Part shown: piece after piece, positions 1-64,000 of the stretch
Position numbering within the stretch: the stretch's first letter is position 1
How the letters are laid out: every line of letters begins with the position of its first letter
Notes under the pieces: model-generated
The model's input: only the letters and a program-made list of their open reading frames with translations
The model's database searches: none
What the model was told of the DNA's origin: nothing
IMG/VR virus record: IMGVR_UViG_3300037424_000224
Location: 1-64,000 of that record
Length of the DNA: 64,000 nt
Reading direction: 5' to 3' (one strand)
DNA from: a virus
Lineage: Duplodnaviria > Caudoviricetes
Program-made: the position numbers and the translations under genes

Positions 1-69
1 CTATGGGAATTAGTGGAAATGCTTTAATCTCCATTAACCAGTCTAAAGCATTTCCACTAATTCCCATAG
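1..69. repeat. Perfect 26-bp inverted repeat (fold-back) at the window start, 17-nt loop
   Basis: 1-26 CTATGGGAATTAGTGGAAATGCTTTA is the exact reverse complement of 44-69. Confidence 0.95.
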
Positions 70-220
70 AGTTCCAATAGAAAATATTCTTTTTGGTATC
101 TATTACCAGAGAATCGTGCTCTACCCCTTTATAATATCCATTATAAGGTCTAAGGTCGAAATCTAGTCTAATTACATCGCTTACCGTAATCCTATCCAGT
201 AACTTTCTTAATACTTCCAT
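1..220 (-). CDS. N-terminus of a probable DNA primase/toprim protein (runs off the window; not in ORF track)
   Basis: ATG at 220 abuts the upstream stop; MEVLRKLLDRITVSDVI...EHDSLVIDTKKNIFYWNSMGISGNALDWLMEIK resembles a primase N-terminal domain with the cysteines absent. Confidence 0.55.
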   Translation of the reverse strand, partial: MEVLRKLLDRITVSDVIRLDFDLRPYNGYYKGVEHDSLVIDTKKNIFYWNSMGISGNALDWLMEIKAFPLIPI

Positions 221-841
221 TTACCACCTAAATGCGTGTAAGTAATCCGCCAATCTCATAAGGTCTACATTATTTGGTAACGAACGATACTCAACTCGTC
301 CGTCATCCTTTAGTTCGTAGAAACCTGGTAATCGTTTTGCTTCTTTAATATCTAACTTAAATGTCCGATCCATACCGGTAAATAGTCTAGGCCAATCAAA
401 ATTAGCATTATACTTACGTTCAACGAGTTGGTCGTTCTTATTTACATAAGAGAGTATAGCACCATCTGTAACACTTACATGAACTCCCGCCGTATGTTCC
501 AAACCTACATTTTTATGATTCTCATAACCATAAAGGTTTTGATATTTAGTCAGTCCTTTTTGGTAGATTCGTCCTGCCGCAGTTCTTACTGTCTTTGAGA
601 CTTTGAATATTGGCATAGCCACTAACACTAGACCAAGTTTGATGGCTACTCCCTGTAAACGGTGTTCATCTGCTAATAGGGAATAAACTGCATTAATTGG
701 GTTAGTGAATGGTTCCCCTCTTGCTTCTGCTAGGAATCCACATCCATCGGGGTTTAATGAACCCGGACATACTACTGGATTAACTAAATCCTCAGGTTTG
801 AATACGAAATACTCTTTTTCGAGACCATATTTGATTGTCAT
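221..841 (-). CDS. COOH-NH2 ligase (phiEco32-like amidoligase, glutamate-cysteine ligase fold)
   Basis: GLEKEYFV, DGCGFLAEARGEP, AGVHVSV, VEYRSLP motifs. Confidence 0.7.
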   Translation of the reverse strand: MTIKYGLEKEYFVFKPEDLVNPVVCPGSLNPDGCGFLAEARGEPFTNPINAVYSLLADEHRLQGVAIKLGLVLVAMPIFKVSKTVRTAAGRIYQKGLTKYQNLYGYENHKNVGLEHTAGVHVSVTDGAILSYVNKNDQLVERKYNANFDWPRLFTGMDRTFKLDIKEAKRLPGFYELKDDGRVEYRSLPNNVDLMRLADYLHAFRW

Positions 842-853
842 TTTATTTTTCCT

Positions 854-1975
854 TTATTGATACTCAGTACCGTTTTTACGGGTCATATACTCTGGACTAA
901 TCGACTTAATAATCTTTCTACCTGTAGTGGGATGCCAAGTTTCTTTTTCGGTTTTAATAACAACTCCTTCACGCATTTGATTAACTCCATTTGATGCCGC
1001 TAGAATTGATTTACCAGAAGTAATTTTATCTACGTCAATGTTCTTCCATTCAGTTCTAGCAATTACTGGAACTCTATCAAAACCATTATTAAAACAAAAA
1101 TCTTCCAAATCATCTACATCTAGGTATTTTCCGTCTTTCATCACATCAAATACAATAAGTGTAGTTTCTTTAACTCCGTAAGTTAGGTCTTGAATACCTG
1201 GCCCGTATAACTCCCCAAATACAAAATAACCTTTGGGAATCTTATTTTTAACTTTCAGGGCCATTTGTTGATAGATATTTCCACCAGTAATTGTACTTCC
1301 ATACCAACTAGACTTCTCACTGTCTAAAGGCATTACTACATGGTGACTTCCTGCCAGATATACCCACTCGTCGTACTTACCGAATAATTTCTTAATTCGG
1401 TCAAAGAATGACATTTTGAGTTTTCTTGCCCACCCTGCTCGCCAATTTGTGCCGTGAACTTTCTCAGTTACGTCCACAATTTCATCTTCACTAAAGAAAT
1501 CAGGAAAGTTCTTTAGATGTTGAATATGAGTGTACTCTTGTACATCGCTCTTATTATACCGAATCTTCTTGGTTTTCTTTTCACCAAAGTTTTGATAAGA
1601 GGCTTGTTTTGGCTCCCACTTGGTAATACCCAATGCTTCTGCTACATCTTCACCTTCTAATAATGGTTCATTATCTGTACTTAATCTGGCAATAGTTAAT
1701 GGAAGAATTAAACCCTCTGATAAAGTCCCACGAAGCTTTACAGTTCTAGTTCTACCTGCTTCACTCTTGAGGTACTCAATCTTCTCTGCTTCTATAATCC
1801 ACTTAGGCAAGATGCAATCTGGTGGTACAAAAATTACTAAATCTCCTACTTTGTATTTACCAATCTTATCTAGGGATTGCCATCCACCCTTAAACTTAAT
1901 AATCTCTAGACTATCAGCATTAGGGTGTGGTTTAATCTCAAACACCTTTTGTACTGTTACAATTAAATCACTCAC
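854..1975 (-). CDS. ATP-dependent RNA ligase, DRB0094/Rnl2-like, with N-terminal OB/tRNA-binding-like domain
   Basis: N-terminal IKPHPNADSLE..GDLVIF..PD; motif I TEKVHGTN; FGELYGPGIQ, FDV, REGVVIK, K.IS.EY. Confidence 0.85.
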   Translation of the reverse strand: MSDLIVTVQKVFEIKPHPNADSLEIIKFKGGWQSLDKIGKYKVGDLVIFVPPDCILPKWIIEAEKIEYLKSEAGRTRTVKLRGTLSEGLILPLTIARLSTDNEPLLEGEDVAEALGITKWEPKQASYQNFGEKKTKKIRYNKSDVQEYTHIQHLKNFPDFFSEDEIVDVTEKVHGTNWRAGWARKLKMSFFDRIKKLFGKYDEWVYLAGSHHVVMPLDSEKSSWYGSTITGGNIYQQMALKVKNKIPKGYFVFGELYGPGIQDLTYGVKETTLIVFDVMKDGKYLDVDDLEDFCFNNGFDRVPVIARTEWKNIDVDKITSGKSILAASNGVNQMREGVVIKTEKETWHPTTGRKIIKSISPEYMTRKNGTEYQ

Positions 1976-3837
1976 TTTTCCCCTTTCAAAACAGTTTCAA
2001 AGTTAATATCAATTAATAGATTTTCAATTGCTACTCGGTTGGCCCCAAATGGTAGTTTGGATTCCTGCTCTGCTTTTAAGATACGCTGTTCACCATCAGC
2101 GGCATATTGTACAATCTGGTCATAAGTAAATAAACCGTTTCGTACTTCTAACAAGAACTTAGCATCTGGTCGTGGTAAAGTAATATTACCTGTAAGTAAA
2201 AGTTCCTCACCCTCTGTAATTAAACGGACTAAGTGCATACCATGTTTGGTATTTCCCTGAAAAGAGACCTTATTATTGTGGCGGGTGATTAAAGACTCAT
2301 TTGGAACAGTAAAACAAACTATATTTCCAGTATAATCAACCTTTTCTATTTTGTTATTTAATATTACATAATTAGTTTGCTTTGTGTCTTTAGTACCAGT
2401 TATATAAACTTGATACATTCCAAAGCCGGGGTTAACTGTAGAATTATGCCCCGCCAAGATAGACAGAAATTGAACTTGTTTTGCAAGAACAAAACTATTT
2501 GTATAGTAGACATAATTTCCACGTTCTTTGAAAGTACCGTCTCCTAATAATAATGAATATAATAAAACCCACGCCTGTCTCTTTGTCAAATGAATATAAA
2601 AATCCGGTAAATGTTTATTTCTTGATAGATGCCCACACATATTATATAAGGCTAAAGAAAGGGTTTTATTTATACACCAAATAGTCTCGTCATAACCTCG
2701 ATTCTTTCTAAAGTATTCGTACCTACCAGAATACATTTCCTTCGGTAAACTATCCATCATATCAAAGAATCCCTGCTTACCGTTCGGGGTTTGAGTGATT
2801 CTTGCACACTTCAAATTACCCTTATGAAAATTAATAGTTCCTTCCGAAATATACGCCCCTAAGAGTTTTAAAAATTCGTCTGTAACGCCCTCATCAACGT
2901 TATTATTTGTAGGAAGTGCTAAAACATGAAAATTTGATTTTGTACCATCAATTAGAGTATATAAAGGATTGAACCCCCACACACTATCACATTCCGTAGA
3001 ATAGTTATTTGATGCTTGTCTATGACAACCAGCAACGTACATTCTGTGATTTGAGGTTACAAAACAGTCTGTGTGTAAAGATTCTAAATGGTACATCAGG
3101 CCACTATAGGGCTTCTTGACTCGTTCAGTAAATTGCTGAAATTCTACAAAATTACCATTAGGATTAATGGTTCCTAGAAAATCACCGTTTTGTACATCAT
3201 CGTACAGTTTCCATCCAGTAGATGTTAAGAACTCAGTATCTTCTGAATAACAATCATAACCATACTTTGCTTCTAATTCGTGTCTAGCAGGGTTTCGGTT
3301 CTTTTTCCATTCATTATAGTTAGTCCACTTATTGTGGGCGTTACTATAAGCATTTTGTTCTATACCGCTAGGCCAAGACCAATTACCTTCCTCATTCCTA
3401 TATGCACCAAAATCTTGAGGTTGAGCATCTGGTGGTACTTTACCCGTCATATACTCGTGGTGCATCTTCATACGTTTCATCTGTGCAAAAGCATACCCAG
3501 TAAAAGTATGTCTGGCTTTTCTACTGATAATTAAATAACGATGTTGTAAAATCTTAGCCCATGTATCTGTTACTTTGATACAAGTCTCCCCTACAGTTGG
3601 GGCGAATAGAATCTCTACTATATTAGGGTTACAGTCAGCGGCTAAGGTAAGGAACTTACTAACCCCAAAAATTGTTCGGTCAGGGTCTTTTTGTTCATAC
3701 TGTTCAAAGGGTGACATGCCCAAGATAGACTTAAAGGGTTGTAAAGCTACTCCCCTATAGTCAATATCACTTGTAGGTATAGAAGTTCCATATAAGTGGC
3801 TTCCGTGTAAGGTTTCAAAGATTATATCTAATTCCAT
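1972..3837 (-). CDS. Pol-beta-superfamily nucleotidyltransferase (RlaP/PF10127-like) with a 334-aa intein; about 287 aa mature
   Basis: HGSHLYG..SDIDYRG motif; removing the intein restores GYD|TKHGMHLVRL. Confidence 0.85.
   Translation of the reverse strand: MELDIIFETLHGSHLYGTSIPTSDIDYRGVALQPFKSILGMSPFEQYEQKDPDRTIFGVSKFLTLAADCNPNIVEILFAPTVGETCIKVTDTWAKILQHRYLIISRKARHTFTGYAFAQMKRMKMHHEYMTGKVPPDAQPQDFGAYRNEEGNWSWPSGIEQNAYSNAHNKWTNYNEWKKNRNPARHELEAKYGYDCYSEDTEFLTSTGWKLYDDVQNGDFLGTINPNGNFVEFQQFTERVKKPYSGLMYHLESLHTDCFVTSNHRMYVAGCHRQASNNYSTECDSVWGFNPLYTLIDGTKSNFHVLALPTNNNVDEGVTDEFLKLLGAYISEGTINFHKGNLKCARITQTPNGKQGFFDMMDSLPKEMYSGRYEYFRKNRGYDETIWCINKTLSLALYNMCGHLSRNKHLPDFYIHLTKRQAWVLLYSLLLGDGTFKERGNYVYYTNSFVLAKQVQFLSILAGHNSTVNPGFGMYQVYITGTKDTKQTNYVILNNKIEKVDYTGNIVCFTVPNESLITRHNNKVSFQGNTKHGMHLVRLITEGEELLLTGNITLPRPDAKFLLEVRNGLFTYDQIVQYAADGEQRILKAEQESKLPFGANRVAIENLLIDINFETVLKGEK
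2251..3252 (-). mobile_element. Intein with LAGLIDADG homing endonuclease
   Basis: Block A CYSEDTEFLT (Cys codon 3252-3250), block B TSNH, LAGLIDADG-like LLGAYISEG and LLYSLLLGDG, block F VCFTVP, ends QGN followed by Thr+1. Confidence 0.88.
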
Positions 3838-3853
3838 TATAACTCCTTTGCTG

Positions 3854-3985
3854 TTAGTTGAAAATGCAGACCTTGGTAACTATAACAAAATCCTTATCTT
3901 TGTACGGAATTCCTAGAAGTTGGTCACGTACACAACCACCCGCTAAAAAGAATTCACAACCTTCAATTTCTGGAAATTCAATCAT
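3854..3985 (-). pseudogene. cca: 43-aa N-terminal remnant of a CCA-adding enzyme/poly(A) polymerase-family gene (not in ORF track)
   Basis: MIEFPEIEGCEFFLAGGCVRDQLLGIPYKDKDFVIVTKVCIFN*; matches the class II signature xGGxVRDxLLG..DxD and stops right after it. Confidence 0.75.
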
Positions 3986-4017
3986 TTTTAACCTTCTTTC
4001 TTAGGTATAAAAATACC

Positions 4018-4227
4018 CTAACACTTAATCTTTCGTGCTAGGGTATTTATTTTACTAAACTTTGCTATATCTTCTTCATGTGGAATCCACAATAACTCTC
4101 CGGTCTGTTTATTCCAATAGCAGACCCCATTTTTATTCTCACAAATATAATCCCAAATATCAGGACTACCTTCTATGATTTCATCAGCTTTATCCGATGA
4201 AATTTCTGTTAAAATGTATCTTTCCAT
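4018..4227 (-). CDS. Hypothetical protein
   Basis: 69-aa ORF with upstream AGAAAGG RBS-like sequence, in operon orientation. Confidence 0.6.
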   Translation of the reverse strand: MERYILTEISSDKADEIIEGSPDIWDYICENKNGVCYWNKQTGELLWIPHEEDIAKFSKINTLARKIKC

Positions 4228-4240
4228 TTTTACCTTTCTG

Positions 4241-4313
4241 TCCGATGTAGGGGGCTCGAACCCCTATCGACTCATTCACAGTGAGTGATTTTAACCAATT
4301 AAACTAACAAAGG
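4241..4313 (-). tRNA. tRNA-His(GTG), degenerate
   Basis: Anticodon arm ACTCA-CTGTGAA-TGAGT, T arm AGGGG-TTCGAGC-CCCCT; acceptor CCTTTGT/ACATCGG has two mismatches; no encoded CCA. Confidence 0.7.
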
Positions 4314-4321
4314 GATATTAC

Positions 4322-4873
4322 TTATAATATATAAAATGTCACATTAAAACATAAAAATCTAAACGTTAAACTTGTCCAATAATGCTCTAAGTTTCTGTAG
4401 CCAATATCAAATAGTAATGCCCACCAATGATAATCAATTGAAAACTTCATATCTTATCCTCTAGAAATTTTTTTATAATTTGATACAGTAAGGAACCAAC
4501 TCCTACGAATAAGAATGTTCCACCAACAAACACAACTGCAAAATCTGGCCCTAATAAAATCATTTGTTTTTCCTAATATGTTGTTTATACCAGCCTATTT
4601 CAACTACGATAATTGAACCACTAAAAATTAGTAAGTACCCAATTGCTTCTGAGTTTGCGAACACTACTAATATGTTACCTGAATTCATCTTATTACCTTT
4701 CAGCCTATTGGCATACGAGAATCGGTTAATTCTTTTATTAAAAGTTCTTCGATTTCTTTTAATTTTTGGTCAATTACTTCGGTTTGAGAAGGATGGTCAC
4801 CCCAATCTTTGAACTTACTAAACAATGCTTCCTTGTACAACTTAATGAGTTGTTCTGCTTTTTCTCTGTTCAT
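4322..4873 (-). other. Four small ORFs (4322-4450, 4447-4563, 4560-4688, 4700-4873; 38-57 aa), two of them single-TM peptides
   Basis: Hand-translated; ATGA start/stop overlaps join the three leftmost; below the ORF-track cutoff. Confidence 0.55.
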
Positions 4874-4903
4874 AGTTGCGCCTTTCCTTTCAATACAAGA
4901 TAG

Positions 4904-4975
4904 CAGGGGTAGTAGGACTCGAACCTACAGTCGTGGTTTTGGAGGCCACTGGTTTGCCAATTAACCGATACCCCT
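4904..4975 (-). tRNA. tRNA-Trp(CCA)
   Basis: Acceptor AGGGGTA/TACCCCT, D stem GGTT/AACC, loop CTCCAAA, T arm GTAGG-TTCGAGT-CCTAC; no encoded CCA end. Confidence 0.88.
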
Positions 4976-4984
4976 AAGAAGTCC

Positions 4985-5227
4985 CTAAAAGGGAACTTCA
5001 AAAAACTCTGGTTCTTTAAAATCTTCTAACATTACCACTTTGAGGGGACGACCTTTGAAGCGTTTGTGTGTTTCGGGGCCTACTCGAATCATCTCGGCTA
5101 AAGCACCTTCAACCTTGAGAATCTCAAATGAGCGTTTTTCCGTTCCACCAAATCCTACTACCTCGAATACGTCGCCTACGTTGTGAAAACTAATGTTTAG
5201 TGTAAACTTATTCCTTGCCATTGGCAT
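4985..5227 (-). CDS. Hypothetical protein (about 80 aa; true start MPMARNK, downstream of its own promoter)
   Basis: The track's longer ORF reads through a promoter; RBS AAGGA lies upstream of ATG 5227; GC above the flanks. Confidence 0.6.
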   Translation of the reverse strand: MPMARNKFTLNISFHNVGDVFEVVGFGGTEKRSFEILKVEGALAEMIRVGPETHKRFKGRPLKVVMLEDFKEPEFFEVPF

Positions 5228-5254
5228 TGTCCTGATCCTTTTTGCCGTGTGCAG

Positions 5255-5283
5255 ATTGTAGCACATCGGGCGCATCGTGTCAA
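5255..5283 (-). promoter_or_regulatory. sigma70-type promoter TTGACA-17-TACAAT with TG extension
   Basis: Minus strand TTGACAcgatgcgcccgatgtgcTACAAT. Confidence 0.8.
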
Positions 5284-5291
5284 GCTGCTTT

Positions 5292-5543
5292 TCAGTCCAA
5301 CAAACCTGAAATATTAACTTGATTCTCCAAATCTGCTGCAATTTGGTCAAAAATCTGGTCGGAAGTTTCATATTCATACTCAGGAGTTAAATAACTCTCG
5401 TTCTTAATATTTCCTTCTGGTAGTTGAGAACTAATCTCAATCTTACCATTACCGACCCACATTCCTCTTTCTACACTGTATTCAGCATAGATTTCTGTAT
5501 TGACTTTATAAAATGATAGCATTATAATGGCTTCCTTTCCCAC
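5292..5543 (-). CDS. Hypothetical protein
   Basis: ORF in operon; true start probably slightly downstream. Confidence 0.55.
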   Translation of the reverse strand: MGKEAIIMLSFYKVNTEIYAEYSVERGMWVGNGKIEISSQLPEGNIKNESYLTPEYEYETSDQIFDQIAADLENQVNISGLLD

Positions 5544-6280
5544 TTACCAAGTCCCCACAGACAATCGTGGAGTTCCTCTAGGATAACTACGTCACCTTCA
5601 TTATGCTCTAGAACGCCTTTAAGAGCTTTTTCGTCACCATACTTAGCCAATCTCCAATAATCCTTATCTAGTGGAGTCTTACCTTTAATTCCCAAATACT
5701 GACAAGCATTGTCCAATGACTTTCTACTTAAGTTCATCTTAGATTTAACTACATAGTACAAATCCCAGTGATAAATAGAAGGAATTAATACAGTCTTGGC
5801 AGTATTACCATTAAATTGTACTACTTTCTCATAGCCAGGAAATACGTACCCGTAGTGCATGGCCTTACTTCTAATATAAGGAATATCAAAACCAGTCCCA
5901 TAATAGGTTACTAGAATATCAAAACCATTCATTTCGTTGATTAAATCTTGTACTAATCTACTATCTGTTACTCCATTAAAAAGTTCTTCTTTAGTGATTA
6001 CATTGGAATAAATTGCACCACCACGTTCTTTGATACAGTAACTCAACATCGTACTAAAGTCAGCCTTTAATCCGTCTGATTCAATATCAAGGTATCCAAT
6101 TCTTAATCCATCATACCACGATACGGCCTTATTAATTGGTAGTCCATTCTTATCAAAACAGCGTCTATGAGTTTCAATCGTGTGGCGGTGAATACATCTA
6201 AGTTCATTCATTATTTTCTGTGTCCTCAATTGGGATATTGTTGCTACTATCTTTTCTATAACTGCGTTCTTTTTGTTCAA
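5522..6280 (-). CDS. DEDD 3'-5' exonuclease (RNase_H_2/YprB-like)
   Basis: YLDIESD, LVTYYGTGFDIPY, HNEGDV; real start probably MNELRC. Confidence 0.8.
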   Translation of the reverse strand: MNKKNAVIEKIVATISQLRTQKIMNELRCIHRHTIETHRRCFDKNGLPINKAVSWYDGLRIGYLDIESDGLKADFSTMLSYCIKERGGAIYSNVITKEELFNGVTDSRLVQDLINEMNGFDILVTYYGTGFDIPYIRSKAMHYGYVFPGYEKVVQFNGNTAKTVLIPSIYHWDLYYVVKSKMNLSRKSLDNACQYLGIKGKTPLDKDYWRLAKYGDEKALKGVLEHNEGDVVILEELHDCLWGLGKWERKPL

Positions 6281-6413
6281 AAGACATTAAGTATCTAAGC
6301 CAAGGTTCGTCTATAGAACCCTTGTAGGTATCCCAATGCTCTTTGCACAAATAGTTAAAGCCAAATATGATTTCTTTTCCACAAATGCAACATTCACGCA
6401 TAGTATAAATCAC
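6204..6413 (-). CDS. Small zinc-binding protein
   Basis: CxxC...CxxH pattern. Confidence 0.55.
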   Translation of the reverse strand: MIYTMRECCICGKEIIFGFNYLCKEHWDTYKGSIDEPWLRYLMSFEQKERSYRKDSSNNIPIEDTENNE

Positions 6414-6669
6414 CTACCCGTTTAATTAATGCTGTCAAACGCTTGGCGGTAGTCTTTCTATCAAAACCAATCATCAGGCTTATCTTTCTAAAACTAAATC
6501 CGGCCAATAACAGTTGTAAACTCTCAATATCTTTTATTGATATTTCGTCAAACTGATACAGATTTCTTAGGATTAGGTCTACATCCAGTGTAGACTGAAA
6601 TTCGTCACTGTTCAAATCCATTTCTTTATAAAAATGGTAGTTGGTCAGTGCTTCTGAAACTCCTATCAA
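6394..6669 (-). CDS. HTH DNA-binding protein (sigma region 4-like)
   Basis: LQLLLAGFSFRKISLMIGFDRKTTAKRL. Confidence 0.55.
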   Translation of the reverse strand: MIGVSEALTNYHFYKEMDLNSDEFQSTLDVDLILRNLYQFDEISIKDIESLQLLLAGFSFRKISLMIGFDRKTTAKRLTALIKRVGDLYYA

Positions 6670-7037
6670 AGCAAGCCGTTCCTCTTATTGGCACTGATGG
6701 TTTGAAAGACTGAGACTTTATTTCGCATAGTTTCTAGTAAGTTAGTGGCTTCTTCGGCGTTTCTTTGAGCAACTCTATAAGAAGTATTTAAATTCCTTAG
6801 AGTTTCAGCATCTTCGGGCGTATTACCAATGATTCTCACTACATTATCGACATAGGACTGTGTACCAGGTTTGCCATTAATAAATAGATTTTTGTTCGTA
6901 TATACTTCTTTAACACATTCAGCTATTCGAGTATCTAGTTGAAGTTTAAATGAATCTGCTTCTGTTTTGTACCTTGCAATTATATTAGCTAAAGCGTTCA
7001 TAGCATCAAAATCAGGAAGTAACTCTTCATTCAGCAT
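6666..7037 (-). CDS. Hypothetical coiled-coil protein (possibly UvsY-like)
   Basis: Helical ORF beside the resolvase; assignment weak. Confidence 0.4.
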   Translation of the reverse strand: MLNEELLPDFDAMNALANIIARYKTEADSFKLQLDTRIAECVKEVYTNKNLFINGKPGTQSYVDNVVRIIGNTPEDAETLRNLNTSYRVAQRNAEEATNLLETMRNKVSVFQTISANKRNGLL

Positions 7038-7491
7038 TTTCTTTTTCCTTACCGTAATACTTTTCTAACAATACTGTGTACTCGTCATTTAACTCTTTAA
7101 TATCAGACATGAGTTGATTCCACACATCCAAGTTAAAGCAGATAGCCGTAGCGGAACCAATATCTCCACCTGTAACGTCATTAAACTTGATGACTACGGC
7201 TGGATATTTGTTATCTAAAGCAGCTTGGTCACGTATCTTAGTAAACCATTCCCGTTTTAGGGTCATTTGTTTGGAAGTGCCATACCCTACTTTTGCTTCA
7301 AGGCGAAAATCCCGTCGAAACCAAGGATAGTGTCCTTGTAAGTCACCAGTCAAAGAGGCCATCCCCAAGTTGGTTCCAATTGATCCTGAGCCTGGCACTC
7401 GCTTAAAAATAGCACCATTTTCAGACAACATTTTGGCGGCATCTCTTTCAAACTTGTCGCCTTTTATTTTACTTCGATTATTTTTTGTCAT
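7027..7491 (-). CDS. Holliday junction resolvase, Hjc-type PD-(D/E)xK
   Basis: KGDKFER, GSG, GDL, EAK motifs. Confidence 0.8.
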   Translation of the reverse strand: MTKNNRSKIKGDKFERDAAKMLSENGAIFKRVPGSGSIGTNLGMASLTGDLQGHYPWFRRDFRLEAKVGYGTSKQMTLKREWFTKIRDQAALDNKYPAVVIKFNDVTGGDIGSATAICFNLDVWNQLMSDIKELNDEYTVLLEKYYGKEKENAE

Positions 7492-8041
7492 TATATTCTA
7501 CTACCCTTATACACTGATTAATAAAATCTTCTACACTCAATTGTAATTTCATTCTGTTGCATCTTCCACAACATGCCACACAGTTTTCTAATGTATATCC
7601 TTTTAAGTTTTCTTTTCTATCAATACCATTATACACATATGGGCCATTACTTATTCCGGTATTAGACCTTGGTCTATAAATCTGTTTAGGTTCTATCCCG
7701 CAATAATAACAATTCTGTAATGTGATTGTTCTAAAATCGTCTTTGTTTAATAAAAACTCGCGATTTCTATCTTTTGCTTTTACTTTATATGAATGATATA
7801 ATCTATTAAATGCTGCAAGACCATATTCTATCTGGTTTCCGCGATTAAAAAAACAACCACATGACCTAGTATGACCAGTTCTTAACGAGCAGGCATCAAT
7901 TATTTTTTCCTTGCCACAATCACACAAACATTTCCAAAAAGTTCTATAATCTTTTCTTTCATAAAATTCAAATACTGTTAATTGACCATATCTTTGCCCA
8001 GTTAAATCTTTTATTCTATTGTTCATAATTGCCCAAATCAA
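7478..8041 (-). CDS. Free-standing HNH homing endonuclease
   Basis: DLTGQRYGQLTV..CLCDCG..HTRSCGC; CYYCG, GIDR..N..GY..ENCVACCGRCN. Confidence 0.85.
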   Translation of the reverse strand: MIWAIMNNRIKDLTGQRYGQLTVFEFYERKDYRTFWKCLCDCGKEKIIDACSLRTGHTRSCGCFFNRGNQIEYGLAAFNRLYHSYKVKAKDRNREFLLNKDDFRTITLQNCYYCGIEPKQIYRPRSNTGISNGPYVYNGIDRKENLKGYTLENCVACCGRCNRMKLQLSVEDFINQCIRVVEYNDKK

Positions 8042-9335
8042 TATAATTAGCAGTTTCGGCCTTGAAAATCAAAGGTAGACTTCCAGGCGGCCCATTACGG
8101 TGTTTTGAAACTATCAACTCAGTAAGTCCTAAATTATCTTCTTTCTTCTCATACATTTCTTCTCTATAAAGAAATAATACTTGATCTGCATTTTCTTCTA
8201 GATTACCACTTTGTCTCAAATCTGATAGAGTTGGTCGCTTATCATCTCGTCTTTCTACGGCACGATTAAGTTGTGAAACTAGTAAACAAGTAATATCCAA
8301 CTCCATAGCAATCTTCTTAATCTGTCTACTAATACTACCAATCTCTTGAGTTAAATCATCATTAGTAGACGGAACTAGTTGCACGTGGTCTAAGGCCATG
8401 ACTTTAATCCCGTGTTTAACTACCATCTTTCTAGTTTGAGTCATAATATCATAGATATTAGCAGAAACATTAGTTTCTAGATACATTGGAAGATTCTGTA
8501 ATCGCTTTAAACCTTCTGTTACCTTATTATACTCGGCTTGAGTGAGCTTGCCATTAACAATCTTAGTTAGATTAACTCCTGATTCAATAGATGCCAATCT
8601 TTGTACTAACTGGGAGCGTCCCATTTCAAATTCCCATAAGTAACTAGGTACGCCATTTTTTGCCATGTTTAATAACATTTTAAGCACGATTGCCGTTTTA
8701 CCCGTGCCTGGTCTAGCTGCTACAATCACCATATCCTGAGCATGTAATCCACCAGAGATTAGGTCGTAGCCTGTAAAACCTGTCATAATACCAATCTTAT
8801 CAGGGTTTTCAATTCTAAAATGTAGGTCGTCCCATTCCTTTAGAACTAAATCATTCATAGAATAGGTCTTACCAACTTCATCATCGTCCTGAAAGTTATT
8901 AAAGAGTGAAAATATTTTCTCTTTAGCTATCTTGGCTTTGGCTATTGGATTATATCCGGTATCTATACACTGTGTACCAATCTCAATAATGTTCCTTAGA
9001 GTATAAGCGTCTTTGACTAGACTTAAATAATACTCAGCATTATTTGGTACAAATTCATCAGACATTAATCCATTAAGGAAGATGTCTCCACCAATTTCGT
9101 CATACTTATTAGCAGTTCTTAATTCTTCTTTTAGAGATAAAAAGTCAATTGGTTTATTATCCAAAAATAGCCTGTGAATTGCTATCCACAATGCCCTATA
9201 CTCTGGTTTATAAAAATATTCTGATTTTACTTTAAAGTTATAAAGCAGATTATTATCTAGTATCATGCAACAAATAAATGCTCGTTCTGCTTCTACATTC
9301 TGTGGAGTTACTAAGCGTTGTTGTAAATCAGCCAC
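8016..9335 (-). CDS. dnaB: Replicative helicase DnaB
   Basis: AARPGTGKT Walker A, LDHVQL, SQLNRAVERR, DLRQSGNLEENAD, KHRNGP. Confidence 0.95.
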   Translation of the reverse strand: MADLQQRLVTPQNVEAERAFICCMILDNNLLYNFKVKSEYFYKPEYRALWIAIHRLFLDNKPIDFLSLKEELRTANKYDEIGGDIFLNGLMSDEFVPNNAEYYLSLVKDAYTLRNIIEIGTQCIDTGYNPIAKAKIAKEKIFSLFNNFQDDDEVGKTYSMNDLVLKEWDDLHFRIENPDKIGIMTGFTGYDLISGGLHAQDMVIVAARPGTGKTAIVLKMLLNMAKNGVPSYLWEFEMGRSQLVQRLASIESGVNLTKIVNGKLTQAEYNKVTEGLKRLQNLPMYLETNVSANIYDIMTQTRKMVVKHGIKVMALDHVQLVPSTNDDLTQEIGSISRQIKKIAMELDITCLLVSQLNRAVERRDDKRPTLSDLRQSGNLEENADQVLFLYREEMYEKKEDNLGLTELIVSKHRNGPPGSLPLIFKAETANYIDLGNYEQ

Positions 9336-9580
9336 GTTTTATCCTTAATTTTAATTTTATCTCTTTTTGTACTTAAATCTTCAATCAACTTTTGTGTATC
9401 TTCTTTTTGTCTTTTATACTTAAATATAGATTCTTGTAAGTCTTTTTCATCCCCAATTAGCCCTATACAGATTGTGTTAAAGTACCCCCATGTATTTTTC
9501 CCATTGGGGTCAAAGGTCTGATTAGACCCAGCTCTCAACAAGGCTTCTAGGAGTCTCCAACGACCGTACAAATTAATCAT
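9311..9580 (-). CDS. Hypothetical protein directly upstream of dnaB (possibly a DnaD-like/loader fragment)
   Basis: Frame is open back to 9637 without a start codon; function guess weak. Confidence 0.4.
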   Translation of the reverse strand: MINLYGRWRLLEALLRAGSNQTFDPNGKNTWGYFNTICIGLIGDEKDLQESIFKYKRQKEDTQKLIEDLSTKRDKIKIKDKTWLIYNNA

Positions 9581-9632
9581 TTTTCTAAGTTGGCCCCACT
9601 CTCTTGCCTGTAAATCTCTATCAAAAAGAACC

Positions 9633-10193
9633 TTAAATTATTCCCCCAATCAACCATTCTTGTAGTGTCTGAAGTACAAGACTACATAAATCATCAAGAG
9701 TACCTGAATTATCGAGTACAGCGTCGTAATATCCATCTGAGTAGCCACCTATTGGAAGTGAAGTCTCGCTTGGGTCATTATAGGACGAGGAACTTTTCAA
9801 AATTTCACTTTCTGGTCGTTCGACCCTAAGCTTTATTACACTATCAGTGGGCCAATTTCTTCGTAAAAACTCGTATTCGTTAAGATAACGCCAATCGTCA
9901 ACTATTGCTACTTCTGTGTTACTTTGGTGTATTCTACTAGAGTTTTCACGTACCCAAAAATCTAAGTCGTAATTACGTGCAACCCTTCCTAAATCAATTA
10001 ATAGTTGTCTACCTTTTCCGTCCTTTACACCATCCCAATTAAATACGCTTTTGCACATCTGTTTTATAGAAGAGGCGTTTGGGAATATCTCTGATATGAA
10101 CTTGTCTTGATATAATAAATCCCTAAGATAGTTTGCAGTAGTAGTTTTACCTACTCCAGCTTTTCCTGAAATTAATATTATTGTTTTACTCAT
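9633..10193 (-). CDS. Deoxynucleoside monophosphate kinase-like P-loop protein
   Basis: ISGKAGVGKTT, GRQLLIDLG, VDDWRYLNE, DNSGTLDDL. Confidence 0.8.
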   Translation of the reverse strand: MSKTIILISGKAGVGKTTTANYLRDLLYQDKFISEIFPNASSIKQMCKSVFNWDGVKDGKGRQLLIDLGRVARNYDLDFWVRENSSRIHQSNTEVAIVDDWRYLNEYEFLRRNWPTDSVIKLRVERPESEILKSSSSYNDPSETSLPIGGYSDGYYDAVLDNSGTLDDLCSLVLQTLQEWLIGGII

Positions 10194-10385
10194 TCAAACA
10201 TCATACCTCACAAAGAAATTAGAGGTCTCTAAACAATAGCCGTATTTAACTTCCTCATGTACCAAACATGGATATTGTACTGGTTCATATGTTGCCAATA
10301 ACTGGGTAAAATCGTTCCACTGTTCTAAGTTGTCTATTCTCCACCAACTTTTACCATCTTCTTTATATACTCTAATATAGTCCAT
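10194..10385 (-). CDS. Hypothetical protein
   Basis: 63-aa ORF in operon. Confidence 0.55.
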   Translation of the reverse strand: MDYIRVYKEDGKSWWRIDNLEQWNDFTQLLATYEPVQYPCLVHEEVKYGYCLETSNFFVRYDV

Positions 10386-10388
10386 AAT

Positions 10389-10488
10389 ATAAATCCCTAC
10401 GGGTGGGCCGGTTTGCTAGGTATTGACCACGACTCTCGCCCACTGGTCTTGTTCGTCACCACTAAACCCGTTCCCGTAGGGTATTTAT
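10389..10488 (-). ncRNA. Candidate structured RNA between ssb and the next gene
   Basis: Outer stem CCCTACGGG/CCCGTAGGG, inner GGTTT/AAACC, apical GACCA/TGGTC capped by GGC-GAGA-GTC (GNRA loop). Confidence 0.5.
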
Positions 10489-10496
10489 CCTTTCAA

Positions 10497-11288
10497 TTAC
10501 TTAATATTGTAGTCAATAGCAGGAGCTGGTTGAGTCTGAGCTTCCTGTGCGGCCCGTGCCGCTAGAATATCTGAAACCTTAACTCCGTCAAGAATTGCCT
10601 GAACTTCATCAGTTGTAAAAGCAAATCCAGCATTTAAGTCGATTTTCTTATCCTGGTACTCATCTGGATTGATTGTTAATGGTGAACCTAATAGAGGAGT
10701 AACAGAGACTTTCATTTCTCTACCCTCACCTTTAGCCATTAACTGGATAGCAAAATGAGTTAATCCTAGTTTTGCACCATTAATTGGGTCTGCATCTTTG
10801 GGGTCAACAACTGAATTATTTAGTGCGTCTAACTGAGCAAATAGTTCTGGCCCTCTTTCAAGAATTTGTACCTCATTCATAGATTCTGCCTTAACGTCCA
10901 CTAGAGAATTACCTTTAGCATCTGTGGCAGGGTAGACTAACTTATCATTCTTATCTTTCATAGGTAAGTATGGTTCACCATCAGAACCCCTCTTAACGGG
11001 GGTAAGATTAACTACATTTACCATATATCTCTTTTGAATCTTATTAAAGCTTGGATTCTTCCAACCGTCAGGGCCGAGTAAAGCGTTCTTAGCGCAAACT
11101 GGACATTCTGCCTTACCCAGACATCTAACGCTGGCTTTCTTTCCTTCACTATCAGTTAGCCAATGTTGCCACTTCTGAACTGCGTCGGCGTCGATAACTT
11201 GTACAATGGCAGGGATTCCTGCGATTACTTTGACGAACTTATTTGCATTTGTTGCGGTATTTTTCTTGGGCTCTACGTAATATGCCAT
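10497..11288 (-). CDS. ssb: Single-stranded DNA-binding protein (gp32-like, Zn-binding)
   Basis: KWQHW..VRC..CPVC..RYMVNV; flexible tail; between recA and dnaB. Confidence 0.7.
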   Translation of the reverse strand: MAYYVEPKKNTATNANKFVKVIAGIPAIVQVIDADAVQKWQHWLTDSEGKKASVRCLGKAECPVCAKNALLGPDGWKNPSFNKIQKRYMVNVVNLTPVKRGSDGEPYLPMKDKNDKLVYPATDAKGNSLVDVKAESMNEVQILERGPELFAQLDALNNSVVDPKDADPINGAKLGLTHFAIQLMAKGEGREMKVSVTPLLGSPLTINPDEYQDKKIDLNAGFAFTTDEVQAILDGVKVSDILAARAAQEAQTQPAPAIDYNIK

Positions 11289-11306
11289 TTTAATATTTTC
11301 CTTTTA

Positions 11307-11744
11307 TTATTTGGTGTCTGCTGTTGCTGATATTGTTACCGTCGATGTTAATGGTGTTACTGATACAACTGGACTTGTTATTACTGCGCTTTTTTCTGTT
11401 ACTACTGGGTCTACTGGTTTAGTATCAGTAGTCTTTAGTTCACCGAATACACTTGATGCACTAATAAAACCTATATTTTTGTTATTTACACGGTCAGCTA
11501 CTGACATTCCTAACTTATATCCACCAGTTGTTGAAACTGAAATAATCAAGCCAGCAATAATAACCACTATCCACTGTGATACGTCTATAGGTTTTGTAAC
11601 TGTAAATTGATATGCACTACCTATTAATGATCCTACTCCTAATGCTAACCACTCTGCCGCTGTTCCACTTAAACCTGCCTTAGTTTTAATCCACTCAGTA
11701 AGACCCAGGATTAATGCTACTACTGCTCCTAGACTAATATCCAT
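11307..11744 (-). CDS. Holin-like membrane protein (about 3 TM) with a T/V/S-rich tail
   Basis: ALILGLTEWIK..LALGVG pattern. Confidence 0.6.
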   Translation of the reverse strand: MDISLGAVVALILGLTEWIKTKAGLSGTAAEWLALGVGSLIGSAYQFTVTKPIDVSQWIVVIIAGLIISVSTTGGYKLGMSVADRVNNKNIGFISASSVFGELKTTDTKPVDPVVTEKSAVITSPVVSVTPLTSTVTISATADTK

Positions 11745-11750
11745 ATTTAT

Positions 11751-12734
11751 TTATTTATCTCCTAATACTTGCGCTAATACTTCTTTTTCTATTTTGTCAG
11801 TTAATTCTTGATTCTCGGACAACATCGCTATAGTCTTTTCTTTACCTTGACCAATATTTTCCCCATTATAAAATGTATATGCGCCCCTAGGAATTAATAC
11901 TCCATACTCAATTGCCATATTATATACCTCTGCACCTTTAACAATTCCCTTTCCATAATATATACTATAATGAGGTTCACTGCCCGGACGGCCACCAACT
12001 TTGTTTTTCTTAAAGTTGGCTATACAGTCTATTCCTACTACTTCACCATTGACTTTAATATCTTCTTTCTTCTTAGTTTGAATTCTAACTGAAGCATAGT
12101 GTTTTAGAGCGTGTCCACCAGACGTACCAACCATTGGCACATAACTTCCAATTACATCTCTGGCCTGATTGGTAAAAATCATAGCGACATTATTCGCCCG
12201 TATGCCATACATATTCTTTTTGAAATACTGAGTTAGAAGTCCAGAAATAGATGAAACACTTCTCTCACCAATTTCCTTTTCTTTCTCTGTAGCAGTTGAA
12301 AGTCCCACTACGGAGTCAAATACAATACAACCAAATAAACCACTGTCAATCCATCTTTCTGATAAACTTAAAGCACTATCTAATGTATCTGGCTGACTAA
12401 ACCAAAGAGAGTCGTAATCTACTCCACATAATTCCATATAATCAGGATCACCCGACTGTTCAGTATCGATATACCCACAATGAATACCTTTACGTTGTGC
12501 GTTGGCAATAATATAATTACATAAGGTACTTTTTCCTGTGGATTCTATTCCAAAAAGTTCAGTTACACGTCCTCTTGGTATACCACCAATTCCTGTGGCT
12601 AGGTCTACTGCTAGTGAACCTGTAGAAATTGCTTCTGGCTTGATTCCATCAAATCCAGCACCAGTTAATACGATTGCGTCATCTTCCCATTCTTTTCTAA
12701 TATCTTTTAATAGTTTATCTAATTCTTCACTCAT
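11751..12734 (-). CDS. recA: RecA-family recombinase
   Basis: ISTGSLAVDLATGIGGIPRGRVTELFGIESTGKST, FTNQAR, GGHALKHYASVRI. Confidence 0.95.
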   Translation of the reverse strand: MSEELDKLLKDIRKEWEDDAIVLTGAGFDGIKPEAISTGSLAVDLATGIGGIPRGRVTELFGIESTGKSTLCNYIIANAQRKGIHCGYIDTEQSGDPDYMELCGVDYDSLWFSQPDTLDSALSLSERWIDSGLFGCIVFDSVVGLSTATEKEKEIGERSVSSISGLLTQYFKKNMYGIRANNVAMIFTNQARDVIGSYVPMVGTSGGHALKHYASVRIQTKKKEDIKVNGEVVGIDCIANFKKNKVGGRPGSEPHYSIYYGKGIVKGAEVYNMAIEYGVLIPRGAYTFYNGENIGQGKEKTIAMLSENQELTDKIEKEVLAQVLGDK

Positions 12735-12954
12735 GCTTTGTATTATACCACATTTCTTCTATTTTGTCAAGTTCGGAGCTCTTCACTCTAATTCTTACTG
12801 TAATATCAGTTACACCGCCAGAACTTGATGTATCATAATCTGTTACAATACATGCCGGTGTTTCTACTGACATTAATTTTACTACAAAAAAACGTTCTTT
12901 TTTGCTCATACTTTCATCCACCCCAACTTTTTCCGCACAAAACATCAACTTCAA
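12727..12954 (-). CDS. Hypothetical protein
   Basis: ORF in operon with overlaps. Confidence 0.55.
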   Translation of the reverse strand: MKLMFCAEKVGVDESMSKKERFFVVKLMSVETPACIVTDYDTSSSGGVTDITVRIRVKSSELDKIEEMWYNTKHE

Positions 12955-14737
12955 TCGGCACAGTTTTAATCATAGATTCTCCGGCTCTAATCATACAATC
13001 TCGTACAATTTCTTCACCTCGTTCGGCAAATTCTTCTGGTACTTGACAAACTATTTCATCATGAACTGCTATAATAATATTACCACCGACCTCTTTAAGT
13101 GCATCATAAAGATATACTTTAGCCAGCTTTGTCATATCAGCACTTGTACCTTGAATGGCATGGTTGGCTCCCTCACGTTTAATTGAAGATAAAATCTGTT
13201 CAAAATCTTGATTACCAAAACTTGGTGTAGTAAAGTAGCGTCTACGTCCTAAAATAGTGGTCGCGTAACCATTAATTACTGCTTCGTTTCCTAATTCCTT
13301 TAGTTTAGCAGTTAAGATTGGATAGGCTGCATGAAAACCTTCTACAATAGTCCTGGCTTCTTTCATACTTACTTGAAACTTAGAAACTAAATTACTTGGG
13401 CCACTTCCATACAAACTTGCAAAATTAATATTTTTTGAAATTGTTCGCTCTCTACTATCTTTAGTAACTTCGTCATAGGGAATATGAAATACTTTAGAAG
13501 CTGTTAGTTTGTGCATATCCTTACCAGTTCTATAAGCTTCCAAGAATTCTGGTTCTTGACTCAGTTCAGTAGCAATTCTTAATTCTACTTGACTATAATC
13601 TGATTTAATTAATACACAATGTGGGTCTGCTATAAAAGCTAATCTATAATTAATATCTACAGATGGGTCTTTTGCTGGGTTGGGACATTGCTGAAGATTG
13701 GGTTGTTCACAGGATTCTCTGCCTGTGGCGGCTCCGATTTGATTAAATCCAGCATGAATCTTACCATCTTTTTGTACATAATCATCTATATAAGACTGAC
13801 CAAAAGCACTTAATCTCTTACTTAATTTTCTATTTTTAAGAAGTGCCTCCACAACTGGGTGATGAATATTAGATAAAGCCTCTGAGCCTGTACTATCTAC
13901 TTTAATACCAAAAGTATTAAGCATTACTAAAACTTGCTGAATACTGTTTAGATTAATTTCAGTAGCCTCTATCTTTTCAATTACTGAAATTCCTTTCTTT
14001 TTACGGGGTACATCTAAAGTTCCGGCAGTAGATAACATTTCTCGTAGTTCTTTTTCCGCTTGTTTTTGACGTTTATTAGTAAGATCGTAGATTTTCATCC
14101 AGAGTTTCTGGTCAAATCCTACTCCTAATAATTCCATCTCTGCTAGAATTCTTACTAAAGGAAACTCTATATTGTACGCAATATTGGCTACGTCTTTCTT
14201 GATTAACTGTTCATAGATAAGTGGATAGAGTTTAAGTAGATAAATTACGTCATCTGCCGCATAGTTTAGTTGTTGGTCAGTAAAGAATACAATTTCTTCT
14301 TGGAACTGATTTCTAATCTCTTTTACTAGATTTACATTCAGGTACTTAAAGGTTAAGTCATTTAGAGAAGACATAATCTTACCAATTCCAGCAGTTAATA
14401 AGGATTCTGCTATCATGGTATCAAATACATATTCTGGAAGCCATCCATAGTTCTTTTTTAGAAACTTAATATCAAATTTTCCATTATGAAATAACCATCT
14501 AATATGTGAACTCAATCTGCTAAAAAACTCAGTCATGTCCAAAGCTCTAGCATCATAAATGTAAACTAAATCCTCAGATACGCCAATTTGTACTAAAAGT
14601 AATTGATTTTCAAGTGCATTTAGTCCATTAGTTTCAACATCTAATGCCATTACTTCTTTAAATGGTTCAAAAGACTCTCTGTTGATTATTTCGAGTGACT
14701 TCCACATTTCTTCTTCAGTTGTTATATAATGCCACAC
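12914..14737 (-). CDS. polA: Family A DNA polymerase with 3'-5' exonuclease, no 5' nuclease
   Basis: ExoI LDVET, ExoII HNGKFD, ExoIII YAADD; motif A DYSQVELR, motif B KNINFASLYG, motif C VHDE. Confidence 0.95.
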   Translation of the reverse strand: MWHYITTEEEMWKSLEIINRESFEPFKEVMALDVETNGLNALENQLLLVQIGVSEDLVYIYDARALDMTEFFSRLSSHIRWLFHNGKFDIKFLKKNYGWLPEYVFDTMIAESLLTAGIGKIMSSLNDLTFKYLNVNLVKEIRNQFQEEIVFFTDQQLNYAADDVIYLLKLYPLIYEQLIKKDVANIAYNIEFPLVRILAEMELLGVGFDQKLWMKIYDLTNKRQKQAEKELREMLSTAGTLDVPRKKKGISVIEKIEATEINLNSIQQVLVMLNTFGIKVDSTGSEALSNIHHPVVEALLKNRKLSKRLSAFGQSYIDDYVQKDGKIHAGFNQIGAATGRESCEQPNLQQCPNPAKDPSVDINYRLAFIADPHCVLIKSDYSQVELRIATELSQEPEFLEAYRTGKDMHKLTASKVFHIPYDEVTKDSRERTISKNINFASLYGSGPSNLVSKFQVSMKEARTIVEGFHAAYPILTAKLKELGNEAVINGYATTILGRRRYFTTPSFGNQDFEQILSSIKREGANHAIQGTSADMTKLAKVYLYDALKEVGGNIIIAVHDEIVCQVPEEFAERGEEIVRDCMIRAGESMIKTVPIEVDVLCGKSWGG

Positions 14738-15102
14738 TATTTATTTCTACTTTCTTTAAACTTATTGATTGCGTATCTCCAAGCTTTATCTGCTTGTTCA
14801 TTATCTGGCTGTTGTAATAATACATCTTCAAATTTGGATAGTATAGTTAGAGGTAATGCTTCTACGTCTCCCATAAAAACGCATCCCCACTTACCAGAAA
14901 ACATTACATGGTTACAAACATTATCGCTTTCAAAATATACAGCACACATACGTTTATAAGTACCAGAATAATAAGCACATAAATCTGTCGGAATCATTAT
15001 AATGCTAACAGGAGAAAATGTGGTATTACAAACATGACAAGTAATCATATCAGTGGGTTGTCTATATGCCACACCAGTTTCTAACTCAAAAATACTATTC
15101 AC
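14737..15102 (-). CDS. Hypothetical protein (Cys-containing)
   Basis: GTG start, coupled to polA. Confidence 0.55.
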   Translation of the reverse strand: MNSIFELETGVAYRQPTDMITCHVCNTTFSPVSIIMIPTDLCAYYSGTYKRMCAVYFESDNVCNHVMFSGKWGCVFMGDVEALPLTILSKFEDVLLQQPDNEQADKAWRYAINKFKESRNK

Positions 15103-15178
15103 TTAATTCCTTTCTGGATATTAATAAAGTAATCCATTTACTGAATATCCTTGCCCGATAATCCATAATTAGTCTCTA

Positions 15179-15379
15179 TTAAATACATTTAATTTTCCTA
15201 TATAATTTATAAATATAAAGTCTATAATTGTTTTCTTTATACTCACTACTATTTTTAATGTCCTTAATAAATTCTTTAAAATAATCCTTACAATCCTTTA
15301 TAAGATAAAATTCATCTGATTCTATATAGTATTCATTATTATTACTTATTTCCACTATTGTAGCAATATATTTATACAT
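15179..15379 (-). CDS. Hypothetical protein
   Basis: ORF in operon. Confidence 0.5.
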   Translation of the reverse strand: MYKYIATIVEISNNNEYYIESDEFYLIKDCKDYFKEFIKDIKNSSEYKENNYRLYIYKLYRKIKCI

Positions 15380-15732
15380 TATGCTTCACCTCTATCTATG
15401 ATAAAATTAATTAACTTACCCGTTTTTTCTGCATAAAGAGATAAAATTGCCATTTGACCGTCATTACCATTAGTAAATATATGGACTTCATCTACTAAAT
15501 CTACTAATGTATCATAACCTATGATTTTCGGGACTCTACTAGTAAATTCAGATTTAGTAACTGGTATATCAATCACAATTAAATCCTGAAATAAGGCTTG
15601 ATTACGAGCAACATTATCTACACCTTCCATCCTACCACAGTATAAAATTGTATCAATTGATAAAGTTTTTACAAACTCTTTAACCAAATCTAAGTCTGGA
15701 AAATTAACTGAACCAGTAATTAACACTTTCAT
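15379..15732 (-). CDS. SLOG-superfamily (DUF2493/YspA-like) protein
   Basis: MKVLITGSVNF..G..EGVD..A pattern. Confidence 0.5.
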   Translation of the reverse strand: MKVLITGSVNFPDLDLVKEFVKTLSIDTILYCGRMEGVDNVARNQALFQDLIVIDIPVTKSEFTSRVPKIIGYDTLVDLVDEVHIFTNGNDGQMAILSLYAEKTGKLINFIIDRGEA

Positions 15733-15968
15733 TAAAAGCCTCTCGAACTATTCTGAAATTCCCACTCTTTACCGTGTTCAAATCCTAATTTATAGGCTCT
15801 CTCAAGCTCTGATGCTACCCATCCCCAATCTCTAAAGAAATAGTTATCCTCTGGTTCTCCACCGTCCCAAAATTCATTAGATACTTCGTTATCTACAATA
15901 ATAGTTAATTTACTTCTATAGTCATCATTCATTTCAGATTGTTCAACTATGTATCTACGCTTTTCCAT
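15732..15968 (-). CDS. Hypothetical protein
   Basis: GGEPEDNYFFRDWGWV..ELERAY, a recurrent small phage protein pattern. Confidence 0.55.
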   Translation of the reverse strand: MEKRRYIVEQSEMNDDYRSKLTIIVDNEVSNEFWDGGEPEDNYFFRDWGWVASELERAYKLGFEHGKEWEFQNSSRGF

Positions 15969-16509
15969 CTAAATAATCCTTTCCTATATTATGTTCAAAT
16001 ATATCATTTAACCAGTCAAAGAATTCTTTTGAAGATAGATTTCTTTTTGCTTTGTTACAAATAATACAACACGGAACACAGTTATACAAATAATAACCAA
16101 TACTGTTATCATATCTATCTATTCCAGAATACTTTAAGTTTACTTTATTTACTACATCATAAAACGTATTATTAGGTAATCTACCACAATAGAAACATTC
16201 TTGTTGTATAAGTACATCAAAATCAAATCTAGATAAGTTAAAATCTACATTTCTACGAACAGCGTCAACTCTATAACCCTTATAAATTCGTTTACACATT
16301 CTTTCAAATGAAGTTTGATTTGATTTTCTTAGACACCCACAAGATGTTGTATGCCCTCTTCGTAAACCACTAACGTCTACCAATTTAATATTTCCACAAT
16401 CACACTTACATTTGTATATAATTCTTCTACTTTGGTTTCGTTTTGGGGCTTCTTCGATTACAGTTAACGAGCTAAATTTACGGCCTATCAAAAATTCCTT
16501 CTCTGGCAT
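15955..16509 (-). CDS. Free-standing HNH homing endonuclease, same family as 7478-8041
   Basis: CKCDCG..HTTSCGC, CFYCG, GIDR.DN..GY..NCVPCCIICN. Confidence 0.85.
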   Translation of the reverse strand: MPEKEFLIGRKFSSLTVIEEAPKRNQSRRIIYKCKCDCGNIKLVDVSGLRRGHTTSCGCLRKSNQTSFERMCKRIYKGYRVDAVRRNVDFNLSRFDFDVLIQQECFYCGRLPNNTFYDVVNKVNLKYSGIDRYDNSIGYYLYNCVPCCIICNKAKRNLSSKEFFDWLNDIFEHNIGKDYLDGKA

Positions 16510-17272
16510 TTTTTTCCTCCCAATCAGTAAAATATTTTATATACTCTTGATGAGTCTCAAACCCTATAAAATTATGCCCTAATAGTTTAGCGGACACAGC
16601 AGTAGTTCCTGAGCCCATAAAAGGGTCAAGAACTAAACCATTTTCAGAAGTACAAAACCAATCAATCATCTGTTTAGGAAGTTCAATTGGAAATACCCCA
16701 TGATGTCCGGGTAAGTGGTCTACAGGTAAATCACACACGTTTCCCCAATGCCAAAATGGTTTATCTAATTGTGGAAGCGTCTGTAATCTACACTCAAATG
16801 GGTCACCTTTACTATAAATAAAAATATTCTCGTATCTAGGCATTAATCTTACTGGTCGGTCGCCTTTCTTACTCATATTCTGCCATTTAGTCTCAGCAAA
16901 GCTCAGACGATAGCCACCTTTAGGCTTAGCCCATATTAAGTTATCATAATAGGTAAAGATTTGTTCTTGTTTGTCGTCCACAGCATATTCTAACATGGCT
17001 TGGGTATCAAAACCTAAACTATACTTTCTACCATCTACTACAATTCTAGGACTTACATTCCAACAAATAAATCCACCCTTCTTTAATACTCTACCGCACT
17101 CCCTAATGACGTTAGTTATAAAATATAAATAGTCATTATAGGTTTTCCACTGTGCATATTCTCTAGCATTATAATAAGGCGGTGAAGTTACTATTAAGTC
17201 TACTGAATTAGTAGGAATTTCAGTAAGTCCTACTATACAATCCATATTATAAATCTTGTTTAGTTCCAGCAA
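16478..17272 (-). CDS. Beta-class amino-DNA methyltransferase (probably m4C)
   Basis: VDLIVTSPPY precedes VLDPFMGSGTT. Confidence 0.9.
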   Translation of the reverse strand: MLELNKIYNMDCIVGLTEIPTNSVDLIVTSPPYYNAREYAQWKTYNDYLYFITNVIRECGRVLKKGGFICWNVSPRIVVDGRKYSLGFDTQAMLEYAVDDKQEQIFTYYDNLIWAKPKGGYRLSFAETKWQNMSKKGDRPVRLMPRYENIFIYSKGDPFECRLQTLPQLDKPFWHWGNVCDLPVDHLPGHHGVFPIELPKQMIDWFCTSENGLVLDPFMGSGTTAVSAKLLGHNFIGFETHQEYIKYFTDWEEKNAREGIFDRP

Positions 17273-18453
17273 AGTTTAATAATCCTTTAAGTTGAACATT
17301 TAGAATCTCGAATAGGTTATCAGTTGGGATGTCTACAAAATATTCGCATACTTTATCAGACCAATGTATTTCAACCCCTTGTTCTGATACACACACTTCT
17401 GGAAATAAAGAATAAACTATTGTAGAACCAAGTTCCTCTTCTGTTTTTTCTCGTACTGTTGCTTGTATCATATTAATCAACCTTATAGATAATAGTAAAT
17501 GTTACGTTATGATATTTACCATAATTTGTACCAAATGAAGTCTCTGACTGAGTAGTATTAATAATATAAATATCCTTCTCTCTATTATCAAATAACCACT
17601 TATTGACATTGGACTCTAATTCAACAGAATTGGCCGACTCGAATATTTTTACTTTTAACATTATTTCCCCAATAGCAATAGAATTAGATTAAATAAATCA
17701 CCAATTCCCAACTTAACGTAATAGACCTCACCAGCATCTCTAAATTCTAGTTCAACTTCTTTAGGATTCTTTTTATCTACTTCGGACTTAACATTTTCAA
17801 TCTTTACAGCTGACCCGCGGGTCGGATTAAACTTTATTACTCTCATAGTATCTTAATTCCTTTAGGCTGTAGATAGTATCTACTGGTACACTCCAATTAT
17901 CTGATAATTCAAAAATCGCTAAAAACTCACCATCATTAGTAAGTCCACCTACTCTAAGATTGATTCTAGTCTTTATTTCGTAACCAGAGATAACAAATCT
18001 TATTTTATTTAATTGTTGCTCTGCTAATTCTAGGGCACTTAGTAACTGATAATACCAATTATACCCTGTACCTTTACAAAAGAAATCTAATGTATCTTTA
18101 TCCACTAGCTCCTAACTTAATCAATAGTGCTATTAAAGCTGCTACCATAAGAATCTCTGCTGCTGTTAACTCTGGTCTATTATCTGGTTTTCCAGAACCA
18201 TTACCACTTGATGTATCACTCACTTTTAACTATACCTACTTGTAATATTGTATGTGTCTCCAAGATTCATATTAATCTCTTCAATACAAACTGATTTAAT
18301 ACCCCATGATTCCTGTAATTCTTTTGCTGCAATTCTAGCATCTTCCAAAGACATTTCACACACTATAAAATATGCTTCGTCTACAAAACCTCTATTTGAT
18401 TGTTCTAAATGAACAAGAAAGTATTTCATTTTACGAGCCTTTCCGTCACTCAT
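17247..18453 (-). other. Run of small hypothetical ORFs (17247-17480, 17473-17661, 17661-17846, 17827-18105, a 41-aa ORF near 18100-18225, 18226-18453)
   Basis: Overlapping start/stop arrangement on the minus strand. Confidence 0.55.
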
Positions 18454-18545
18454 TATTTGGAAACCTAGATATTACTACTAATATAATTGTAACAATTACT
18501 GCTCCAATAAAAAATCCTAAAATAAAACTATTATTTATATCCATT

Positions 18546-18932
18546 TTAATGTCCTAACTCTTTAACAATAATTTCCCTTGGTAACCATACTATACTCCAA
18601 TGAAACTTAAAACCATCTACTATATCTTTTAATTCTCGAAGTCTAGGATAATTTATCTTCCATAGATTTTGTACTTGATTAACTAGTAATTTAGAATCTG
18701 AATAGATTGTATTATCATAAGCTGAGTCACCATACACTGCTAAAAATCCTAAACATCTAATTAAAGCCCAATACTCAGCTTCATTATTGGTTTTAGCATC
18801 TATAAAACTAAACTTCTTATCCCATTGTAATAAGTTTCCATCATTATCATAAACCTTAAAACTACAATAAGGATTACATTTTCTTATATTATCATAACCG
18901 CCGTCTACGTAGCAGATCATATTACAACTCAT
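18546..18932 (-). CDS. rnhA: Ribonuclease HI
   Basis: YVDGG, TNNEAEYWAL, SDSKLLVNQV, WLPRE. Confidence 0.88.
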   Translation of the reverse strand: MSCNMICYVDGGYDNIRKCNPYCSFKVYDNDGNLLQWDKKFSFIDAKTNNEAEYWALIRCLGFLAVYGDSAYDNTIYSDSKLLVNQVQNLWKINYPRLRELKDIVDGFKFHWSIVWLPREIIVKELGH

Positions 18933-19122
18933 GATTCACAAATAAAATTATAGGCCAACAAACCACAGTTATACATGCTAGAAGTATATACATGAATAAC
19001 CTATATGATATATCTGATAACTCACTTCTCTCATAATATATAAGTGAAATTAATGTGATTACCCCACCGAGTAAATAAATTTCAGCTAACAACTTTAATA
19101 AATCCATATTAAATCCTTCCAA
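18922..19122 (-). CDS. Small membrane protein
   Basis: Two hydrophobic segments. Confidence 0.55.
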   Translation of the reverse strand: MEGFNMDLLKLLAEIYLLGGVITLISLIYYERSELSDISYRLFMYILLACITVVCWPIILFVNHEL

Positions 19123-19346
19123 AAACTATAAATATAGTAGCAACTACTATACATAGTAATAATATTACTACTAAACAGGGTATAACTATTTTAGATGTAA
19201 AATTCATTTCTTTTTACTCATTTCCTTTAACATTTTTTGTAACTTATGAATTGAAAACTTACATAACTGAGCTATGTCTGACATATCTTCAATCTTTTTA
19301 ATAATTTTATCTATTTCTTTTGTATTATTTTTCATAGACTTTCTTT

Positions 19347-19378
19347 AACATCGGAAGAATTTAAATTCTTCCGATGTT
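19347..19378. repeat. Perfect 32-bp palindrome with no spacer
   Basis: AACATCGGAAGAATTT|AAATTCTTCCGATGTT. Confidence 0.95.
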
Positions 19379-19614
19379 CAGTTTTAATTTTTTTATTTTC
19401 TAATTATTTACTTACTAATGAAAGCGAAAGCTCCTAGCTCCCAAACCAAAATTCTTTCATTAGTTACAACATGAAATCAAGCGTTTTATAGCAAAACGTA
19501 CTCAAAATTAAAACATACGAATTTCACGTAAACCCGCTGACTAGACTGGCAGACGCAGCTTCCCACGCCAAAAATTTATATAAATTTCAGTTCGTCTTCC
19601 TGAAAGTTGTCACT

Positions 19615-19643
19615 ATTATAACACAGTTTGTTAAAACTGTCAA
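19615..19643 (-). promoter_or_regulatory. Leftward sigma70 promoter P1
   Basis: TTGACA-17-TATAAT with TG extension. Confidence 0.88.
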
Positions 19644-19716
19644 GTCCCGTATGGGGGTTGAACCCATAATCTCCACCGTGAGAGGGTGGTAGCTTATTCC
19701 ATTTGCCTAACGGGAC
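19643..19716 (-). tRNA. tRNA-Glu(CTC)
   Basis: Acceptor GTCCCGT/ACGGGAC, anticodon arm CCACC-CTCTCAC-GGTGG, T arm ATGGG-TTCAACC-CCCAT; 3' end overlaps the -35 box of P1. Confidence 0.88.
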
Positions 19717-19735
19717 AGCTTTCACTGCCGCCTCT

Positions 19736-19764
19736 ATTATAGCACAAAAGCTTCCACTTGTCAA
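19736..19764 (-). promoter_or_regulatory. Leftward sigma70 promoter P2
   Basis: TTGACAagtggaagcttttgtgcTATAAT. Confidence 0.88.
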
Positions 19765-19818
19765 GGGCAGTACAAAATCGCCTTGTGAGAGCTGGCGGCA
19801 GCTTTCTCGATTGGCAAC

Positions 19819-19847
19819 ATTATAGCACGTTTGTCGCAGCTTGTCAA
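19819..19847 (-). promoter_or_regulatory. Leftward sigma70 promoter P3
   Basis: TTGACAagctgcgacaaacgtgcTATAAT. Confidence 0.88.
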
Positions 19848-19999
19848 GAGCTGACACTATATTAGGGCTAAAACTGATGCCAAATGGCGGCATTGCCTAT
19901 ATTTTACACGCTAACGTGTAAAACTTAACTTGATTTTAACTAATTTTCGTAAAAGTCCCCCAAAAAGTGTTCTAAATCCACCTAATATAGTATAAAAGC

Positions 20000-20028
20000 T
20001 TGACAAATTAGTTAAAATGTGTTATAAT
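20000..20028 (+). promoter_or_regulatory. Rightward sigma70 promoter for the tRNAs and the right arm
   Basis: TTGACAaattagttaaaatgtgtTATAAT. Confidence 0.88.
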
Positions 20029-20036
20029 ATAAATAT

Positions 20037-20112
20037 TCCGGTGTCGTTCAATTGGACTAGGACAAATGACTCTGACTCATTAAATTTGGAGGTTCAAACC
20101 CTTCCACCGGAG
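20037..20112 (+). tRNA. tRNA-Gln(CTG)
   Basis: Acceptor TCCGGTG/CACCGGA, anticodon arm AATGA-CTCTGAC-TCATT, T loop TTCAAAC; no CCA. Confidence 0.88.
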
Positions 20113-20115
20113 CTT

Positions 20116-20198
20116 GGGCAAGTGACGTAATGGTAGACGTGCTACGCTTAGACCGTAGTGACCGAAAGGTCGTAGAGGTTCAAGTCCTCTCTAGCCCA
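20116..20198 (+). tRNA. tRNA-Leu(TAG), long variable arm
   Basis: CTACG-CTTAGAC-CGTAG, variable arm GACC-GAAA-GGTC, T arm AGAGG/CCTCT; one acceptor mismatch; no CCA. Confidence 0.88.
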
Positions 20199-20202
20199 CT
20201 AT

Positions 20203-20664
20203 ATGAAAAAAATAATTTTTATATTTATAGTATTGACGTTTATGTTTCCAACAGTTGTATTAGCAAAGGAAGCGGATATTGATGTTAAGTTACCTAAGTG
20301 GGCGACCCCTGAATGTATACTTACTATTTACAGGATAGTCCAGCATGAAACTGGCAACATGAAATCTGATGAGGTATTTAGTTTCATGACAACTCAAATA
20401 GTACATGACATACACAGATTGGGCTGTAAAAACTTAACTCAGTGGCGATGGTCTATTGGATATTATCCAGAGTCTAAAGTATCTAATCAAGTTAGACTAG
20501 CAGTATTAAAAACAATTTTATATCCGCAAGACTTTCCTATTTGCAACTTTATAGGAAATATGCACGACAGAATAGTGTGGAAATCTTATGGTTATGATGT
20601 TACTATAGGATATAGTAAAACAATAAATTCATTAACGGTGGTAGGTGTAGGATGCAAACATTAA
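20203..20664 (+). CDS. Secreted protein, possibly cell-wall hydrolase (SleB-like)
   Basis: Signal peptide; TIYRIVQHETG resembles the SleB LARxxxxEA motif. Confidence 0.45.
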   Translation: MKKIIFIFIVLTFMFPTVVLAKEADIDVKLPKWATPECILTIYRIVQHETGNMKSDEVFSFMTTQIVHDIHRLGCKNLTQWRWSIGYYPESKVSNQVRLAVLKTILYPQDFPICNFIGNMHDRIVWKSYGYDVTIGYSKTINSLTVVGVGCKH

Positions 20665-20810
20665 AACTAAATAAAATAAATAGAGCATTTATTTCCGCTC
20701 TATTGGCATTGGTACTTTTATTACCAGTGTTTGCCTCATGTGTCGAAAGCGACCCACAACAGGGTATGCCTGGTCATATGGTATCTCCAAATATTACTTT
20801 AGGCAAGTAA
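20652..20810 (+). CDS. 52-aa putative lipoprotein (not in ORF track)
   Basis: MQTLKLNKINRAFISALLALVLLLPVFAS|C lipobox-like signal. Confidence 0.5.
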   Translation: MQTLKLNKINRAFISALLALVLLLPVFASCVESDPQQGMPGHMVSPNITLGK

Positions 20811-20887
20811 TTTGATAATTTAATTTAGACTACGCTCAGCAAACATACAAAAATTTTATTGGAAAATTAAAAACGTAGTCTGTATTC

Positions 20888-20958
20888 GCTCTTATAGTAT
20901 AGTGATATTATAATTGATTTGTAATCTATAGACGTAGGTTTGATTCCTACTGAGAGCT
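20888..20958 (+). tRNA. tRNA-Thr(TGT), degenerate
   Basis: Acceptor GCTCTTA/TGAGAGC, loop TTTGTAA, T arm GTAGG/CCTAC with TTTGATT in place of TTCG; anticodon stem mismatch. Confidence 0.6.
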
Positions 20959-21560
20959 TAGAGGTAAGTATGGATAAAGAGCTAAGACATAGTAAACATT
21001 CTTGGTACGAGTGTCCAGAATGTGCTAGAAAATGGTTACAAAAGTTTCCTCAAGATACATTACTTTATATGGAATATCTTGAAGATGAAATAAATACATT
21101 AATAGAGACTATATGGAAGTTAAAAACAGATGCCAAAAATAATTCAAGGTAATCAAGTATATGAATGTAAATTCTGCTCTAAACGGTTTAAAGACCTATT
21201 AGATGCTAGAAATTGTGAAGCAACACATGATATAGTCTATGTCCCATTTGAGAGACAGGATTTAAAGCGATTGACTTTATTCATTAACACTGGTGAGGTT
21301 GAAGTTTTGACCAATAGTCTGCTTAATACAATTATGAAGTATAATGGCTTAAAGCAAGAATGATATGTGCTAACCCTAAATGTCTCAAAGAGATACAGGT
21401 AACAGCGAGCTATCGAATACTGGCTTTTGACCGACCATATATTAATTTGTACTTTCATGTAGATTGTGTAGTAGATGAAGAAGAATCTTTTGAAATAATA
21501 AGGAATTTAAGTAAAAATGAAGGTAAAAGTAATAAACGAAACTGGGTACATAGAAAGTGA
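20940..21560 (+). other. Three small Cys/His zinc-binding hypothetical ORFs (20940-21152, 21130-21363, 21360-21560)
   Basis: CPEC; C2H2-like YECKFCSKRF..CEATH; CANPKC..HVDC. The first probably starts near 20970, after the tRNA. Confidence 0.6.
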
Positions 21561-22132
21561 TTAAAGCATGTGAATTTTGTAATAAAAAATTTAAAACTTT
21601 TTCTAGTCAAGTAAAATTACGTGGCGGAAAGTTTTGTAGCCGTAAATGTTACTATGCAAGCAAAAAATCATATGTTACGTGTATAGTGTGCGGAAAACTA
21701 TATGGACTAGGTAGAGAACATAGGAATAACGGGGGTAATAAATTTTGTTCGTCTAAATGTCAACATATTAATCAACAAAAAACTAAAATATTATTAAAAT
21801 GCTTAGAGTGTAATATATATTTCTATGTTTCTCCATCTAAACTTTCTCAAAAGTTTTGTAGTAAAAATTGTGCTAACAAATATAAAACATTAGATATAGT
21901 TGGAGATTATCCAAAAGAATTTTATAAGATACGTAAAATTATTTTAAAAGAAGCAAATAATAAATGTTTAATATGTAATGAATTTGCAAATAATGTTCAT
22001 CACGTAAATTATAATAAAATGGATAGTTCAGAACTCAACCTAGTTGCTCTATGTAGTAGTTGTCATGCTAAAACTAATTATAATAGGAATTTTTGGGAAA
22101 TAAGAATAAATTGGATAATAGGATGCGTATAA
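21557..22132 (+). CDS. Free-standing HNH endonuclease with N-terminal zinc-ribbon repeats
   Basis: Three CxxC..KFCSxxC repeats; HHVNYNK..NLVALCSSCH. Confidence 0.85.
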   Translation: MIKACEFCNKKFKTFSSQVKLRGGKFCSRKCYYASKKSYVTCIVCGKLYGLGREHRNNGGNKFCSSKCQHINQQKTKILLKCLECNIYFYVSPSKLSQKFCSKNCANKYKTLDIVGDYPKEFYKIRKIILKEANNKCLICNEFANNVHHVNYNKMDSSELNLVALCSSCHAKTNYNRNFWEIRINWIIGCV

Positions 22133-22689
22133 AAATATTACAAGAATGTGGGTTTGAATATGGTAAGTTAGGAACTTCATTAAGTAGACTACAGGATTTA
22201 GAAAATATGGATAGAGTCTGTACTAACCTATCTGATAAAGACGGTGGGCATAATAAGTTTTTGGAATTTATTTCAGTTTGGATAGATATACAGGCTCCTA
22301 GGTATTTTTGGCAACAAATGTCTACATACAGAATTGGTAATTCTTGGTTAAGTGAATCAACTATGTACACTATTACTAAGAGTTCACTATCTCAAGATAG
22401 TTTTGAGCAACATATTTGTCAAGATACATTAAATTATCTAAATAACTTAATTGAAATTTATAATAAATCTAATAATAAAGAGTACAAAATACAAATTTTT
22501 GATGGGATTAAAAATAATCTTCCAGAAGGATTTATACAAAGGCGAATAATGGTTTCAAACTATAAAGCATTAAGAAATATAGTATTACAAAGACAGCACC
22601 ATAAATTATTTGAATGGCATTATTTTTGTAATGAAGTTTTATCTCAAATTCAACACCCAAATTTTATTATAAAGGACTATCATGTTTGA
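22093..22689 (+). CDS. thyX: ThyX-like FAD-dependent thymidylate synthase (divergent)
   Basis: HNKFLEF, APRYFWQQ..YR..SESTMY, LPEGF, NYKALRNI..QR..H.L.EW. Confidence 0.7.
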   Translation: MGNKNKLDNRMRIKILQECGFEYGKLGTSLSRLQDLENMDRVCTNLSDKDGGHNKFLEFISVWIDIQAPRYFWQQMSTYRIGNSWLSESTMYTITKSSLSQDSFEQHICQDTLNYLNNLIEIYNKSNNKEYKIQIFDGIKNNLPEGFIQRRIMVSNYKALRNIVLQRQHHKLFEWHYFCNEVLSQIQHPNFIIKDYHV

Positions 22690-22976
22690 AACTTGTAAAT
22701 GCAGCCATTCATGGTTTAGTCATTCAATAGTTACCGGACACTGTGCTACTGGATGTGGTTGTTTATCATTTCGGGCAAAGATTAAATCCTTTTGTTTAAG
22801 GATATTAAAAGTATAATGGATGGACTATATGCTTTTGGTGGTATGGTATTTTTAATAACGCGTTAGAAAGGTCTTTATTTACTATGGAAATGTGGAAATA
22901 TACCAGTTGTTAAAGAAAGAGATAGAAAAGCAATGACTATATTAGTTAAAGAAATCTTAAATTACAAAGGTAATAA

Positions 22977-23375
22977 ATGAAAAATAGATTAGTACAACAC
23001 GATAATTGGGCTACTCCAAAAGAAGTCTATGAGGAATTAGACAATGAGTTTCATTTTGATTTTGATCCCTGTCCACTTAACTACATAGAGGATGGTACAA
23101 AATCAGAGTGGGGAAAGTCAAACTTTATTAATCCCCCATATTCAAGAAAATTAAAAGAAGCATTTATATTAAAGGCATTTGAGGAAAGTAAAAAAGGTAA
23201 AATCTGTGTGATGCTTCTGCCAGTATCTACGTCAACTAAGATTTTTCATGAAGTTATACTCCCTAATTCCGAAATTAGATTTAGACGTGGACGAATTAAC
23301 TTTCTAGCTAACGGACTACCAAATGATCGGTATAAATCTGGTCAAATGGATAGTATGATAGTAATATTTAAATAG
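22977..23375 (+). CDS. Phage-type DNA N6-adenine methyltransferase
   Basis: W.TP, FDFDPC, NPPYS, LLPVSTST, RGRINF. Confidence 0.85.
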   Translation: MKNRLVQHDNWATPKEVYEELDNEFHFDFDPCPLNYIEDGTKSEWGKSNFINPPYSRKLKEAFILKAFEESKKGKICVMLLPVSTSTKIFHEVILPNSEIRFRRGRINFLANGLPNDRYKSGQMDSMIVIFK

Positions 23376-23527
23376 AGGATAGATGAAAATTGACTATAGT
23401 GGGCTGTACCGAGCTCAGAACCGCGACAATAAAATTCGTAAGCGTAAGAAACTAGAGATGACCAGAGATGGTGATTCAGTTAAACTTCTAGATAAGTTAC
23501 ATAGGGAAAGGATTAAAAAGGCACAGG

Positions 23528-24316
23528 ATGAGTTACAAGATATATAATGCGGACAGTAGAGATTGTGCAAAGTATCTAGACCAAGATTTACAAGTAGATT
23601 TAGTAGTAACTTCACCGCCTTATAATATTGGTGAAAAGTACGAGGATTACATTAAAGGTGACGAAGCTTATTGGAAACTTATTAAAGATGTATTCACATC
23701 TATCAATCCGTATATCAAACCATACGGCAAGGTGGCTATTAATTTTAATGATAGATACGCTAATGCTGGTATTCTTGGGCGTGTTTGTGAGATTCCTTAT
23801 ATTTCTAATTATCAAAATATAATGACCTCTTTAGGATATGATTTGTGGGGGCGTATTATATGGGACAAAAAGATTAGAGTTGCGAATAAAGACCGTCATA
23901 TTACAGCAAAATCACGATTTGAAGGACAGATGAGAATTAGTCCTAATTGGGAATATATCTTTATATGGAGAAAACATGGCGAAGGTAAACCTGAAATTAA
24001 AGACATTCAACTCTCACCACAGGAGTGGTCAGATTTCGTTGATGGTGTATGGGAAATTTCACCAGTCAATAAGAAAAAGGACGAAGATGGTGAAGTCGGT
24101 CGCTTCCCAATGGAGATTCCTCGCAGGCTTACGAAAATGTACACAGTTAGAGGTGACACAGTTCTTGACCCATTTATGGGTACCGGAACTACTCTCAAAG
24201 CAGCCTGTGAACTTGACCGTATTGGTATCGGAATTGAAAAAATGTCAGAAACGGTACAAATCGCCCTTAAAGAATTAAAAGATTATGAAGGACAGGCATG
24301 GGAAATAAATGATTGA
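23528..24316 (+). CDS. Beta-class amino-DNA methyltransferase (probably m4C)
   Basis: VDLVVTSPPY precedes VLDPFMGTGTT. Confidence 0.9.
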   Translation: MSYKIYNADSRDCAKYLDQDLQVDLVVTSPPYNIGEKYEDYIKGDEAYWKLIKDVFTSINPYIKPYGKVAINFNDRYANAGILGRVCEIPYISNYQNIMTSLGYDLWGRIIWDKKIRVANKDRHITAKSRFEGQMRISPNWEYIFIWRKHGEGKPEIKDIQLSPQEWSDFVDGVWEISPVNKKKDEDGEVGRFPMEIPRRLTKMYTVRGDTVLDPFMGTGTTLKAACELDRIGIGIEKMSETVQIALKELKDYEGQAWEIND

Positions 24317-24971
24317 AGAAGAAAAACCTAAGAAAATGAATGTTAGTATGAAACAGCTTATGGTACTTAAACAATATCAAGGTATGTCCGAGGAAGAAGT
24401 CTTTGAAAAGTGGCTGGAAGGTAAGAATAAAGACCACTATCGAATCCAAATCCTAAAGGACAAAATGGCTGAGGATTATGACCTTACTGACTTAAATGCT
24501 AATGATAAAGCTTCTCTAGACGACCTTTGTACTCTCTATATTCGAGTTGAAGATATGGATAGAAAGATTGCAGACGAAATGGAGAAAGATGAGCCGGATA
24601 TGTACAATATCCAAAATATGAGTAAAACTCTTAGTCAGTGGCGAGATTCAATTTCTCGTATTCAAGTTGACTTAAATATTACTCGTAAAGCTCGTAAAGG
24701 CGACAATGAAACTTCAGTTGTAGCAGAGTTTAATAGTGTCAAAGAACGAGCTTCTAAAATGTTAGATGAGAGACTCAGTTATATTTACTGTGAGAAGTGT
24801 AACATGCTCTTGTCTACTTCTTGGTTTCTATACCCCGATGATAGTAATTCAATTACAGTGACTTGTGTTAGAGAAACTAATGGAAAGAAGTGTGGCTATC
24901 GAACTACAGTTTCATCTAAGTTCCTAAAAGAACATAGGAATATAAATCTGGACGATAAGTTACCGGTCTAA
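24309..24971 (+). CDS. Probable terminase small subunit with a C-terminal zinc ribbon
   Basis: Helical, LNITRKARK motif, CxxC..CxxxxxxxxC; first gene of the packaging block. Confidence 0.5.
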   Translation: MIEEEKPKKMNVSMKQLMVLKQYQGMSEEEVFEKWLEGKNKDHYRIQILKDKMAEDYDLTDLNANDKASLDDLCTLYIRVEDMDRKIADEMEKDEPDMYNIQNMSKTLSQWRDSISRIQVDLNITRKARKGDNETSVVAEFNSVKERASKMLDERLSYIYCEKCNMLLSTSWFLYPDDSNSITVTCVRETNGKKCGYRTTVSSKFLKEHRNINLDDKLPV

Positions 24972-24981
24972 AGGAAATTTT

Positions 24982-25305
24982 ATGAATATAGTAATACTAG
25001 GTACAAACGGAATAGATTTAGAATGGCTTCAATTAATTTCAAATTCTACAGTATGTATTATTGAAGAACAACAACCAAATGAGGATTTAGAAAAATTAGA
25101 ATCTGTTCATAGACTTCTTTATGAATTAGTTAATAATCACAATGTAGATTTAAGGATTATAGAAAATCACCCATTAGACCCTAAAGTAATTTACACAGTT
25201 CAACAAGTATGTAATCCCATTGACAGATTGGAAATTAATACTAATTTCCCAGAAAATCAGCTAGAAGTTATTCATCAATACTATAGCGAGATATTAAGGA
25301 AATAA
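24982..25305 (+). CDS. Hypothetical protein at the head of the glycosylation cluster
   Basis: ORF in operon. Confidence 0.55.
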   Translation: MNIVILGTNGIDLEWLQLISNSTVCIIEEQQPNEDLEKLESVHRLLYELVNNHNVDLRIIENHPLDPKVIYTVQQVCNPIDRLEINTNFPENQLEVIHQYYSEILRK

Positions 25306-25306
25306 T

Positions 25307-26032
25307 ATGGCAGATTGTATTTCATGTTTTTATGTTGACCAAAAAGAAGAGATGGAACGGATGATGAAAATGTTAGGTTATTTTCATCCAGAAGTTACTA
25401 TTGAAGCAATGAATTATAAAGACCTACAACGTATAGGAATTACTGACTTAGCATTTTCATATTCTAAGATTGGCAGAGCACTCTACAACCAGTATAATAC
25501 TATTACCCATATTGACGCTGATGTACTTATTGTAGACAAACTAGATGAGTTGTTTGACGACTCAACAGATGCCAGAGCAGGTAGATGTAATAGTGATACT
25601 AATCTAGCTGGTACAAATATTGGATTTGCGTGGGACGGTATTCCGTGGCAAAAGTATTTAAATTCTGGAATTCACTCTATAACTGGACAAGTTTTTTGGG
25701 ACGCCTGGTATGCTGCTGATGTTGACCACATTACTTCCGCTCCACTAGGAGAAAATGGAACCTTTAATCAGATATTTTATAGTGGCAAATTTAGAACCAC
25801 CTTACTTGACCCAATTGAGCAACCAGTCCACTATGGCACTTCATGCCAGTATGGAACTAAAACACATTGGGATAGCTGGAAAGAAATTAAAGTAATCAAC
25901 GATCATCTTGAGATTAATAATAAACGCATTAAGATGTTACATATTGCTGGTGGTGGAACTCACAAACCAGAATTAAATACGTTATTTAATCCAGATGTAT
26001 TAGATTTTATTAATATTATTATAAAAGGTTAG
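25307..26032 (+). CDS. GT-A glycosyltransferase (GT8-like)
   Basis: HIDADVL (DxD), YLNSG, late LHIAG histidine. Confidence 0.7.
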   Translation: MADCISCFYVDQKEEMERMMKMLGYFHPEVTIEAMNYKDLQRIGITDLAFSYSKIGRALYNQYNTITHIDADVLIVDKLDELFDDSTDARAGRCNSDTNLAGTNIGFAWDGIPWQKYLNSGIHSITGQVFWDAWYAADVDHITSAPLGENGTFNQIFYSGKFRTTLLDPIEQPVHYGTSCQYGTKTHWDSWKEIKVINDHLEINNKRIKMLHIAGGGTHKPELNTLFNPDVLDFINIIIKG

Positions 26033-26038
26033 GGATAT

Positions 26039-26890
26039 ATGCGAGTTTTTTACGAGGTGTTGCCAACTACTTTAGGTAGAGCAATGTATAGAATTAATGC
26101 CGGATTAAAAAAGTACGCTCCTGAATGGGTGCATTTTATTAATGACCCAGAAAGTGCAGACGTACAAATTCAAGATTGTATAGGAGCAGGAAGTTTACCA
26201 TTTATTAGGAATAAAAATCATATCCTTTTACAGGAGTGCTTAATGACTGAAATAGCACCACCAGACTGGTTACCATACTTTAAGGAAGCCAAGTTAGTCG
26301 TGAGTTATTTAAATATTCCTAAGATTATTGGTTCATCAGATTTTAACTTTTTAAGAAATCCTTGTGGAGTAGACCCAGAAATATGGTTTAAAATTCCAGA
26401 GGCCACAAAACATATTACTTTTATGACAACTGGATACGTAGCTGAGACTGAATCCATTAAAGAAATCTATAGTGCAGTAAATAAGGTCGGTGGAAGAGTC
26501 GCCCACGTAGGAAAAGATTTTAAATATGGAATAAATTTTCACCATTCTGAAAATTTATCAGATGAGGCCATGAGGTACTTATATAACAGTTCTTATTACA
26601 TTTCTGGTCTAAGAAGAGCAGAAGGATTTGAACTATCAGTTCTTGAAGGACTTCTTTGCGGTGCTCGTGGAGTTTCTTTTAACGCAGAACACTATTCTTA
26701 TTGGTTTGAAGATTTGGTAGAGTATATAGAGGAAAAAGATTCACAATCAGTTACAGAACAAATACAAGATTTACTTATAAATAAACTTTATCGTCCAGTA
26801 TCTGACAGTGAAATATCTTTTGTAAAAAATAAGTTTTCGTGGGAAACAGTGTCCAGGAATTTCTGGTCAGGAGTTAAAAATGCCATATAA
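26039..26890 (+). CDS. GT-B glycosyltransferase (GT4-like)
   Basis: PCGVD..WF, EGFELSVLEGLLCG (EX7E), FSWETV. Confidence 0.85.
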   Translation: MRVFYEVLPTTLGRAMYRINAGLKKYAPEWVHFINDPESADVQIQDCIGAGSLPFIRNKNHILLQECLMTEIAPPDWLPYFKEAKLVVSYLNIPKIIGSSDFNFLRNPCGVDPEIWFKIPEATKHITFMTTGYVAETESIKEIYSAVNKVGGRVAHVGKDFKYGINFHHSENLSDEAMRYLYNSSYYISGLRRAEGFELSVLEGLLCGARGVSFNAEHYSYWFEDLVEYIEEKDSQSVTEQIQDLLINKLYRPVSDSEISFVKNKFSWETVSRNFWSGVKNAI

Positions 26891-27404
26891 AGTTGAGTGT
26901 GGTTCGGGATACCACCCAGATTTGTCGTTCGACGTACACATCGACCTAAATCCTAACTGTCCACATTTAGAGTATGTTCACAGTGTAGATAAGTTGGAAA
27001 TGTTTGAGAATAATTCAGTTGACGAGATAAGAGCTTGTGACGTATTAGAACATTTTTCTTATAGAGATACTATTCGAGTATTAAAAGAGTGGCTTAGAGT
27101 CTTGGTACCTGGTGGAAAGGTCTATATTCAAACTCCTAATGCCAAATTATTAGCCGAGAGATGGCTAAAGAACGATTTACCATTAATGGATGGTATGCCC
27201 ATAGATTTTTCAGCTTCTTATTGGATTATGGGTGGACAGAATGACCATAATTTTGCTACTGATGGTGACGATTGGCGGTTGAATGCACACTATACAATGT
27301 TTTCACCAGAATCCGTTGCATTTTATCTAAGATGTGCAGGATTTTCTAGGTGGGATATTCAATCAGATGGAGGCTCAAATATGATGATTTGGGCTTATAA
27401 ATAA
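26880..27404 (+). CDS. Class I SAM-dependent methyltransferase, of the type found in glycan loci
   Basis: VECGSG, VDEIRACDVLEHF, WLRVLVPGG. Confidence 0.85.
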   Translation: MPYKVECGSGYHPDLSFDVHIDLNPNCPHLEYVHSVDKLEMFENNSVDEIRACDVLEHFSYRDTIRVLKEWLRVLVPGGKVYIQTPNAKLLAERWLKNDLPLMDGMPIDFSASYWIMGGQNDHNFATDGDDWRLNAHYTMFSPESVAFYLRCAGFSRWDIQSDGGSNMMIWAYK

Positions 27405-27407
27405 TGT

Positions 27408-28955
27408 ATGATTAAGGAAAAGCTAGATCGTGGAGAACTCGCGTTAGCTGAAATAACAAGACATCCAGTTTTTGCAAGTGAATTTATTCGTAACTTAGGT
27501 GTCGGGTCTGACGAAGAAGAAAAGATGTGGGAGTACACCCAATACCAGAAGGAAATGCTTTGTGATTTTAATAGTTATGTTTCTTTGTGTTGTGCTCGTA
27601 GCATTGGCAAAAGCGAGGTACTTTTAGGTAAAATTATTTGGCACATGCTAAACCGTTTCTATGAGGAGTCTCTAGTATTAACTGGCCCGAATAAAGTCCA
27701 CTTAGACCCCCTCTTTTTAAAGATTACTCGCTGGCTTAGAAACAACCCCCTATTAAGACATTTTGTAGATAGAAATAGTATTAATAACGCAGACTTTACT
27801 ATTAAAATGAAGAATAACTTCATTTTAGACTGCCGTATTGCGGGTAAGTCTGGCACAGGAGCTAATGTTATTGGTCTACACGTACCTTTCGTTATGCTGG
27901 ACGAAGCCGGTTATTTTCCGTGGGGAACTTATATCGAATTACTTCCTATTATTAATTCCTATCAAAAAGGATTCCAGTTAATGGTTTCAGGAGTTCCTGA
28001 TGGTAGACGTGAGAAGTCAGTATTATTTAATGCTGACCAGATGGATAAAAACTTTACTAAACATCGAATTCCAGCCTCTCTTAACCCTCGCTATTCACCT
28101 GAAGATGAAGAAAGAAACCTAAAACAATTTAGAAGTAAAGAATCAGAAGATTATGTACATATGGTACTTGGAGAACATGGAAATCCGGTCTATGCAATGT
28201 TTGACCGAGATTTGATGAAGATTCAAGAATATCCCATTTACTACAATAGGTTTAAAGGTAAAGACTTTGAAGATAATGCCATGTTACCATATGAAATTAC
28301 TGCCACAATTCCAGTTCTTCCAACCTATTATGAAGAAGTAGTATTTGGAATTGACTTAGGATATACTGAACCTACAGTAATTACTATTTTGTACAAACAA
28401 AAGGATAGGTGGTATTTTCATGCCAGAATCATGCTGTATCAAGTAGACTACCCAATTCAAGAAAGATTATTTGATATACTTGATACAAAGTTCCTTCCAA
28501 ATCTAATCGCAATTGACGAAGGTTCTGCTGGTAAATCCGTTATTCAAAATATGATGTCTAGTGAGAATTTTCAAGGAAAGGCATACAAGAGTAGAGTCAT
28601 TGCTATTAATTTTGGTGGAACTACTGTTGTTGGATTTGATGACCAAAATGGGGAAGAGATTGTACTAAAAACCAAACAGTTTGGTATGCAGAGACTACAG
28701 TCCATGGCTAATAACCATGAGATTGTATTTACGTCAGAAGATGATGAAATGATTTCTGAGCTTGAAAGAACTACTTATAGTAGAACTGAAGCCGGAGAAA
28801 TCAAGTATTCTGTAGAATCACTTTCAGGTAAGAGTGCAAAAGGTGAAGACCACAATACTGCGGCATTGGTATGTGCCATTGTTGGTTATTATCTTAAATT
28901 TCAATCTCCGATGAATAATATGACAAAACTATACCATAGGATTTCGTGGCTATGA
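27408..28955 (+). CDS. terL: Terminase large subunit
   Basis: CARSIGKSE Walker A, MLDEA Walker B, FGIDLG nuclease, DHNTAA. Confidence 0.88.
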   Translation: MIKEKLDRGELALAEITRHPVFASEFIRNLGVGSDEEEKMWEYTQYQKEMLCDFNSYVSLCCARSIGKSEVLLGKIIWHMLNRFYEESLVLTGPNKVHLDPLFLKITRWLRNNPLLRHFVDRNSINNADFTIKMKNNFILDCRIAGKSGTGANVIGLHVPFVMLDEAGYFPWGTYIELLPIINSYQKGFQLMVSGVPDGRREKSVLFNADQMDKNFTKHRIPASLNPRYSPEDEERNLKQFRSKESEDYVHMVLGEHGNPVYAMFDRDLMKIQEYPIYYNRFKGKDFEDNAMLPYEITATIPVLPTYYEEVVFGIDLGYTEPTVITILYKQKDRWYFHARIMLYQVDYPIQERLFDILDTKFLPNLIAIDEGSAGKSVIQNMMSSENFQGKAYKSRVIAINFGGTTVVGFDDQNGEEIVLKTKQFGMQRLQSMANNHEIVFTSEDDEMISELERTTYSRTEAGEIKYSVESLSGKSAKGEDHNTAALVCAIVGYYLKFQSPMNNMTKLYHRISWL

Positions 28956-30475
28956 CAAAAATAGAAGAAGTAGAAAAAGTAAAAGAATCCCCCAAATTCT
29001 TACAGGCAGTTTCAGCAGTTATGAATACATCTGAAATTGCTATGAATAATATTTGGGGAGCTAACTCAGGTTTAGCATTTATAGATAAAATGGAGATTCC
29101 AAAAGATTATTATAAACAGGTTGATACCTGTAGATTTTTCTTTTTGAGAGACCCCATTGTATCTGGAACAATTAATAAACAAATTGAGATAGCATTTAAT
29201 GATTTAAAGCCTCGTCAGGGTAATACCAAAGACGAGGAGTTTGAAGTTTATAAGTATTGTAATGATGTGATATTAGAAGCAATGAAAATAGTTTCTATGG
29301 AATATTTAGTCTCAGGACTAATTGTTCCTGAGATTGCCTGGAAAACTGTAACTGGTAAAGAAATTGGACTAAAAAATCGACCTAATCGAAGATATGAAAT
29401 TCCTGACTATATTTGGTTACGACCGTGCGAGAATCTGGTAATCAAACCAACTCCTATTCCTGGAAGAATTAGAATTTTTGCTAAAGTCTCAATGGAGGAT
29501 ATTTTCTTTTTGAAAAATAATGGTCAATATATGGATGGTACGAAAGATGTTGACCTTTATAAACAGATTTTACAGGATTATCCAGACTACGTAAAAAGGG
29601 TACAAAATGGTGAAACTGAAATTGAACTTTCAGACCATTTTAGTATTCGTAGAAAAGTACAGGCTGGAAGTATATTCCCAACCCCCTACTTGCTCCCCGC
29701 ATTAGAGTCCCTCATGCACAAACGTAACCTAAAGAAAATGGATTACTCAATTGCCTCAAGAGTTATTGGTGCAATTCAGTTAATTACTTTAGGCGATAAA
29801 GACTTTCCTCTAACTGAAGATGATAAGGATTCTTTAGATGACCTCAAAGAACAAATGCGTTGGCGATCATCTCCCGGTAATATGGAAAGAGTATTTCAGC
29901 TCTTTGGTAATCATACTATTAAGATTAGTTGGATTTATCCAGATACATCTGCTATGTTGGATGAGGGTAAATATTCCTCAGTTAATCACGATATTTTGTA
30001 CGCTTTAGGTATTCCTAATATTATTACAACTGGTGAAAACTTAAGAAGTGCCTCCTCACAAGCTGAATTTGCATTACTTCCACCAGCGGAAACTCTTAGA
30101 AATTTAAGAAACGAAATTATACCTTTTGTTAAATACATCTATAATCAAATTATGGATAAGAACGGGTTTATGGATATAGCTAAACCTAAGATGTCTCCTA
30201 TTCGACTCTATGACCCCGCTAAGATGGCAACAATCGGTGAAACTCTATATAATAATGGCGCTTTGTCAAAGACTACTTGGGACGAACTAACGGTAATGGA
30301 CCTAGAATTTGGTGATGAATTAGTCCAGAGAAAAGCAGATGATTCTGAAACTAAACGATTAGGACTAGAACCAAGCCCTCAAGTGCCATATTCTTCACCA
30401 TCTATTGGAGCTCCAAAACCACCGTCACCAAGTACAAAATCCCCCTCTAAAACCCCTGCAACTACTAAAAACTAG
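28946..30475 (+). CDS. Portal protein
   Basis: Follows terL; size; DPIV..IN, LVSG, ALGIP; Pro/Ser-rich tail. Confidence 0.75.
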   Translation: MAMTKIEEVEKVKESPKFLQAVSAVMNTSEIAMNNIWGANSGLAFIDKMEIPKDYYKQVDTCRFFFLRDPIVSGTINKQIEIAFNDLKPRQGNTKDEEFEVYKYCNDVILEAMKIVSMEYLVSGLIVPEIAWKTVTGKEIGLKNRPNRRYEIPDYIWLRPCENLVIKPTPIPGRIRIFAKVSMEDIFFLKNNGQYMDGTKDVDLYKQILQDYPDYVKRVQNGETEIELSDHFSIRRKVQAGSIFPTPYLLPALESLMHKRNLKKMDYSIASRVIGAIQLITLGDKDFPLTEDDKDSLDDLKEQMRWRSSPGNMERVFQLFGNHTIKISWIYPDTSAMLDEGKYSSVNHDILYALGIPNIITTGENLRSASSQAEFALLPPAETLRNLRNEIIPFVKYIYNQIMDKNGFMDIAKPKMSPIRLYDPAKMATIGETLYNNGALSKTTWDELTVMDLEFGDELVQRKADDSETKRLGLEPSPQVPYSSPSIGAPKPPSPSTKSPSKTPATTKN

Positions 30476-30546
30476 GTAATTTTGACTAAATTAGGAACAA
30501 AATCCGCCAATTTTGTTCCTAAATACCCCTAATATGGTGTAGATAG

Positions 30547-31497
30547 GTGATATATAATATGACAGAAAAATTAATAACGATTCAATCAACCGCTATTTTT
30601 GATAGGGAAGCATTAGCTTCAGTACAAAGTCCCATACTTTCTAAGTTAAACTTTGTTTTTACTGATGATAAACCTAATGCCAATAAACAAGGTGTCCCTT
30701 TAAAGGCGTTTGATAATTTAATAGATACAGGAATTCTCATGCCAGTGAAGATGGCTGAGGGTGGTATTAGTCGGGGTCACGCCGGAACAACACCACTAGG
30801 GGTAATTGCTGGAATGAGCAAGAACCTTTCTGACGACACAAATCAGGTATTGGGAAACGCCGCTTTGTGGTCTAAAGAACGTCCAGAAGATATAAATCTA
30901 CTTAAAGAGTGCTACGCATCGGGCGATCCAGTAAACATTTCGTGGGAACTTGTTTATACGGACTCAACCATAGATGAAGATGGTGTCGAGTGGATTAATG
31001 ACCCAATTGTTCGGTCAGCTACTATTGTCGGCTCACCTGCATATATGGGACGAACCCCAATGACAAGTGTAGCCTCAAATGAGGAAAACATGGAAGAATT
31101 AGAACAAGTAAAGGCAGACCTATTAGCAGCCCAGTCACAAATTACGGCTCTAACGGAAACCTTAGCAACCTCTAATGCAGAACTAGAAGGATTACGGACT
31201 TACAAGGCCAGTGCAGAACTAAAAGAGCAAGAATCTGCACTATTAAGTGCAAGATTATCTGCCTTTGCCGAAGTTGGTATTCAGTACACTCCCGAAGATG
31301 TAGAAGCTAAGAAAGCAATGTGGTTGAAGTTAGACCAAGAATCATTTGACTATTTAGTTTCTGAACTAAAAACATCCAAGTCTGCAAAAGAAACAGAAGC
31401 AAGTACAAAAACAGAAGTACCAGCTCCTATTGTAACTACAAAAACTAAAACAAGTTTTGAGTTAGTTCAAGAGGGCTTGGCACTATTAAAGAAATAG
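30547..31497 (+). CDS. Prohead protease-scaffold fusion
   Basis: PNANKQG, H, ISWEL, ATIVGSPAYMGRT; C-terminal coiled coil. Confidence 0.72.
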   Translation: MIYNMTEKLITIQSTAIFDREALASVQSPILSKLNFVFTDDKPNANKQGVPLKAFDNLIDTGILMPVKMAEGGISRGHAGTTPLGVIAGMSKNLSDDTNQVLGNAALWSKERPEDINLLKECYASGDPVNISWELVYTDSTIDEDGVEWINDPIVRSATIVGSPAYMGRTPMTSVASNEENMEELEQVKADLLAAQSQITALTETLATSNAELEGLRTYKASAELKEQESALLSARLSAFAEVGIQYTPEDVEAKKAMWLKLDQESFDYLVSELKTSKSAKETEASTKTEVPAPIVTTKTKTSFELVQEGLALLKK

Positions 31498-31509
31498 AGG
31501 ATTATAATA

Positions 31510-32073
31510 ATGGAAATTAATCGTTTTGATAACGCATTAGGCGCAGTTGCTCTAGCAGATGTCAAAGAAGGCTTAATGGTTGTGAGGGTAGACGACGGTG
31601 CTGGAAATCCAGCAGCCAGAGTTCCAGCTACACAAGCGGAAGCCATTCAGGCTCGTTGGGTTGCAGTTTGGCCTCAGAATTATATGCCAATGCCCGGCCC
31701 ATTAGCTTGGCCTGCCACCGCTGGTGGATTCTCATTGAGAGAAGGCGCATTTGATGTCGCACAGAATAATCAGCCTATGGTAACAAATATCTGGTTAACC
31801 TATCCAGGTATGCAAGAAGGTACAACCATTCCTAGTGGTTACGACCTCGTAACTCACGGTGGTGGTGAAGGTACTTATACAGTTGAATCTGGCATGTTTG
31901 TAGTTAGTTCTAATCTAACAGTTGGTGCTAAACTAGAGGCACTAAATACAGCCGATGACACTACAAATGCTGGTAAACTAAGTTATACGACAGTAGACGC
32001 AGACGCAGTTGCTTACGTAGTTAAATACGACGCAACAAACTTCCGCCTAACTTTCCGCACCCGTGAACTATAA
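31510..32073 (+). CDS. Capsid decoration/cement-like protein
   Basis: Between scaffold and MCP; beta-rich. Confidence 0.55.
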   Translation: MEINRFDNALGAVALADVKEGLMVVRVDDGAGNPAARVPATQAEAIQARWVAVWPQNYMPMPGPLAWPATAGGFSLREGAFDVAQNNQPMVTNIWLTYPGMQEGTTIPSGYDLVTHGGGEGTYTVESGMFVVSSNLTVGAKLEALNTADDTTNAGKLSYTTVDADAVAYVVKYDATNFRLTFRTREL

Positions 32074-32083
32074 GGTGAACATA

Positions 32084-33013
32084 ATGGAAAATAAAGAAAT
32101 TACTCAAGAATTTAAAGATGCTTATTCGGCAGTAGCCAAAGATAAGAGTCAGAGAGATGCTTTTTCTGAACTAATTGTCAAATGGATTCAGCCAAATCAC
32201 CTAAGTTCAAATCTAGTTAGCCTATTCCTAAATACTCGCAGTATAAAATCTGGCGATGCTATGGTCTACAAAGTTCGTAGAGGAATGGAAGTTCGTAAGT
32301 TAGTACCTGGTACTATCCCACTACAGAGTGAAGTTGCTGTAAACGATAGAATCAATTACGCCGTCGAGTTCGCTCAGGTCGGCCTAACCTATAATCTTTG
32401 GGAACTAGAATCCGGTGAAATCGGTACTCTAGGTGAACTACAGAATGAAATGCGAGCAAAACTATCTGATTACTATGTTAATCGGGTATTTACGGCTCTT
32501 TCGACAATTTGGAGTACCGTAAATACTCCTACTAACTACACCAATGTTGGTGGTACAGTTACTGCTACAGCCCTCAAGAACGCTATTGATAACATCAATC
32601 TAAAGGTCGGTCGTGTTCGTGCAGTAGTTGGTACTCGTAAGGCGTTGACTCCCATCACCACTTTTGGTGCTGGTTGGGATACAACTACAGCCGCAGGTAC
32701 AACTCAGCAAGCCAATTACCCAGCTCTAAACGAGATTTGGCAAACTGGCTGGCTAGGTCGTTACTATGGTGCACCAATTGTTGCACTAGACCAGATTTAT
32801 GATAATCCTATCGACTACAGAGCCATGCTCCCAGAAGATAAGATTCTTGTAATTGGTGAAAATGTTGGTGAGTTCCTAATGTACGGGGATGTCAAGTCTC
32901 AAAACTATGACAGAATGGATGTAATTCCACCTCAGTATATGTTAAACATTTTTCAATCTTTTGGCTTAGTAGTTACTAATGCCCAAGGTATACATATCTT
33001 AAAAGTTAGTTAG
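32084..33013 (+). CDS. Major capsid protein (HK97 fold), unspliced 309-aa form; spliced form is 32084-32951 joined to 34048-34109, also 309 aa
   Basis: ATG 32084 after AAGGTGA; capsid-type size and position, with GWLGRYYGAPIV near the C-terminus. Confidence 0.85.
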   Translation: MENKEITQEFKDAYSAVAKDKSQRDAFSELIVKWIQPNHLSSNLVSLFLNTRSIKSGDAMVYKVRRGMEVRKLVPGTIPLQSEVAVNDRINYAVEFAQVGLTYNLWELESGEIGTLGELQNEMRAKLSDYYVNRVFTALSTIWSTVNTPTNYTNVGGTVTATALKNAIDNINLKVGRVRAVVGTRKALTPITTFGAGWDTTTAAGTTQQANYPALNEIWQTGWLGRYYGAPIVALDQIYDNPIDYRAMLPEDKILVIGENVGEFLMYGDVKSQNYDRMDVIPPQYMLNIFQSFGLVVTNAQGIHILKVS

Positions 33014-34047
33014 AAATGAAGAAACTTTTTTCAGAAGAGGATGATTTGCTACTGAAAAAATTCTATGCAGAAAAAACAAATAAAGAACTAGTTGAATTAC
33101 TAAACGGACAGTTTTCCAGAGACCAAATCAAATGGAGAGCAAAAAGTCTAAAATTAAGTAAACTTCCTGAAACAAACTTAAAATCACAACAGACTAGAAA
33201 TACTTGTTGGAAAGAGTGGGAAGTAGAAATAGTTAAAAGACACTATCCAAATGAAGGTTACTTGGGATGTTTAAAATATCTACCCAATAGAACTGAACAA
33301 CAAATTACATACAAAGCACAGCGATTACATATAAAAGTTTCTGAGGAACGCCGTTTACAAGTACAGTCCACTTATTACGGCGTGGCTAAACATACAGAAG
33401 AAACTAAACAAAAGATGTCACTAGCACGTCTTGGTAAGCCATTTACACAAGAACATATTGATAACTTAAGAAAGTCCTGTAAGCGGGGTATAGAACATCC
33501 CAATTATAAACATGGGCAATCAAAGAATCAGTATCCAGATGTTTTTAATATTCCTTTAAAAGCAAAGATACAAAAACGTGACCATTATCAGTGCCAAGTA
33601 TGTAAAAAGAAGCCCTCTTGGGGCAAATTAGTAATTCACCATATAGATCATAATAAAGAAAATTGCATAGAAACTAACTTAATTACTTTGTGTCGGTCTT
33701 GTCATGGAAAGTATCATAGTCCATACAATAGAGACCAGTTAAAGCAACAACAAGACTTTAACGACATTATTAGCGGTCAAAAGAAGAATGTAATAGATGG
33801 TAACATCTATTTAGCAACAGACCAAATTGCTGGAAACTCTGGGGATATTCAATTAGTTACCGAAATCAGTAATGATATACGGCAATCTGAAAATATTGAA
33901 TTGCAGACAATCAGCAGCCAAGTATCCTGAAGGGATAAAGGTTCAACGACTAGAGGGTTTGCTCCTATTTATAGGATGATAGTATAGTCTGGTCTTATTA
34001 GCGATAATAAGAGTTGGAAGATAACCGACTTCCAGAGTAACAGCAAG
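32952..34047 (+). mobile_element. Group I intron in the major capsid gene, with an HNH ORF and a recoded copy of exon 2 in L1
   Basis: P1 exon ACATTT/IGS GAATGT (33786-91, G.U at the splice site); P2 AATAGATG/CATCTATT; P3 CAGACC/GGTTTG; AATTGCTGGAAAC, AATCAGCAG, GGTTCAACGACTA, TATAGTCT core; omega-G 34047. Confidence 0.88.
33016..33930 (+). CDS. Intron-encoded HNH homing endonuclease (HTH repeats + NUMOD3 + HNH)
   Basis: KHTEETKQKMS (NUMOD3); HHIDHNK.N..NLITLCRSCH; the 3' end overlaps the intron core. Confidence 0.9.
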   Translation: MKKLFSEEDDLLLKKFYAEKTNKELVELLNGQFSRDQIKWRAKSLKLSKLPETNLKSQQTRNTCWKEWEVEIVKRHYPNEGYLGCLKYLPNRTEQQITYKAQRLHIKVSEERRLQVQSTYYGVAKHTEETKQKMSLARLGKPFTQEHIDNLRKSCKRGIEHPNYKHGQSKNQYPDVFNIPLKAKIQKRDHYQCQVCKKKPSWGKLVIHHIDHNKENCIETNLITLCRSCHGKYHSPYNRDQLKQQQDFNDIISGQKKNVIDGNIYLATDQIAGNSGDIQLVTEISNDIRQSENIELQTISSQVS

Positions 34048-34109
34048 ATCAACAGTTCGGTCTTATTGTAACAAACGCGCAGGGAATTCACGTCTTAAAG
34101 GTTAGCTAA
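34048..34109 (+). CDS. Major capsid protein exon 2, (Y)QQFGLIVTNAQGIHVLKVS*
   Basis: In frame after splicing; 16 of 20 aa identical to the copy at 32951-33013. Confidence 0.85.
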
Positions 34110-34128
34110 TTTCCCTTTTGGGAGTATT

Positions 34129-34165
34129 ATAAGGGAGAGTTACTAAAATGACTCTCCCTTATTTT
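34129..34165 (+). terminator. Intrinsic terminator after capsid exon 2
   Basis: AAGGGAGAGT/ACTCTCCCTT stem followed by ATTTT. Confidence 0.7.
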
Positions 34166-34185
34166 GTATAAGGATAGGTAAGGAT

Positions 34186-34671
34186 ATGGAAAATAACATG
34201 AATCAAATAGCGTCACTTATGTCTAAAGAACCATATAAACGCTATATTAAAGCAACACTAGGCAGAGTAGTAGTTAAGATTCTAGACCCGATCACAGGAC
34301 AGCAGGTAGAAGTAGTTCTATCAGGCGATCCTAAACTAAAGGAAGAATCTTGTATTTTAGATTTGTGGACTTCTACTGAGCAAACTTATTTTGAAAGAAA
34401 TAATAAACAGATTTTAGGGGAAGGACTTTTGGTAGATTTTAAAGAGTCTATTGAAGCAGTTCCTACTGCAAATAATGTTACTGATACTCAGATTGTAGAC
34501 GCCCTGACAGGTAAGTTTTTCCAAGTAAAGAAACTACTTGATGGCTTCACTAGCACAGCTCCCGTAGAAAGAATGCTTACTCTAGCAGAAGAAATGAATC
34601 GACCAGTTAAGACTATTGATGCAATCAAAGGTAAACTAGCAGAACTTCAAATTTCAGAATACGAAAAGTAA
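34186..34671 (+). CDS. Hypothetical head-module protein
   Basis: Position; strong RBS. Confidence 0.55.
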   Translation: MENNMNQIASLMSKEPYKRYIKATLGRVVVKILDPITGQQVEVVLSGDPKLKEESCILDLWTSTEQTYFERNNKQILGEGLLVDFKESIEAVPTANNVTDTQIVDALTGKFFQVKKLLDGFTSTAPVERMLTLAEEMNRPVKTIDAIKGKLAELQISEYEK

Positions 34672-34689
34672 AGTAACAAAGGCTCGAAA

Positions 34690-35259
34690 ATGACAACATT
34701 ATTGACAAATGCAACTTTTGAAATAGGATACCCAAGTGATTTAGACTATTTGCTTGGCTCATTAAGAGTTCATATAGGGGATATTGAATCCCCCTATGAC
34801 TTTTCTGATGGTCTATTAAGAAAGTGTTTAGTAGATGGATTTAAATCCCTAGATAAACGCTGGCAAAGACGCTATGATATACTGGCCTCTGGTATTTCTT
34901 CAATCTCTGGAATAGATTACAGTTATTATTCTATTGTTAGAACTCTAGATTATAACTTTACAGATATAGAACCACCAATAATTCAAGTAGAAGATGAACT
35001 ACCTATAGTTTTAATGGCCTCTATTATATTAAAGAGGGGCTTACTACATAAAATGTCAAAAGGGCTGGGTTCTTGGAGAGATGACGAAATTTCTATGTCT
35101 AACATAGCAAGTGGTCAAACTTTAGAAATGACATTAAAAATGGATGTATCTGAACTAGAGTCCATACTTCCATCAAGAGCCAGAAAACTCGCGCGTGGAA
35201 TCAAGCAGTCGTTACCTGGCTTCAAGTACCCATCAAATTATTACGAAGGCGAATATTAG
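34690..35259 (+). CDS. Head-tail adaptor/connector
   Basis: LRVHIGD..FSD..L near the N-terminus; position. Confidence 0.6.
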   Translation: MTTLLTNATFEIGYPSDLDYLLGSLRVHIGDIESPYDFSDGLLRKCLVDGFKSLDKRWQRRYDILASGISSISGIDYSYYSIVRTLDYNFTDIEPPIIQVEDELPIVLMASIILKRGLLHKMSKGLGSWRDDEISMSNIASGQTLEMTLKMDVSELESILPSRARKLARGIKQSLPGFKYPSNYYEGEY

Positions 35260-35284
35260 ATTTTAAAAGGTAAGGTAAAGGAAT

Positions 35285-36466
35285 ATGAAAAAAGTATTAG
35301 TAGTAGGAGATGGTGGAGTGGCAACTGGATTTTCTCGTGTACTCCATTCTATCATCGATAACTTTCCAGATGAAAGTTACGAATTTCATCATTTAGCAGT
35401 TAATTATAGAGGTGACCCATATAAGGTAAAGAATCCCAATCATTATTTATATCCCGCCATGTTAGGTGGAGATATATATGGTATGGGAAGGATTCAGAGT
35501 TTATTAGCTAATATTGAGCCGGATATAATTTTTATACTGAACGATTTATGGGGTATAGAAGCATATTTACAGAGACTTAGTGAACATGACCTAAAAAAGG
35601 TAGTTGTATACTTTCCAGTAGATGGAACTTACAGTGATAAACAATGGCTTAATAACTTTAATAAGTTAGGGGCAGTTGTATCCTACACTAAATTTGGTAA
35701 AGACGAAGTATCTATCTTAGACCCAAGTTTGGATGTTAAAATTATTCCACATGGAACTGATACTAGTGTTTTCTTTCCAGTTGATAAAAATTATGCTAGA
35801 AATGTTTTAAAAGTCATCTCAGCTGACGACTTTGTAGTATTTAATGGTAATAGAAATCAACCAAGAAAACGTATTGATTTAACTATTGAAGCATTTGCTA
35901 AGTTTGCACAGAATAAACCAGATAATGTAAAGCTTTATTTACATATGGGAGTACAAGATTCCGGCTGGGACATTAAAAAGATGTCAGCTCGGTACGGAAT
36001 TTTAGATAGGGTAATTATAACGAGTGAGAGATTATCTCCACAAACATCAGTTCCAGTAGAGATGTTAAATATAATATATAATTCTTGCGACATTGGCATA
36101 AACACATCAATGGGGGAAGGCTGGGGCTTAGTAAATGTAGAACATGCAGTTACTGGGGCGGCACAAATAGTACCCAATAGCTCAGCTTGTGCTGAAATTT
36201 TTAAGGACTGTGGAGCATTAATTGATATTGACCATTACGATACTCACCCTAATATTCTTACTGTTGGGGCAGTTATAAATACTGATTATGCAGCATTTTT
36301 ATTAGATTACCTATATAAGAATCCTACACAAAGACAAAACTTAGGTGACTCAGCACAAATAAAATTTAGTAGTCCAGAATATAGTTGGAAAGAAATTTCT
36401 AAACAGTGGTTGGACTTATTCGAGAAGGTCATAAATGATAACTTGGCCCGCACAACTAGTAAATGA
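35285..36466 (+). CDS. GT4-family glycosyltransferase inside the head-tail joining genes
   Basis: GVATGFSRV, PHGTD, NRNQPRKRID, EGWGLVNVEHA, YSWKEI. Confidence 0.9.
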   Translation: MKKVLVVGDGGVATGFSRVLHSIIDNFPDESYEFHHLAVNYRGDPYKVKNPNHYLYPAMLGGDIYGMGRIQSLLANIEPDIIFILNDLWGIEAYLQRLSEHDLKKVVVYFPVDGTYSDKQWLNNFNKLGAVVSYTKFGKDEVSILDPSLDVKIIPHGTDTSVFFPVDKNYARNVLKVISADDFVVFNGNRNQPRKRIDLTIEAFAKFAQNKPDNVKLYLHMGVQDSGWDIKKMSARYGILDRVIITSERLSPQTSVPVEMLNIIYNSCDIGINTSMGEGWGLVNVEHAVTGAAQIVPNSSACAEIFKDCGALIDIDHYDTHPNILTVGAVINTDYAAFLLDYLYKNPTQRQNLGDSAQIKFSSPEYSWKEISKQWLDLFEKVINDNLARTTSK

Positions 36467-36887
36467 TACAATAGAAGAAATAAGAAATGCAATCGGTAGG
36501 CCAGTAATTTTTAATATTAGAGTTTCTGGTATTGGGTGTACTTATAGTGGTTGTTTTTTAGACCCAATTACTAATTTATCTGTTGACCCGTGGTGTCCAG
36601 AATGTCATGGAACTTATTGGAAGGATACGATTTCAGGAATTACAATTTCTGGTCATGTGCTTTGGGGAACTGCTGAATCTCCCTATATTCGGTCTGGTGG
36701 AATTATTCCAGAGGGTGATTGCAAAGTAACTATTGTGTTTAGTAGTGTTAATGAAAAATATGTAAAAGATGCAGAAGGGTTTATTGTAGATGGAAAGTCT
36801 ATGAGCCTTAAATCCTACAGACTAAGGGGAGTTCCGACACCCAACCGTCTTGCAATTTTCATGACGGAGGAAGGAAATAATGGATAA
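36435..36887 (+). CDS. Head-closure/stopper-like protein with zinc ribbon
   Basis: CPECHGTYW; position. Confidence 0.55.
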   Translation: MITWPAQLVNDTIEEIRNAIGRPVIFNIRVSGIGCTYSGCFLDPITNLSVDPWCPECHGTYWKDTISGITISGHVLWGTAESPYIRSGGIIPEGDCKVTIVFSSVNEKYVKDAEGFIVDGKSMSLKSYRLRGVPTPNRLAIFMTEEGNNG

Positions 36888-37086
36888 TGAAATTGATATG
36901 CTAGTAGTTATTGGACTACTAGGGAAGATTAAAGACACTTACTTAAACTTACTTTTAAGAGCAATTAAAGACTTGTACGATGCCAATGGTACACCAGAGT
37001 ATTTACAGGTTAGAAAGGCTGTTCTTGATTATTTTAATGATTATCACAGAGCATTTATCAATGTAGTTACGGATGGGGATATTTGA
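36880..37086 (+). CDS. Hypothetical protein
   Basis: Coupled ORF. Confidence 0.5.
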   Translation: MDNEIDMLVVIGLLGKIKDTYLNLLLRAIKDLYDANGTPEYLQVRKAVLDYFNDYHRAFINVVTDGDI

Positions 37087-37924
37087 AATGTTTGAAGATG
37101 TTCAGGACATAGTTAAAAGCATACAATCTGATGTGGATAAAATACTTTCAGTTAATCTGGAATATTATGCCCAAGAAGATATAGATAATTTGCTTAGAGA
37201 AACTGTCCAAGAATATCTACTTTCTTACGCTCAGGAAGCTGCTCTACAATCAGTTGAGTACGCGTATCCACCCCTACTTGAGAGACTGTTAGAAAACTTG
37301 TCTAATCCAGAACATGTTGAAGTACAAAACGGTGTAGTGACTAAATGTTTTGATGAAACCGTTGCTGGCGATGCTAGTGACTTCTATGCCGGTGTAGAAG
37401 AAGGTGGTGGACACACTCTCACTGATATGGCTCCGAATATCTGGAAGTATGGAATCTATACTCCTAACTCGGCCTGGAAAGGTGGTAAGGGGCCTAGAGT
37501 ATTTAAGAATCTCCCTAGCTATGAGGATGTAATTGCTGAAAGGCTAGATGCTTGGGGGGATAAAGCCCCGTACTGGTATCTACTAGAAAATGGAAATGCT
37601 GGTGGCGGCAGAGAGTTTCCTACGATTAGACCTACTCACTTTATTACTAATCTCAGAAGGGCCGCTAGAAAACTTCAAACTATTGTAACTGATATTATAT
37701 ATGAATTGACGAGTAGCTTTGCAGATGCTCAAGTACAAAAGATTCTAATAGAACCCGGAGCTGGAACTACTGTAGCAGTTGCTAGAGTAAACATCCCAAG
37801 TATAGGATTAAGATTAACAAAATTAAAGACTTCTGCTGGCAATACATTCTATAATTTGAATGGAGAAAGGTCATTAACAGCCTCAGAAGCGATGTATCGA
37901 ATTAAAGGTTTAATGGGGGATTAG
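37073..37924 (+). CDS. Neck/tail-completion protein (HK97 gp10-like)
   Basis: APYWYLLENG..PTHFI motif; position. Confidence 0.55.
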   Translation: MGIFEMFEDVQDIVKSIQSDVDKILSVNLEYYAQEDIDNLLRETVQEYLLSYAQEAALQSVEYAYPPLLERLLENLSNPEHVEVQNGVVTKCFDETVAGDASDFYAGVEEGGGHTLTDMAPNIWKYGIYTPNSAWKGGKGPRVFKNLPSYEDVIAERLDAWGDKAPYWYLLENGNAGGGREFPTIRPTHFITNLRRAARKLQTIVTDIIYELTSSFADAQVQKILIEPGAGTTVAVARVNIPSIGLRLTKLKTSAGNTFYNLNGERSLTASEAMYRIKGLMGD

Positions 37925-38389
37925 ATGATCCCAAATGAAAGGTTACAAGATCAATCTATTTATTACTGGTTGAAGAGTATAGTACCCAGTGGAGTTAATA
38001 TTACTGACGCTTTTCCCACAAGTGTTAATAGTGCTGACCCTGATTTGGTACTTCCTACAGTATCTATAGATGCAGCCCGTACACAAAAAGGCCCACTAGA
38101 ACTGGGTAATTATGTACAAAAACAAGACCGATTTTGGTCGATAGATGTATTCGCTAAGAATAAGACTCAACGTGACGACTTAGCGTACTTAATATCAAAC
38201 GAGTTGGAAAAGAATATTCCTGTATTCGACTATAATGAAGGATTCCCACCAACATTTAGTCCAACACAACTCGGTGGATTAGACGTAACAAACATAAATT
38301 TACAACCTATTTATGTGTTTAGAGATTTGGTTAAGACCTTATACTGGCGTACAAAAATAACTTTTGTAACATTATATAGGTCATTTTAG
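37925..38389 (+). CDS. Tail terminator protein
   Basis: LPTVSID, WSIDVFAKNKTQRDDL. Confidence 0.7.
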   Translation: MIPNERLQDQSIYYWLKSIVPSGVNITDAFPTSVNSADPDLVLPTVSIDAARTQKGPLELGNYVQKQDRFWSIDVFAKNKTQRDDLAYLISNELEKNIPVFDYNEGFPPTFSPTQLGGLDVTNINLQPIYVFRDLVKTLYWRTKITFVTLYRSF

Positions 38390-38398
38390 GAGAAATTC

Positions 38399-38426
38399 AT
38401 GGCAAATAAACGGCTCGCAATTCCAT
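38399..38426 (+). CDS. Tail tube protein exon 1 (MANKRLAIP + T)
   Basis: AGGAGA RBS; in-frame TAG follows the U at 38426; joins in frame to 39266. Confidence 0.8.
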
Positions 38427-39265
38427 AGGTTAAAAGTGGCAATAAGATGAAAAACCTTTTTATAAAAACAAAGTCAACTAATGATCATTTCTTTGATGAT
38501 CTAACAGACGAAAAGGCACAATATGTACTAGGATTAATAGCATCAGATGGTAATCTAAGTCATAATCCCAAAAATAAAATATCTATAACATCTAAAGATA
38601 GAGAAATACTAGAAAAAGTTCAGAAAGTAATGCAGACAGATTATAAAGTAGGATTTGATGGACGCTGTGTTTATCAAATTCAAATATATTCAGACATACT
38701 TTATAATCGTTGCATAAGTTTAGGACTTCCAGAAAGAAAATCTTTAATTTTAGATTACCCAAATTGGGCAAATAGACATTTTATCCGGGGGGTATTTGAT
38801 GGAGATGGCTCAGTTTTTAAACAACATAATAGACCAACGATACTATGTGAGTTTACCTCATCTAGTATTAAGTTTATAAATGGTTTAGAAGAGCATTTAA
38901 CAAATCTGGGTTTGGAATACCACTACAGAAGGGACTACATGCCTCCTTCCGGTAATCCAAATTATAAAATCCTTATACATCGAAATTCAGATAAAATAAA
39001 GTTTTTTGATTTAATCTATAAAGATGCAACAATATGGTTAAATAGAAAACACGTTATCTTCCAGAAATGGTTATTGAAAACCTCGAATATCGGAGAAACT
39101 CTAGAAGTAGACAACTCCGAGGCACGTTAATTTAACGGAGCCGTAACGACTACCAAGAGGTCTCCTTTGGGAGAGTGGTATAGTCTGATCTGCACCTATA
39201 ACTAAAAGAAAGTGCAGAGTTGAGTAGAAATATCTCAACCTCGCGTAAGCGAAGTAACAAAAATG
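38427..39265 (+). mobile_element. Group I intron in the tail tube gene
   Basis: IGS GTGGCAAT (38436-43) pairs exon ATTCCAT; core ACCTC/GAGGT, AATATCGGAGAAAC, CGTAACGACTA, TATAGTCT; GTAACAAAAATG 3' end. Confidence 0.88.
38447..39130 (+). CDS. Intron-encoded LAGLIDADG homing endonuclease
   Basis: YVLGLIASDG and FIRGVFDGDG motifs. Confidence 0.9.
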   Translation: MKNLFIKTKSTNDHFFDDLTDEKAQYVLGLIASDGNLSHNPKNKISITSKDREILEKVQKVMQTDYKVGFDGRCVYQIQIYSDILYNRCISLGLPERKSLILDYPNWANRHFIRGVFDGDGSVFKQHNRPTILCEFTSSSIKFINGLEEHLTNLGLEYHYRRDYMPPSGNPNYKILIHRNSDKIKFFDLIYKDATIWLNRKHVIFQKWLLKTSNIGETLEVDNSEAR

Positions 39266-40440
39266 TTAAGGAAATGCAACTAAGAGTAGTCGGGCCTAAA
39301 GGTGAATTCCTAGCAAGTAGAATTCAGAAGTTAGACATTAATGCTAACATTCCTACAACAGACGTAGATGAGCTTGGCAATAACAAGCACGCCGGTTCTG
39401 TTGCGGGTACACCAGAAGTAACTGCTACATTTTCAGCGATGGATGTATCAGTTAAAATCTTCTCTGCTTTAACTGGTACAGATGCCGCAGCCTATCCAGC
39501 TGCTGGTGTAAGTATTAGTCAGTTAGGTGAGATTGATATTATTGGTCAAGTTAAAGATGATAAGCTCGTAGACTACATCAAGACTGTTCACGGTCGTAGA
39601 CTACAGGTTACTGGCTTTAACTATACTTATAATGTTACTGGTGAATCTACTGAGGAATATACAGTTCAAGGCTCTGATAAGAGATGGTTTAAGAATGACG
39701 TAACTGTAGATAAGTTCTCTACAGGAACTACTTCGTTCACGTTATCACAGACCCCAATTATACTTAAAAATGGTAATTATGCACTAAGTGTGATTCTTGA
39801 TGGTTCATATATAGATGAAGTAACTGGTGCACCTGCTACGGGTGAGTATCGAGTAGTCGGAACTACACTGACCACTGGCGACAGTATGACTTCGCAAGTA
39901 GTTGTGGTTTATCATACTAATCCAGCGGGTACAAATTGGGCTTATATTTCTGATAGTACAATTCCTGCTGCTATCCGCGGTAAGAACGTACCAGTTAGTA
40001 TTGGTCTAAATAGTATTAAAAGAGTTCAGTCAGTTACTCTAAGAGGAACTTTCCCCAATCAGAAGATTGAAGAAATGGGTAATACAGCCGTAGTTGGTTA
40101 TACGACTCAAGTACCTCAAGTAACTGGTGATTTGACTGTATTAGATACTGACCTAGAGTTAATTGCTCTACTTCAAACAGGTTCGATAAATCCTGCTGAT
40201 ACAGAATTCCCACTATGCGGTTATACGGTTAGCGGATTAAACTTAATTATCGAATTGCATGACCCAGCCACAGGATGTTCAGTTTCAGGTGCAGTATTAA
40301 AGACTCTTTATGTACCTCAAATTGTACTAACATCTGAAGGACATTCAACTAATGTTGGTAATAACGCACAACAGACATTTGGATTTAAGTCTGCATTAGG
40401 TGATTTAATTGTATACAGTGGTTATAAGTATCTAACGTAA
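39266..40440 (+). CDS. Tail tube (major tail) protein exon 2; spliced product about 400 aa
   Basis: Duplicated tube motifs RIQKLD..DELGN and RVQSVT..EEMGN; upstream of chaperone and TMP. Confidence 0.82.
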
Positions 40441-40480
40441 TAGCCCTAACATAATTGAATAGCAGTACAAGGGTTTGACT

Positions 40481-40525
40481 AAAGGGGCGATTTCTATCAT
40501 GCAAATGAAGGTCGCCCCTTTTTTA
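40481..40525 (+). terminator. Intrinsic terminator
   Basis: AAGGGGCGA/TCGCCCCTT followed by a T run. Confidence 0.8.
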
Positions 40526-40546
40526 TTTATATAGGAGAGGATAGGA

Positions 40547-41278
40547 ATGAGTAAACAAGATCAACTTACTAAGCTGTTTTCGTGGAGTGCAGAACTTACA
40601 ATTAAAGATCAAAATAACGAAGAAGTTATGAAAGTCTACCAGAGAGTTGTAGGAGACTATGACCTTCAAACAGCGCGTAAAGCCGCGCTTAGATATACTA
40701 ATCAACTTAGATGTAAAGTCTCGGACGAAAAAAGTGATGATTACCAAGTATATGTAGCTCCAGTATTGGTTTTATCTAGGGAGGAACAAGAAACTTTAGC
40801 TTTATATGACTCTATTTTGGAAGTACAAAAAGAAGCAGAAAAGCTCACCAAGATTCCTGAACCTAAAGAACCAGAAGGAGATGCCCCAACAGTTGAGTAT
40901 GAGAAGTACGTAGAACTGGATGATAGTTATGAAGATAGGTATATGAAACTACTTAATGAGAATACTCAAAAGTTACTAAATAAAAAGAAAGAAGAACTAA
41001 AGGCACTCAGTGAACAAGAATTAAAAGATATAGCTATTCAAACTAGAATAGAAGGTCTGTGTGAAAATGAACTAAAGTCTAAGTTCTTTGAATACTGTGT
41101 TTATTTAGGTACCTACGAAGATAAAGCCTTTAAGACTAGACTTTATTATAATTTTGATGATTTTGGTAATATACCCGAATTTTTAAAGATGCAGCTAATG
41201 AAAGGTTATGCTGACTTGGAGATGACGGCTATAAGTTTAAAAGAATCCCGAAGAACGGAACCTTCCGTGCAAGTGTAA
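40547..41278 (+). CDS. Tail assembly chaperone (gpG-like)
   Basis: Between tube and TMP; slippery site near the end. Confidence 0.75.
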   Translation: MSKQDQLTKLFSWSAELTIKDQNNEEVMKVYQRVVGDYDLQTARKAALRYTNQLRCKVSDEKSDDYQVYVAPVLVLSREEQETLALYDSILEVQKEAEKLTKIPEPKEPEGDAPTVEYEKYVELDDSYEDRYMKLLNENTQKLLNKKKEELKALSEQELKDIAIQTRIEGLCENELKSKFFEYCVYLGTYEDKAFKTRLYYNFDDFGNIPEFLKMQLMKGYADLEMTAISLKESRRTEPSVQV

Positions 41279-41523
41279 GTTTATCTGAAAAGTCTGGTAG
41301 ACCCTTAGATAGAAGTTTACTATATGTAAGAGATTTTCCCTATACTATTAGTTACTGTATAAAGAAATCTTATCAGATTGAAAGTTTCTTTGAACTTCCA
41401 AAGGATAAACGACCACCAGAGGATATTTGGGATGATGCAGAAGAACTAGAAATCTGGCTAGATAATATGTACAGTAATGAACCTAACTCGTTAGAAATAG
41501 ATATTAACGACATTGAGGGATGA
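41236..41523 (+). CDS. -1 frameshift extension (gpGT-like) from slippery site T TTA AAA at 41236-41242
   Basis: The -1 frame is open for 93 codons (RIPKNG..ELPKDKRPPEDIWDD..) and its stop overlaps the TMP ATG. Confidence 0.8.
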   Translation, partial: FKRIPKNGTFRASVSLSEKSGRPLDRSLLYVRDFPYTISYCIKKSYQIESFFELPKDKRPPEDIWDDAEELEIWLDNMYSNEPNSLEIDINDIEG

Positions 41524-44500
41524 TGGCACGAACTAAAGAAGAATTACAAGGATTAATTACAGTCCTTAAAGAATTAAACATAGCAGTTGGTGGTAATTTA
41601 GAGACTAATATAGAAAAAGCCAATGCAGCCATAGGCAAAATTGGTTCTGGAAAAACGTCTGGTTACGAGGACATAATACAGGCTTTTAAGAGTATTAAAA
41701 CAGAGATTAAAGGTCTTGAGAATGTCAACCCGGAAGGAATTCATAGAGTTAATACTGCTCTAGCTGAGACTCTTAGATTAACTGGTGAACTAGAGCGAGC
41801 TAAAAAAGCTGCTTCAAATTTAACTGCCGCAGAAGGTAGACAGTTAAATGCCTTACAAAATCCAGCAACTCCAGCCGCAGTATCCCAAAGATTAGCAAAT
41901 GAAGCAAGAATCAGTGAGGAACGTAATCGTTGGTTTAATCCTGAATCTACTTCTGATGGTCTAGCTCCCGCTAAATTAGTTAGAGGCGCTAGAACTGAGA
42001 TGGAATCTAACCTTGCCAATAGACCAGAAGCCCTAGCTGCAGTCGAAGCTACCAAAGCTTCAAAAACTAAGGCCGAATCTGATATTAAAGTGTCAGCACA
42101 ACTAAATGAACTTTCTACTGCTATTCAGCAGGATAAAGCAGCTTCTATTAGGTCTGCTGAAACTAAAGATAAAGCGACTTTAAATGCTACTCAACAAGGT
42201 CTACTACAAGCAGAAATTACTAAACGGCAAGGTGAAATAGCGGCTCAAAAAGCTTCTGATGCTAAGTTACGTTCCGAAGGGGAGATGTACTATAATAATC
42301 CCCAAACTGCCGGAGTAGGAATTAATAGACCAGAATCTATTTATGGACAGGCAGGACAGGCCGCTTCTGCTACTGAGAAAGGTAATGATTTAGCTCGTAA
42401 AGCTGAAATATCTGCCAAAGAAACAGTTGCAGATTTAGAGCAACAAAAACTTCTACAACAAGAAATAAATAAAATTCTTGAACGTAGGGCAGATGAGAAG
42501 CAACAACCTCTACTAGAATCTGAGATTGCTAAACGTCAAGCACAATTAAATCCTGTCAAACCAGTAGATACTCCTCTTGATCCACAAGCAGCAGCTTTAA
42601 AGGCTTTTGGTGATAACCAGAGCAAACTAGACTCGTTTAATGAAAAAATAGGTAAAATGGGATTCGGCCTTGAAAATATGACTAGAATCTCTAAAGATGC
42701 CGCAACTGGTATTACTACTATGTCAGGCAGTATTAAAAATGCTCAGGGTGTAACTGAAGAATTAACCGTGCATGTTGACCGTTTTGGCAATGTAGTACAA
42801 AGTAGCTCTAATAACTTTAAATCCTTCGGGGACGTTCTAGCTAATAACGTCAAGAAAATGCTTGAATGGGTTATTGCCGGTGGATTAATCTTTGGAGCTT
42901 TAAGTAAGTTAAAAGAAGTTTTTGGTAATATGAAAGAACTTCAAAATCTACTTAATGATATTACAATTACTACTGGACAAACTGGTGAAGCTTTAAGAAG
43001 TACGTTTGATTCAGTAGTTGGAATTGCAGATATTGTTGGTGTCAGTGCTATTGAAAGCTTAAAGGCTATGAATTATGCCTTAAAGATTACCGGGGATAGC
43101 GCCAGCTCAGTTGAAAGAACTGCTAGAGCAACTCAATTATTAACTGCCTCACTTACTCTGGCTAAACTAGGTGCTATACCAGTTACCGAGGCTATGGATA
43201 CTTTAGTAGCAGCTTTGGAACAGTCTGGTAAAGGTTTTGATTATGCAAATAAGTTACTAGATAGCTTTCAGGCAGTATCTAAGATTTCAGGTGGTTCTAT
43301 TGACGATTTAGCTACAACCTTCGGTATTGCCGCAGGTTCGGCCATTGATGTTGGATTGGAAGTAGACCAGTTAAATGGCGTTATTGGCGCTTTCGCGGCA
43401 GCTACTACTAAGAGTGCTGAAGAAACTGGTAATGCTCTAAAGGTTATGTTTTCCAACTATCAAACAGATAGTGCTGAAAAATCACTATCTAAATATGGTA
43501 TTGCAGTAAGAGATTTTACTACCGGTGCGGCTAAACCATTCATGGATGTCATGAATGAAATCTACGCCAAGAAAGAGGCAGGATTAATCTCACCAGCAGG
43601 AATGTCCGAAATCACTAATGCAATTGGTGGTGGGCCACGTAGAGCTCCTGATGTTACTGCCTTAGTTAATGTCATGGGTAAAGTACCTGCCATTGAAGAA
43701 ATTTCTAAATTAGCAAAAGGTGATGCTGTCGCAGCTTTAGCCATTAAACAAAAAACATTAGAAACTGCTACAGAACAATTAAATAACGCTTTTCTAAAGT
43801 TGTCAAACACTTTAGGAGATAGTGGTGGATTCGTTGAACTAATGACTACAGGAGTTAAGTTTGCAACTGCTTTTGCAGAAGCTATTAACGATATTACCAA
43901 GATGTTGGGGCCAATGACATCAGCACTTGCTGGATTGGCTGCATTGGGAATTGGTAATAAATTATTTGGTAATCAGGCTAGAGAAATGCTAGGTGGATTG
44001 TCCAGATCGCTTGGGGCACAAACTCCTGAAAGTTTAGGATCAAAAGTTTCTGCTGCTGGTGGAATTGTACCGGAAATGGTACAATCTGGTAAAGGTGCTT
44101 CTGATGGTTTTGTGTCTGGAGTTAAAGGTTTCTTCTCTAATGGATTTGGAGCCGCAATTACACCTGTAATAGGCTTATCTCTAATGGAAGCTATGCAGGG
44201 CAATTATGCACAAGCAGGAGCTTCAGCCATTGCTGGTGGTATAATGGCGGGATTAACTAAGTCCTCTGGATGGGCTTCAATAGCTGCTATACTAGCCTCT
44301 GTAATAGTTTCAGAAGTGCAGTCTTTAATTGATATGGTTAATAAAGGAAGTGAAGCTAGTACGGCTGGAATTCAAACTTATGAGGAGTACAAAAAGAAAA
44401 ATCCAAATGCTACTGCCGACGAGTGGCAACAAACCATGCGTCAAAGAACACAGGATATAGTTGGAGATTCTACGAGATTCGGTACTAAACAAGATCAAAT

Positions 44501-46505
44501 ATTATCTGGCTTGGACAATCTACAAAGATATGATCTAGCCGTTAAACAAAAAGAATATCTACAAAAGAATGGTTATGGAGAAGACCTGGATAAAATGGTC
44601 TCTCAGGGGAAGAGTGGAGATTTACTTGGGTATAATGAATCTCTAGGGAAACTTACTAAAGTAATTAATGAAGCGGGACTAGGCGTAGGAAGTCAACCAG
44701 AGTCTCAAAATTATTTAACTAGATACTTAGTTCCTCAAATGATAATTACTGCTAAGAACTTTGGTGATATTAGTACAGTTGCTAAAGGCTTGGAAGCTGG
44801 TTTTTCGGACTTAAACAAAGTAGTAGAACAATCTACTGATACCCAAAATAATAAGTTATCTAGTCAGGTCGCTTTTAATAGTGCTTTTGAAGGTGAAGGT
44901 ACATTCAAGCAGAATCAATTAAAAACTAATTTAATGATGCAGTATGGTCAACCAGGAAGTAATGTAAATACATCAGCTAAGTTTAATCAAATTATCGGAC
45001 AGGGAGAAACTGCTAAAACAACTGTTCCACAGATTCTATCTGCCTTACACCCAGATGTTAAAGACATAGAAAACGCCAAAGAATATTCAGATAAATACAA
45101 TGAATTATTTAATATCATGTCTAGAGCACCAGAAGATAGATCTTCTGAAATTGTAAATTTAGCTAATGCCTATAATGATATTAATATTGCCATTAAAGAA
45201 GGTAAAGTAGCGGAGAAAGATTTATCAGCGGAAAGAGAAAAATTAGGTATTTATAAACAGCAATTAGAAATAAACTTACAACTAGCTGCTGTAGAATCCG
45301 CCAAGTCACAAGTAGTTTATCCAGGCTTTACTGACTATAAAGATTTAACTAAACAGCAAGTTTTAGCAGGTGCCAAGTCCGCCGAAAGGTTACAGGATTA
45401 TACCGTTAAAGAAATGGGTATAGACCCAGATTTATTTAAACAAAGCTTAGATGACATTTATGTAATGACTAAGGATGGTCTAATTAAAGTTAAAGGTCTA
45501 AGTAAAGACTTCTTTTCCCCGGCTATTGATGGTATTAAAGATATGAAAAAGAGTCTAGAAGATGCTTTTAACTTCCAGAATCTAAGACAATATCCACAAG
45601 AAATGGCCGGTAGAATTCAAAAGGCCATGAACTATTATCAGAACTTATTAAAGCAATATGGACTAAATGAGAAGATTGAAAAGATGACTTTCTTATTTAA
45701 GGATAATCAGGTATCACAGCTAGTCGGCTCGCAAACAGCACTTCAACTAGCATTACAAGATTTAACTGAAGTAGAAAAGAAACAATTAGATGGTGTTTAT
45801 AACCTACCTTCTGGAGCTACGGCTTATATACCATTACAATCTGGACAAGCATTGGCTAATAATACTGCTAATAATGTTGGTGCAGCTCCTTTTGATTATG
45901 GTGATTTAAAAACTCCTGCACTAACTCCATTAGTTAATCCATTAGACCAAATAGTAATGAACACCGGTCAAATAGCAGCAAATACAAATACTTTTTCAAG
46001 TTCAAATGATCCTAGAGCTAATACAGGAAAAGGGCCGCTTGCACCGGAGAAGAAACCTCTCTGGGAAGGCTACGGAGAGAAAAAGATTGGCCCATTTGAA
46101 GGTACAGATAAAGGTACAGAGGCACCATGGAAACCAACATCTGAGGCAGATTTAATACGAGAAAGCATTATAAATGGAACTCCGTATAAAAACGATAAAC
46201 CATTCGGCGGTGCATTTGAACCACTTACTAAGCCAATTAATGACCTAATGAAGCTATTTGGACTTAATAAAGGTACAGCAGGAACTGATGCTTCTATGGG
46301 CGGAGGAAAGGCCCTAGCTTCTCCTGCTAAGATAGATATTACTGTTAAGCCTGAAAAAGTTACTAATGATCTAAATGCTCACCTAGTCATACAATTAGAT
46401 GGAAGAGTCGTAGCTAATGTAATTAAGAAATACATTTTTGAAGACTATCAGAGACTAACTGCATCGGTTGGAAAAGATAGTAGAAGTAGGCCGGGAGTAT
46501 TATAA
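41520..46505 (+). CDS. Tape measure protein
   Basis: 1661 aa, Ala/Gly-rich helical, TP901-like core (ETGNALK). Confidence 0.92.
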   Translation: MMARTKEELQGLITVLKELNIAVGGNLETNIEKANAAIGKIGSGKTSGYEDIIQAFKSIKTEIKGLENVNPEGIHRVNTALAETLRLTGELERAKKAASNLTAAEGRQLNALQNPATPAAVSQRLANEARISEERNRWFNPESTSDGLAPAKLVRGARTEMESNLANRPEALAAVEATKASKTKAESDIKVSAQLNELSTAIQQDKAASIRSAETKDKATLNATQQGLLQAEITKRQGEIAAQKASDAKLRSEGEMYYNNPQTAGVGINRPESIYGQAGQAASATEKGNDLARKAEISAKETVADLEQQKLLQQEINKILERRADEKQQPLLESEIAKRQAQLNPVKPVDTPLDPQAAALKAFGDNQSKLDSFNEKIGKMGFGLENMTRISKDAATGITTMSGSIKNAQGVTEELTVHVDRFGNVVQSSSNNFKSFGDVLANNVKKMLEWVIAGGLIFGALSKLKEVFGNMKELQNLLNDITITTGQTGEALRSTFDSVVGIADIVGVSAIESLKAMNYALKITGDSASSVERTARATQLLTASLTLAKLGAIPVTEAMDTLVAALEQSGKGFDYANKLLDSFQAVSKISGGSIDDLATTFGIAAGSAIDVGLEVDQLNGVIGAFAAATTKSAEETGNALKVMFSNYQTDSAEKSLSKYGIAVRDFTTGAAKPFMDVMNEIYAKKEAGLISPAGMSEITNAIGGGPRRAPDVTALVNVMGKVPAIEEISKLAKGDAVAALAIKQKTLETATEQLNNAFLKLSNTLGDSGGFVELMTTGVKFATAFAEAINDITKMLGPMTSALAGLAALGIGNKLFGNQAREMLGGLSRSLGAQTPESLGSKVSAAGGIVPEMVQSGKGASDGFVSGVKGFFSNGFGAAITPVIGLSLMEAMQGNYAQAGASAIAGGIMAGLTKSSGWASIAAILASVIVSEVQSLIDMVNKGSEASTAGIQTYEEYKKKNPNATADEWQQTMRQRTQDIVGDSTRFGTKQDQILSGLDNLQRYDLAVKQKEYLQKNGYGEDLDKMVSQGKSGDLLGYNESLGKLTKVINEAGLGVGSQPESQNYLTRYLVPQMIITAKNFGDISTVAKGLEAGFSDLNKVVEQSTDTQNNKLSSQVAFNSAFEGEGTFKQNQLKTNLMMQYGQPGSNVNTSAKFNQIIGQGETAKTTVPQILSALHPDVKDIENAKEYSDKYNELFNIMSRAPEDRSSEIVNLANAYNDINIAIKEGKVAEKDLSAEREKLGIYKQQLEINLQLAAVESAKSQVVYPGFTDYKDLTKQQVLAGAKSAERLQDYTVKEMGIDPDLFKQSLDDIYVMTKDGLIKVKGLSKDFFSPAIDGIKDMKKSLEDAFNFQNLRQYPQEMAGRIQKAMNYYQNLLKQYGLNEKIEKMTFLFKDNQVSQLVGSQTALQLALQDLTEVEKKQLDGVYNLPSGATAYIPLQSGQALANNTANNVGAAPFDYGDLKTPALTPLVNPLDQIVMNTGQIAANTNTFSSSNDPRANTGKGPLAPEKKPLWEGYGEKKIGPFEGTDKGTEAPWKPTSEADLIRESIINGTPYKNDKPFGGAFEPLTKPINDLMKLFGLNKGTAGTDASMGGGKALASPAKIDITVKPEKVTNDLNAHLVIQLDGRVVANVIKKYIFEDYQRLTASVGKDSRSRPGVL

Positions 46506-46873
46506 TGACACCAATTTGGAAATTAGGAACAGTATCAATTATTGTATCTGGTGAAGATGATAAGCCAGATACAAAGTTATCAGAGCACGTTGTGCTAGAT
46601 GGCGTAGAATCTATCATACATAATTTTGGGTATGGTAGTGGCATTAGAACATTGTCAGCCTATATTTTGGGTAATACTGGTGAATATGAATCTTTAGTAA
46701 ATTATTACCATACTCAAGACATAATACGCTTAGTAACTGACCAAGGAAACGATATTTGGTGTACTATATGGTCTATATCCAGAAAACGACTCTTAGATAC
46801 AAGACGTACATTACCCTCTTACCAACTTTCTATAGAATTAAAGAAAGCTACTCCTGAGATTGGTACACCATGA
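46505..46873 (+). CDS. Distal tail/Dit-like protein
   Basis: Directly after the TMP; small beta protein. Confidence 0.55.
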   Translation: MTPIWKLGTVSIIVSGEDDKPDTKLSEHVVLDGVESIIHNFGYGSGIRTLSAYILGNTGEYESLVNYYHTQDIIRLVTDQGNDIWCTIWSISRKRLLDTRRTLPSYQLSIELKKATPEIGTP

Positions 46874-47901
46874 CAACAGTCAGAAAGCTTTACGCCAGTG
46901 TAACTAGTTGTTCTGGTATTAATAGTATTAGTATCAATACGAGCTACAGCAACTCTTCTGGAGTTGCTGTAGTTAACTGTGATGTTTGTGCTCTTAGTTT
47001 AAATAACTTAGTAACTATAGATTTAGGCTATGAGGACGAACATGCTGTAATATTTTCTGGGCGGGTAAAGGATATTAATCGAAGCCGCTCCGACATGAAT
47101 ATTACTCTAACTATTAAAGATAAACTCGTAGATGCCTCTGATTATTTTCTGGTTGCTGATAATCCAGAAGAACCGTGGTCTAGACAAAATATGAAAGCAG
47201 AAGACCTAGTTGGAGATTTATTAGGAGAGGCTGGAATAACCAATTATGTCGGAGATGTTCCACTTGAGTTCATCTACGGAGTTTCAGTACCAGCAACCTT
47301 TAATCTAATGTCTGTCATGGACGCCTGTACACAGATTTCATCTATCTTAGCGTGGCATATATTTTGTGAATCCGATGTAGTCTATTTTATGGATATTAAA
47401 CCATATTATAGGTCAGCAGCAGATAAGTTATTAGAGTACGGATATTCTGCTCCGGCAGATGTAATTAGTCATAGATTTTGTAATGATACTACAATATCTG
47501 GCTATGACGTAAAAGCAACCATAAAATCATTAGAACACCAAGCTTCAGACGAGAACATTAGAAACAAGGTCACAGTTTATGGCAGAGAAAATTTGCACGT
47601 AAGTGCTTCTTCTCCAAGTCCATATTTACCCGATGGATTTTATAAAACGGCAGTAATTGCCTCACCTTTAATTGATTCTACTGAAATGGCCGAATCAGCA
47701 GCCAGATTTAATCTGGGTTTATATAATAGATTAACTGAATCCTGTCAACTAGATGTATTAGGTGACCCAAGTATCAGAGCTAGACAGTTTTGTGAAGTAT
47801 CAGACACTATAACTAGTACTTCTGGATACTGGTTTATAAACGCCTGTACTCATACTATAGGCGCAGATGGGTATACAGTAAAAATGGTATTAACTAAATG
47901 A
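46870..47901 (+). CDS. Tail hub protein
   Basis: IFSGRV, NKVTVYG, LGDPSI..VS hub-family pattern. Confidence 0.65.
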   Translation: MTTVRKLYASVTSCSGINSISINTSYSNSSGVAVVNCDVCALSLNNLVTIDLGYEDEHAVIFSGRVKDINRSRSDMNITLTIKDKLVDASDYFLVADNPEEPWSRQNMKAEDLVGDLLGEAGITNYVGDVPLEFIYGVSVPATFNLMSVMDACTQISSILAWHIFCESDVVYFMDIKPYYRSAADKLLEYGYSAPADVISHRFCNDTTISGYDVKATIKSLEHQASDENIRNKVTVYGRENLHVSASSPSPYLPDGFYKTAVIASPLIDSTEMAESAARFNLGLYNRLTESCQLDVLGDPSIRARQFCEVSDTITSTSGYWFINACTHTIGADGYTVKMVLTK

Positions 47902-50216
47902 AATTAAATGCTAATGTTTATATCGACGATATACGTTTGGATATATCATCATATGCTATTTTGATTAATAGAAACTGGTCTCTTTGTAATTGTTTACAGA
48001 CATTTAGCATTACTTTAGACCCTACTGTAAAAGATTATCTAGCGTTATCCGGGTTAGTATTAAAGCCTTCTCTGGATGTAGAAATATGGGAATTCGGAGT
48101 AAAGGTATTTACTGGTTTTATAACTACTGTCAAATATAGTAGAAAACCTGAACCTCTAATAGAAATACAGGGTGCTGACAAGTTCAAGTATGCTAAAGAC
48201 TACTTTATCGACGAAGATTTCGGTGTAACTAACGGAGAAACAGTTGCATATTGGGTCAGTAGATTACTTGACCTATGCGGCTTGGATTATTCAATTGACA
48301 GTTCTGATGCTAACACGATGACCGTAGGGCCTGGAATTGAAATTAGTATGCGAACTGTAGAAGATGCAATTCAAGAGTTATTATCTTATTCGTCATCCTA
48401 TGTTTATACTAGCCCGAGTGGAAGAGTTCATATTTCAAATGGTACTCGTTCATCCAACATCAAATTCAAGACAGGAATAACCACAGTCTATGACCATAAT
48501 GACCCAACATTTATTGAGGGCGGAAACGTAAAACGAGCTTATCATCAGACCAATGATACCAATACAAGAGATATAGTTAAAGTATGGGGGTGGAAAGGTT
48601 CTAGCGCATTCTTAAATGCACACGAATCTCCATACTTAACTGCCACTGAGACAATAGACTTAGGTCTGCCAGTTCCAAAAACTGTGCTCTATGCAAGTAA
48701 CTATATCCAAACACAGGAAGCTGCTAATAATCTAGCAAATAGAATCATTAGTGAAGTGGGTAAGTTTGACTCTGTAAAGACAGTTGAGTGCATCGGTAAT
48801 CCTGCAATAGAAGTCGGACATAGAGTTGATATAGACCTAGACCTGGAATCTGAGCATTTAATCGGCTCAGCCAAAGTTACTACGATTAGTAGTAATATGG
48901 GCCAAGATGGCTATATCATGAACATAAAAATGGATGAATTTTGTCCTAAATTTGCAGCATGGTCTATTGCTACACCACCTCAGGTATTCTACGCTGGAAC
49001 TACTGCTCATGGAGTATTCAAATCATTAGATGGCGGATTAACTTGGTTCGATTATAATAGTGGATTGACTACTGGACGTAAATCAGTTAAGATGCTAGCT
49101 GCAACTTCAGAAGATGAGGTGATGGCGATCATTAACGGTAGTTTATGGTATACCACAACTAGCGGAATGACGCTCAGTGGAATTTGGACTAGGCGGTATT
49201 TAGGAATACCTACAAATGACGCTGGAGATAGTCCAGCACCGTCTGCTGGTAGTCCATTTGCAGTAGACTCGTCTGGCTCACCAAATGAATTTAATGTACT
49301 AAGTACATTTAAAATTGGAACTGGAATGATCCCTATTTCAGTTAGTGGTATTTATATACAAGACCCAATTAAGTATCGCTCGTGGGCATGGACAACAGAA
49401 GATACAGGATTAACATGGGACAGTGCCCAAATCAGTTATGACACAGTATCTGGTATTGACTATGATTTTGCAGGACTAGATTTAAGTAGTCGGTATGGAA
49501 CTCCATATGTTTTAGCAAATAAGGGGGTTGACTCTAATCCTGGTCTAATTGCAACACATTTTCCACTAAACCAAGTTGTTTGGGATGGGCATGATTTTCA
49601 TTTCACTGTCGGTGGAGATGCTGGTACTTATACTCAACGAGATAATCCTGTTTATAGTATACATTTTGGTATACAAGAATGGGATTTTATGCGAGATTCA
49701 GCAGGTAAACCAACCTATCGGCTGATCGGGACTTCTCCAAATAGAATTTTTGAAATTAACATCGTAGGAAGAGATATATCTGGTTGGCCTGTTCTGGCAT
49801 TAGGGTATCCAGTTACCAGAAAAATAAATTATTTAATTCAATCCGGTGGAGTAATATTAGATAACTTTTCTACAATACCTACATACCAGACTTCTCAAAT
49901 TGATGCAGCAAATATGTACCAAGTTGCTGGAAATGGATTTTATTGGGGGAAAATTACAATACCGGAGGCTACTTGGGGAGATAGTTTTTGGATAAAATTT
50001 TCTTTTTATACAAAATATATGGCAGTATTAAATGCAATATATTCGTACTCTTTTAGAACATATTCAGGGGAATCCCCATTTTACCCTGAAGAAGATACTT
50101 GGCCTTACCCTTATACTAAATGGCCTATCTTTCAATCAGGACAAATGACTGATGACGAATACCCACTTGCTTTGGGGGCGGGAACAATTCAAGTAATATT
50201 GGATGAATTAACATGA
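47898..50216 (+). CDS. Second hub/central tail tip protein with BNR-like repeats
   Basis: Hub N-terminus; GVFKSLDGGLTW and TTEDTGLTW repeats. Confidence 0.65.
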   Translation: MKLNANVYIDDIRLDISSYAILINRNWSLCNCLQTFSITLDPTVKDYLALSGLVLKPSLDVEIWEFGVKVFTGFITTVKYSRKPEPLIEIQGADKFKYAKDYFIDEDFGVTNGETVAYWVSRLLDLCGLDYSIDSSDANTMTVGPGIEISMRTVEDAIQELLSYSSSYVYTSPSGRVHISNGTRSSNIKFKTGITTVYDHNDPTFIEGGNVKRAYHQTNDTNTRDIVKVWGWKGSSAFLNAHESPYLTATETIDLGLPVPKTVLYASNYIQTQEAANNLANRIISEVGKFDSVKTVECIGNPAIEVGHRVDIDLDLESEHLIGSAKVTTISSNMGQDGYIMNIKMDEFCPKFAAWSIATPPQVFYAGTTAHGVFKSLDGGLTWFDYNSGLTTGRKSVKMLAATSEDEVMAIINGSLWYTTTSGMTLSGIWTRRYLGIPTNDAGDSPAPSAGSPFAVDSSGSPNEFNVLSTFKIGTGMIPISVSGIYIQDPIKYRSWAWTTEDTGLTWDSAQISYDTVSGIDYDFAGLDLSSRYGTPYVLANKGVDSNPGLIATHFPLNQVVWDGHDFHFTVGGDAGTYTQRDNPVYSIHFGIQEWDFMRDSAGKPTYRLIGTSPNRIFEINIVGRDISGWPVLALGYPVTRKINYLIQSGGVILDNFSTIPTYQTSQIDAANMYQVAGNGFYWGKITIPEATWGDSFWIKFSFYTKYMAVLNAIYSYSFRTYSGESPFYPEEDTWPYPYTKWPIFQSGQMTDDEYPLALGAGTIQVILDELT

Positions 50217-50794
50217 CACAACCATTACCAGTATTAACACCAGTTCCTTCTGGGTGGTATTATCCACCACCTTCAGGAGTACAACCTGGTACATATTTCT
50301 TTGAGACAGTAGGTTCTGACTGTATATTTCTACAAACAATAAGTGGAGTAGGAAACGGACATATATTCGAGGGAATAAATGGAATCTATCTATTTGGTTT
50401 ATCCAATGGACTATTATTCGCGGACAATGCAGTGGATTTCACTCCAATAAGTTCCTATGCGAGCTCTGTGACTCAAATGGACAGCACTGGACTTACAGTA
50501 ATATTTAAGAATACTACCGGACTAAAATCATACGTGTATTCTCAGAAAATACCAGAGACCTATAATGGCTGGAACTTAGAAACAACTATTTCTGGAACAA
50601 TGGTTTCAGATTCAGCGGGAGAACCTGACGAAATTATATCTGTAAACTTACCTACGCTTGTGGGAAATTCAAGGTCAAATACTTATCCAAGAGTACAGCG
50701 AATTACATCAAAAACAACACCTTTAGGTGCATTTGCTAAATCAGATACAGGAATACCAATAAATGCACAAATTACAGATTTAGAGGCAGTATAA
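50213..50794 (+). CDS. Tail tip protein, hypothetical
   Basis: Coupled ORF in the tail module. Confidence 0.5.
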   Translation: MTQPLPVLTPVPSGWYYPPPSGVQPGTYFFETVGSDCIFLQTISGVGNGHIFEGINGIYLFGLSNGLLFADNAVDFTPISSYASSVTQMDSTGLTVIFKNTTGLKSYVYSQKIPETYNGWNLETTISGTMVSDSAGEPDEIISVNLPTLVGNSRSNTYPRVQRITSKTTPLGAFAKSDTGIPINAQITDLEAV

Positions 50795-52686
50795 TGTATA
50801 TAGTTACAGATTTAGAAGAACAAATTATGCGAGAAATTGATGCCGTTGGTAGAGTGAACTCTCTTCGCGGCTATGATTTTGGTGGAATTTCAGGTTCAGG
50901 TGGAGGTTCTGGAAGTCCTATTGGTGGTATTATTGGACAACTCGCTCAGAAGTATGTAACATTTGACACAACAGAAGGTGTTGACCCAACAATCCCATTC
51001 TCAGGAGCAAGTTTAGTAAATAACCTAAATAGAATTCGTTCTGGGGATGCACTTGGTAATGGTATAATTCTACTTAGACACTTATCTTCTGGTCTAATTA
51101 TACCAACAGAATCCTATATAACAGTAGAAGGTACTGGTGGTTCACCAGTTTATGAGAATATTAATACAATAAGGTTTACCAATGCTGATTTGGATTTAAT
51201 AGGATTAAATACTGTTAATGTTACTATAGTATCTTCAGGTAGTGGGGGTAGTGGAATATCTGGTAGTGGCTATAAATCAATAGAATGGTTTGTAGATGGA
51301 AGTCCATCACCTATATTTCTTTCAGAAGTACATAAATTATCAGAAAACTTTACTCCTGTAGATTTAACGACAGTTTGTCAAACTACTGGAAGTGGCAACT
51401 TAAGCGTGACATTGTACAAAAGCCTAGATGCTATAACTTGGGAATCAGTTGGTATTGCTGGTATTTATGCTGGAAATAGAACTGACAAGTTCAATATAAC
51501 ATCGGCGGAGTTATTAAAAGATACTTATCTAGGCTTACAAATAGATTCATGCCCAGAATTACCATCTGGTATTCCATTTGAAAATTTATCATTCATACTA
51601 CATGGAATTGGTCAAGTAATTACATCTAGTGGTAGTGGTTCCTTACCAGTATTTTCTCCAAAAAGAATTCCCTATGCTGATAATACAACTGGAACTTTAA
51701 CAGAGTCAATTAGATTTAATCATTTACGCGATAATGGTAGCGATATGACCATTATTGGTTCAGAAGATTATACTAGAATCGGTGGTAGCTTAGAAAAAGT
51801 CGGATTAGTAATCGTAAGAGAAGAAGTCGATGGTGGACTCGTCATGGAGACCTACTCAGAAGGAACATATTCACCTTCTCTAGCAACCTTACGTGCGCGT
51901 GGAACACAGACAGTTCCCGAAGCCCTTTTGCAAAATGACGTTATTTTTAGATTTACAGGACGAGGTTACGGACAAACAGCGTGGGCCGGTAGCCCAAGAT
52001 TTAGATTTGAAGGTCGTACTACTGAGGATTGGACTGATGCGGCTCAAGGTACAAAAGCCGTTATCGGGGTCACTAAGTTAGGTGAAACCGCAACAACTGA
52101 TATAGTCACAGTAGATGGCACAGGATTATTAATCACAGGGGATATTAATGCGACAGGTAAATTAATAGGTATTGATTTACAAGTATCTGGCAATAGCCCT
52201 GCAATAGGGGATTTTCTAAGCGCGACGGATACTTCTGGTAATTTTATCACTACACACAGACAATATGCGTGGTACGATAAGATTAGTTCACAAACTATTT
52301 CACCCAGTAATACAACTATTATTGATTTTGAGGTTTTACAAGAAGATTTGTATAGTTGTGTAACGACTGGTATTTCCTGGAAATTTACAGTCCCAGAAAA
52401 TGGTTTATACGAAATAGTAGCAAGTATATTATTAGACGATATAGATTATGCCGAGGGAGAACTCCTAATCCTCGAACTTTATAAAAATGGTGGATTATTG
52501 TTATTATTTGACCATGTAACTACAAGAGCAACTACACTTTCGTCACAAACTTTGAAAGGTTCCTGTATACTTAGATTAAATAGTAGTGATTATATTGACA
52601 TGAGATTATTAAATGGCACTTATCAGGACTCAACTATTTCTGCAAATGAAGCCGGTTGTTTCATTCAAATAACAAGGATAGGATAA
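50794..52686 (+). CDS. Tail fibre with a C1q/TNF-like C-terminal head
   Basis: Gly/Ser linkers; FTVPENGLYEI..LNSSDYI C-terminus. Confidence 0.65.
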   Translation: MYIVTDLEEQIMREIDAVGRVNSLRGYDFGGISGSGGGSGSPIGGIIGQLAQKYVTFDTTEGVDPTIPFSGASLVNNLNRIRSGDALGNGIILLRHLSSGLIIPTESYITVEGTGGSPVYENINTIRFTNADLDLIGLNTVNVTIVSSGSGGSGISGSGYKSIEWFVDGSPSPIFLSEVHKLSENFTPVDLTTVCQTTGSGNLSVTLYKSLDAITWESVGIAGIYAGNRTDKFNITSAELLKDTYLGLQIDSCPELPSGIPFENLSFILHGIGQVITSSGSGSLPVFSPKRIPYADNTTGTLTESIRFNHLRDNGSDMTIIGSEDYTRIGGSLEKVGLVIVREEVDGGLVMETYSEGTYSPSLATLRARGTQTVPEALLQNDVIFRFTGRGYGQTAWAGSPRFRFEGRTTEDWTDAAQGTKAVIGVTKLGETATTDIVTVDGTGLLITGDINATGKLIGIDLQVSGNSPAIGDFLSATDTSGNFITTHRQYAWYDKISSQTISPSNTTIIDFEVLQEDLYSCVTTGISWKFTVPENGLYEIVASILLDDIDYAEGELLILELYKNGGLLLLFDHVTTRATTLSSQTLKGSCILRLNSSDYIDMRLLNGTYQDSTISANEAGCFIQITRIG

Positions 52687-54122
52687 TGATACATAATGAT
52701 AAAATTTTAGGTAAACCTCTTGTTCAATACCTTGATTTAAGGTCAAATATAGAAGCAATTACTAACCCAGAACAAGGAATGTTGGCTTATTCCTCAGATG
52801 AAAATAAATTATTACAATATACTGGAAGTGTATGGACAGAAGTTACTGGAACTGGTGGGTCTACTTGGTATAATGTAATTAATTATGGTGCAGACCCGAC
52901 AGGTATATCTGATAGCACTGCTGAGATAAATGCAGCAGCGGCGGCAATACCAAGTTCTGGTGGAGTTTTATATTTTCCAGCAGGACTATATTTAACTGAC
53001 GGTACTCCTATCTATTTAGATAATCCCACAGTGGTTAGAGGTGACGGAGCTTCTTCTGCTTATGATGCAGACTTTGGTATCTCTACAGTTAGAACTACAA
53101 CTACTGATGCCATTGTTTTCTGGGTTAGAAGTCAAAAATGTGACTTTCATGATATTTTTCTTCATTACGGGCACGTTACTAGACCAACAGCCGGAGCAGG
53201 TATTTATGTAGAATCTGGTGGTGATAATGTTACCTACGAAAATGTAACGACTAAGGGATTTTACTATAATGTAGATGTTCCAAGTGGTGCCCAATTTACA
53301 TATCATAATTGTAGAAATATTTATCCCGGCAGATTTGGTCTAGTTTGTCATCAAGCGGCCTTCAGTGGTGACTTCGGAGATCAAATAATTAGTGACTCTT
53401 GGTTTATTAGTGGGCCAGCAGCTAATGCTGAAGCCGGATTAAAGATTTATGCTGGTGGTGGAGTTAAGGTTATAGGGTGTAAATTTAATGGCTGGTTAGG
53501 CCCATATGGATTTACTAATGATATAGACATAGAAGTAGGTGCCGGAGTTAATACTGGAATTTTACTAATTGAAGGATGTTCTATTGAAAATTGGAAAACC
53601 TCTGGAATTAAAGTTAGAACTAATGCTACTAAGCCTAGTACCTGGCACACAATAAACATAGTAGGAAACGAACTTGGTTCTTGGCTTTATCAAGACACCA
53701 ATGCTATAGATATACAAGCAGATACAATAAATGATGTTAGAGATGTATTAATATCATCAAATGTTTTTGTTAGTACACTCAGTCCTACCGGAGCAGCAAT
53801 TAATTTATCAAAGATTAATACTGCTAGAATTACCGGGGACATTCGTAATACAACTTTTACTACTGGTTATCAATCACTGTTGTCTACAACGGATTGCTTG
53901 GATATTGTTATTGATGCAGACTTATCTGGGCCAACTTCCGCAACAGACTCAAACTTTGCATCATTTGATGGAATCACTGGTAAATTAATAAAAGATAGTG
54001 GTTATAATATAAATAATATTAGCAGTTACTTTGTATCTTCAGAAGTTTTAATGGCAGACGGAATAACTCCTCCTGATCCTTTGACTACAGAAGATGAGAC
54101 AGACTGGCTATATGAGGACTAA
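52656..54122 (+). CDS. Tailspike with a pectin-lyase-like beta-helix
   Basis: NVINYGADPTGISDSTAEI..GVLYFPAGLY. Confidence 0.8.
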   Translation: MFHSNNKDRIMIHNDKILGKPLVQYLDLRSNIEAITNPEQGMLAYSSDENKLLQYTGSVWTEVTGTGGSTWYNVINYGADPTGISDSTAEINAAAAAIPSSGGVLYFPAGLYLTDGTPIYLDNPTVVRGDGASSAYDADFGISTVRTTTTDAIVFWVRSQKCDFHDIFLHYGHVTRPTAGAGIYVESGGDNVTYENVTTKGFYYNVDVPSGAQFTYHNCRNIYPGRFGLVCHQAAFSGDFGDQIISDSWFISGPAANAEAGLKIYAGGGVKVIGCKFNGWLGPYGFTNDIDIEVGAGVNTGILLIEGCSIENWKTSGIKVRTNATKPSTWHTINIVGNELGSWLYQDTNAIDIQADTINDVRDVLISSNVFVSTLSPTGAAINLSKINTARITGDIRNTTFTTGYQSLLSTTDCLDIVIDADLSGPTSATDSNFASFDGITGKLIKDSGYNINNISSYFVSSEVLMADGITPPDPLTTEDETDWLYED

Positions 54123-54124
54123 TA

Positions 54125-54811
54125 ATGGCAAAAGCAAGTACAAATAATTTTCCGGGAATAACCTTTGTTGACCAAGGTTTAAATCCCACTACCCCTACAG
54201 GTGGTAACTCAAGAGTTTTTACAACTGTAAGTGGATTGTTTTTGATGGATGATGTTGGAGCAGTTATCGGCCCATTTGCTACCACTGCTTCTGAAGGTGG
54301 AGCGATGACCAGAATTGGCAGCCCAATAGTGTTAGCAAGTCCAGCACCCAACTTTGATTTTACGAGTATTCCTAGTACATATAATCACCTAAAGATTATA
54401 ATTCAAGCTAGAGGAGATACTGCTTTAGGACAGACAGACGTACAAATGCGTTTGAATAATGATGGCGGTGCAAATTATGATAACGAATTATTAAATGGTA
54501 TTAACACCACAGCCTCAGCATCTAATGTAACAGCAGGAGTAGATAACTATATTGGAAATGTTCCAGCTGCAAGTGCTACGGCGGGTTTTGCAGGTAGCCT
54601 TGAGATTGTTATATTTAATTATGCTCGAACAACCTTTTACAAGAATTACAACGGTATAAGTGGAAGCATGGCTAGTGCAGCGGCAAATGCACTTAGTAGA
54701 TTTAGTACTGGACAATGGAGAAATACAGCCGCCGTAAGTAGAGTAACTCTAGTTCCTGGAGCAGGTAATTTCGATACCGGTAGCGTAGCAACATTATATG
54801 GAATTTATTAA
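54125..54811 (+). CDS. Minor tail/fibre-associated protein
   Basis: FTSIPSTYNHLKI..RLNND..Y..AVSRVTL..GSVATLYG, a recurrent phage fibre domain. Confidence 0.6.
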   Translation: MAKASTNNFPGITFVDQGLNPTTPTGGNSRVFTTVSGLFLMDDVGAVIGPFATTASEGGAMTRIGSPIVLASPAPNFDFTSIPSTYNHLKIIIQARGDTALGQTDVQMRLNNDGGANYDNELLNGINTTASASNVTAGVDNYIGNVPAASATAGFAGSLEIVIFNYARTTFYKNYNGISGSMASAAANALSRFSTGQWRNTAAVSRVTLVPGAGNFDTGSVATLYGIY

Positions 54812-57244
54812 ATGAGTAGACTTAGTGTGCATTTTAATGATTCAGGAAATAAAACTGGATTTGGAGAATTCTTACATACTACATTTGAAGCAAAATCTCC
54901 AATAAAAATTATCTATTCAGTTAATGGTAATATTAAACCAGATATAATTAAATATAGTCCAAGTACACTTTTAATTTATCGTAGACAAACAGAAACATTT
55001 AATCGGCTTCCTAATAACTTCTTTATGGATGACCCGGTACAAGATGCGACAGATTGGTTATTAAATACTAAAGACCCAACAGATCAAAATAGAAGTCAGT
55101 TAGAAAACTGGTTATTAAATCCTGCTGATTATTATGATCCATTAAATGAACCAAGTATTGAACTTGCTGATCCAAATAATCCAGAACAGGTAGCAGAAGC
55201 AATTAGACGAGCAAAATATTTAAATACTTGGGAATTAACTGCTTTAGAAATTGCCCATCAACACGGATTAAAATTAGTTTTATTTTCCTTTGGTACTGAA
55301 TCTGGTACTTTAGATTTAAGAGTATGGAATGAATTAATTCCTTGCTTAACTAAAGGTAAAGAATACGGGGCAATCCTAAGTCTACATGCCTATGGTTTAA
55401 CTGGTGATTTAATTAATAGACCGGGGGCATATAAACAACATCTAAATATTTATAAACTACTTCCAGAATCTTTACATTTACCAGTAGTTTATAGTGAATG
55501 TGGCGCTGGAAATGGTTATGATACCGGATTATCTGGACAAGCCTTCGTAGATGACTTGGGTTTAGTAGATGATTATTGGAGAACTGATAAATTAGTTTTG
55601 GGTGGATGTGCATTTCAATTAGGTGGTCAGGAAAGTAATATGGTAGATGTACTACCAGAATTGGGTGAATATATTAAAACTCATCCAGATGAAGAAGGTG
55701 AGGATATGAAATTAAATTATGTAGTAATAGGGTATTTAGCACCTCAAAATGCTACTATTGAACAAGTAAAACAAATACAAGAAGATGCTTTTCCAACTCG
55801 ATCTACTGTAAGTCAATCAGCAGATGATGTACGTGCATTAGTATCTATGGGATTACCAGGAAGTAAGGCCATTATTTATGAGCCTCAAACATGGCCTGGT
55901 GGGATAGATGGGATTACTCAATATTTTATAGGGCTATCTATTGAATTTAGATATTTTGGTGGTCAATCTGTGGATTTTTGGGTACAGTCACCTATTCTGG
56001 ATATTCCATTTAGAGTGACTGACCCATTTAATGCTCCTAGAAGTTATGCTAATGGTAAACATGAAGGACTGGATTTAGATTGCTATGACGATATAAATCG
56101 CAGAGCAGTAAATATTTATGCTGGTCAGATAGGAACAGTTGAATCCGTAGTTACTATATGGTCCGGTACTAGTTACGGAAAACATGTTATTATTAAACAT
56201 AACTGGTATGGTCAGGTTTTTAAGACTTGGTATTGTCATTTATCAAGCGTGTCTGTAATAGAAGGACAGACAGTACGAATAGGCGAAAAGATAGGCGTTG
56301 GTGGGAATACTGGAACTACTGCAATCCATTTGCATTTTATGATTCAATGGATTGGACATGGTTTGTCTAGTTATTTTACACTGGATGTAGTCGATCCATT
56401 ACCTTTGATCAGAAAACCTAGTTCTACCCAGTATTTAACTAAATCTGGCGTTGGTATGGCTTCACAGTCTATTTTAAGTAATACAGAACTCTTAGCAATT
56501 ACTAAAAGCAAAGTTTCTACAACTTTAGTACTAACTCTTCCAGATTATGAAGATACTAAAACAATGGTAACACAATTAAAGATATTAAATCAGGAAATTA
56601 TTGGTAGACTCTTTTTTAGTGCTAATATAGGAAGTAAGTTTACTCCACAAGAATTCCTAAATTATTGTGGAAATGGTTTAACTGGATTATATGATTCGGG
56701 GGTTAGAGTATTTCAAATACATAATGAACCTAACCTTGAATCTGAAGGCAATGGTTGGAATTGGGTAAATGGATATGAATTTGGCATTTGGCTAAAAGGT
56801 ATAATTACTTTACTTAAAACCAAATATTCAGATATTAAATTAATATATCCTGGATTGTCCCCTCAACCTAATACAGTACAATTCTTTAAGGATTCTAAGT
56901 TTGCTGCTGACTTATGTGATTACGTAGGTGTACATTCCTACTGGCATACAGTACAAAACGGTCAATGGAACATGATTGATCGATCAGGAGGCATGTCCTG
57001 GAAAGATGTGGCAGATTTAACTACTAAGGATATTATTGTTACTGAATATTCTAATAATAATCCTAACGAAACTTATGAGAATAAAGGTCTTCAATATAAA
57101 CAATATATTGAACTATTAAAACAAGATGGTAGAGTAGTCTCTGCGTACAGTTTTGCTCTAAATTGGCCCAATCAGGACGTAAATAGAGAAGGTTGGGTAT
57201 ATAATGGAAGTCTTACAGCAATACCGGAGAAGTTAGGAATATGA
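54812..57244 (+). CDS. Multidomain endolysin: GH-like barrel + M23 peptidase + GH-like barrel
   Basis: M23 HEGLDL, YCHL, HLHF; SLHAY..YSECG and HNEPNL..VHSYW..VTEY. Confidence 0.75.
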   Translation: MSRLSVHFNDSGNKTGFGEFLHTTFEAKSPIKIIYSVNGNIKPDIIKYSPSTLLIYRRQTETFNRLPNNFFMDDPVQDATDWLLNTKDPTDQNRSQLENWLLNPADYYDPLNEPSIELADPNNPEQVAEAIRRAKYLNTWELTALEIAHQHGLKLVLFSFGTESGTLDLRVWNELIPCLTKGKEYGAILSLHAYGLTGDLINRPGAYKQHLNIYKLLPESLHLPVVYSECGAGNGYDTGLSGQAFVDDLGLVDDYWRTDKLVLGGCAFQLGGQESNMVDVLPELGEYIKTHPDEEGEDMKLNYVVIGYLAPQNATIEQVKQIQEDAFPTRSTVSQSADDVRALVSMGLPGSKAIIYEPQTWPGGIDGITQYFIGLSIEFRYFGGQSVDFWVQSPILDIPFRVTDPFNAPRSYANGKHEGLDLDCYDDINRRAVNIYAGQIGTVESVVTIWSGTSYGKHVIIKHNWYGQVFKTWYCHLSSVSVIEGQTVRIGEKIGVGGNTGTTAIHLHFMIQWIGHGLSSYFTLDVVDPLPLIRKPSSTQYLTKSGVGMASQSILSNTELLAITKSKVSTTLVLTLPDYEDTKTMVTQLKILNQEIIGRLFFSANIGSKFTPQEFLNYCGNGLTGLYDSGVRVFQIHNEPNLESEGNGWNWVNGYEFGIWLKGIITLLKTKYSDIKLIYPGLSPQPNTVQFFKDSKFAADLCDYVGVHSYWHTVQNGQWNMIDRSGGMSWKDVADLTTKDIIVTEYSNNNPNETYENKGLQYKQYIELLKQDGRVVSAYSFALNWPNQDVNREGWVYNGSLTAIPEKLGI

Positions 57245-58691
57245 TTAATGTATTTGGTTTTGGAGACCCGGAAAGATGGATAGTTATATTTTTTATATCT
57301 TTATCCTTGTATTTCTTGTGGTCTAATAAAAGATTATATGATAAACGAACAAAAATATTACTATCTATACCACGAATATATTTAATAATATATGAAATAG
57401 CAATTATTATAGATTTATATAATTTGTCTAACTCAGTAAGTAATTTATTCAAAACAGGATATGGTGGAGTGATCGGTATTTTATTACTCTTTGCAGTAGA
57501 AGTATACGTTAGATTGGTAAGCAAAAAGTATGGTCGCCAATAATTATGGATTTTTTAAATAGTATTCAGTGGGGAAATGTATTTACTGCCGTAACTTTAA
57601 TTACTACTGCTTTCTTAGCATGGAGTGATGTTAGTAAGAGACGAGCAGAAAAACGAGCAAAAGACTCTGAATCCCACAAAATTGAAACAGACGCCGCAGA
57701 CGTGATTACCGAATCAGCATTAAAACTATTAACTCCTAAAGACAAACAAATTGAACAGCAAGATTTACAAATAACAAGACTACTTGCTGAAAATCAACAA
57801 CTATCTAATAAGTTTAATATTCTTGAATCTTCGACAAATAACTTGATTAAACGAGTTAGTGATTTAGAAAACGTTAATAATGAATTAATTAAACAAAGTG
57901 AAGAATGGAAAACTGAACGTAAAGAATGGGAGCTTGGTATTGGTAAACTATTAAGCCAATTAGTTAAGGCTAAAATAGCCCCAGTTTGGCTACCACAAGG
58001 AATTACTATATCTGAGATTGAATTAGAGCCTAAATTAGTAATTTCAGGATTTGGTTCTAAGAAGGTGAACAAATGATAGAATTAATGTCGGGAGTTTTAT
58101 TTGGAATTGCTGCTCATCAAACGGATAGAATAGTTAAAAATTGGCCTCATCAATGGGAATATTTAAGTAGATATGGAATTGGATATTTAACTTGTGGATT
58201 TACCTTTGTTTTAATTATAAAAAAATTAAATCCAGGTATAATTAAAGATGCTATTTTAGCATTTGGAGGGGCAGGATTCTCTACAGGTCTAGGAGTTTTA
58301 ATTGCTAGATTGTACGACGAGTATATAAAGTGAGGTAAATATGGTAGAAGATAAAATAAGCCTAAAAGAGTATGTTGACCTAAAAATTGGAGCAATTGAT
58401 AAAGCAACCTCAGTAGCGTATGCCAGCATGGAAAAACGCCTTGAGGGTATGAATGAATTTAGAAATCAATTAAAAGACCAAAATATAACCTTCATAACCA
58501 AGGCTGAATATTCAGCCCACATGAATAAAATAGAAGAAGACATTAGAATTCTTAGAGAGTCCAAAGCTCAATTAGAAGGTAAAGCTTCACAATCAGACGT
58601 AAATTCACTAAGATTAATTTCTTATATCAGTTTGGCTATAGGGCTTAGTGGGTTACTTATAACGTTGATTAAATTATTAGGAGTAGTATGA
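57241..58691 (+). other. Four tandem membrane proteins after the lysin (57241-57543, 57546-58076, 58073-58333, 58341-58691); holin/accessory lysis candidates
   Basis: TM segments in each; two have long coiled coils. Confidence 0.65.
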
Positions 58692-59164
58692 CAAAATTAA
58701 ATGTACCAGATGCAAATACAGGCAAATTTCTGGAAATAGATTTAGATAATCCTGCTGGTAGTTATTATGTTACAGACGTTAATACCGGTAAACTAAGATT
58801 AATTGATTTAACCAATAATACCGGCAGTTATTATGTTAATGATGCAAATACTGGAAAAGATGTATTAATTGATTTGGCTAATTTATCAGGAAGTATTTAT
58901 ACTAGAGATGAAAACACAGGTAAGTTAGTTTTAATTAATTTAGCATCTCCTAGTGGAAGTTATTATGTAACTGACCCTAATACCGGTAAATTAGTATTAG
59001 TAGATGCCTCTAAATGTATAGTATTAAATAATGGCGGCCTGCGCTCCGGCGTGAGCGTGGGTGGCGGGGGCGAGCCTGCTACTGTTGGCGACTTCCTGCT
59101 GATGGAAGATGGATCGTTTCTACTGCTCGAATCCGGCGATCAAATTCTACTGGAGAGTAACTAA
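58688..59164 (+). CDS. Protein with five 22-aa repeats and a GC-rich C-terminal LLxExG motif
   Basis: Repeat consensus DxNTGKxxLIDLxNxxGSYYV; GC jump near 59030. Confidence 0.7.
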   Translation: MTKLNVPDANTGKFLEIDLDNPAGSYYVTDVNTGKLRLIDLTNNTGSYYVNDANTGKDVLIDLANLSGSIYTRDENTGKLVLINLASPSGSYYVTDPNTGKLVLVDASKCIVLNNGGLRSGVSVGGGGEPATVGDFLLMEDGSFLLLESGDQILLESN

Positions 59165-60057
59165 TGGCTAATTCAAAAGTTTCAGCACTAACGGCGGCGA
59201 CTGTGATCAACGATACTGATTTGTTCTACCTCAGTCAGGGAGGCGCAGACCGCAAGGTACCCGCTTCGCTTCTCAATGGGTTGGGGCGCTACGCAAACGT
59301 CGTTGTCGTTGACAGCGGCGGGGCGGGGGATTACACCACGCTGGCGGCGGCGCTGGCGGCGATCACGGATGCCAGTGCGACTAATCGATATGGCATCATC
59401 GTCATGCCAGGAGTCTACAATGTATCCGCCGCTTTTGACATCTGCAAGGAAGGGGTCGATATATGTGCGCTTATACCAGGGACAGTTGTCCTTACCGGTA
59501 GTGTGTCGATTAGACTTGGCTATAGCACAGGTTCAGTGTCGAGGTCTTTGATCTCTGGGATCAAATTTATTAACGTTGGGAATAACACCAGCTGGGCTAT
59601 CTCGTGTAGCGCAAACAATTCATTTAATGCAAAACTTCACCTGTGTGAGTTCAGAAAATCAATTGGAAGTGGCGGCCCGGTTGATGTTGGTGGTGATGCA
59701 GCAAGCCTACTTGAATTTAACGGTTGTGTGATGGCGCACGACGAGGTAACTGATGCTGCCGCTCGTTTTGCAGTCCGAGTTGGACTTGCAACAGACGTGA
59801 TGGCACGGATCATTGATTGTGATCTCATTGCGGTATCGACACATGTAGATTCTGCGTGCCTATACGACAATCTGGGAGGAATTGAATTACCGTTGTCGGT
59901 ACTTCAGTCACGACTGAAGTGCTCTGCAAACATGGTGCGCAGTGCTGGAGACGTCTCCATTTTCGGAATTGCATTGTGCATGTTGCAAACAAGTACATTC
60001 GTGCAATTCACGAACAGGGTAGTCGCGCCAGGGAACGTTGTTGATGCGGGTTTTTAA
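59164..60057 (+). CDS. Tail fibre/receptor-binding protein, short isoform
   Basis: MANSKVSALTAAT..D.FY N-terminus; GDYTTLAAALAAI beta-helix cap. Confidence 0.7.
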   Translation: MANSKVSALTAATVINDTDLFYLSQGGADRKVPASLLNGLGRYANVVVVDSGGAGDYTTLAAALAAITDASATNRYGIIVMPGVYNVSAAFDICKEGVDICALIPGTVVLTGSVSIRLGYSTGSVSRSLISGIKFINVGNNTSWAISCSANNSFNAKLHLCEFRKSIGSGGPVDVGGDAASLLEFNGCVMAHDEVTDAAARFAVRVGLATDVMARIIDCDLIAVSTHVDSACLYDNLGGIELPLSVLQSRLKCSANMVRSAGDVSIFGIALCMLQTSTFVQFTNRVVAPGNVVDAGF

Positions 60058-61040
60058 CCGATGGCACGCCAAGTGCAACCGCGTATGCGTGGTCATCGGA
60101 TAGCGTATTGCGCGGACAGTTTGAAAGCGAAACGTCGCAAGACGCCAATTCCGATTTTGGCGCGTGGGTGATGCAGCCGGTGGGAGATGATCTGCTGATC
60201 GGGTTGAGCAACTTTCCAGCAGATACTAACGGTGCGCTGGTCACTCGGACAACAGACGGTAGTACCTTTACAATCGAGCGTGTGCTTGACGAGCAAGGCG
60301 TTCACGACATGCAGATGGTGGGCGATCGGCTCTTTGTCCCCGGAACTGACCCGACCGACGACTGGACGCTCGGAAATCTCTATGAGCGCAGCGCGTTGGG
60401 CATTTGGACAAAACGCCGCACCATGCCGAATGTGTTGCACTCATTTGGCTTGTGGCATGACGGGACGAATTTGTTTGTGGCAACCGGTGCGCACACCGGA
60501 GACAATGCAACGTGGCGCGGTAAGGTGCTGAGTTCGGTTGACGATGGTGCGACGTGGGCTGCACAGGTGGATGTCAACAGTTATCGGATACTGGACGCGA
60601 TCGGACACGGCGCGAAACTCTACGCGATTGGCTATGACTGGACAGGCACGCAGTACACGCAGGATTTGCATGTGAGCGCCGACGGCGGTGCGACGTGGAG
60701 CAAAGTGGCAGGCGTCACGCCGGTCAAGCGACCGAGGATGATCGCGCTCGGCACATCACTGCTGGTAGCAGGAAGCAGCACGCTCTATCAGATCGACGCC
60801 AGTCACGCAGTCACGACGCATAGTCTCCCGTTCACGGTTCCAGACCTATACAACGTCATGGTAACGGATGGGTCAAGTGTCTATGTGATTGATTCAAGCG
60901 GTTACGTGTGGCGCTCTTCTGATCTAAGCAACTGGACACGCTACACCTATGTCGCCAACGCGATTTCGCTGTGCTGGTGGGCCGGGGTGGGGTTGATGAT
61001 CGCGGACGCGGGGCTGAATGCACGAATCTGGAAGGCGTAA
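60054..61040 (+). CDS. Beta-propeller (BNR) domain, probably fused to the upstream RBP by a -1 frameshift at G GGT TTT
   Basis: SVDDGATW and SADGGATW repeats; frame open from 60045 with no good start or RBS. Confidence 0.65.
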   Translation, partial: LTDGTPSATAYAWSSDSVLRGQFESETSQDANSDFGAWVMQPVGDDLLIGLSNFPADTNGALVTRTTDGSTFTIERVLDEQGVHDMQMVGDRLFVPGTDPTDDWTLGNLYERSALGIWTKRRTMPNVLHSFGLWHDGTNLFVATGAHTGDNATWRGKVLSSVDDGATWAAQVDVNSYRILDAIGHGAKLYAIGYDWTGTQYTQDLHVSADGGATWSKVAGVTPVKRPRMIALGTSLLVAGSSTLYQIDASHAVTTHSLPFTVPDLYNVMVTDGSSVYVIDSSGYVWRSSDLSNWTRYTYVANAISLCWWAGVGLMIADAGLNARIWKA

Positions 61041-61133
61041 GGCCAGCTAATGGCGTTTAGGCGCACTAAATGGGCAGTTCAAGTAATGGTTCTTACCGAA
61101 TCAGGATTGTTCCAGAGGTGGTGGTCTGATTAA

Positions 61134-61550
61134 ATGAAAATAAAAACCCAACCTAATAATTATAGTTGCGGTATTTATAGTATAATAAACTCCCTGATAG
61201 TCTTTGGTGATAGTAAAACTCCAGAAGAAGTCGGGGAGTTTACTTCTACCACTAAAGAAGGAACAGATACACCGGGAATTTATAATGCTCTAGATAATTT
61301 AGGTTACAAGTATAAAGTCTATAAAACAAGAAATAAAAATAATGCTTGGAGATTGGTCTTAACTAACTCCATAAACTATCCCCTAATACTCTATTTAGAT
61401 AAAGATCATTGGGCAGTTATCACAGGAAGAATAAAAAACAAAGTAATTCTAATAGATAGCTTCGATACAGCTCATATAGACAATAAACAAGAATTATTAG
61501 CAAGATGGAGTAACTTTGGTAACTTCTTAGGGATTAAGGTAAGCTTTTAA
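61134..61550 (+). CDS. C39-like cysteine peptidase
   Basis: QPNNYSCG (Cys), HWAVI (His), IDS (Asp). Confidence 0.75.
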   Translation: MKIKTQPNNYSCGIYSIINSLIVFGDSKTPEEVGEFTSTTKEGTDTPGIYNALDNLGYKYKVYKTRNKNNAWRLVLTNSINYPLILYLDKDHWAVITGRIKNKVILIDSFDTAHIDNKQELLARWSNFGNFLGIKVSF

Positions 61551-61554
61551 ATGA

Positions 61555-61860
61555 TTTTGTACTGAAACTATAAGTTTTGAAAAGTACAACTTATAGTATT
61601 AATACAAACAATAGGTTTCTGAAAACTTAATTTATAATGGTTTACTAGAACTATAGCTTTTCAGAAGTTTAATTTATAATATTTTGTACTAAGTATAAAT
61701 ACGTTATAGGAACTATCAGTTTTTGAAACTAGATTTTATAGTGGTCTAGCACTACCTGGCCGCCCCGCGCCCCTAAGCAGTGAATTTTTTCACGATGGGG
61801 GGGGGGTCTATACTAATCCCATATAGTCTAGTACATTAGTAGTATTTTGTACTAATAAAA
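61555..61860. repeat. Non-coding tract with degenerate direct repeats, TTTTGTAC motifs and a G10 run
   Basis: About four ACTAT-AGTTT-TGAAA-like units; TTTTGTAC at 61555, 61682 and 61845; G10 at 61797-61806. Confidence 0.6.
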
Positions 61861-61887
61861 AAGCCCTGAATTATATCAGGGCTTTTT
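61857..61887. terminator. Bidirectional intrinsic terminator between convergent arms
   Basis: AAAAAAGCCCTGA-attata-TCAGGGCTTTTT. Confidence 0.85.
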
Positions 61888-61916
61888 GTTTGTTCTATTC
61901 AATTGTAGGGTTTGTT

Positions 61917-62189
61917 CTAGCCCAACCACTTTTTACCTGCAACCCGGTTACCATCTTCTCGCTTGATAGTGGTAACCTTGGGCTTGCGAGTGTATTGGTA
62001 CCGCCCGTAGGCTAGTATCAATACTAAGGCGATGGTTAACACAATGCCGATCACGGTGGTATCGCCGCCAGTGCCGTTTTTGAGGGCATTGTACACACAG
62101 CCCGTTATCTGGGTTGTGCACGGGTTGGTATTCAAGACAGCCATTACGAATAGGGCTAACAGGGCTACGATCACGATCACGAGTACCAT
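61917..62189 (-). CDS. Two-TM membrane protein (probable early gene)
   Basis: Hydrophobic segments; AAGGA RBS; GC about 50%. Confidence 0.7.
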   Translation of the reverse strand: MVLVIVIVALLALFVMAVLNTNPCTTQITGCVYNALKNGTGGDTTVIGIVLTIALVLILAYGRYQYTRKPKVTTIKREDGNRVAGKKWLG

Positions 62190-62222
62190 TTTTGTTTTTC
62201 CTTTGTCTCAGTTGAGAATAGT

Positions 62223-62244
62223 GGGGGCGAATGTCCTCGCCCCC
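62223..62244. terminator. GC-rich hairpin between the two early genes
   Basis: GGGGGCGA/TCGCCCCC; T-rich flank on the plus strand. Confidence 0.55.
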
Positions 62245-62264
62245 TTGTTTTGTTGTCGATTGTA

Positions 62265-62693
62265 CTACTTGACGGTAATCTCGCGCTTAGCCGTTTTGGC
62301 GTTACCCGTCGTGCGAGCGGCTTTAGTGGGGACTTCCATTTTGTCGAAGTGGTAGACTTTGTTCACGGTCAGCGTCAAGGCATCGATCAATAACATAGTA
62401 GCTTTGTCGTCTGTGAAGTCTGAAGCTTTCGCACCACGAGCGATCATTGCCACCATTGCCCATTGCTTGACACTGAAAAGCTTGTCGGCAGATTCGATCT
62501 GGTACACTGCCTTCAAGGTCTTATTGCCCAAAGTGGCAAAGAGCTTGCCCATATCTTCGGCCTTGTCGGTGTCAAGCCCGTTAATCTTGGCGTGTTGAAA
62601 AATCCACGCGGTACTGAAGCTCTTGCCAAAGAGACCACCAAGAATCATCAAAACATCTTTCAACGCATCCAATAGACTGTACTTAGCTGCCAT
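62265..62693 (-). CDS. Hypothetical protein with a Lys/Ala/Thr-rich tail (probable early gene)
   Basis: GGGGA RBS; host-like GC. Confidence 0.7.
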   Translation of the reverse strand: MAAKYSLLDALKDVLMILGGLFGKSFSTAWIFQHAKINGLDTDKAEDMGKLFATLGNKTLKAVYQIESADKLFSVKQWAMVAMIARGAKASDFTDDKATMLLIDALTLTVNKVYHFDKMEVPTKAARTTGNAKTAKREITVK

Positions 62694-63209
62694 GTTATCA
62701 TCCCCTATTCTGTAATTGCTTACACCCTAACCCTAAGTCATAGCGGTCAATGGGTGACATAATTCTCACTTCTCAATTCATTGTATACGACAAGTCGATT
62801 TAGACTTTTATGTTTATTATCACGTTTCGTTAGTCCGTGTTATAATTTGTTCTCATTTTTTGCTGTTGCCCCAAAGCGCTGTATCGACTGTCTAGCGACT
62901 AATATGTGCTTTTGCTTTGATGAGAGCTTAACGAATTTTTTTTGTCTCGTGTGTTTTGTCCTCCGTGTTTCTTCCTGTCTATGGCACAAGTATATAGCTA
63001 GAACGCTGTGGAGCATATAGTACCCTAGTCCTAATTTAGATTAGAGACAGATGAGTGAGAACCAGTACATAATAACCAGCGAGTAAGATCTAAGTATATT
63101 TGTTCTACTAAGTATACTAATTCAATAGAAGATAGTAAGTACACATACTAAGTAATTACAGACTACTTTCAGCGTCTACTTATCTTAGTATCTAAGTAAA
63201 GAGTAGATA

Positions 63210-63980
63210 CTAAGATATTGTACTAACTTTTCCCGACAAGGCAGGTTGGAACTAACTGTTTTCTGGTACTATCCGTATATAAGCACTAACTAAATATGGG
63301 AACTCAATTATTTTGTACCATAGAACAGAACTAAGGTGGATACTGAAAATAGATGAACACGGTACAAAATGTTGCTCATTTTAACTAGAGCAGGGTACGT
63401 ATAGATGCACGAAATAGTACAAAATCGGTTGGAACTAACTTTTATGACGCACTAACTCTATCTGGTAGGGGGTCAAATGTTATTATTTCCTATTAAATTT
63501 GAATATGTACTAACTAATTCTATGACGCACTTAGTAGGTTATTGCCCATAGTTTACACGGTACCGTGTAAGAACTGGCACGACAAGGCGGTTCGAACTAA
63601 CTTTTATCCTGAACAAACTCAAGATAGATACTCACTTATTACCGGTACCATGTTTTTGTACATTTGTTTTTACGGTGTGAACTAACTAAGTGTAAAAATA
63701 CACTTTCATACGTAAAAACCAGCAGATTTGGTGTGTACAAAATAGTTCATATAGATGGTTGTCTATATGAGTTTTGGCCGCGTGGTAGGTACCTGCTATC
63801 TAGGCTCTTTTATTATTGGTGTCTACTATGTCTAGTCCTTTTTTTCATTGTTGTCTACTATGCTTTTAGTTTGTACTTAATGCCTAGTGTATATTTGGAT
63901 TGCATGGTCTAGTGCTTATAACACATTCTATCTCTATACTGCTGTATCTTATGCTTAGATTTTATACTATTTTGTACTCT
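63210..63980. repeat. Iteron-like repeat field
   Basis: GAACTAACT exact at 63249, 63432, 63594 and 63679, plus four more ACTAACT; TTTTGTAC in both orientations, six times. Confidence 0.75.
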
Positions 63981-64000
63981 ATATCCCAAATATATCCCAA

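Follow-up and report, generated by a model that had tools for sequence, protein, structure and literature searches.

The major capsid protein (MCP) gene of an uncultured tailed phage appears to be interrupted by a mobile group I intron which holds an HNH endonuclease gene in the loop of its P1 helix and whose first 63 nt are likely to be a selected spare copy of the exon that lies downstream. Splicing, the existence of two protein isoforms, and any benefit to the phage or intron are inferred, and there are neither RNA nor protein data. The likely purpose of the spare copy, again with the benefit only inferred, is to allow ribosomes that enter the unspliced intron to produce a usable capsid subunit.

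The window (the whole 64,000-nt stretch of DNA analysed) carries the MCP gene and its intron on the plus strand. The intron extends from 32952 to 34047 (1,096 nt) and is made up, in order, of the spare copy (tail A), the HNH gene, and the ribozyme core, with the true last exon (tail B) next. The same layout is found in ten other independent metagenomic lineages, and tail A is in frame in 10 of the 11. A P9 19-mer scan of viral contigs added L023/L024 and re-found L003 as L027. The equivalent scan of metagenomes returned 28 loci, among them four capsid introns (L028, L029, L031 and L047); at least four of the other loci are group I introns in or beside bacterial 23S rRNA genes, and the remainder are chance matches. 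Scanning viral contigs with the HNH protein returned only distant HNH genes in other contexts. Gene order is the same on the P0123 contig.

The capsid gene and its intron

The gene holding the intron encodes an HK97-fold MCP and is split 20 codons ahead of its stop. Exon 1 (32084-32951, with the ORF start at 32084) provides 289 codons and the first base of codon 290. An AlphaFold model of the protein matches HK97 gp5 and many phage capsids among the top Foldseek hits (probability 1.0, E ~1e-8), and a portal homologue and scaffold-like genes lie upstream, so that both the fold match and the position within the head-gene module assign the protein to the HK97-fold MCPs. The model is of moderate quality (mean pLDDT 67, rising to 76-85 in the tail region) and the spliced isoform is not the one modelled. 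Residues 284-297 and 303-307 of the model are strands of the HK97 fold. The capsid protein matched no model in the Pfam copy searched, and only unknown-function families in PHROGs; PF27364 is known from precomputed annotation only, where it is assigned to more than 600 capsid homologues. We found no cultured relative among GenBank phages, where a DNA search gave only 46-69-nt matches to intron-core and HNH motifs in Alteromonas and Bacillus phages, and the sole match in a protein search was a Clostridium phage capsid gene with 21% identity.

The ribozyme is matched by the Rfam group I model RF00028 over all of its length (33758-34011, model positions 1-253 of 253) with a score of 56.5 bits (gathering score 50) and E = 6e-13. 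The last six bases of exon 1, ACATTT (32946-32951), pair with GAATGT (33786-33791) in an internal guide sequence about 835 nt downstream, placing a T32951.G33786 wobble, and hence the expected U.G, at the 5′ splice site after T32951. Three further pairs (TTC/GAA) complete a 9-bp P1, in which the 5′ strand, ACATTT followed across the splice site by TTC, occupies 32946-32954 and the 3′ strand, GAA.GAATGT, occupies 33783-33791. No other candidate guide occurs in the 95 nt upstream of P3. The guide lies 38 nt before the P3 motif, and the distance is 37-39 nt in eight of the nine lineages in which it was measured. In every one of the 11 lineages the guide can pair with the exon, and nine different sequence versions of this pair occur.

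The core itself (33793-34011) is defined by RF00028 together with an RNAalifold consensus. It comprises P2 (33793-99/33804-10), P3 (33818-23/33956-61), P4 (33828-33/33911-16), P5 (33839-41/33904-06), P5a (33847-54/33895-901), P6 (33917-19/33940-42), P7 (33948-52/33985-89), P8 (about 33963-76) and P9 (33994-34000/34005-11). Compensatory changes are seen in 28 of the 43 core consensus pairs across eight lineages. P7 and P9 also show compensatory variants in L022 and L056; P7 changes from GACTA/TAGTC to GAACA/TGTTC in L022. The introns of L024, L029 and L003 were not reported by Rfam at the gathering threshold, and their cores, of which that of L003 is split by a LAGLIDADG ORF, were aligned by means of hand-anchored motifs. 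The ribozyme core and the long-range P1 are thus under structural selection. The covariation of P1 in nine versions, together with the compensated core pairs, makes the ribozyme look active, with self-splicing being inferred from sequence alone in the absence of RNA data; none of the RNA runs listed contains sequence from 32600-34300.

At the 3′ end, the terminal intron G (omega G, 34047) directly precedes exon 2 in all ten lineages that reach this exon, and in the same ten the joining of the exons restores both the reading frame and the family-consensus Y-Q-x-[FWY]-G. The predicted ligated-exon junction in the window reads …AACATTT followed directly by ATCAACAG…. The bases immediately 5′ of the guide form no convincing P10 with exon 2. 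The first stem in the Rfam alignment is a hairpin of ACATT (33764-68) with AATGT (33787-91), which we considered as an alternative 5′ splice site and rejected. It would place A rather than U opposite the guide G, it is not conserved in L021, L003 and L029, and it is explained by a conserved HNH C-terminal motif, F-N-[ND]-[YI]-I.

Tail A may also contribute to the P1 region. Bases 32957-32966 (TCTTTTGGCT, codons 3-6 of tail A) form a duplex with 33775-33784 (GGTCAAAAGA, within the C-terminal HNH codons), with a predicted energy of -15.0 kcal/mol (z = -2.6 relative to shuffled sequences). Across lineages the cognate duplexes are stronger than the non-cognate ones (-11.4 versus -7.7 kcal/mol), and the cognate sum was reached by 161 of 100,000 permutations. 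Two proposals of a first-pass annotation of the window bear on this region. One was that the group I intron is intact, with 32951 as its 5′ splice site and the HNH gene in a P1 loop of ~800 nt; the other was that the re-coded tail extends P1. The first proposal held, with the suggested Infernal/Rfam check exceeding the gathering score and with covariation in P1 and core. The extension held in the window, but is clear in only five of nine lineages, being weak and not significant in the other four.

The HNH gene (33016-33930, 304 aa) occupies this loop and starts with an ATG 2 nt after the tail A stop. Its product has the two features expected of a homing endonuclease, an HNH motif (Pfam HNH at residues 193-235, 25.4 bits against a cut-off of 21.4, 1.6e-5) and a DNA-binding module (NUMOD3, 19.6 bits, slightly below the cut-off of 20.4; 9e-4), and matches 14 PHROG families named HNH endonuclease and one named homing endonuclease. 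The homologues in the relatives sit in the same place, are 248-265 aa long and between lineages are 38-69% identical. Their stops come 0-11 nt after the guide G, or 40 nt after it in L024. The window ORF has lost this stop and ends 145 nt past the guide, with its last ~48 codons running through P2-P6, a feature that the first-pass annotation missed; translation of this gene should therefore disturb folding of the ribozyme. The distance from the tail A stop to the HNH ATG is 0-2 nt, or the two overlap, in the window, L003, L024, L056 and L058, and is 11-16 nt, with an AAAGGA-like motif in between, in L019, L020, L021 and L029. The window ATG has no Shine-Dalgarno sequence. At the capsid site HNH gene and intron occur together in 11 of 11 lineages; neither is present in close relatives such as L001. 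This is an indirect hint of homing, with cleavage of the intron-less allele being inferred without activity data. No intron-less joint was seen in the DNA contigs of the runs examined, which is not evidence of its absence.

Two tails for one capsid protein

Tail A (32951-33013), at the 5′ end of the intron, repeats the final 20 codons of the MCP gene and the stop, in frame and in re-coded form. Read without splicing, the MCP ORF continues through it to a stop at 33011-33013 and ends ...NIFQSFGLVVTNAQGIHILKVS. Tail B (34048-34109), which is MCP exon 2, supplies the last two bases of codon 290, 19 codons and a stop; joined to T32951 it reads (Y)QQFGLIVTNAQGIHVLKVS and then terminates. The spliced and unspliced products are 309 aa each. 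The tails share 16 of 20 residues, 13 of which are specified by different codons; the residues at which they differ (A/B) are F/Y290, S/Q292, V/I296 and I/V305. Across 120 homologues the consensus YQQ[FWY]G hardly varies, and the spliced tail, YQQFGLIVTNAQGIHVLKVS, conforms to it; L001, a relative that lacks the intron and has a capsid protein ~82-83% identical, likewise ends YQQFGMLITNAQGIHVLKLA. Tail B is closer to the family consensus than tail A, in which codons 1-5 depart from it (F for Y, S for Q), leaving the non-consensus residues F290 and S292 at near-invariant positions. Given these residues the A isoform could conceivably be inferior or even unable to assemble.

Both tails are maintained across the lineages. 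Tail B keeps its frame, stop, and the consensus YQQ.G in all ten lineages reaching it, and where both tails are readable the tail A stop falls at the same codon as the tail B stop in eight of nine. L022 has no usable tail A, only tail B. This lineage must therefore splice, and its survival without tail A indicates that tail A is not essential.

The substitutions between the tails are those of a conserved protein. With eight lineages pooled, each tail A compared with its own tail B gives a saturated pS of 0.83-0.89 and a pN of only 0.12-0.18. The two are identical at 102 of 124 residues, where random placement of equal base changes leaves 58 ± 3.5 (maximum 70). Tail A is nearest to its own tail B in eight lineages of eight, a sum reached by 3 of 100,000 permutations. 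Between lineages the A tails are as constrained as the B tails (pN 0.33 and 0.35, respectively, with pS equally saturated); for exon 1, the window and L001 differ with pS 0.61 and pN 0.11. Serine codons have switched family, with TCT in the window against AGT in L003 and AGT against TCG in the A and B tails of L024. The part of tail A best conserved as protein, codons 10-20, lies outside the P1-extension stem. The tails are short (20-23 codons), making the estimates for single lineages noisy.

These comparisons show that tail A has stayed open, has kept the length of tail B and tracks its own tail B as protein while the synonymous sites have been randomised. The combination of saturated pS with low pN, the way in which every A tail follows its own tail B, and the B-like constraint on A together imply that tail A is most likely translated and selected. 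It remains possible that the match to the own B and the saturated synonymous sites reflect in part an old gene conversion, or exchange with the tails of related phages, followed by re-coding.

The tail coordinates, the 16/20 and 13/16 counts, the 309-aa products and the HNH start 2 nt after the tail A stop had all been given by the first-pass annotation and all held. It had also taken the 13 synonymous differences in 16 shared residues to mean that both copies are selected. For a single genome this argument fails, because a tail imported from a phage with a ~83% identical capsid would look alike, but the multi-lineage pattern supports selection on A. The comparison of intron-bearing and intron-less alleles that had been put forward as a check, substitution rates included, supports selection on both tails.

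A proposed role for the spare tail and its rivals

The usual view of mobile introns is that they are passengers which cost their hosts nothing or only a little, depending on the quality of splicing. Bacterial ribosomes trail the polymerase and always reach an intron before folding is possible, so that the survival of introns in genes translated hundreds of times per virion is an open practical question. In the capsid intron described here the 5′ splice site would be transcribed ~835 nt before the guide and 1.1 kb before the 3′ splice site, and ribosomes following the polymerase must therefore read from exon 1 into the intron. With tail A in place these ribosomes would finish a complete 309-aa HK97-fold subunit, whereas a product without it would be missing half of the long β-hairpin and the terminal strand. 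Since the tail A stop lies only 2 nt before an HNH ATG that has no Shine-Dalgarno sequence, the endonuclease is probably made by termination-reinitiation, and from unspliced RNA only. The consensus tail B would come from RNA that has folded and spliced. In tail A, codons 1-5 would double as the first intron bases and the P1 extension, pairing with the last HNH codons. The synonymous divergence of A and B would guard the element against recombination between them, which is to say against its own deletion, and may keep the junction of exon 1 and tail A safe from the nuclease that the element encodes. The first-pass annotation had suggested that the intron is fail-safe, that HNH translation is coupled to that of the MCP, and that capsids may mix two isoforms; all three are still inference only, without RNA or protein data.

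A bolder reading takes these elements together. The spare exon would be the adaptation of a selfish element to the most heavily translated late gene, giving first a working subunit and then re-initiation at the HNH gene; virions would be mosaics of two C-terminal isoforms; the first ~9 codons would have a triple role, belonging to the capsid tail, forming a strand of P1 and its extension, and pairing with the last HNH codons; and the arrangement, conserved in at least ten phage lineages, would mean that the intron pays its own cost. As a joint proposal, and with no RNA or protein data, this is in our estimation as likely to fail as to stand. If tail A does work in the proposed way, the re-coded spare part of the intron would make the unspliced message productive too, and a natural sequence would be constrained both as a capsid tail and as an RNA helix paired with the codons of a second gene. 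Annotators would be warned that the called ORF, running from exon 1 through tail A, does not encode the main product, and ribozyme cassettes inserted into essential genes would gain a testable design principle.

The strongest rival, which we nevertheless consider unlikely, is that tail A is an unselected hitch-hiker, a fragment of an earlier host's capsid gene that came into the P1 loop with a once free-standing HNH gene, whether by the Bonocora-Shub route to mobile introns or as an mORF-type cassette, and in frame by chance and without benefit. In its favour, the order of exon 1, substitute C-terminus, endonuclease gene and native C-terminus fits the mORF hybrids of fungal mitochondria (PMC3630166), the divergence of A and B in the window (pN ~0.1, pS saturated) is that of two phages with ~83% identical capsids, and tail A has been lost in L022. 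However, the cassette is old, as judged by HNH proteins with 38-69% identity, and yet tail A is open in 10 of 11 lineages with the stop matched in eight of nine. Moreover, its pN of 0.33 compares with 0.35 for the real exon, and each A tracks its own B, where a neutral 60-nt relic would have decayed.

Less tenable still is an mORF-type replacement with a dead intron, in which exon 1 plus tail A is the sole expressed capsid gene, the HNH gene is free-standing, and the core and tail B are decaying remnants. Gene callers do give exon 1 plus tail A as a complete protein, the window HNH ORF extends into the core, and the native C-terminus is unexpressed in the fungal atp6 and cox2 hybrids (PMC3630166). 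Against this, 28 of 43 core pairs are compensated and nine sequence versions show P1 changing in step with the exon, tail B retains its frame, stop and YQQ.G in ten of ten lineages reaching it and fits the consensus better than tail A does, and L022 has tail B alone. We regard this explanation as very unlikely.

Equally improbable is that tail A is kept for a role as DNA or RNA and not as protein, for example as an endonuclease homology arm or decoy or as a strand of the HNH-loop stem. The first ~28 nt of tail A do pair with the last HNH codons in several lineages, and the junction of exon 1 with tail A, being similar to the homing site of intron-less alleles, has to avoid being cut by the element's own enzyme. 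Nevertheless, it is the amino acids and not the bases that are conserved, synonymous sites being saturated and serine codons switching family, and codons 10-20 are outside the stem but best conserved as protein.

Lastly, an assembly artefact joining two capsid alleles, which a sediment metagenome containing related phages could invite and which the first-pass annotation had named as a possible refutation, is as good as excluded, so far as contigs can show, by an independent contig from a second assembler and the probable source run that covers 32600-34300 with no differences, by a second sample with identical pieces over the A-stop/HNH-start and HNH-end/guide junctions, and by the recurrence of the layout in ten contigs, each a separate lineage, from other samples.

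Comparison with known systems

Two known kinds of element can be recognised in this locus, a mobile group I intron and the C-terminal duplication of fungal "mORF" elements, with the spare exon within an intron being a new variation. Nothing comparable to an intron-borne spare exon in phages was found in the full-text literature searched.

Phage introns with HNH endonucleases include I-HmuI and I-HmuII of the SPO1 and SP82 DNA polymerase genes, I-BasI, I-TwoI and I-TevIII. Capsid-gene introns are on record in mycobacteriophage LittleE and lactococcal phage Tuc2009 (PMC3706429), and for LittleE the authors could only presume that splicing is 'extremely efficient' (PMC3706429). The present intron resembles the phage group I introns in being a self-splicing ribozyme (as inferred here) with a homing-endonuclease gene that interrupts a highly expressed, conserved gene, and in its U.G pair and terminal G. 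In those introns, however, in-frame reading beyond exon 1 meets an early stop and leaves a truncated product, and none has been reported to start with a copy of the downstream exon. A further difference is that the ORF here lies within the P1 loop, after the 5′ splice site, and ends at the guide ~835 nt downstream of that site.

In collaborative homing, reportedly seen with the psbA intron of cyanophage S-PM2 and the free-standing endonuclease F-CphI (Zeng, Bonocora and Shub 2009; Bonocora and Shub 2009), a ribozyme and an endonuclease gene likewise converge on one site in a conserved gene of a phage. The present layout would result if an intron had captured an HNH gene that once stood free directly after the capsid stop. 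The systems differ in that here the endonuclease gene is inside the intron, between 5′ splice site and guide, and the preceding piece of the gene has been retained and is constrained.

Certain group I intron ORFs in yeast and other fungal mitochondria are fused in frame to the upstream exon, as in the bI4 maturase and aI4 I-SceII. These ORFs share with the capsid intron in-frame translation from exon 1 over the 5′ splice site into the intron. Their product is a maturase or endonuclease precursor and not a finished host protein, whereas here read-through would end 20 codons on and the endonuclease gene has a separate start codon.

In gene order the locus is like the mORF elements, described in Allomyces macrogynus atp6, Glomus atp6, atp9, cox2 and nad3, Rhizopus atp9, and Mortierella cox2 (PMC3630166). 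Gene core, in-frame C-terminal copy, endonuclease ORF and native C-terminus follow one another in the same order (PMC3630166), and the corresponding order of exon 1, tail A, HNH gene, (core) and tail B is met in 10 of our 11 lineages. The copies are also alike as protein and far apart as DNA, with 64-81% nucleotide identity in Glomus (PMC3630166). In the fungal mORFs the native copy is superseded by the inserted one and persists only as a remnant that is not transcribed or not translated (PMC3630166). Such displacement of the native C-terminus, a mark of the mORFs, is not met here, as inferred from sequence and not from RNA: tail B is intact, on consensus and preceded by a covarying ribozyme in all ten lineages reaching exon 2. 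The native tail is separated from the endonuclease gene by a ribozyme, splicing can excise the cassette and restore that tail, and both tails are constrained. If our interpretation is correct, the 'substitute C-terminus' elements of fungi and true introns would be stages of one process.

The interrupted capsid gene and its two ends

Homologues of the open reading frame starting at 32084 number more than 600 and are about 300 residues long, and a structure model of its product (built on 39 homologues, mean pLDDT 67) matched HK97 gp5 and dozens of other phage capsids with a probability of 1.0. The genes immediately upstream are a portal homologue and one that is scaffold-like. The interrupted gene encodes the major capsid protein. 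Read without splicing, the frame stops at the TAG at 33011-33013 and ends FQSFGLVVTNAQGIHILKVS (tail A, 32951-33013). The sequence ATCAACAG… stands directly after G34047, and T32951 joined to exon 2 (34048-34109) reads YQQFGLIVTNAQGIHVLKVS followed by a stop (tail B). The two tails share 16 of 20 residues, with a different codon at 13 of these 16, and the spliced and unspliced products are both 309 aa. The HNH gene (33016-33930) starts 2 nt after the tail A stop. The first-pass annotation had described this duplication, these counts, the position of the HNH gene and an intact-looking intron, all of which held.

The structure model places the splice junction, at residue 290, inside the long beta-hairpin strand 284-297, and the final residues form a further strand (303-307; local pLDDT 76-85 for both), so a capsid protein truncated at the splice site is predicted to miss integral parts of the fold. 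The C-termini of 120 homologues start Y(or W)-Q-Q-[FWY]-G with almost no exceptions, and the nearest relative, the IMG/VR locus L001 (82% identical, without intron or HNH gene), ends NIYQQFGMLITNAQGIHVLKLA. Tail B agrees with this consensus, whereas tail A has F in place of Y and S in place of Q, both at positions that hardly vary. Since tail B, unlike tail A, fits both the consensus and the L001 end, we regard it as the ancestral, optimal tail.

Right behind the capsid stop, at 34124-34160, a strong inverted repeat poor in G+C (GGGAGAGT...ACTCTCCC) leads into a run of T and probably terminates the capsid transcript; the relatives that reach beyond tail B (L001, L003 and L019-L024) have a matching hairpin after it. 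Three to four genes past the capsid gene, glycosyltransferase and methyltransferase genes lie within the head-gene module (35285-36466, and L003:8188-10747). They are kept in L001 and L003, and might modify virion proteins.

The ribozyme and its coding loop

The Rfam group I intron model matches 33758-34011 with 56.5 bits (gathering score 50; E = 6e-13). Close relatives of the HNH protein, at 248-265 aa and 40-51% identity, are almost all encoded immediately behind a capsid gene, and searching with a conserved 19-mer from P9 revealed further loci. Eleven independent lineages (the window, L003, L019, L020, L021, L022, L024, L028, L029, L056 and L058, not counting the near-identical copies L023 and L047 of L024 and L031 of L029) have a common order of exon 1, in-frame tail, HNH gene, ribozyme core and real tail. 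Over the 100 residues that end exon 1, capsid proteins are 36-68% identical between lineages; the HNH proteins are 38-69% identical. The arrangement is thus that of a conserved family and not a lone case, which adds to the value of the finding.

The six last exon bases are complementary to a G-initial hexamer in all 11 lineages (33786-33791 in the window), with the hexamer G opposite the final exon U. In eight of the nine lineages measured, this hexamer is the sole candidate within 95 nt ahead of P3, and in eight of nine it lies 37-39 nt ahead of the P3 motif. Exon/guide pairs include ACATTT/GAATGT, AAGCAT/GTGCTT, AACTAT/GTAGTT, AGTTAT/GTAACT, AACTCT/GGAGTT, AGGTTT/GGACCT and GCCTAT/GTAGGC, with nine distinct versions once L056 and L058 are included; this variation is compensatory change between strands ~800 coding nucleotides apart. 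The core from P2 to P9 (33793-34011 in the window) is alignable over eight lineages, with double changes in 28 of 43 predicted pairs, a compensated P7 in L022 (GAACA/TGTTC) and a compensated P9 in L056. All 10 lineages that reach exon 2 have an intron-final G and a frame restored by joining. The intron therefore looks active, with the HNH gene within its P1 loop, although this is inferred from sequence alone, without RNA data.

The relatives' HNH frame fills the loop tightly, starting 0-33 nt past the tail A stop and ending beyond the guide G by 0-11 nt, or by 40 nt in L024. Its ATG overlaps or lies 0-2 nt from that stop in the window, L003, L024, L056 and L058, and an AAAGGA-like motif separates the two in L019, L020, L021 and L029. 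The window HNH frame, its catalytic motif intact, lacks the relatives' stop at the guide sequence and runs ~48 codons more, through P2-P6, to 33930 (extra part 33786-33930). Translation of this extension should probably disturb ribozyme folding, and for this reason the window copy could depend more on tail A.

The window also holds a local P1-like hairpin, ACATT...AATGT (33764-33768/33787-33791), which is the first stem in Rfam's alignment. It places the guide G opposite A, not U, and could conceivably compete with the long-range P1. Group I introns in or beside bacterial 23S rRNA genes (L034, which has two intron matches, L037, L049 and also L041) contain the exact P9 19-mer as well, hinting at a single intron lineage common to phage capsid genes and rRNA genes. 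In L003 the homologous intron (L003:5748-6642) holds two nuclease genes from different families, the second being a LAGLIDADG_2 frame (5949-6542) that follows the P7 5' strand within the ribozyme core and is flanked on both sides by a short repeat of an ACTAG...AGG(C) core motif. A second, upstream capsid interruption is present in L024 (reverse strand; oriented 3627-5171), where a ~700-nt insert with a LAGLIDADG-like frame lies between capsid residues ~104 and ~98-onwards, and in L029 (L029:1372-2222), where ~850 nt separate residues 57 and 58. Capsid genes in this phage group appear prone to gathering introns.

Selection on tail A

The first-pass annotation took the synonymous differences as a sign of selection on both tails. 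In one genome this is weak evidence, because a tail imported from a relative like L001 would look alike (window exon 1 is 83% identical to that of L001; pS 0.61, pN 0.11). The support comes instead from comparing lineages. The in-frame tail is capsid-like in 10 of 11, and its stop is at the same codon as that of tail B in eight of the nine with both tails readable. Against its own tail B, tail A has a saturated pS of 0.83-0.89 and a pN of 0.12-0.18 (eight lineages). From codon 6 to the end, 102 of 124 residues are identical, compared with 58 +/- 3.5 (maximum 70 in 2,000 trials) when equal numbers of base changes are placed at random. The closest tail B of each tail A is its own in 8/8 cases (12.5 versus 7.4 identities of 15; 3/100,000 permutations). 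Between lineages, tail A is as constrained as tail B, and no more divergent (pN 0.33 versus 0.35, at pS ~0.77). The HNH identities set the age of the cassette, and over such a span a 60-nt stretch unread as protein would not have retained an open frame, its length and stop, and the residues particular to each lineage.

Part of the match between the tails may stem from earlier gene conversion or from exchange with the tails of relatives. Even then, later synonymous randomisation with few replacements most likely reflects purifying selection on tail A. The exception is L022, in which 151-210 reads LRIKFINIIKSLFRTLNFA followed by a stop, the first 19 intron codons being unrelated to a capsid tail; tail A is thus dispensable, and splicing alone can be enough. 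Chimeric assembly, which would have refuted the layout, is ruled out by its recurrence in divergent lineages, a contig from a second assembler spanning the window stretch without any difference, and identical pieces in a second sample.

Tail A also appears to act as RNA. The proposed pairing of 32957-66 with 33775-84, extending P1, is present in the window, and analogous helices occur in L019 (TTTTTCAC/GTGAAAAA), L020 (GTTTTCCA/TGGAAAAT) and L022 (AATTAAATT/AATTTAATT, 9 bp). Mean duplex energy is -11.4 kcal/mol for cognate and -7.7 kcal/mol for non-cognate strands (observed sum reached by 161/100,000 permutations); individually, the extension beats shuffles in five of nine lineages (z -2.1 to -4.6) but not in the other four. 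Tail A codons 3-9 thus double as a strand of the stem closing the HNH loop, the opposite strand of which encodes the conserved HNH protein C-terminus. This dual use accounts for tail A being off-consensus in just its first five codons. Position 3 reads S, S, I, M, T, N, S, N, R and Q across the ten lineages with tail A, serine being encoded by TCT in the window and L028 and by AGT in L003.

A proposed spare exon compared with known systems

The observation is confirmed, and its interpretation as a re-coded, in-frame spare exon is supported as far as sequence analysis allows; the two isoforms, the fail-safe benefit and the coupling to HNH translation are inferred, in the absence of RNA or protein data. 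After passing the 5' splice site, the polymerase would have to travel ~835 nt to transcribe the guide sequence and 1.1 kb to reach the 3' splice site, a delay in which transcription-coupled ribosomes must presumably enter the intron. With tail A, such ribosomes would release a full-length subunit, not a fragment short of fold elements, and would terminate beside the HNH start. A stop and ATG that overlap or lie 0-2 nt apart would suit termination-reinitiation. As ribosomes would reach the HNH start by ending on tail A, the endonuclease would come solely from unspliced RNA. Re-coding would also reduce recombination between the tails, the product of which would be precise deletion of the element, and might protect the junction of exon 1 with tail A from the nuclease that the element encodes.

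Phage introns that carry HNH genes are a classic finding. Group I introns in capsid genes are recorded in LittleE and Tuc2009 (PMC3706429). No intact intron that starts with such a substitute exon and keeps both ends came up in the literature searched, and to our knowledge there is no precedent for one. A close likeness is the fungal mitochondrial mORF, with its hallmark order of substitute C-terminus, endonuclease frame and native C-terminus (PMC3630166). The order in the window is the same, but whereas the mORF discards the native end, here both ends are kept.
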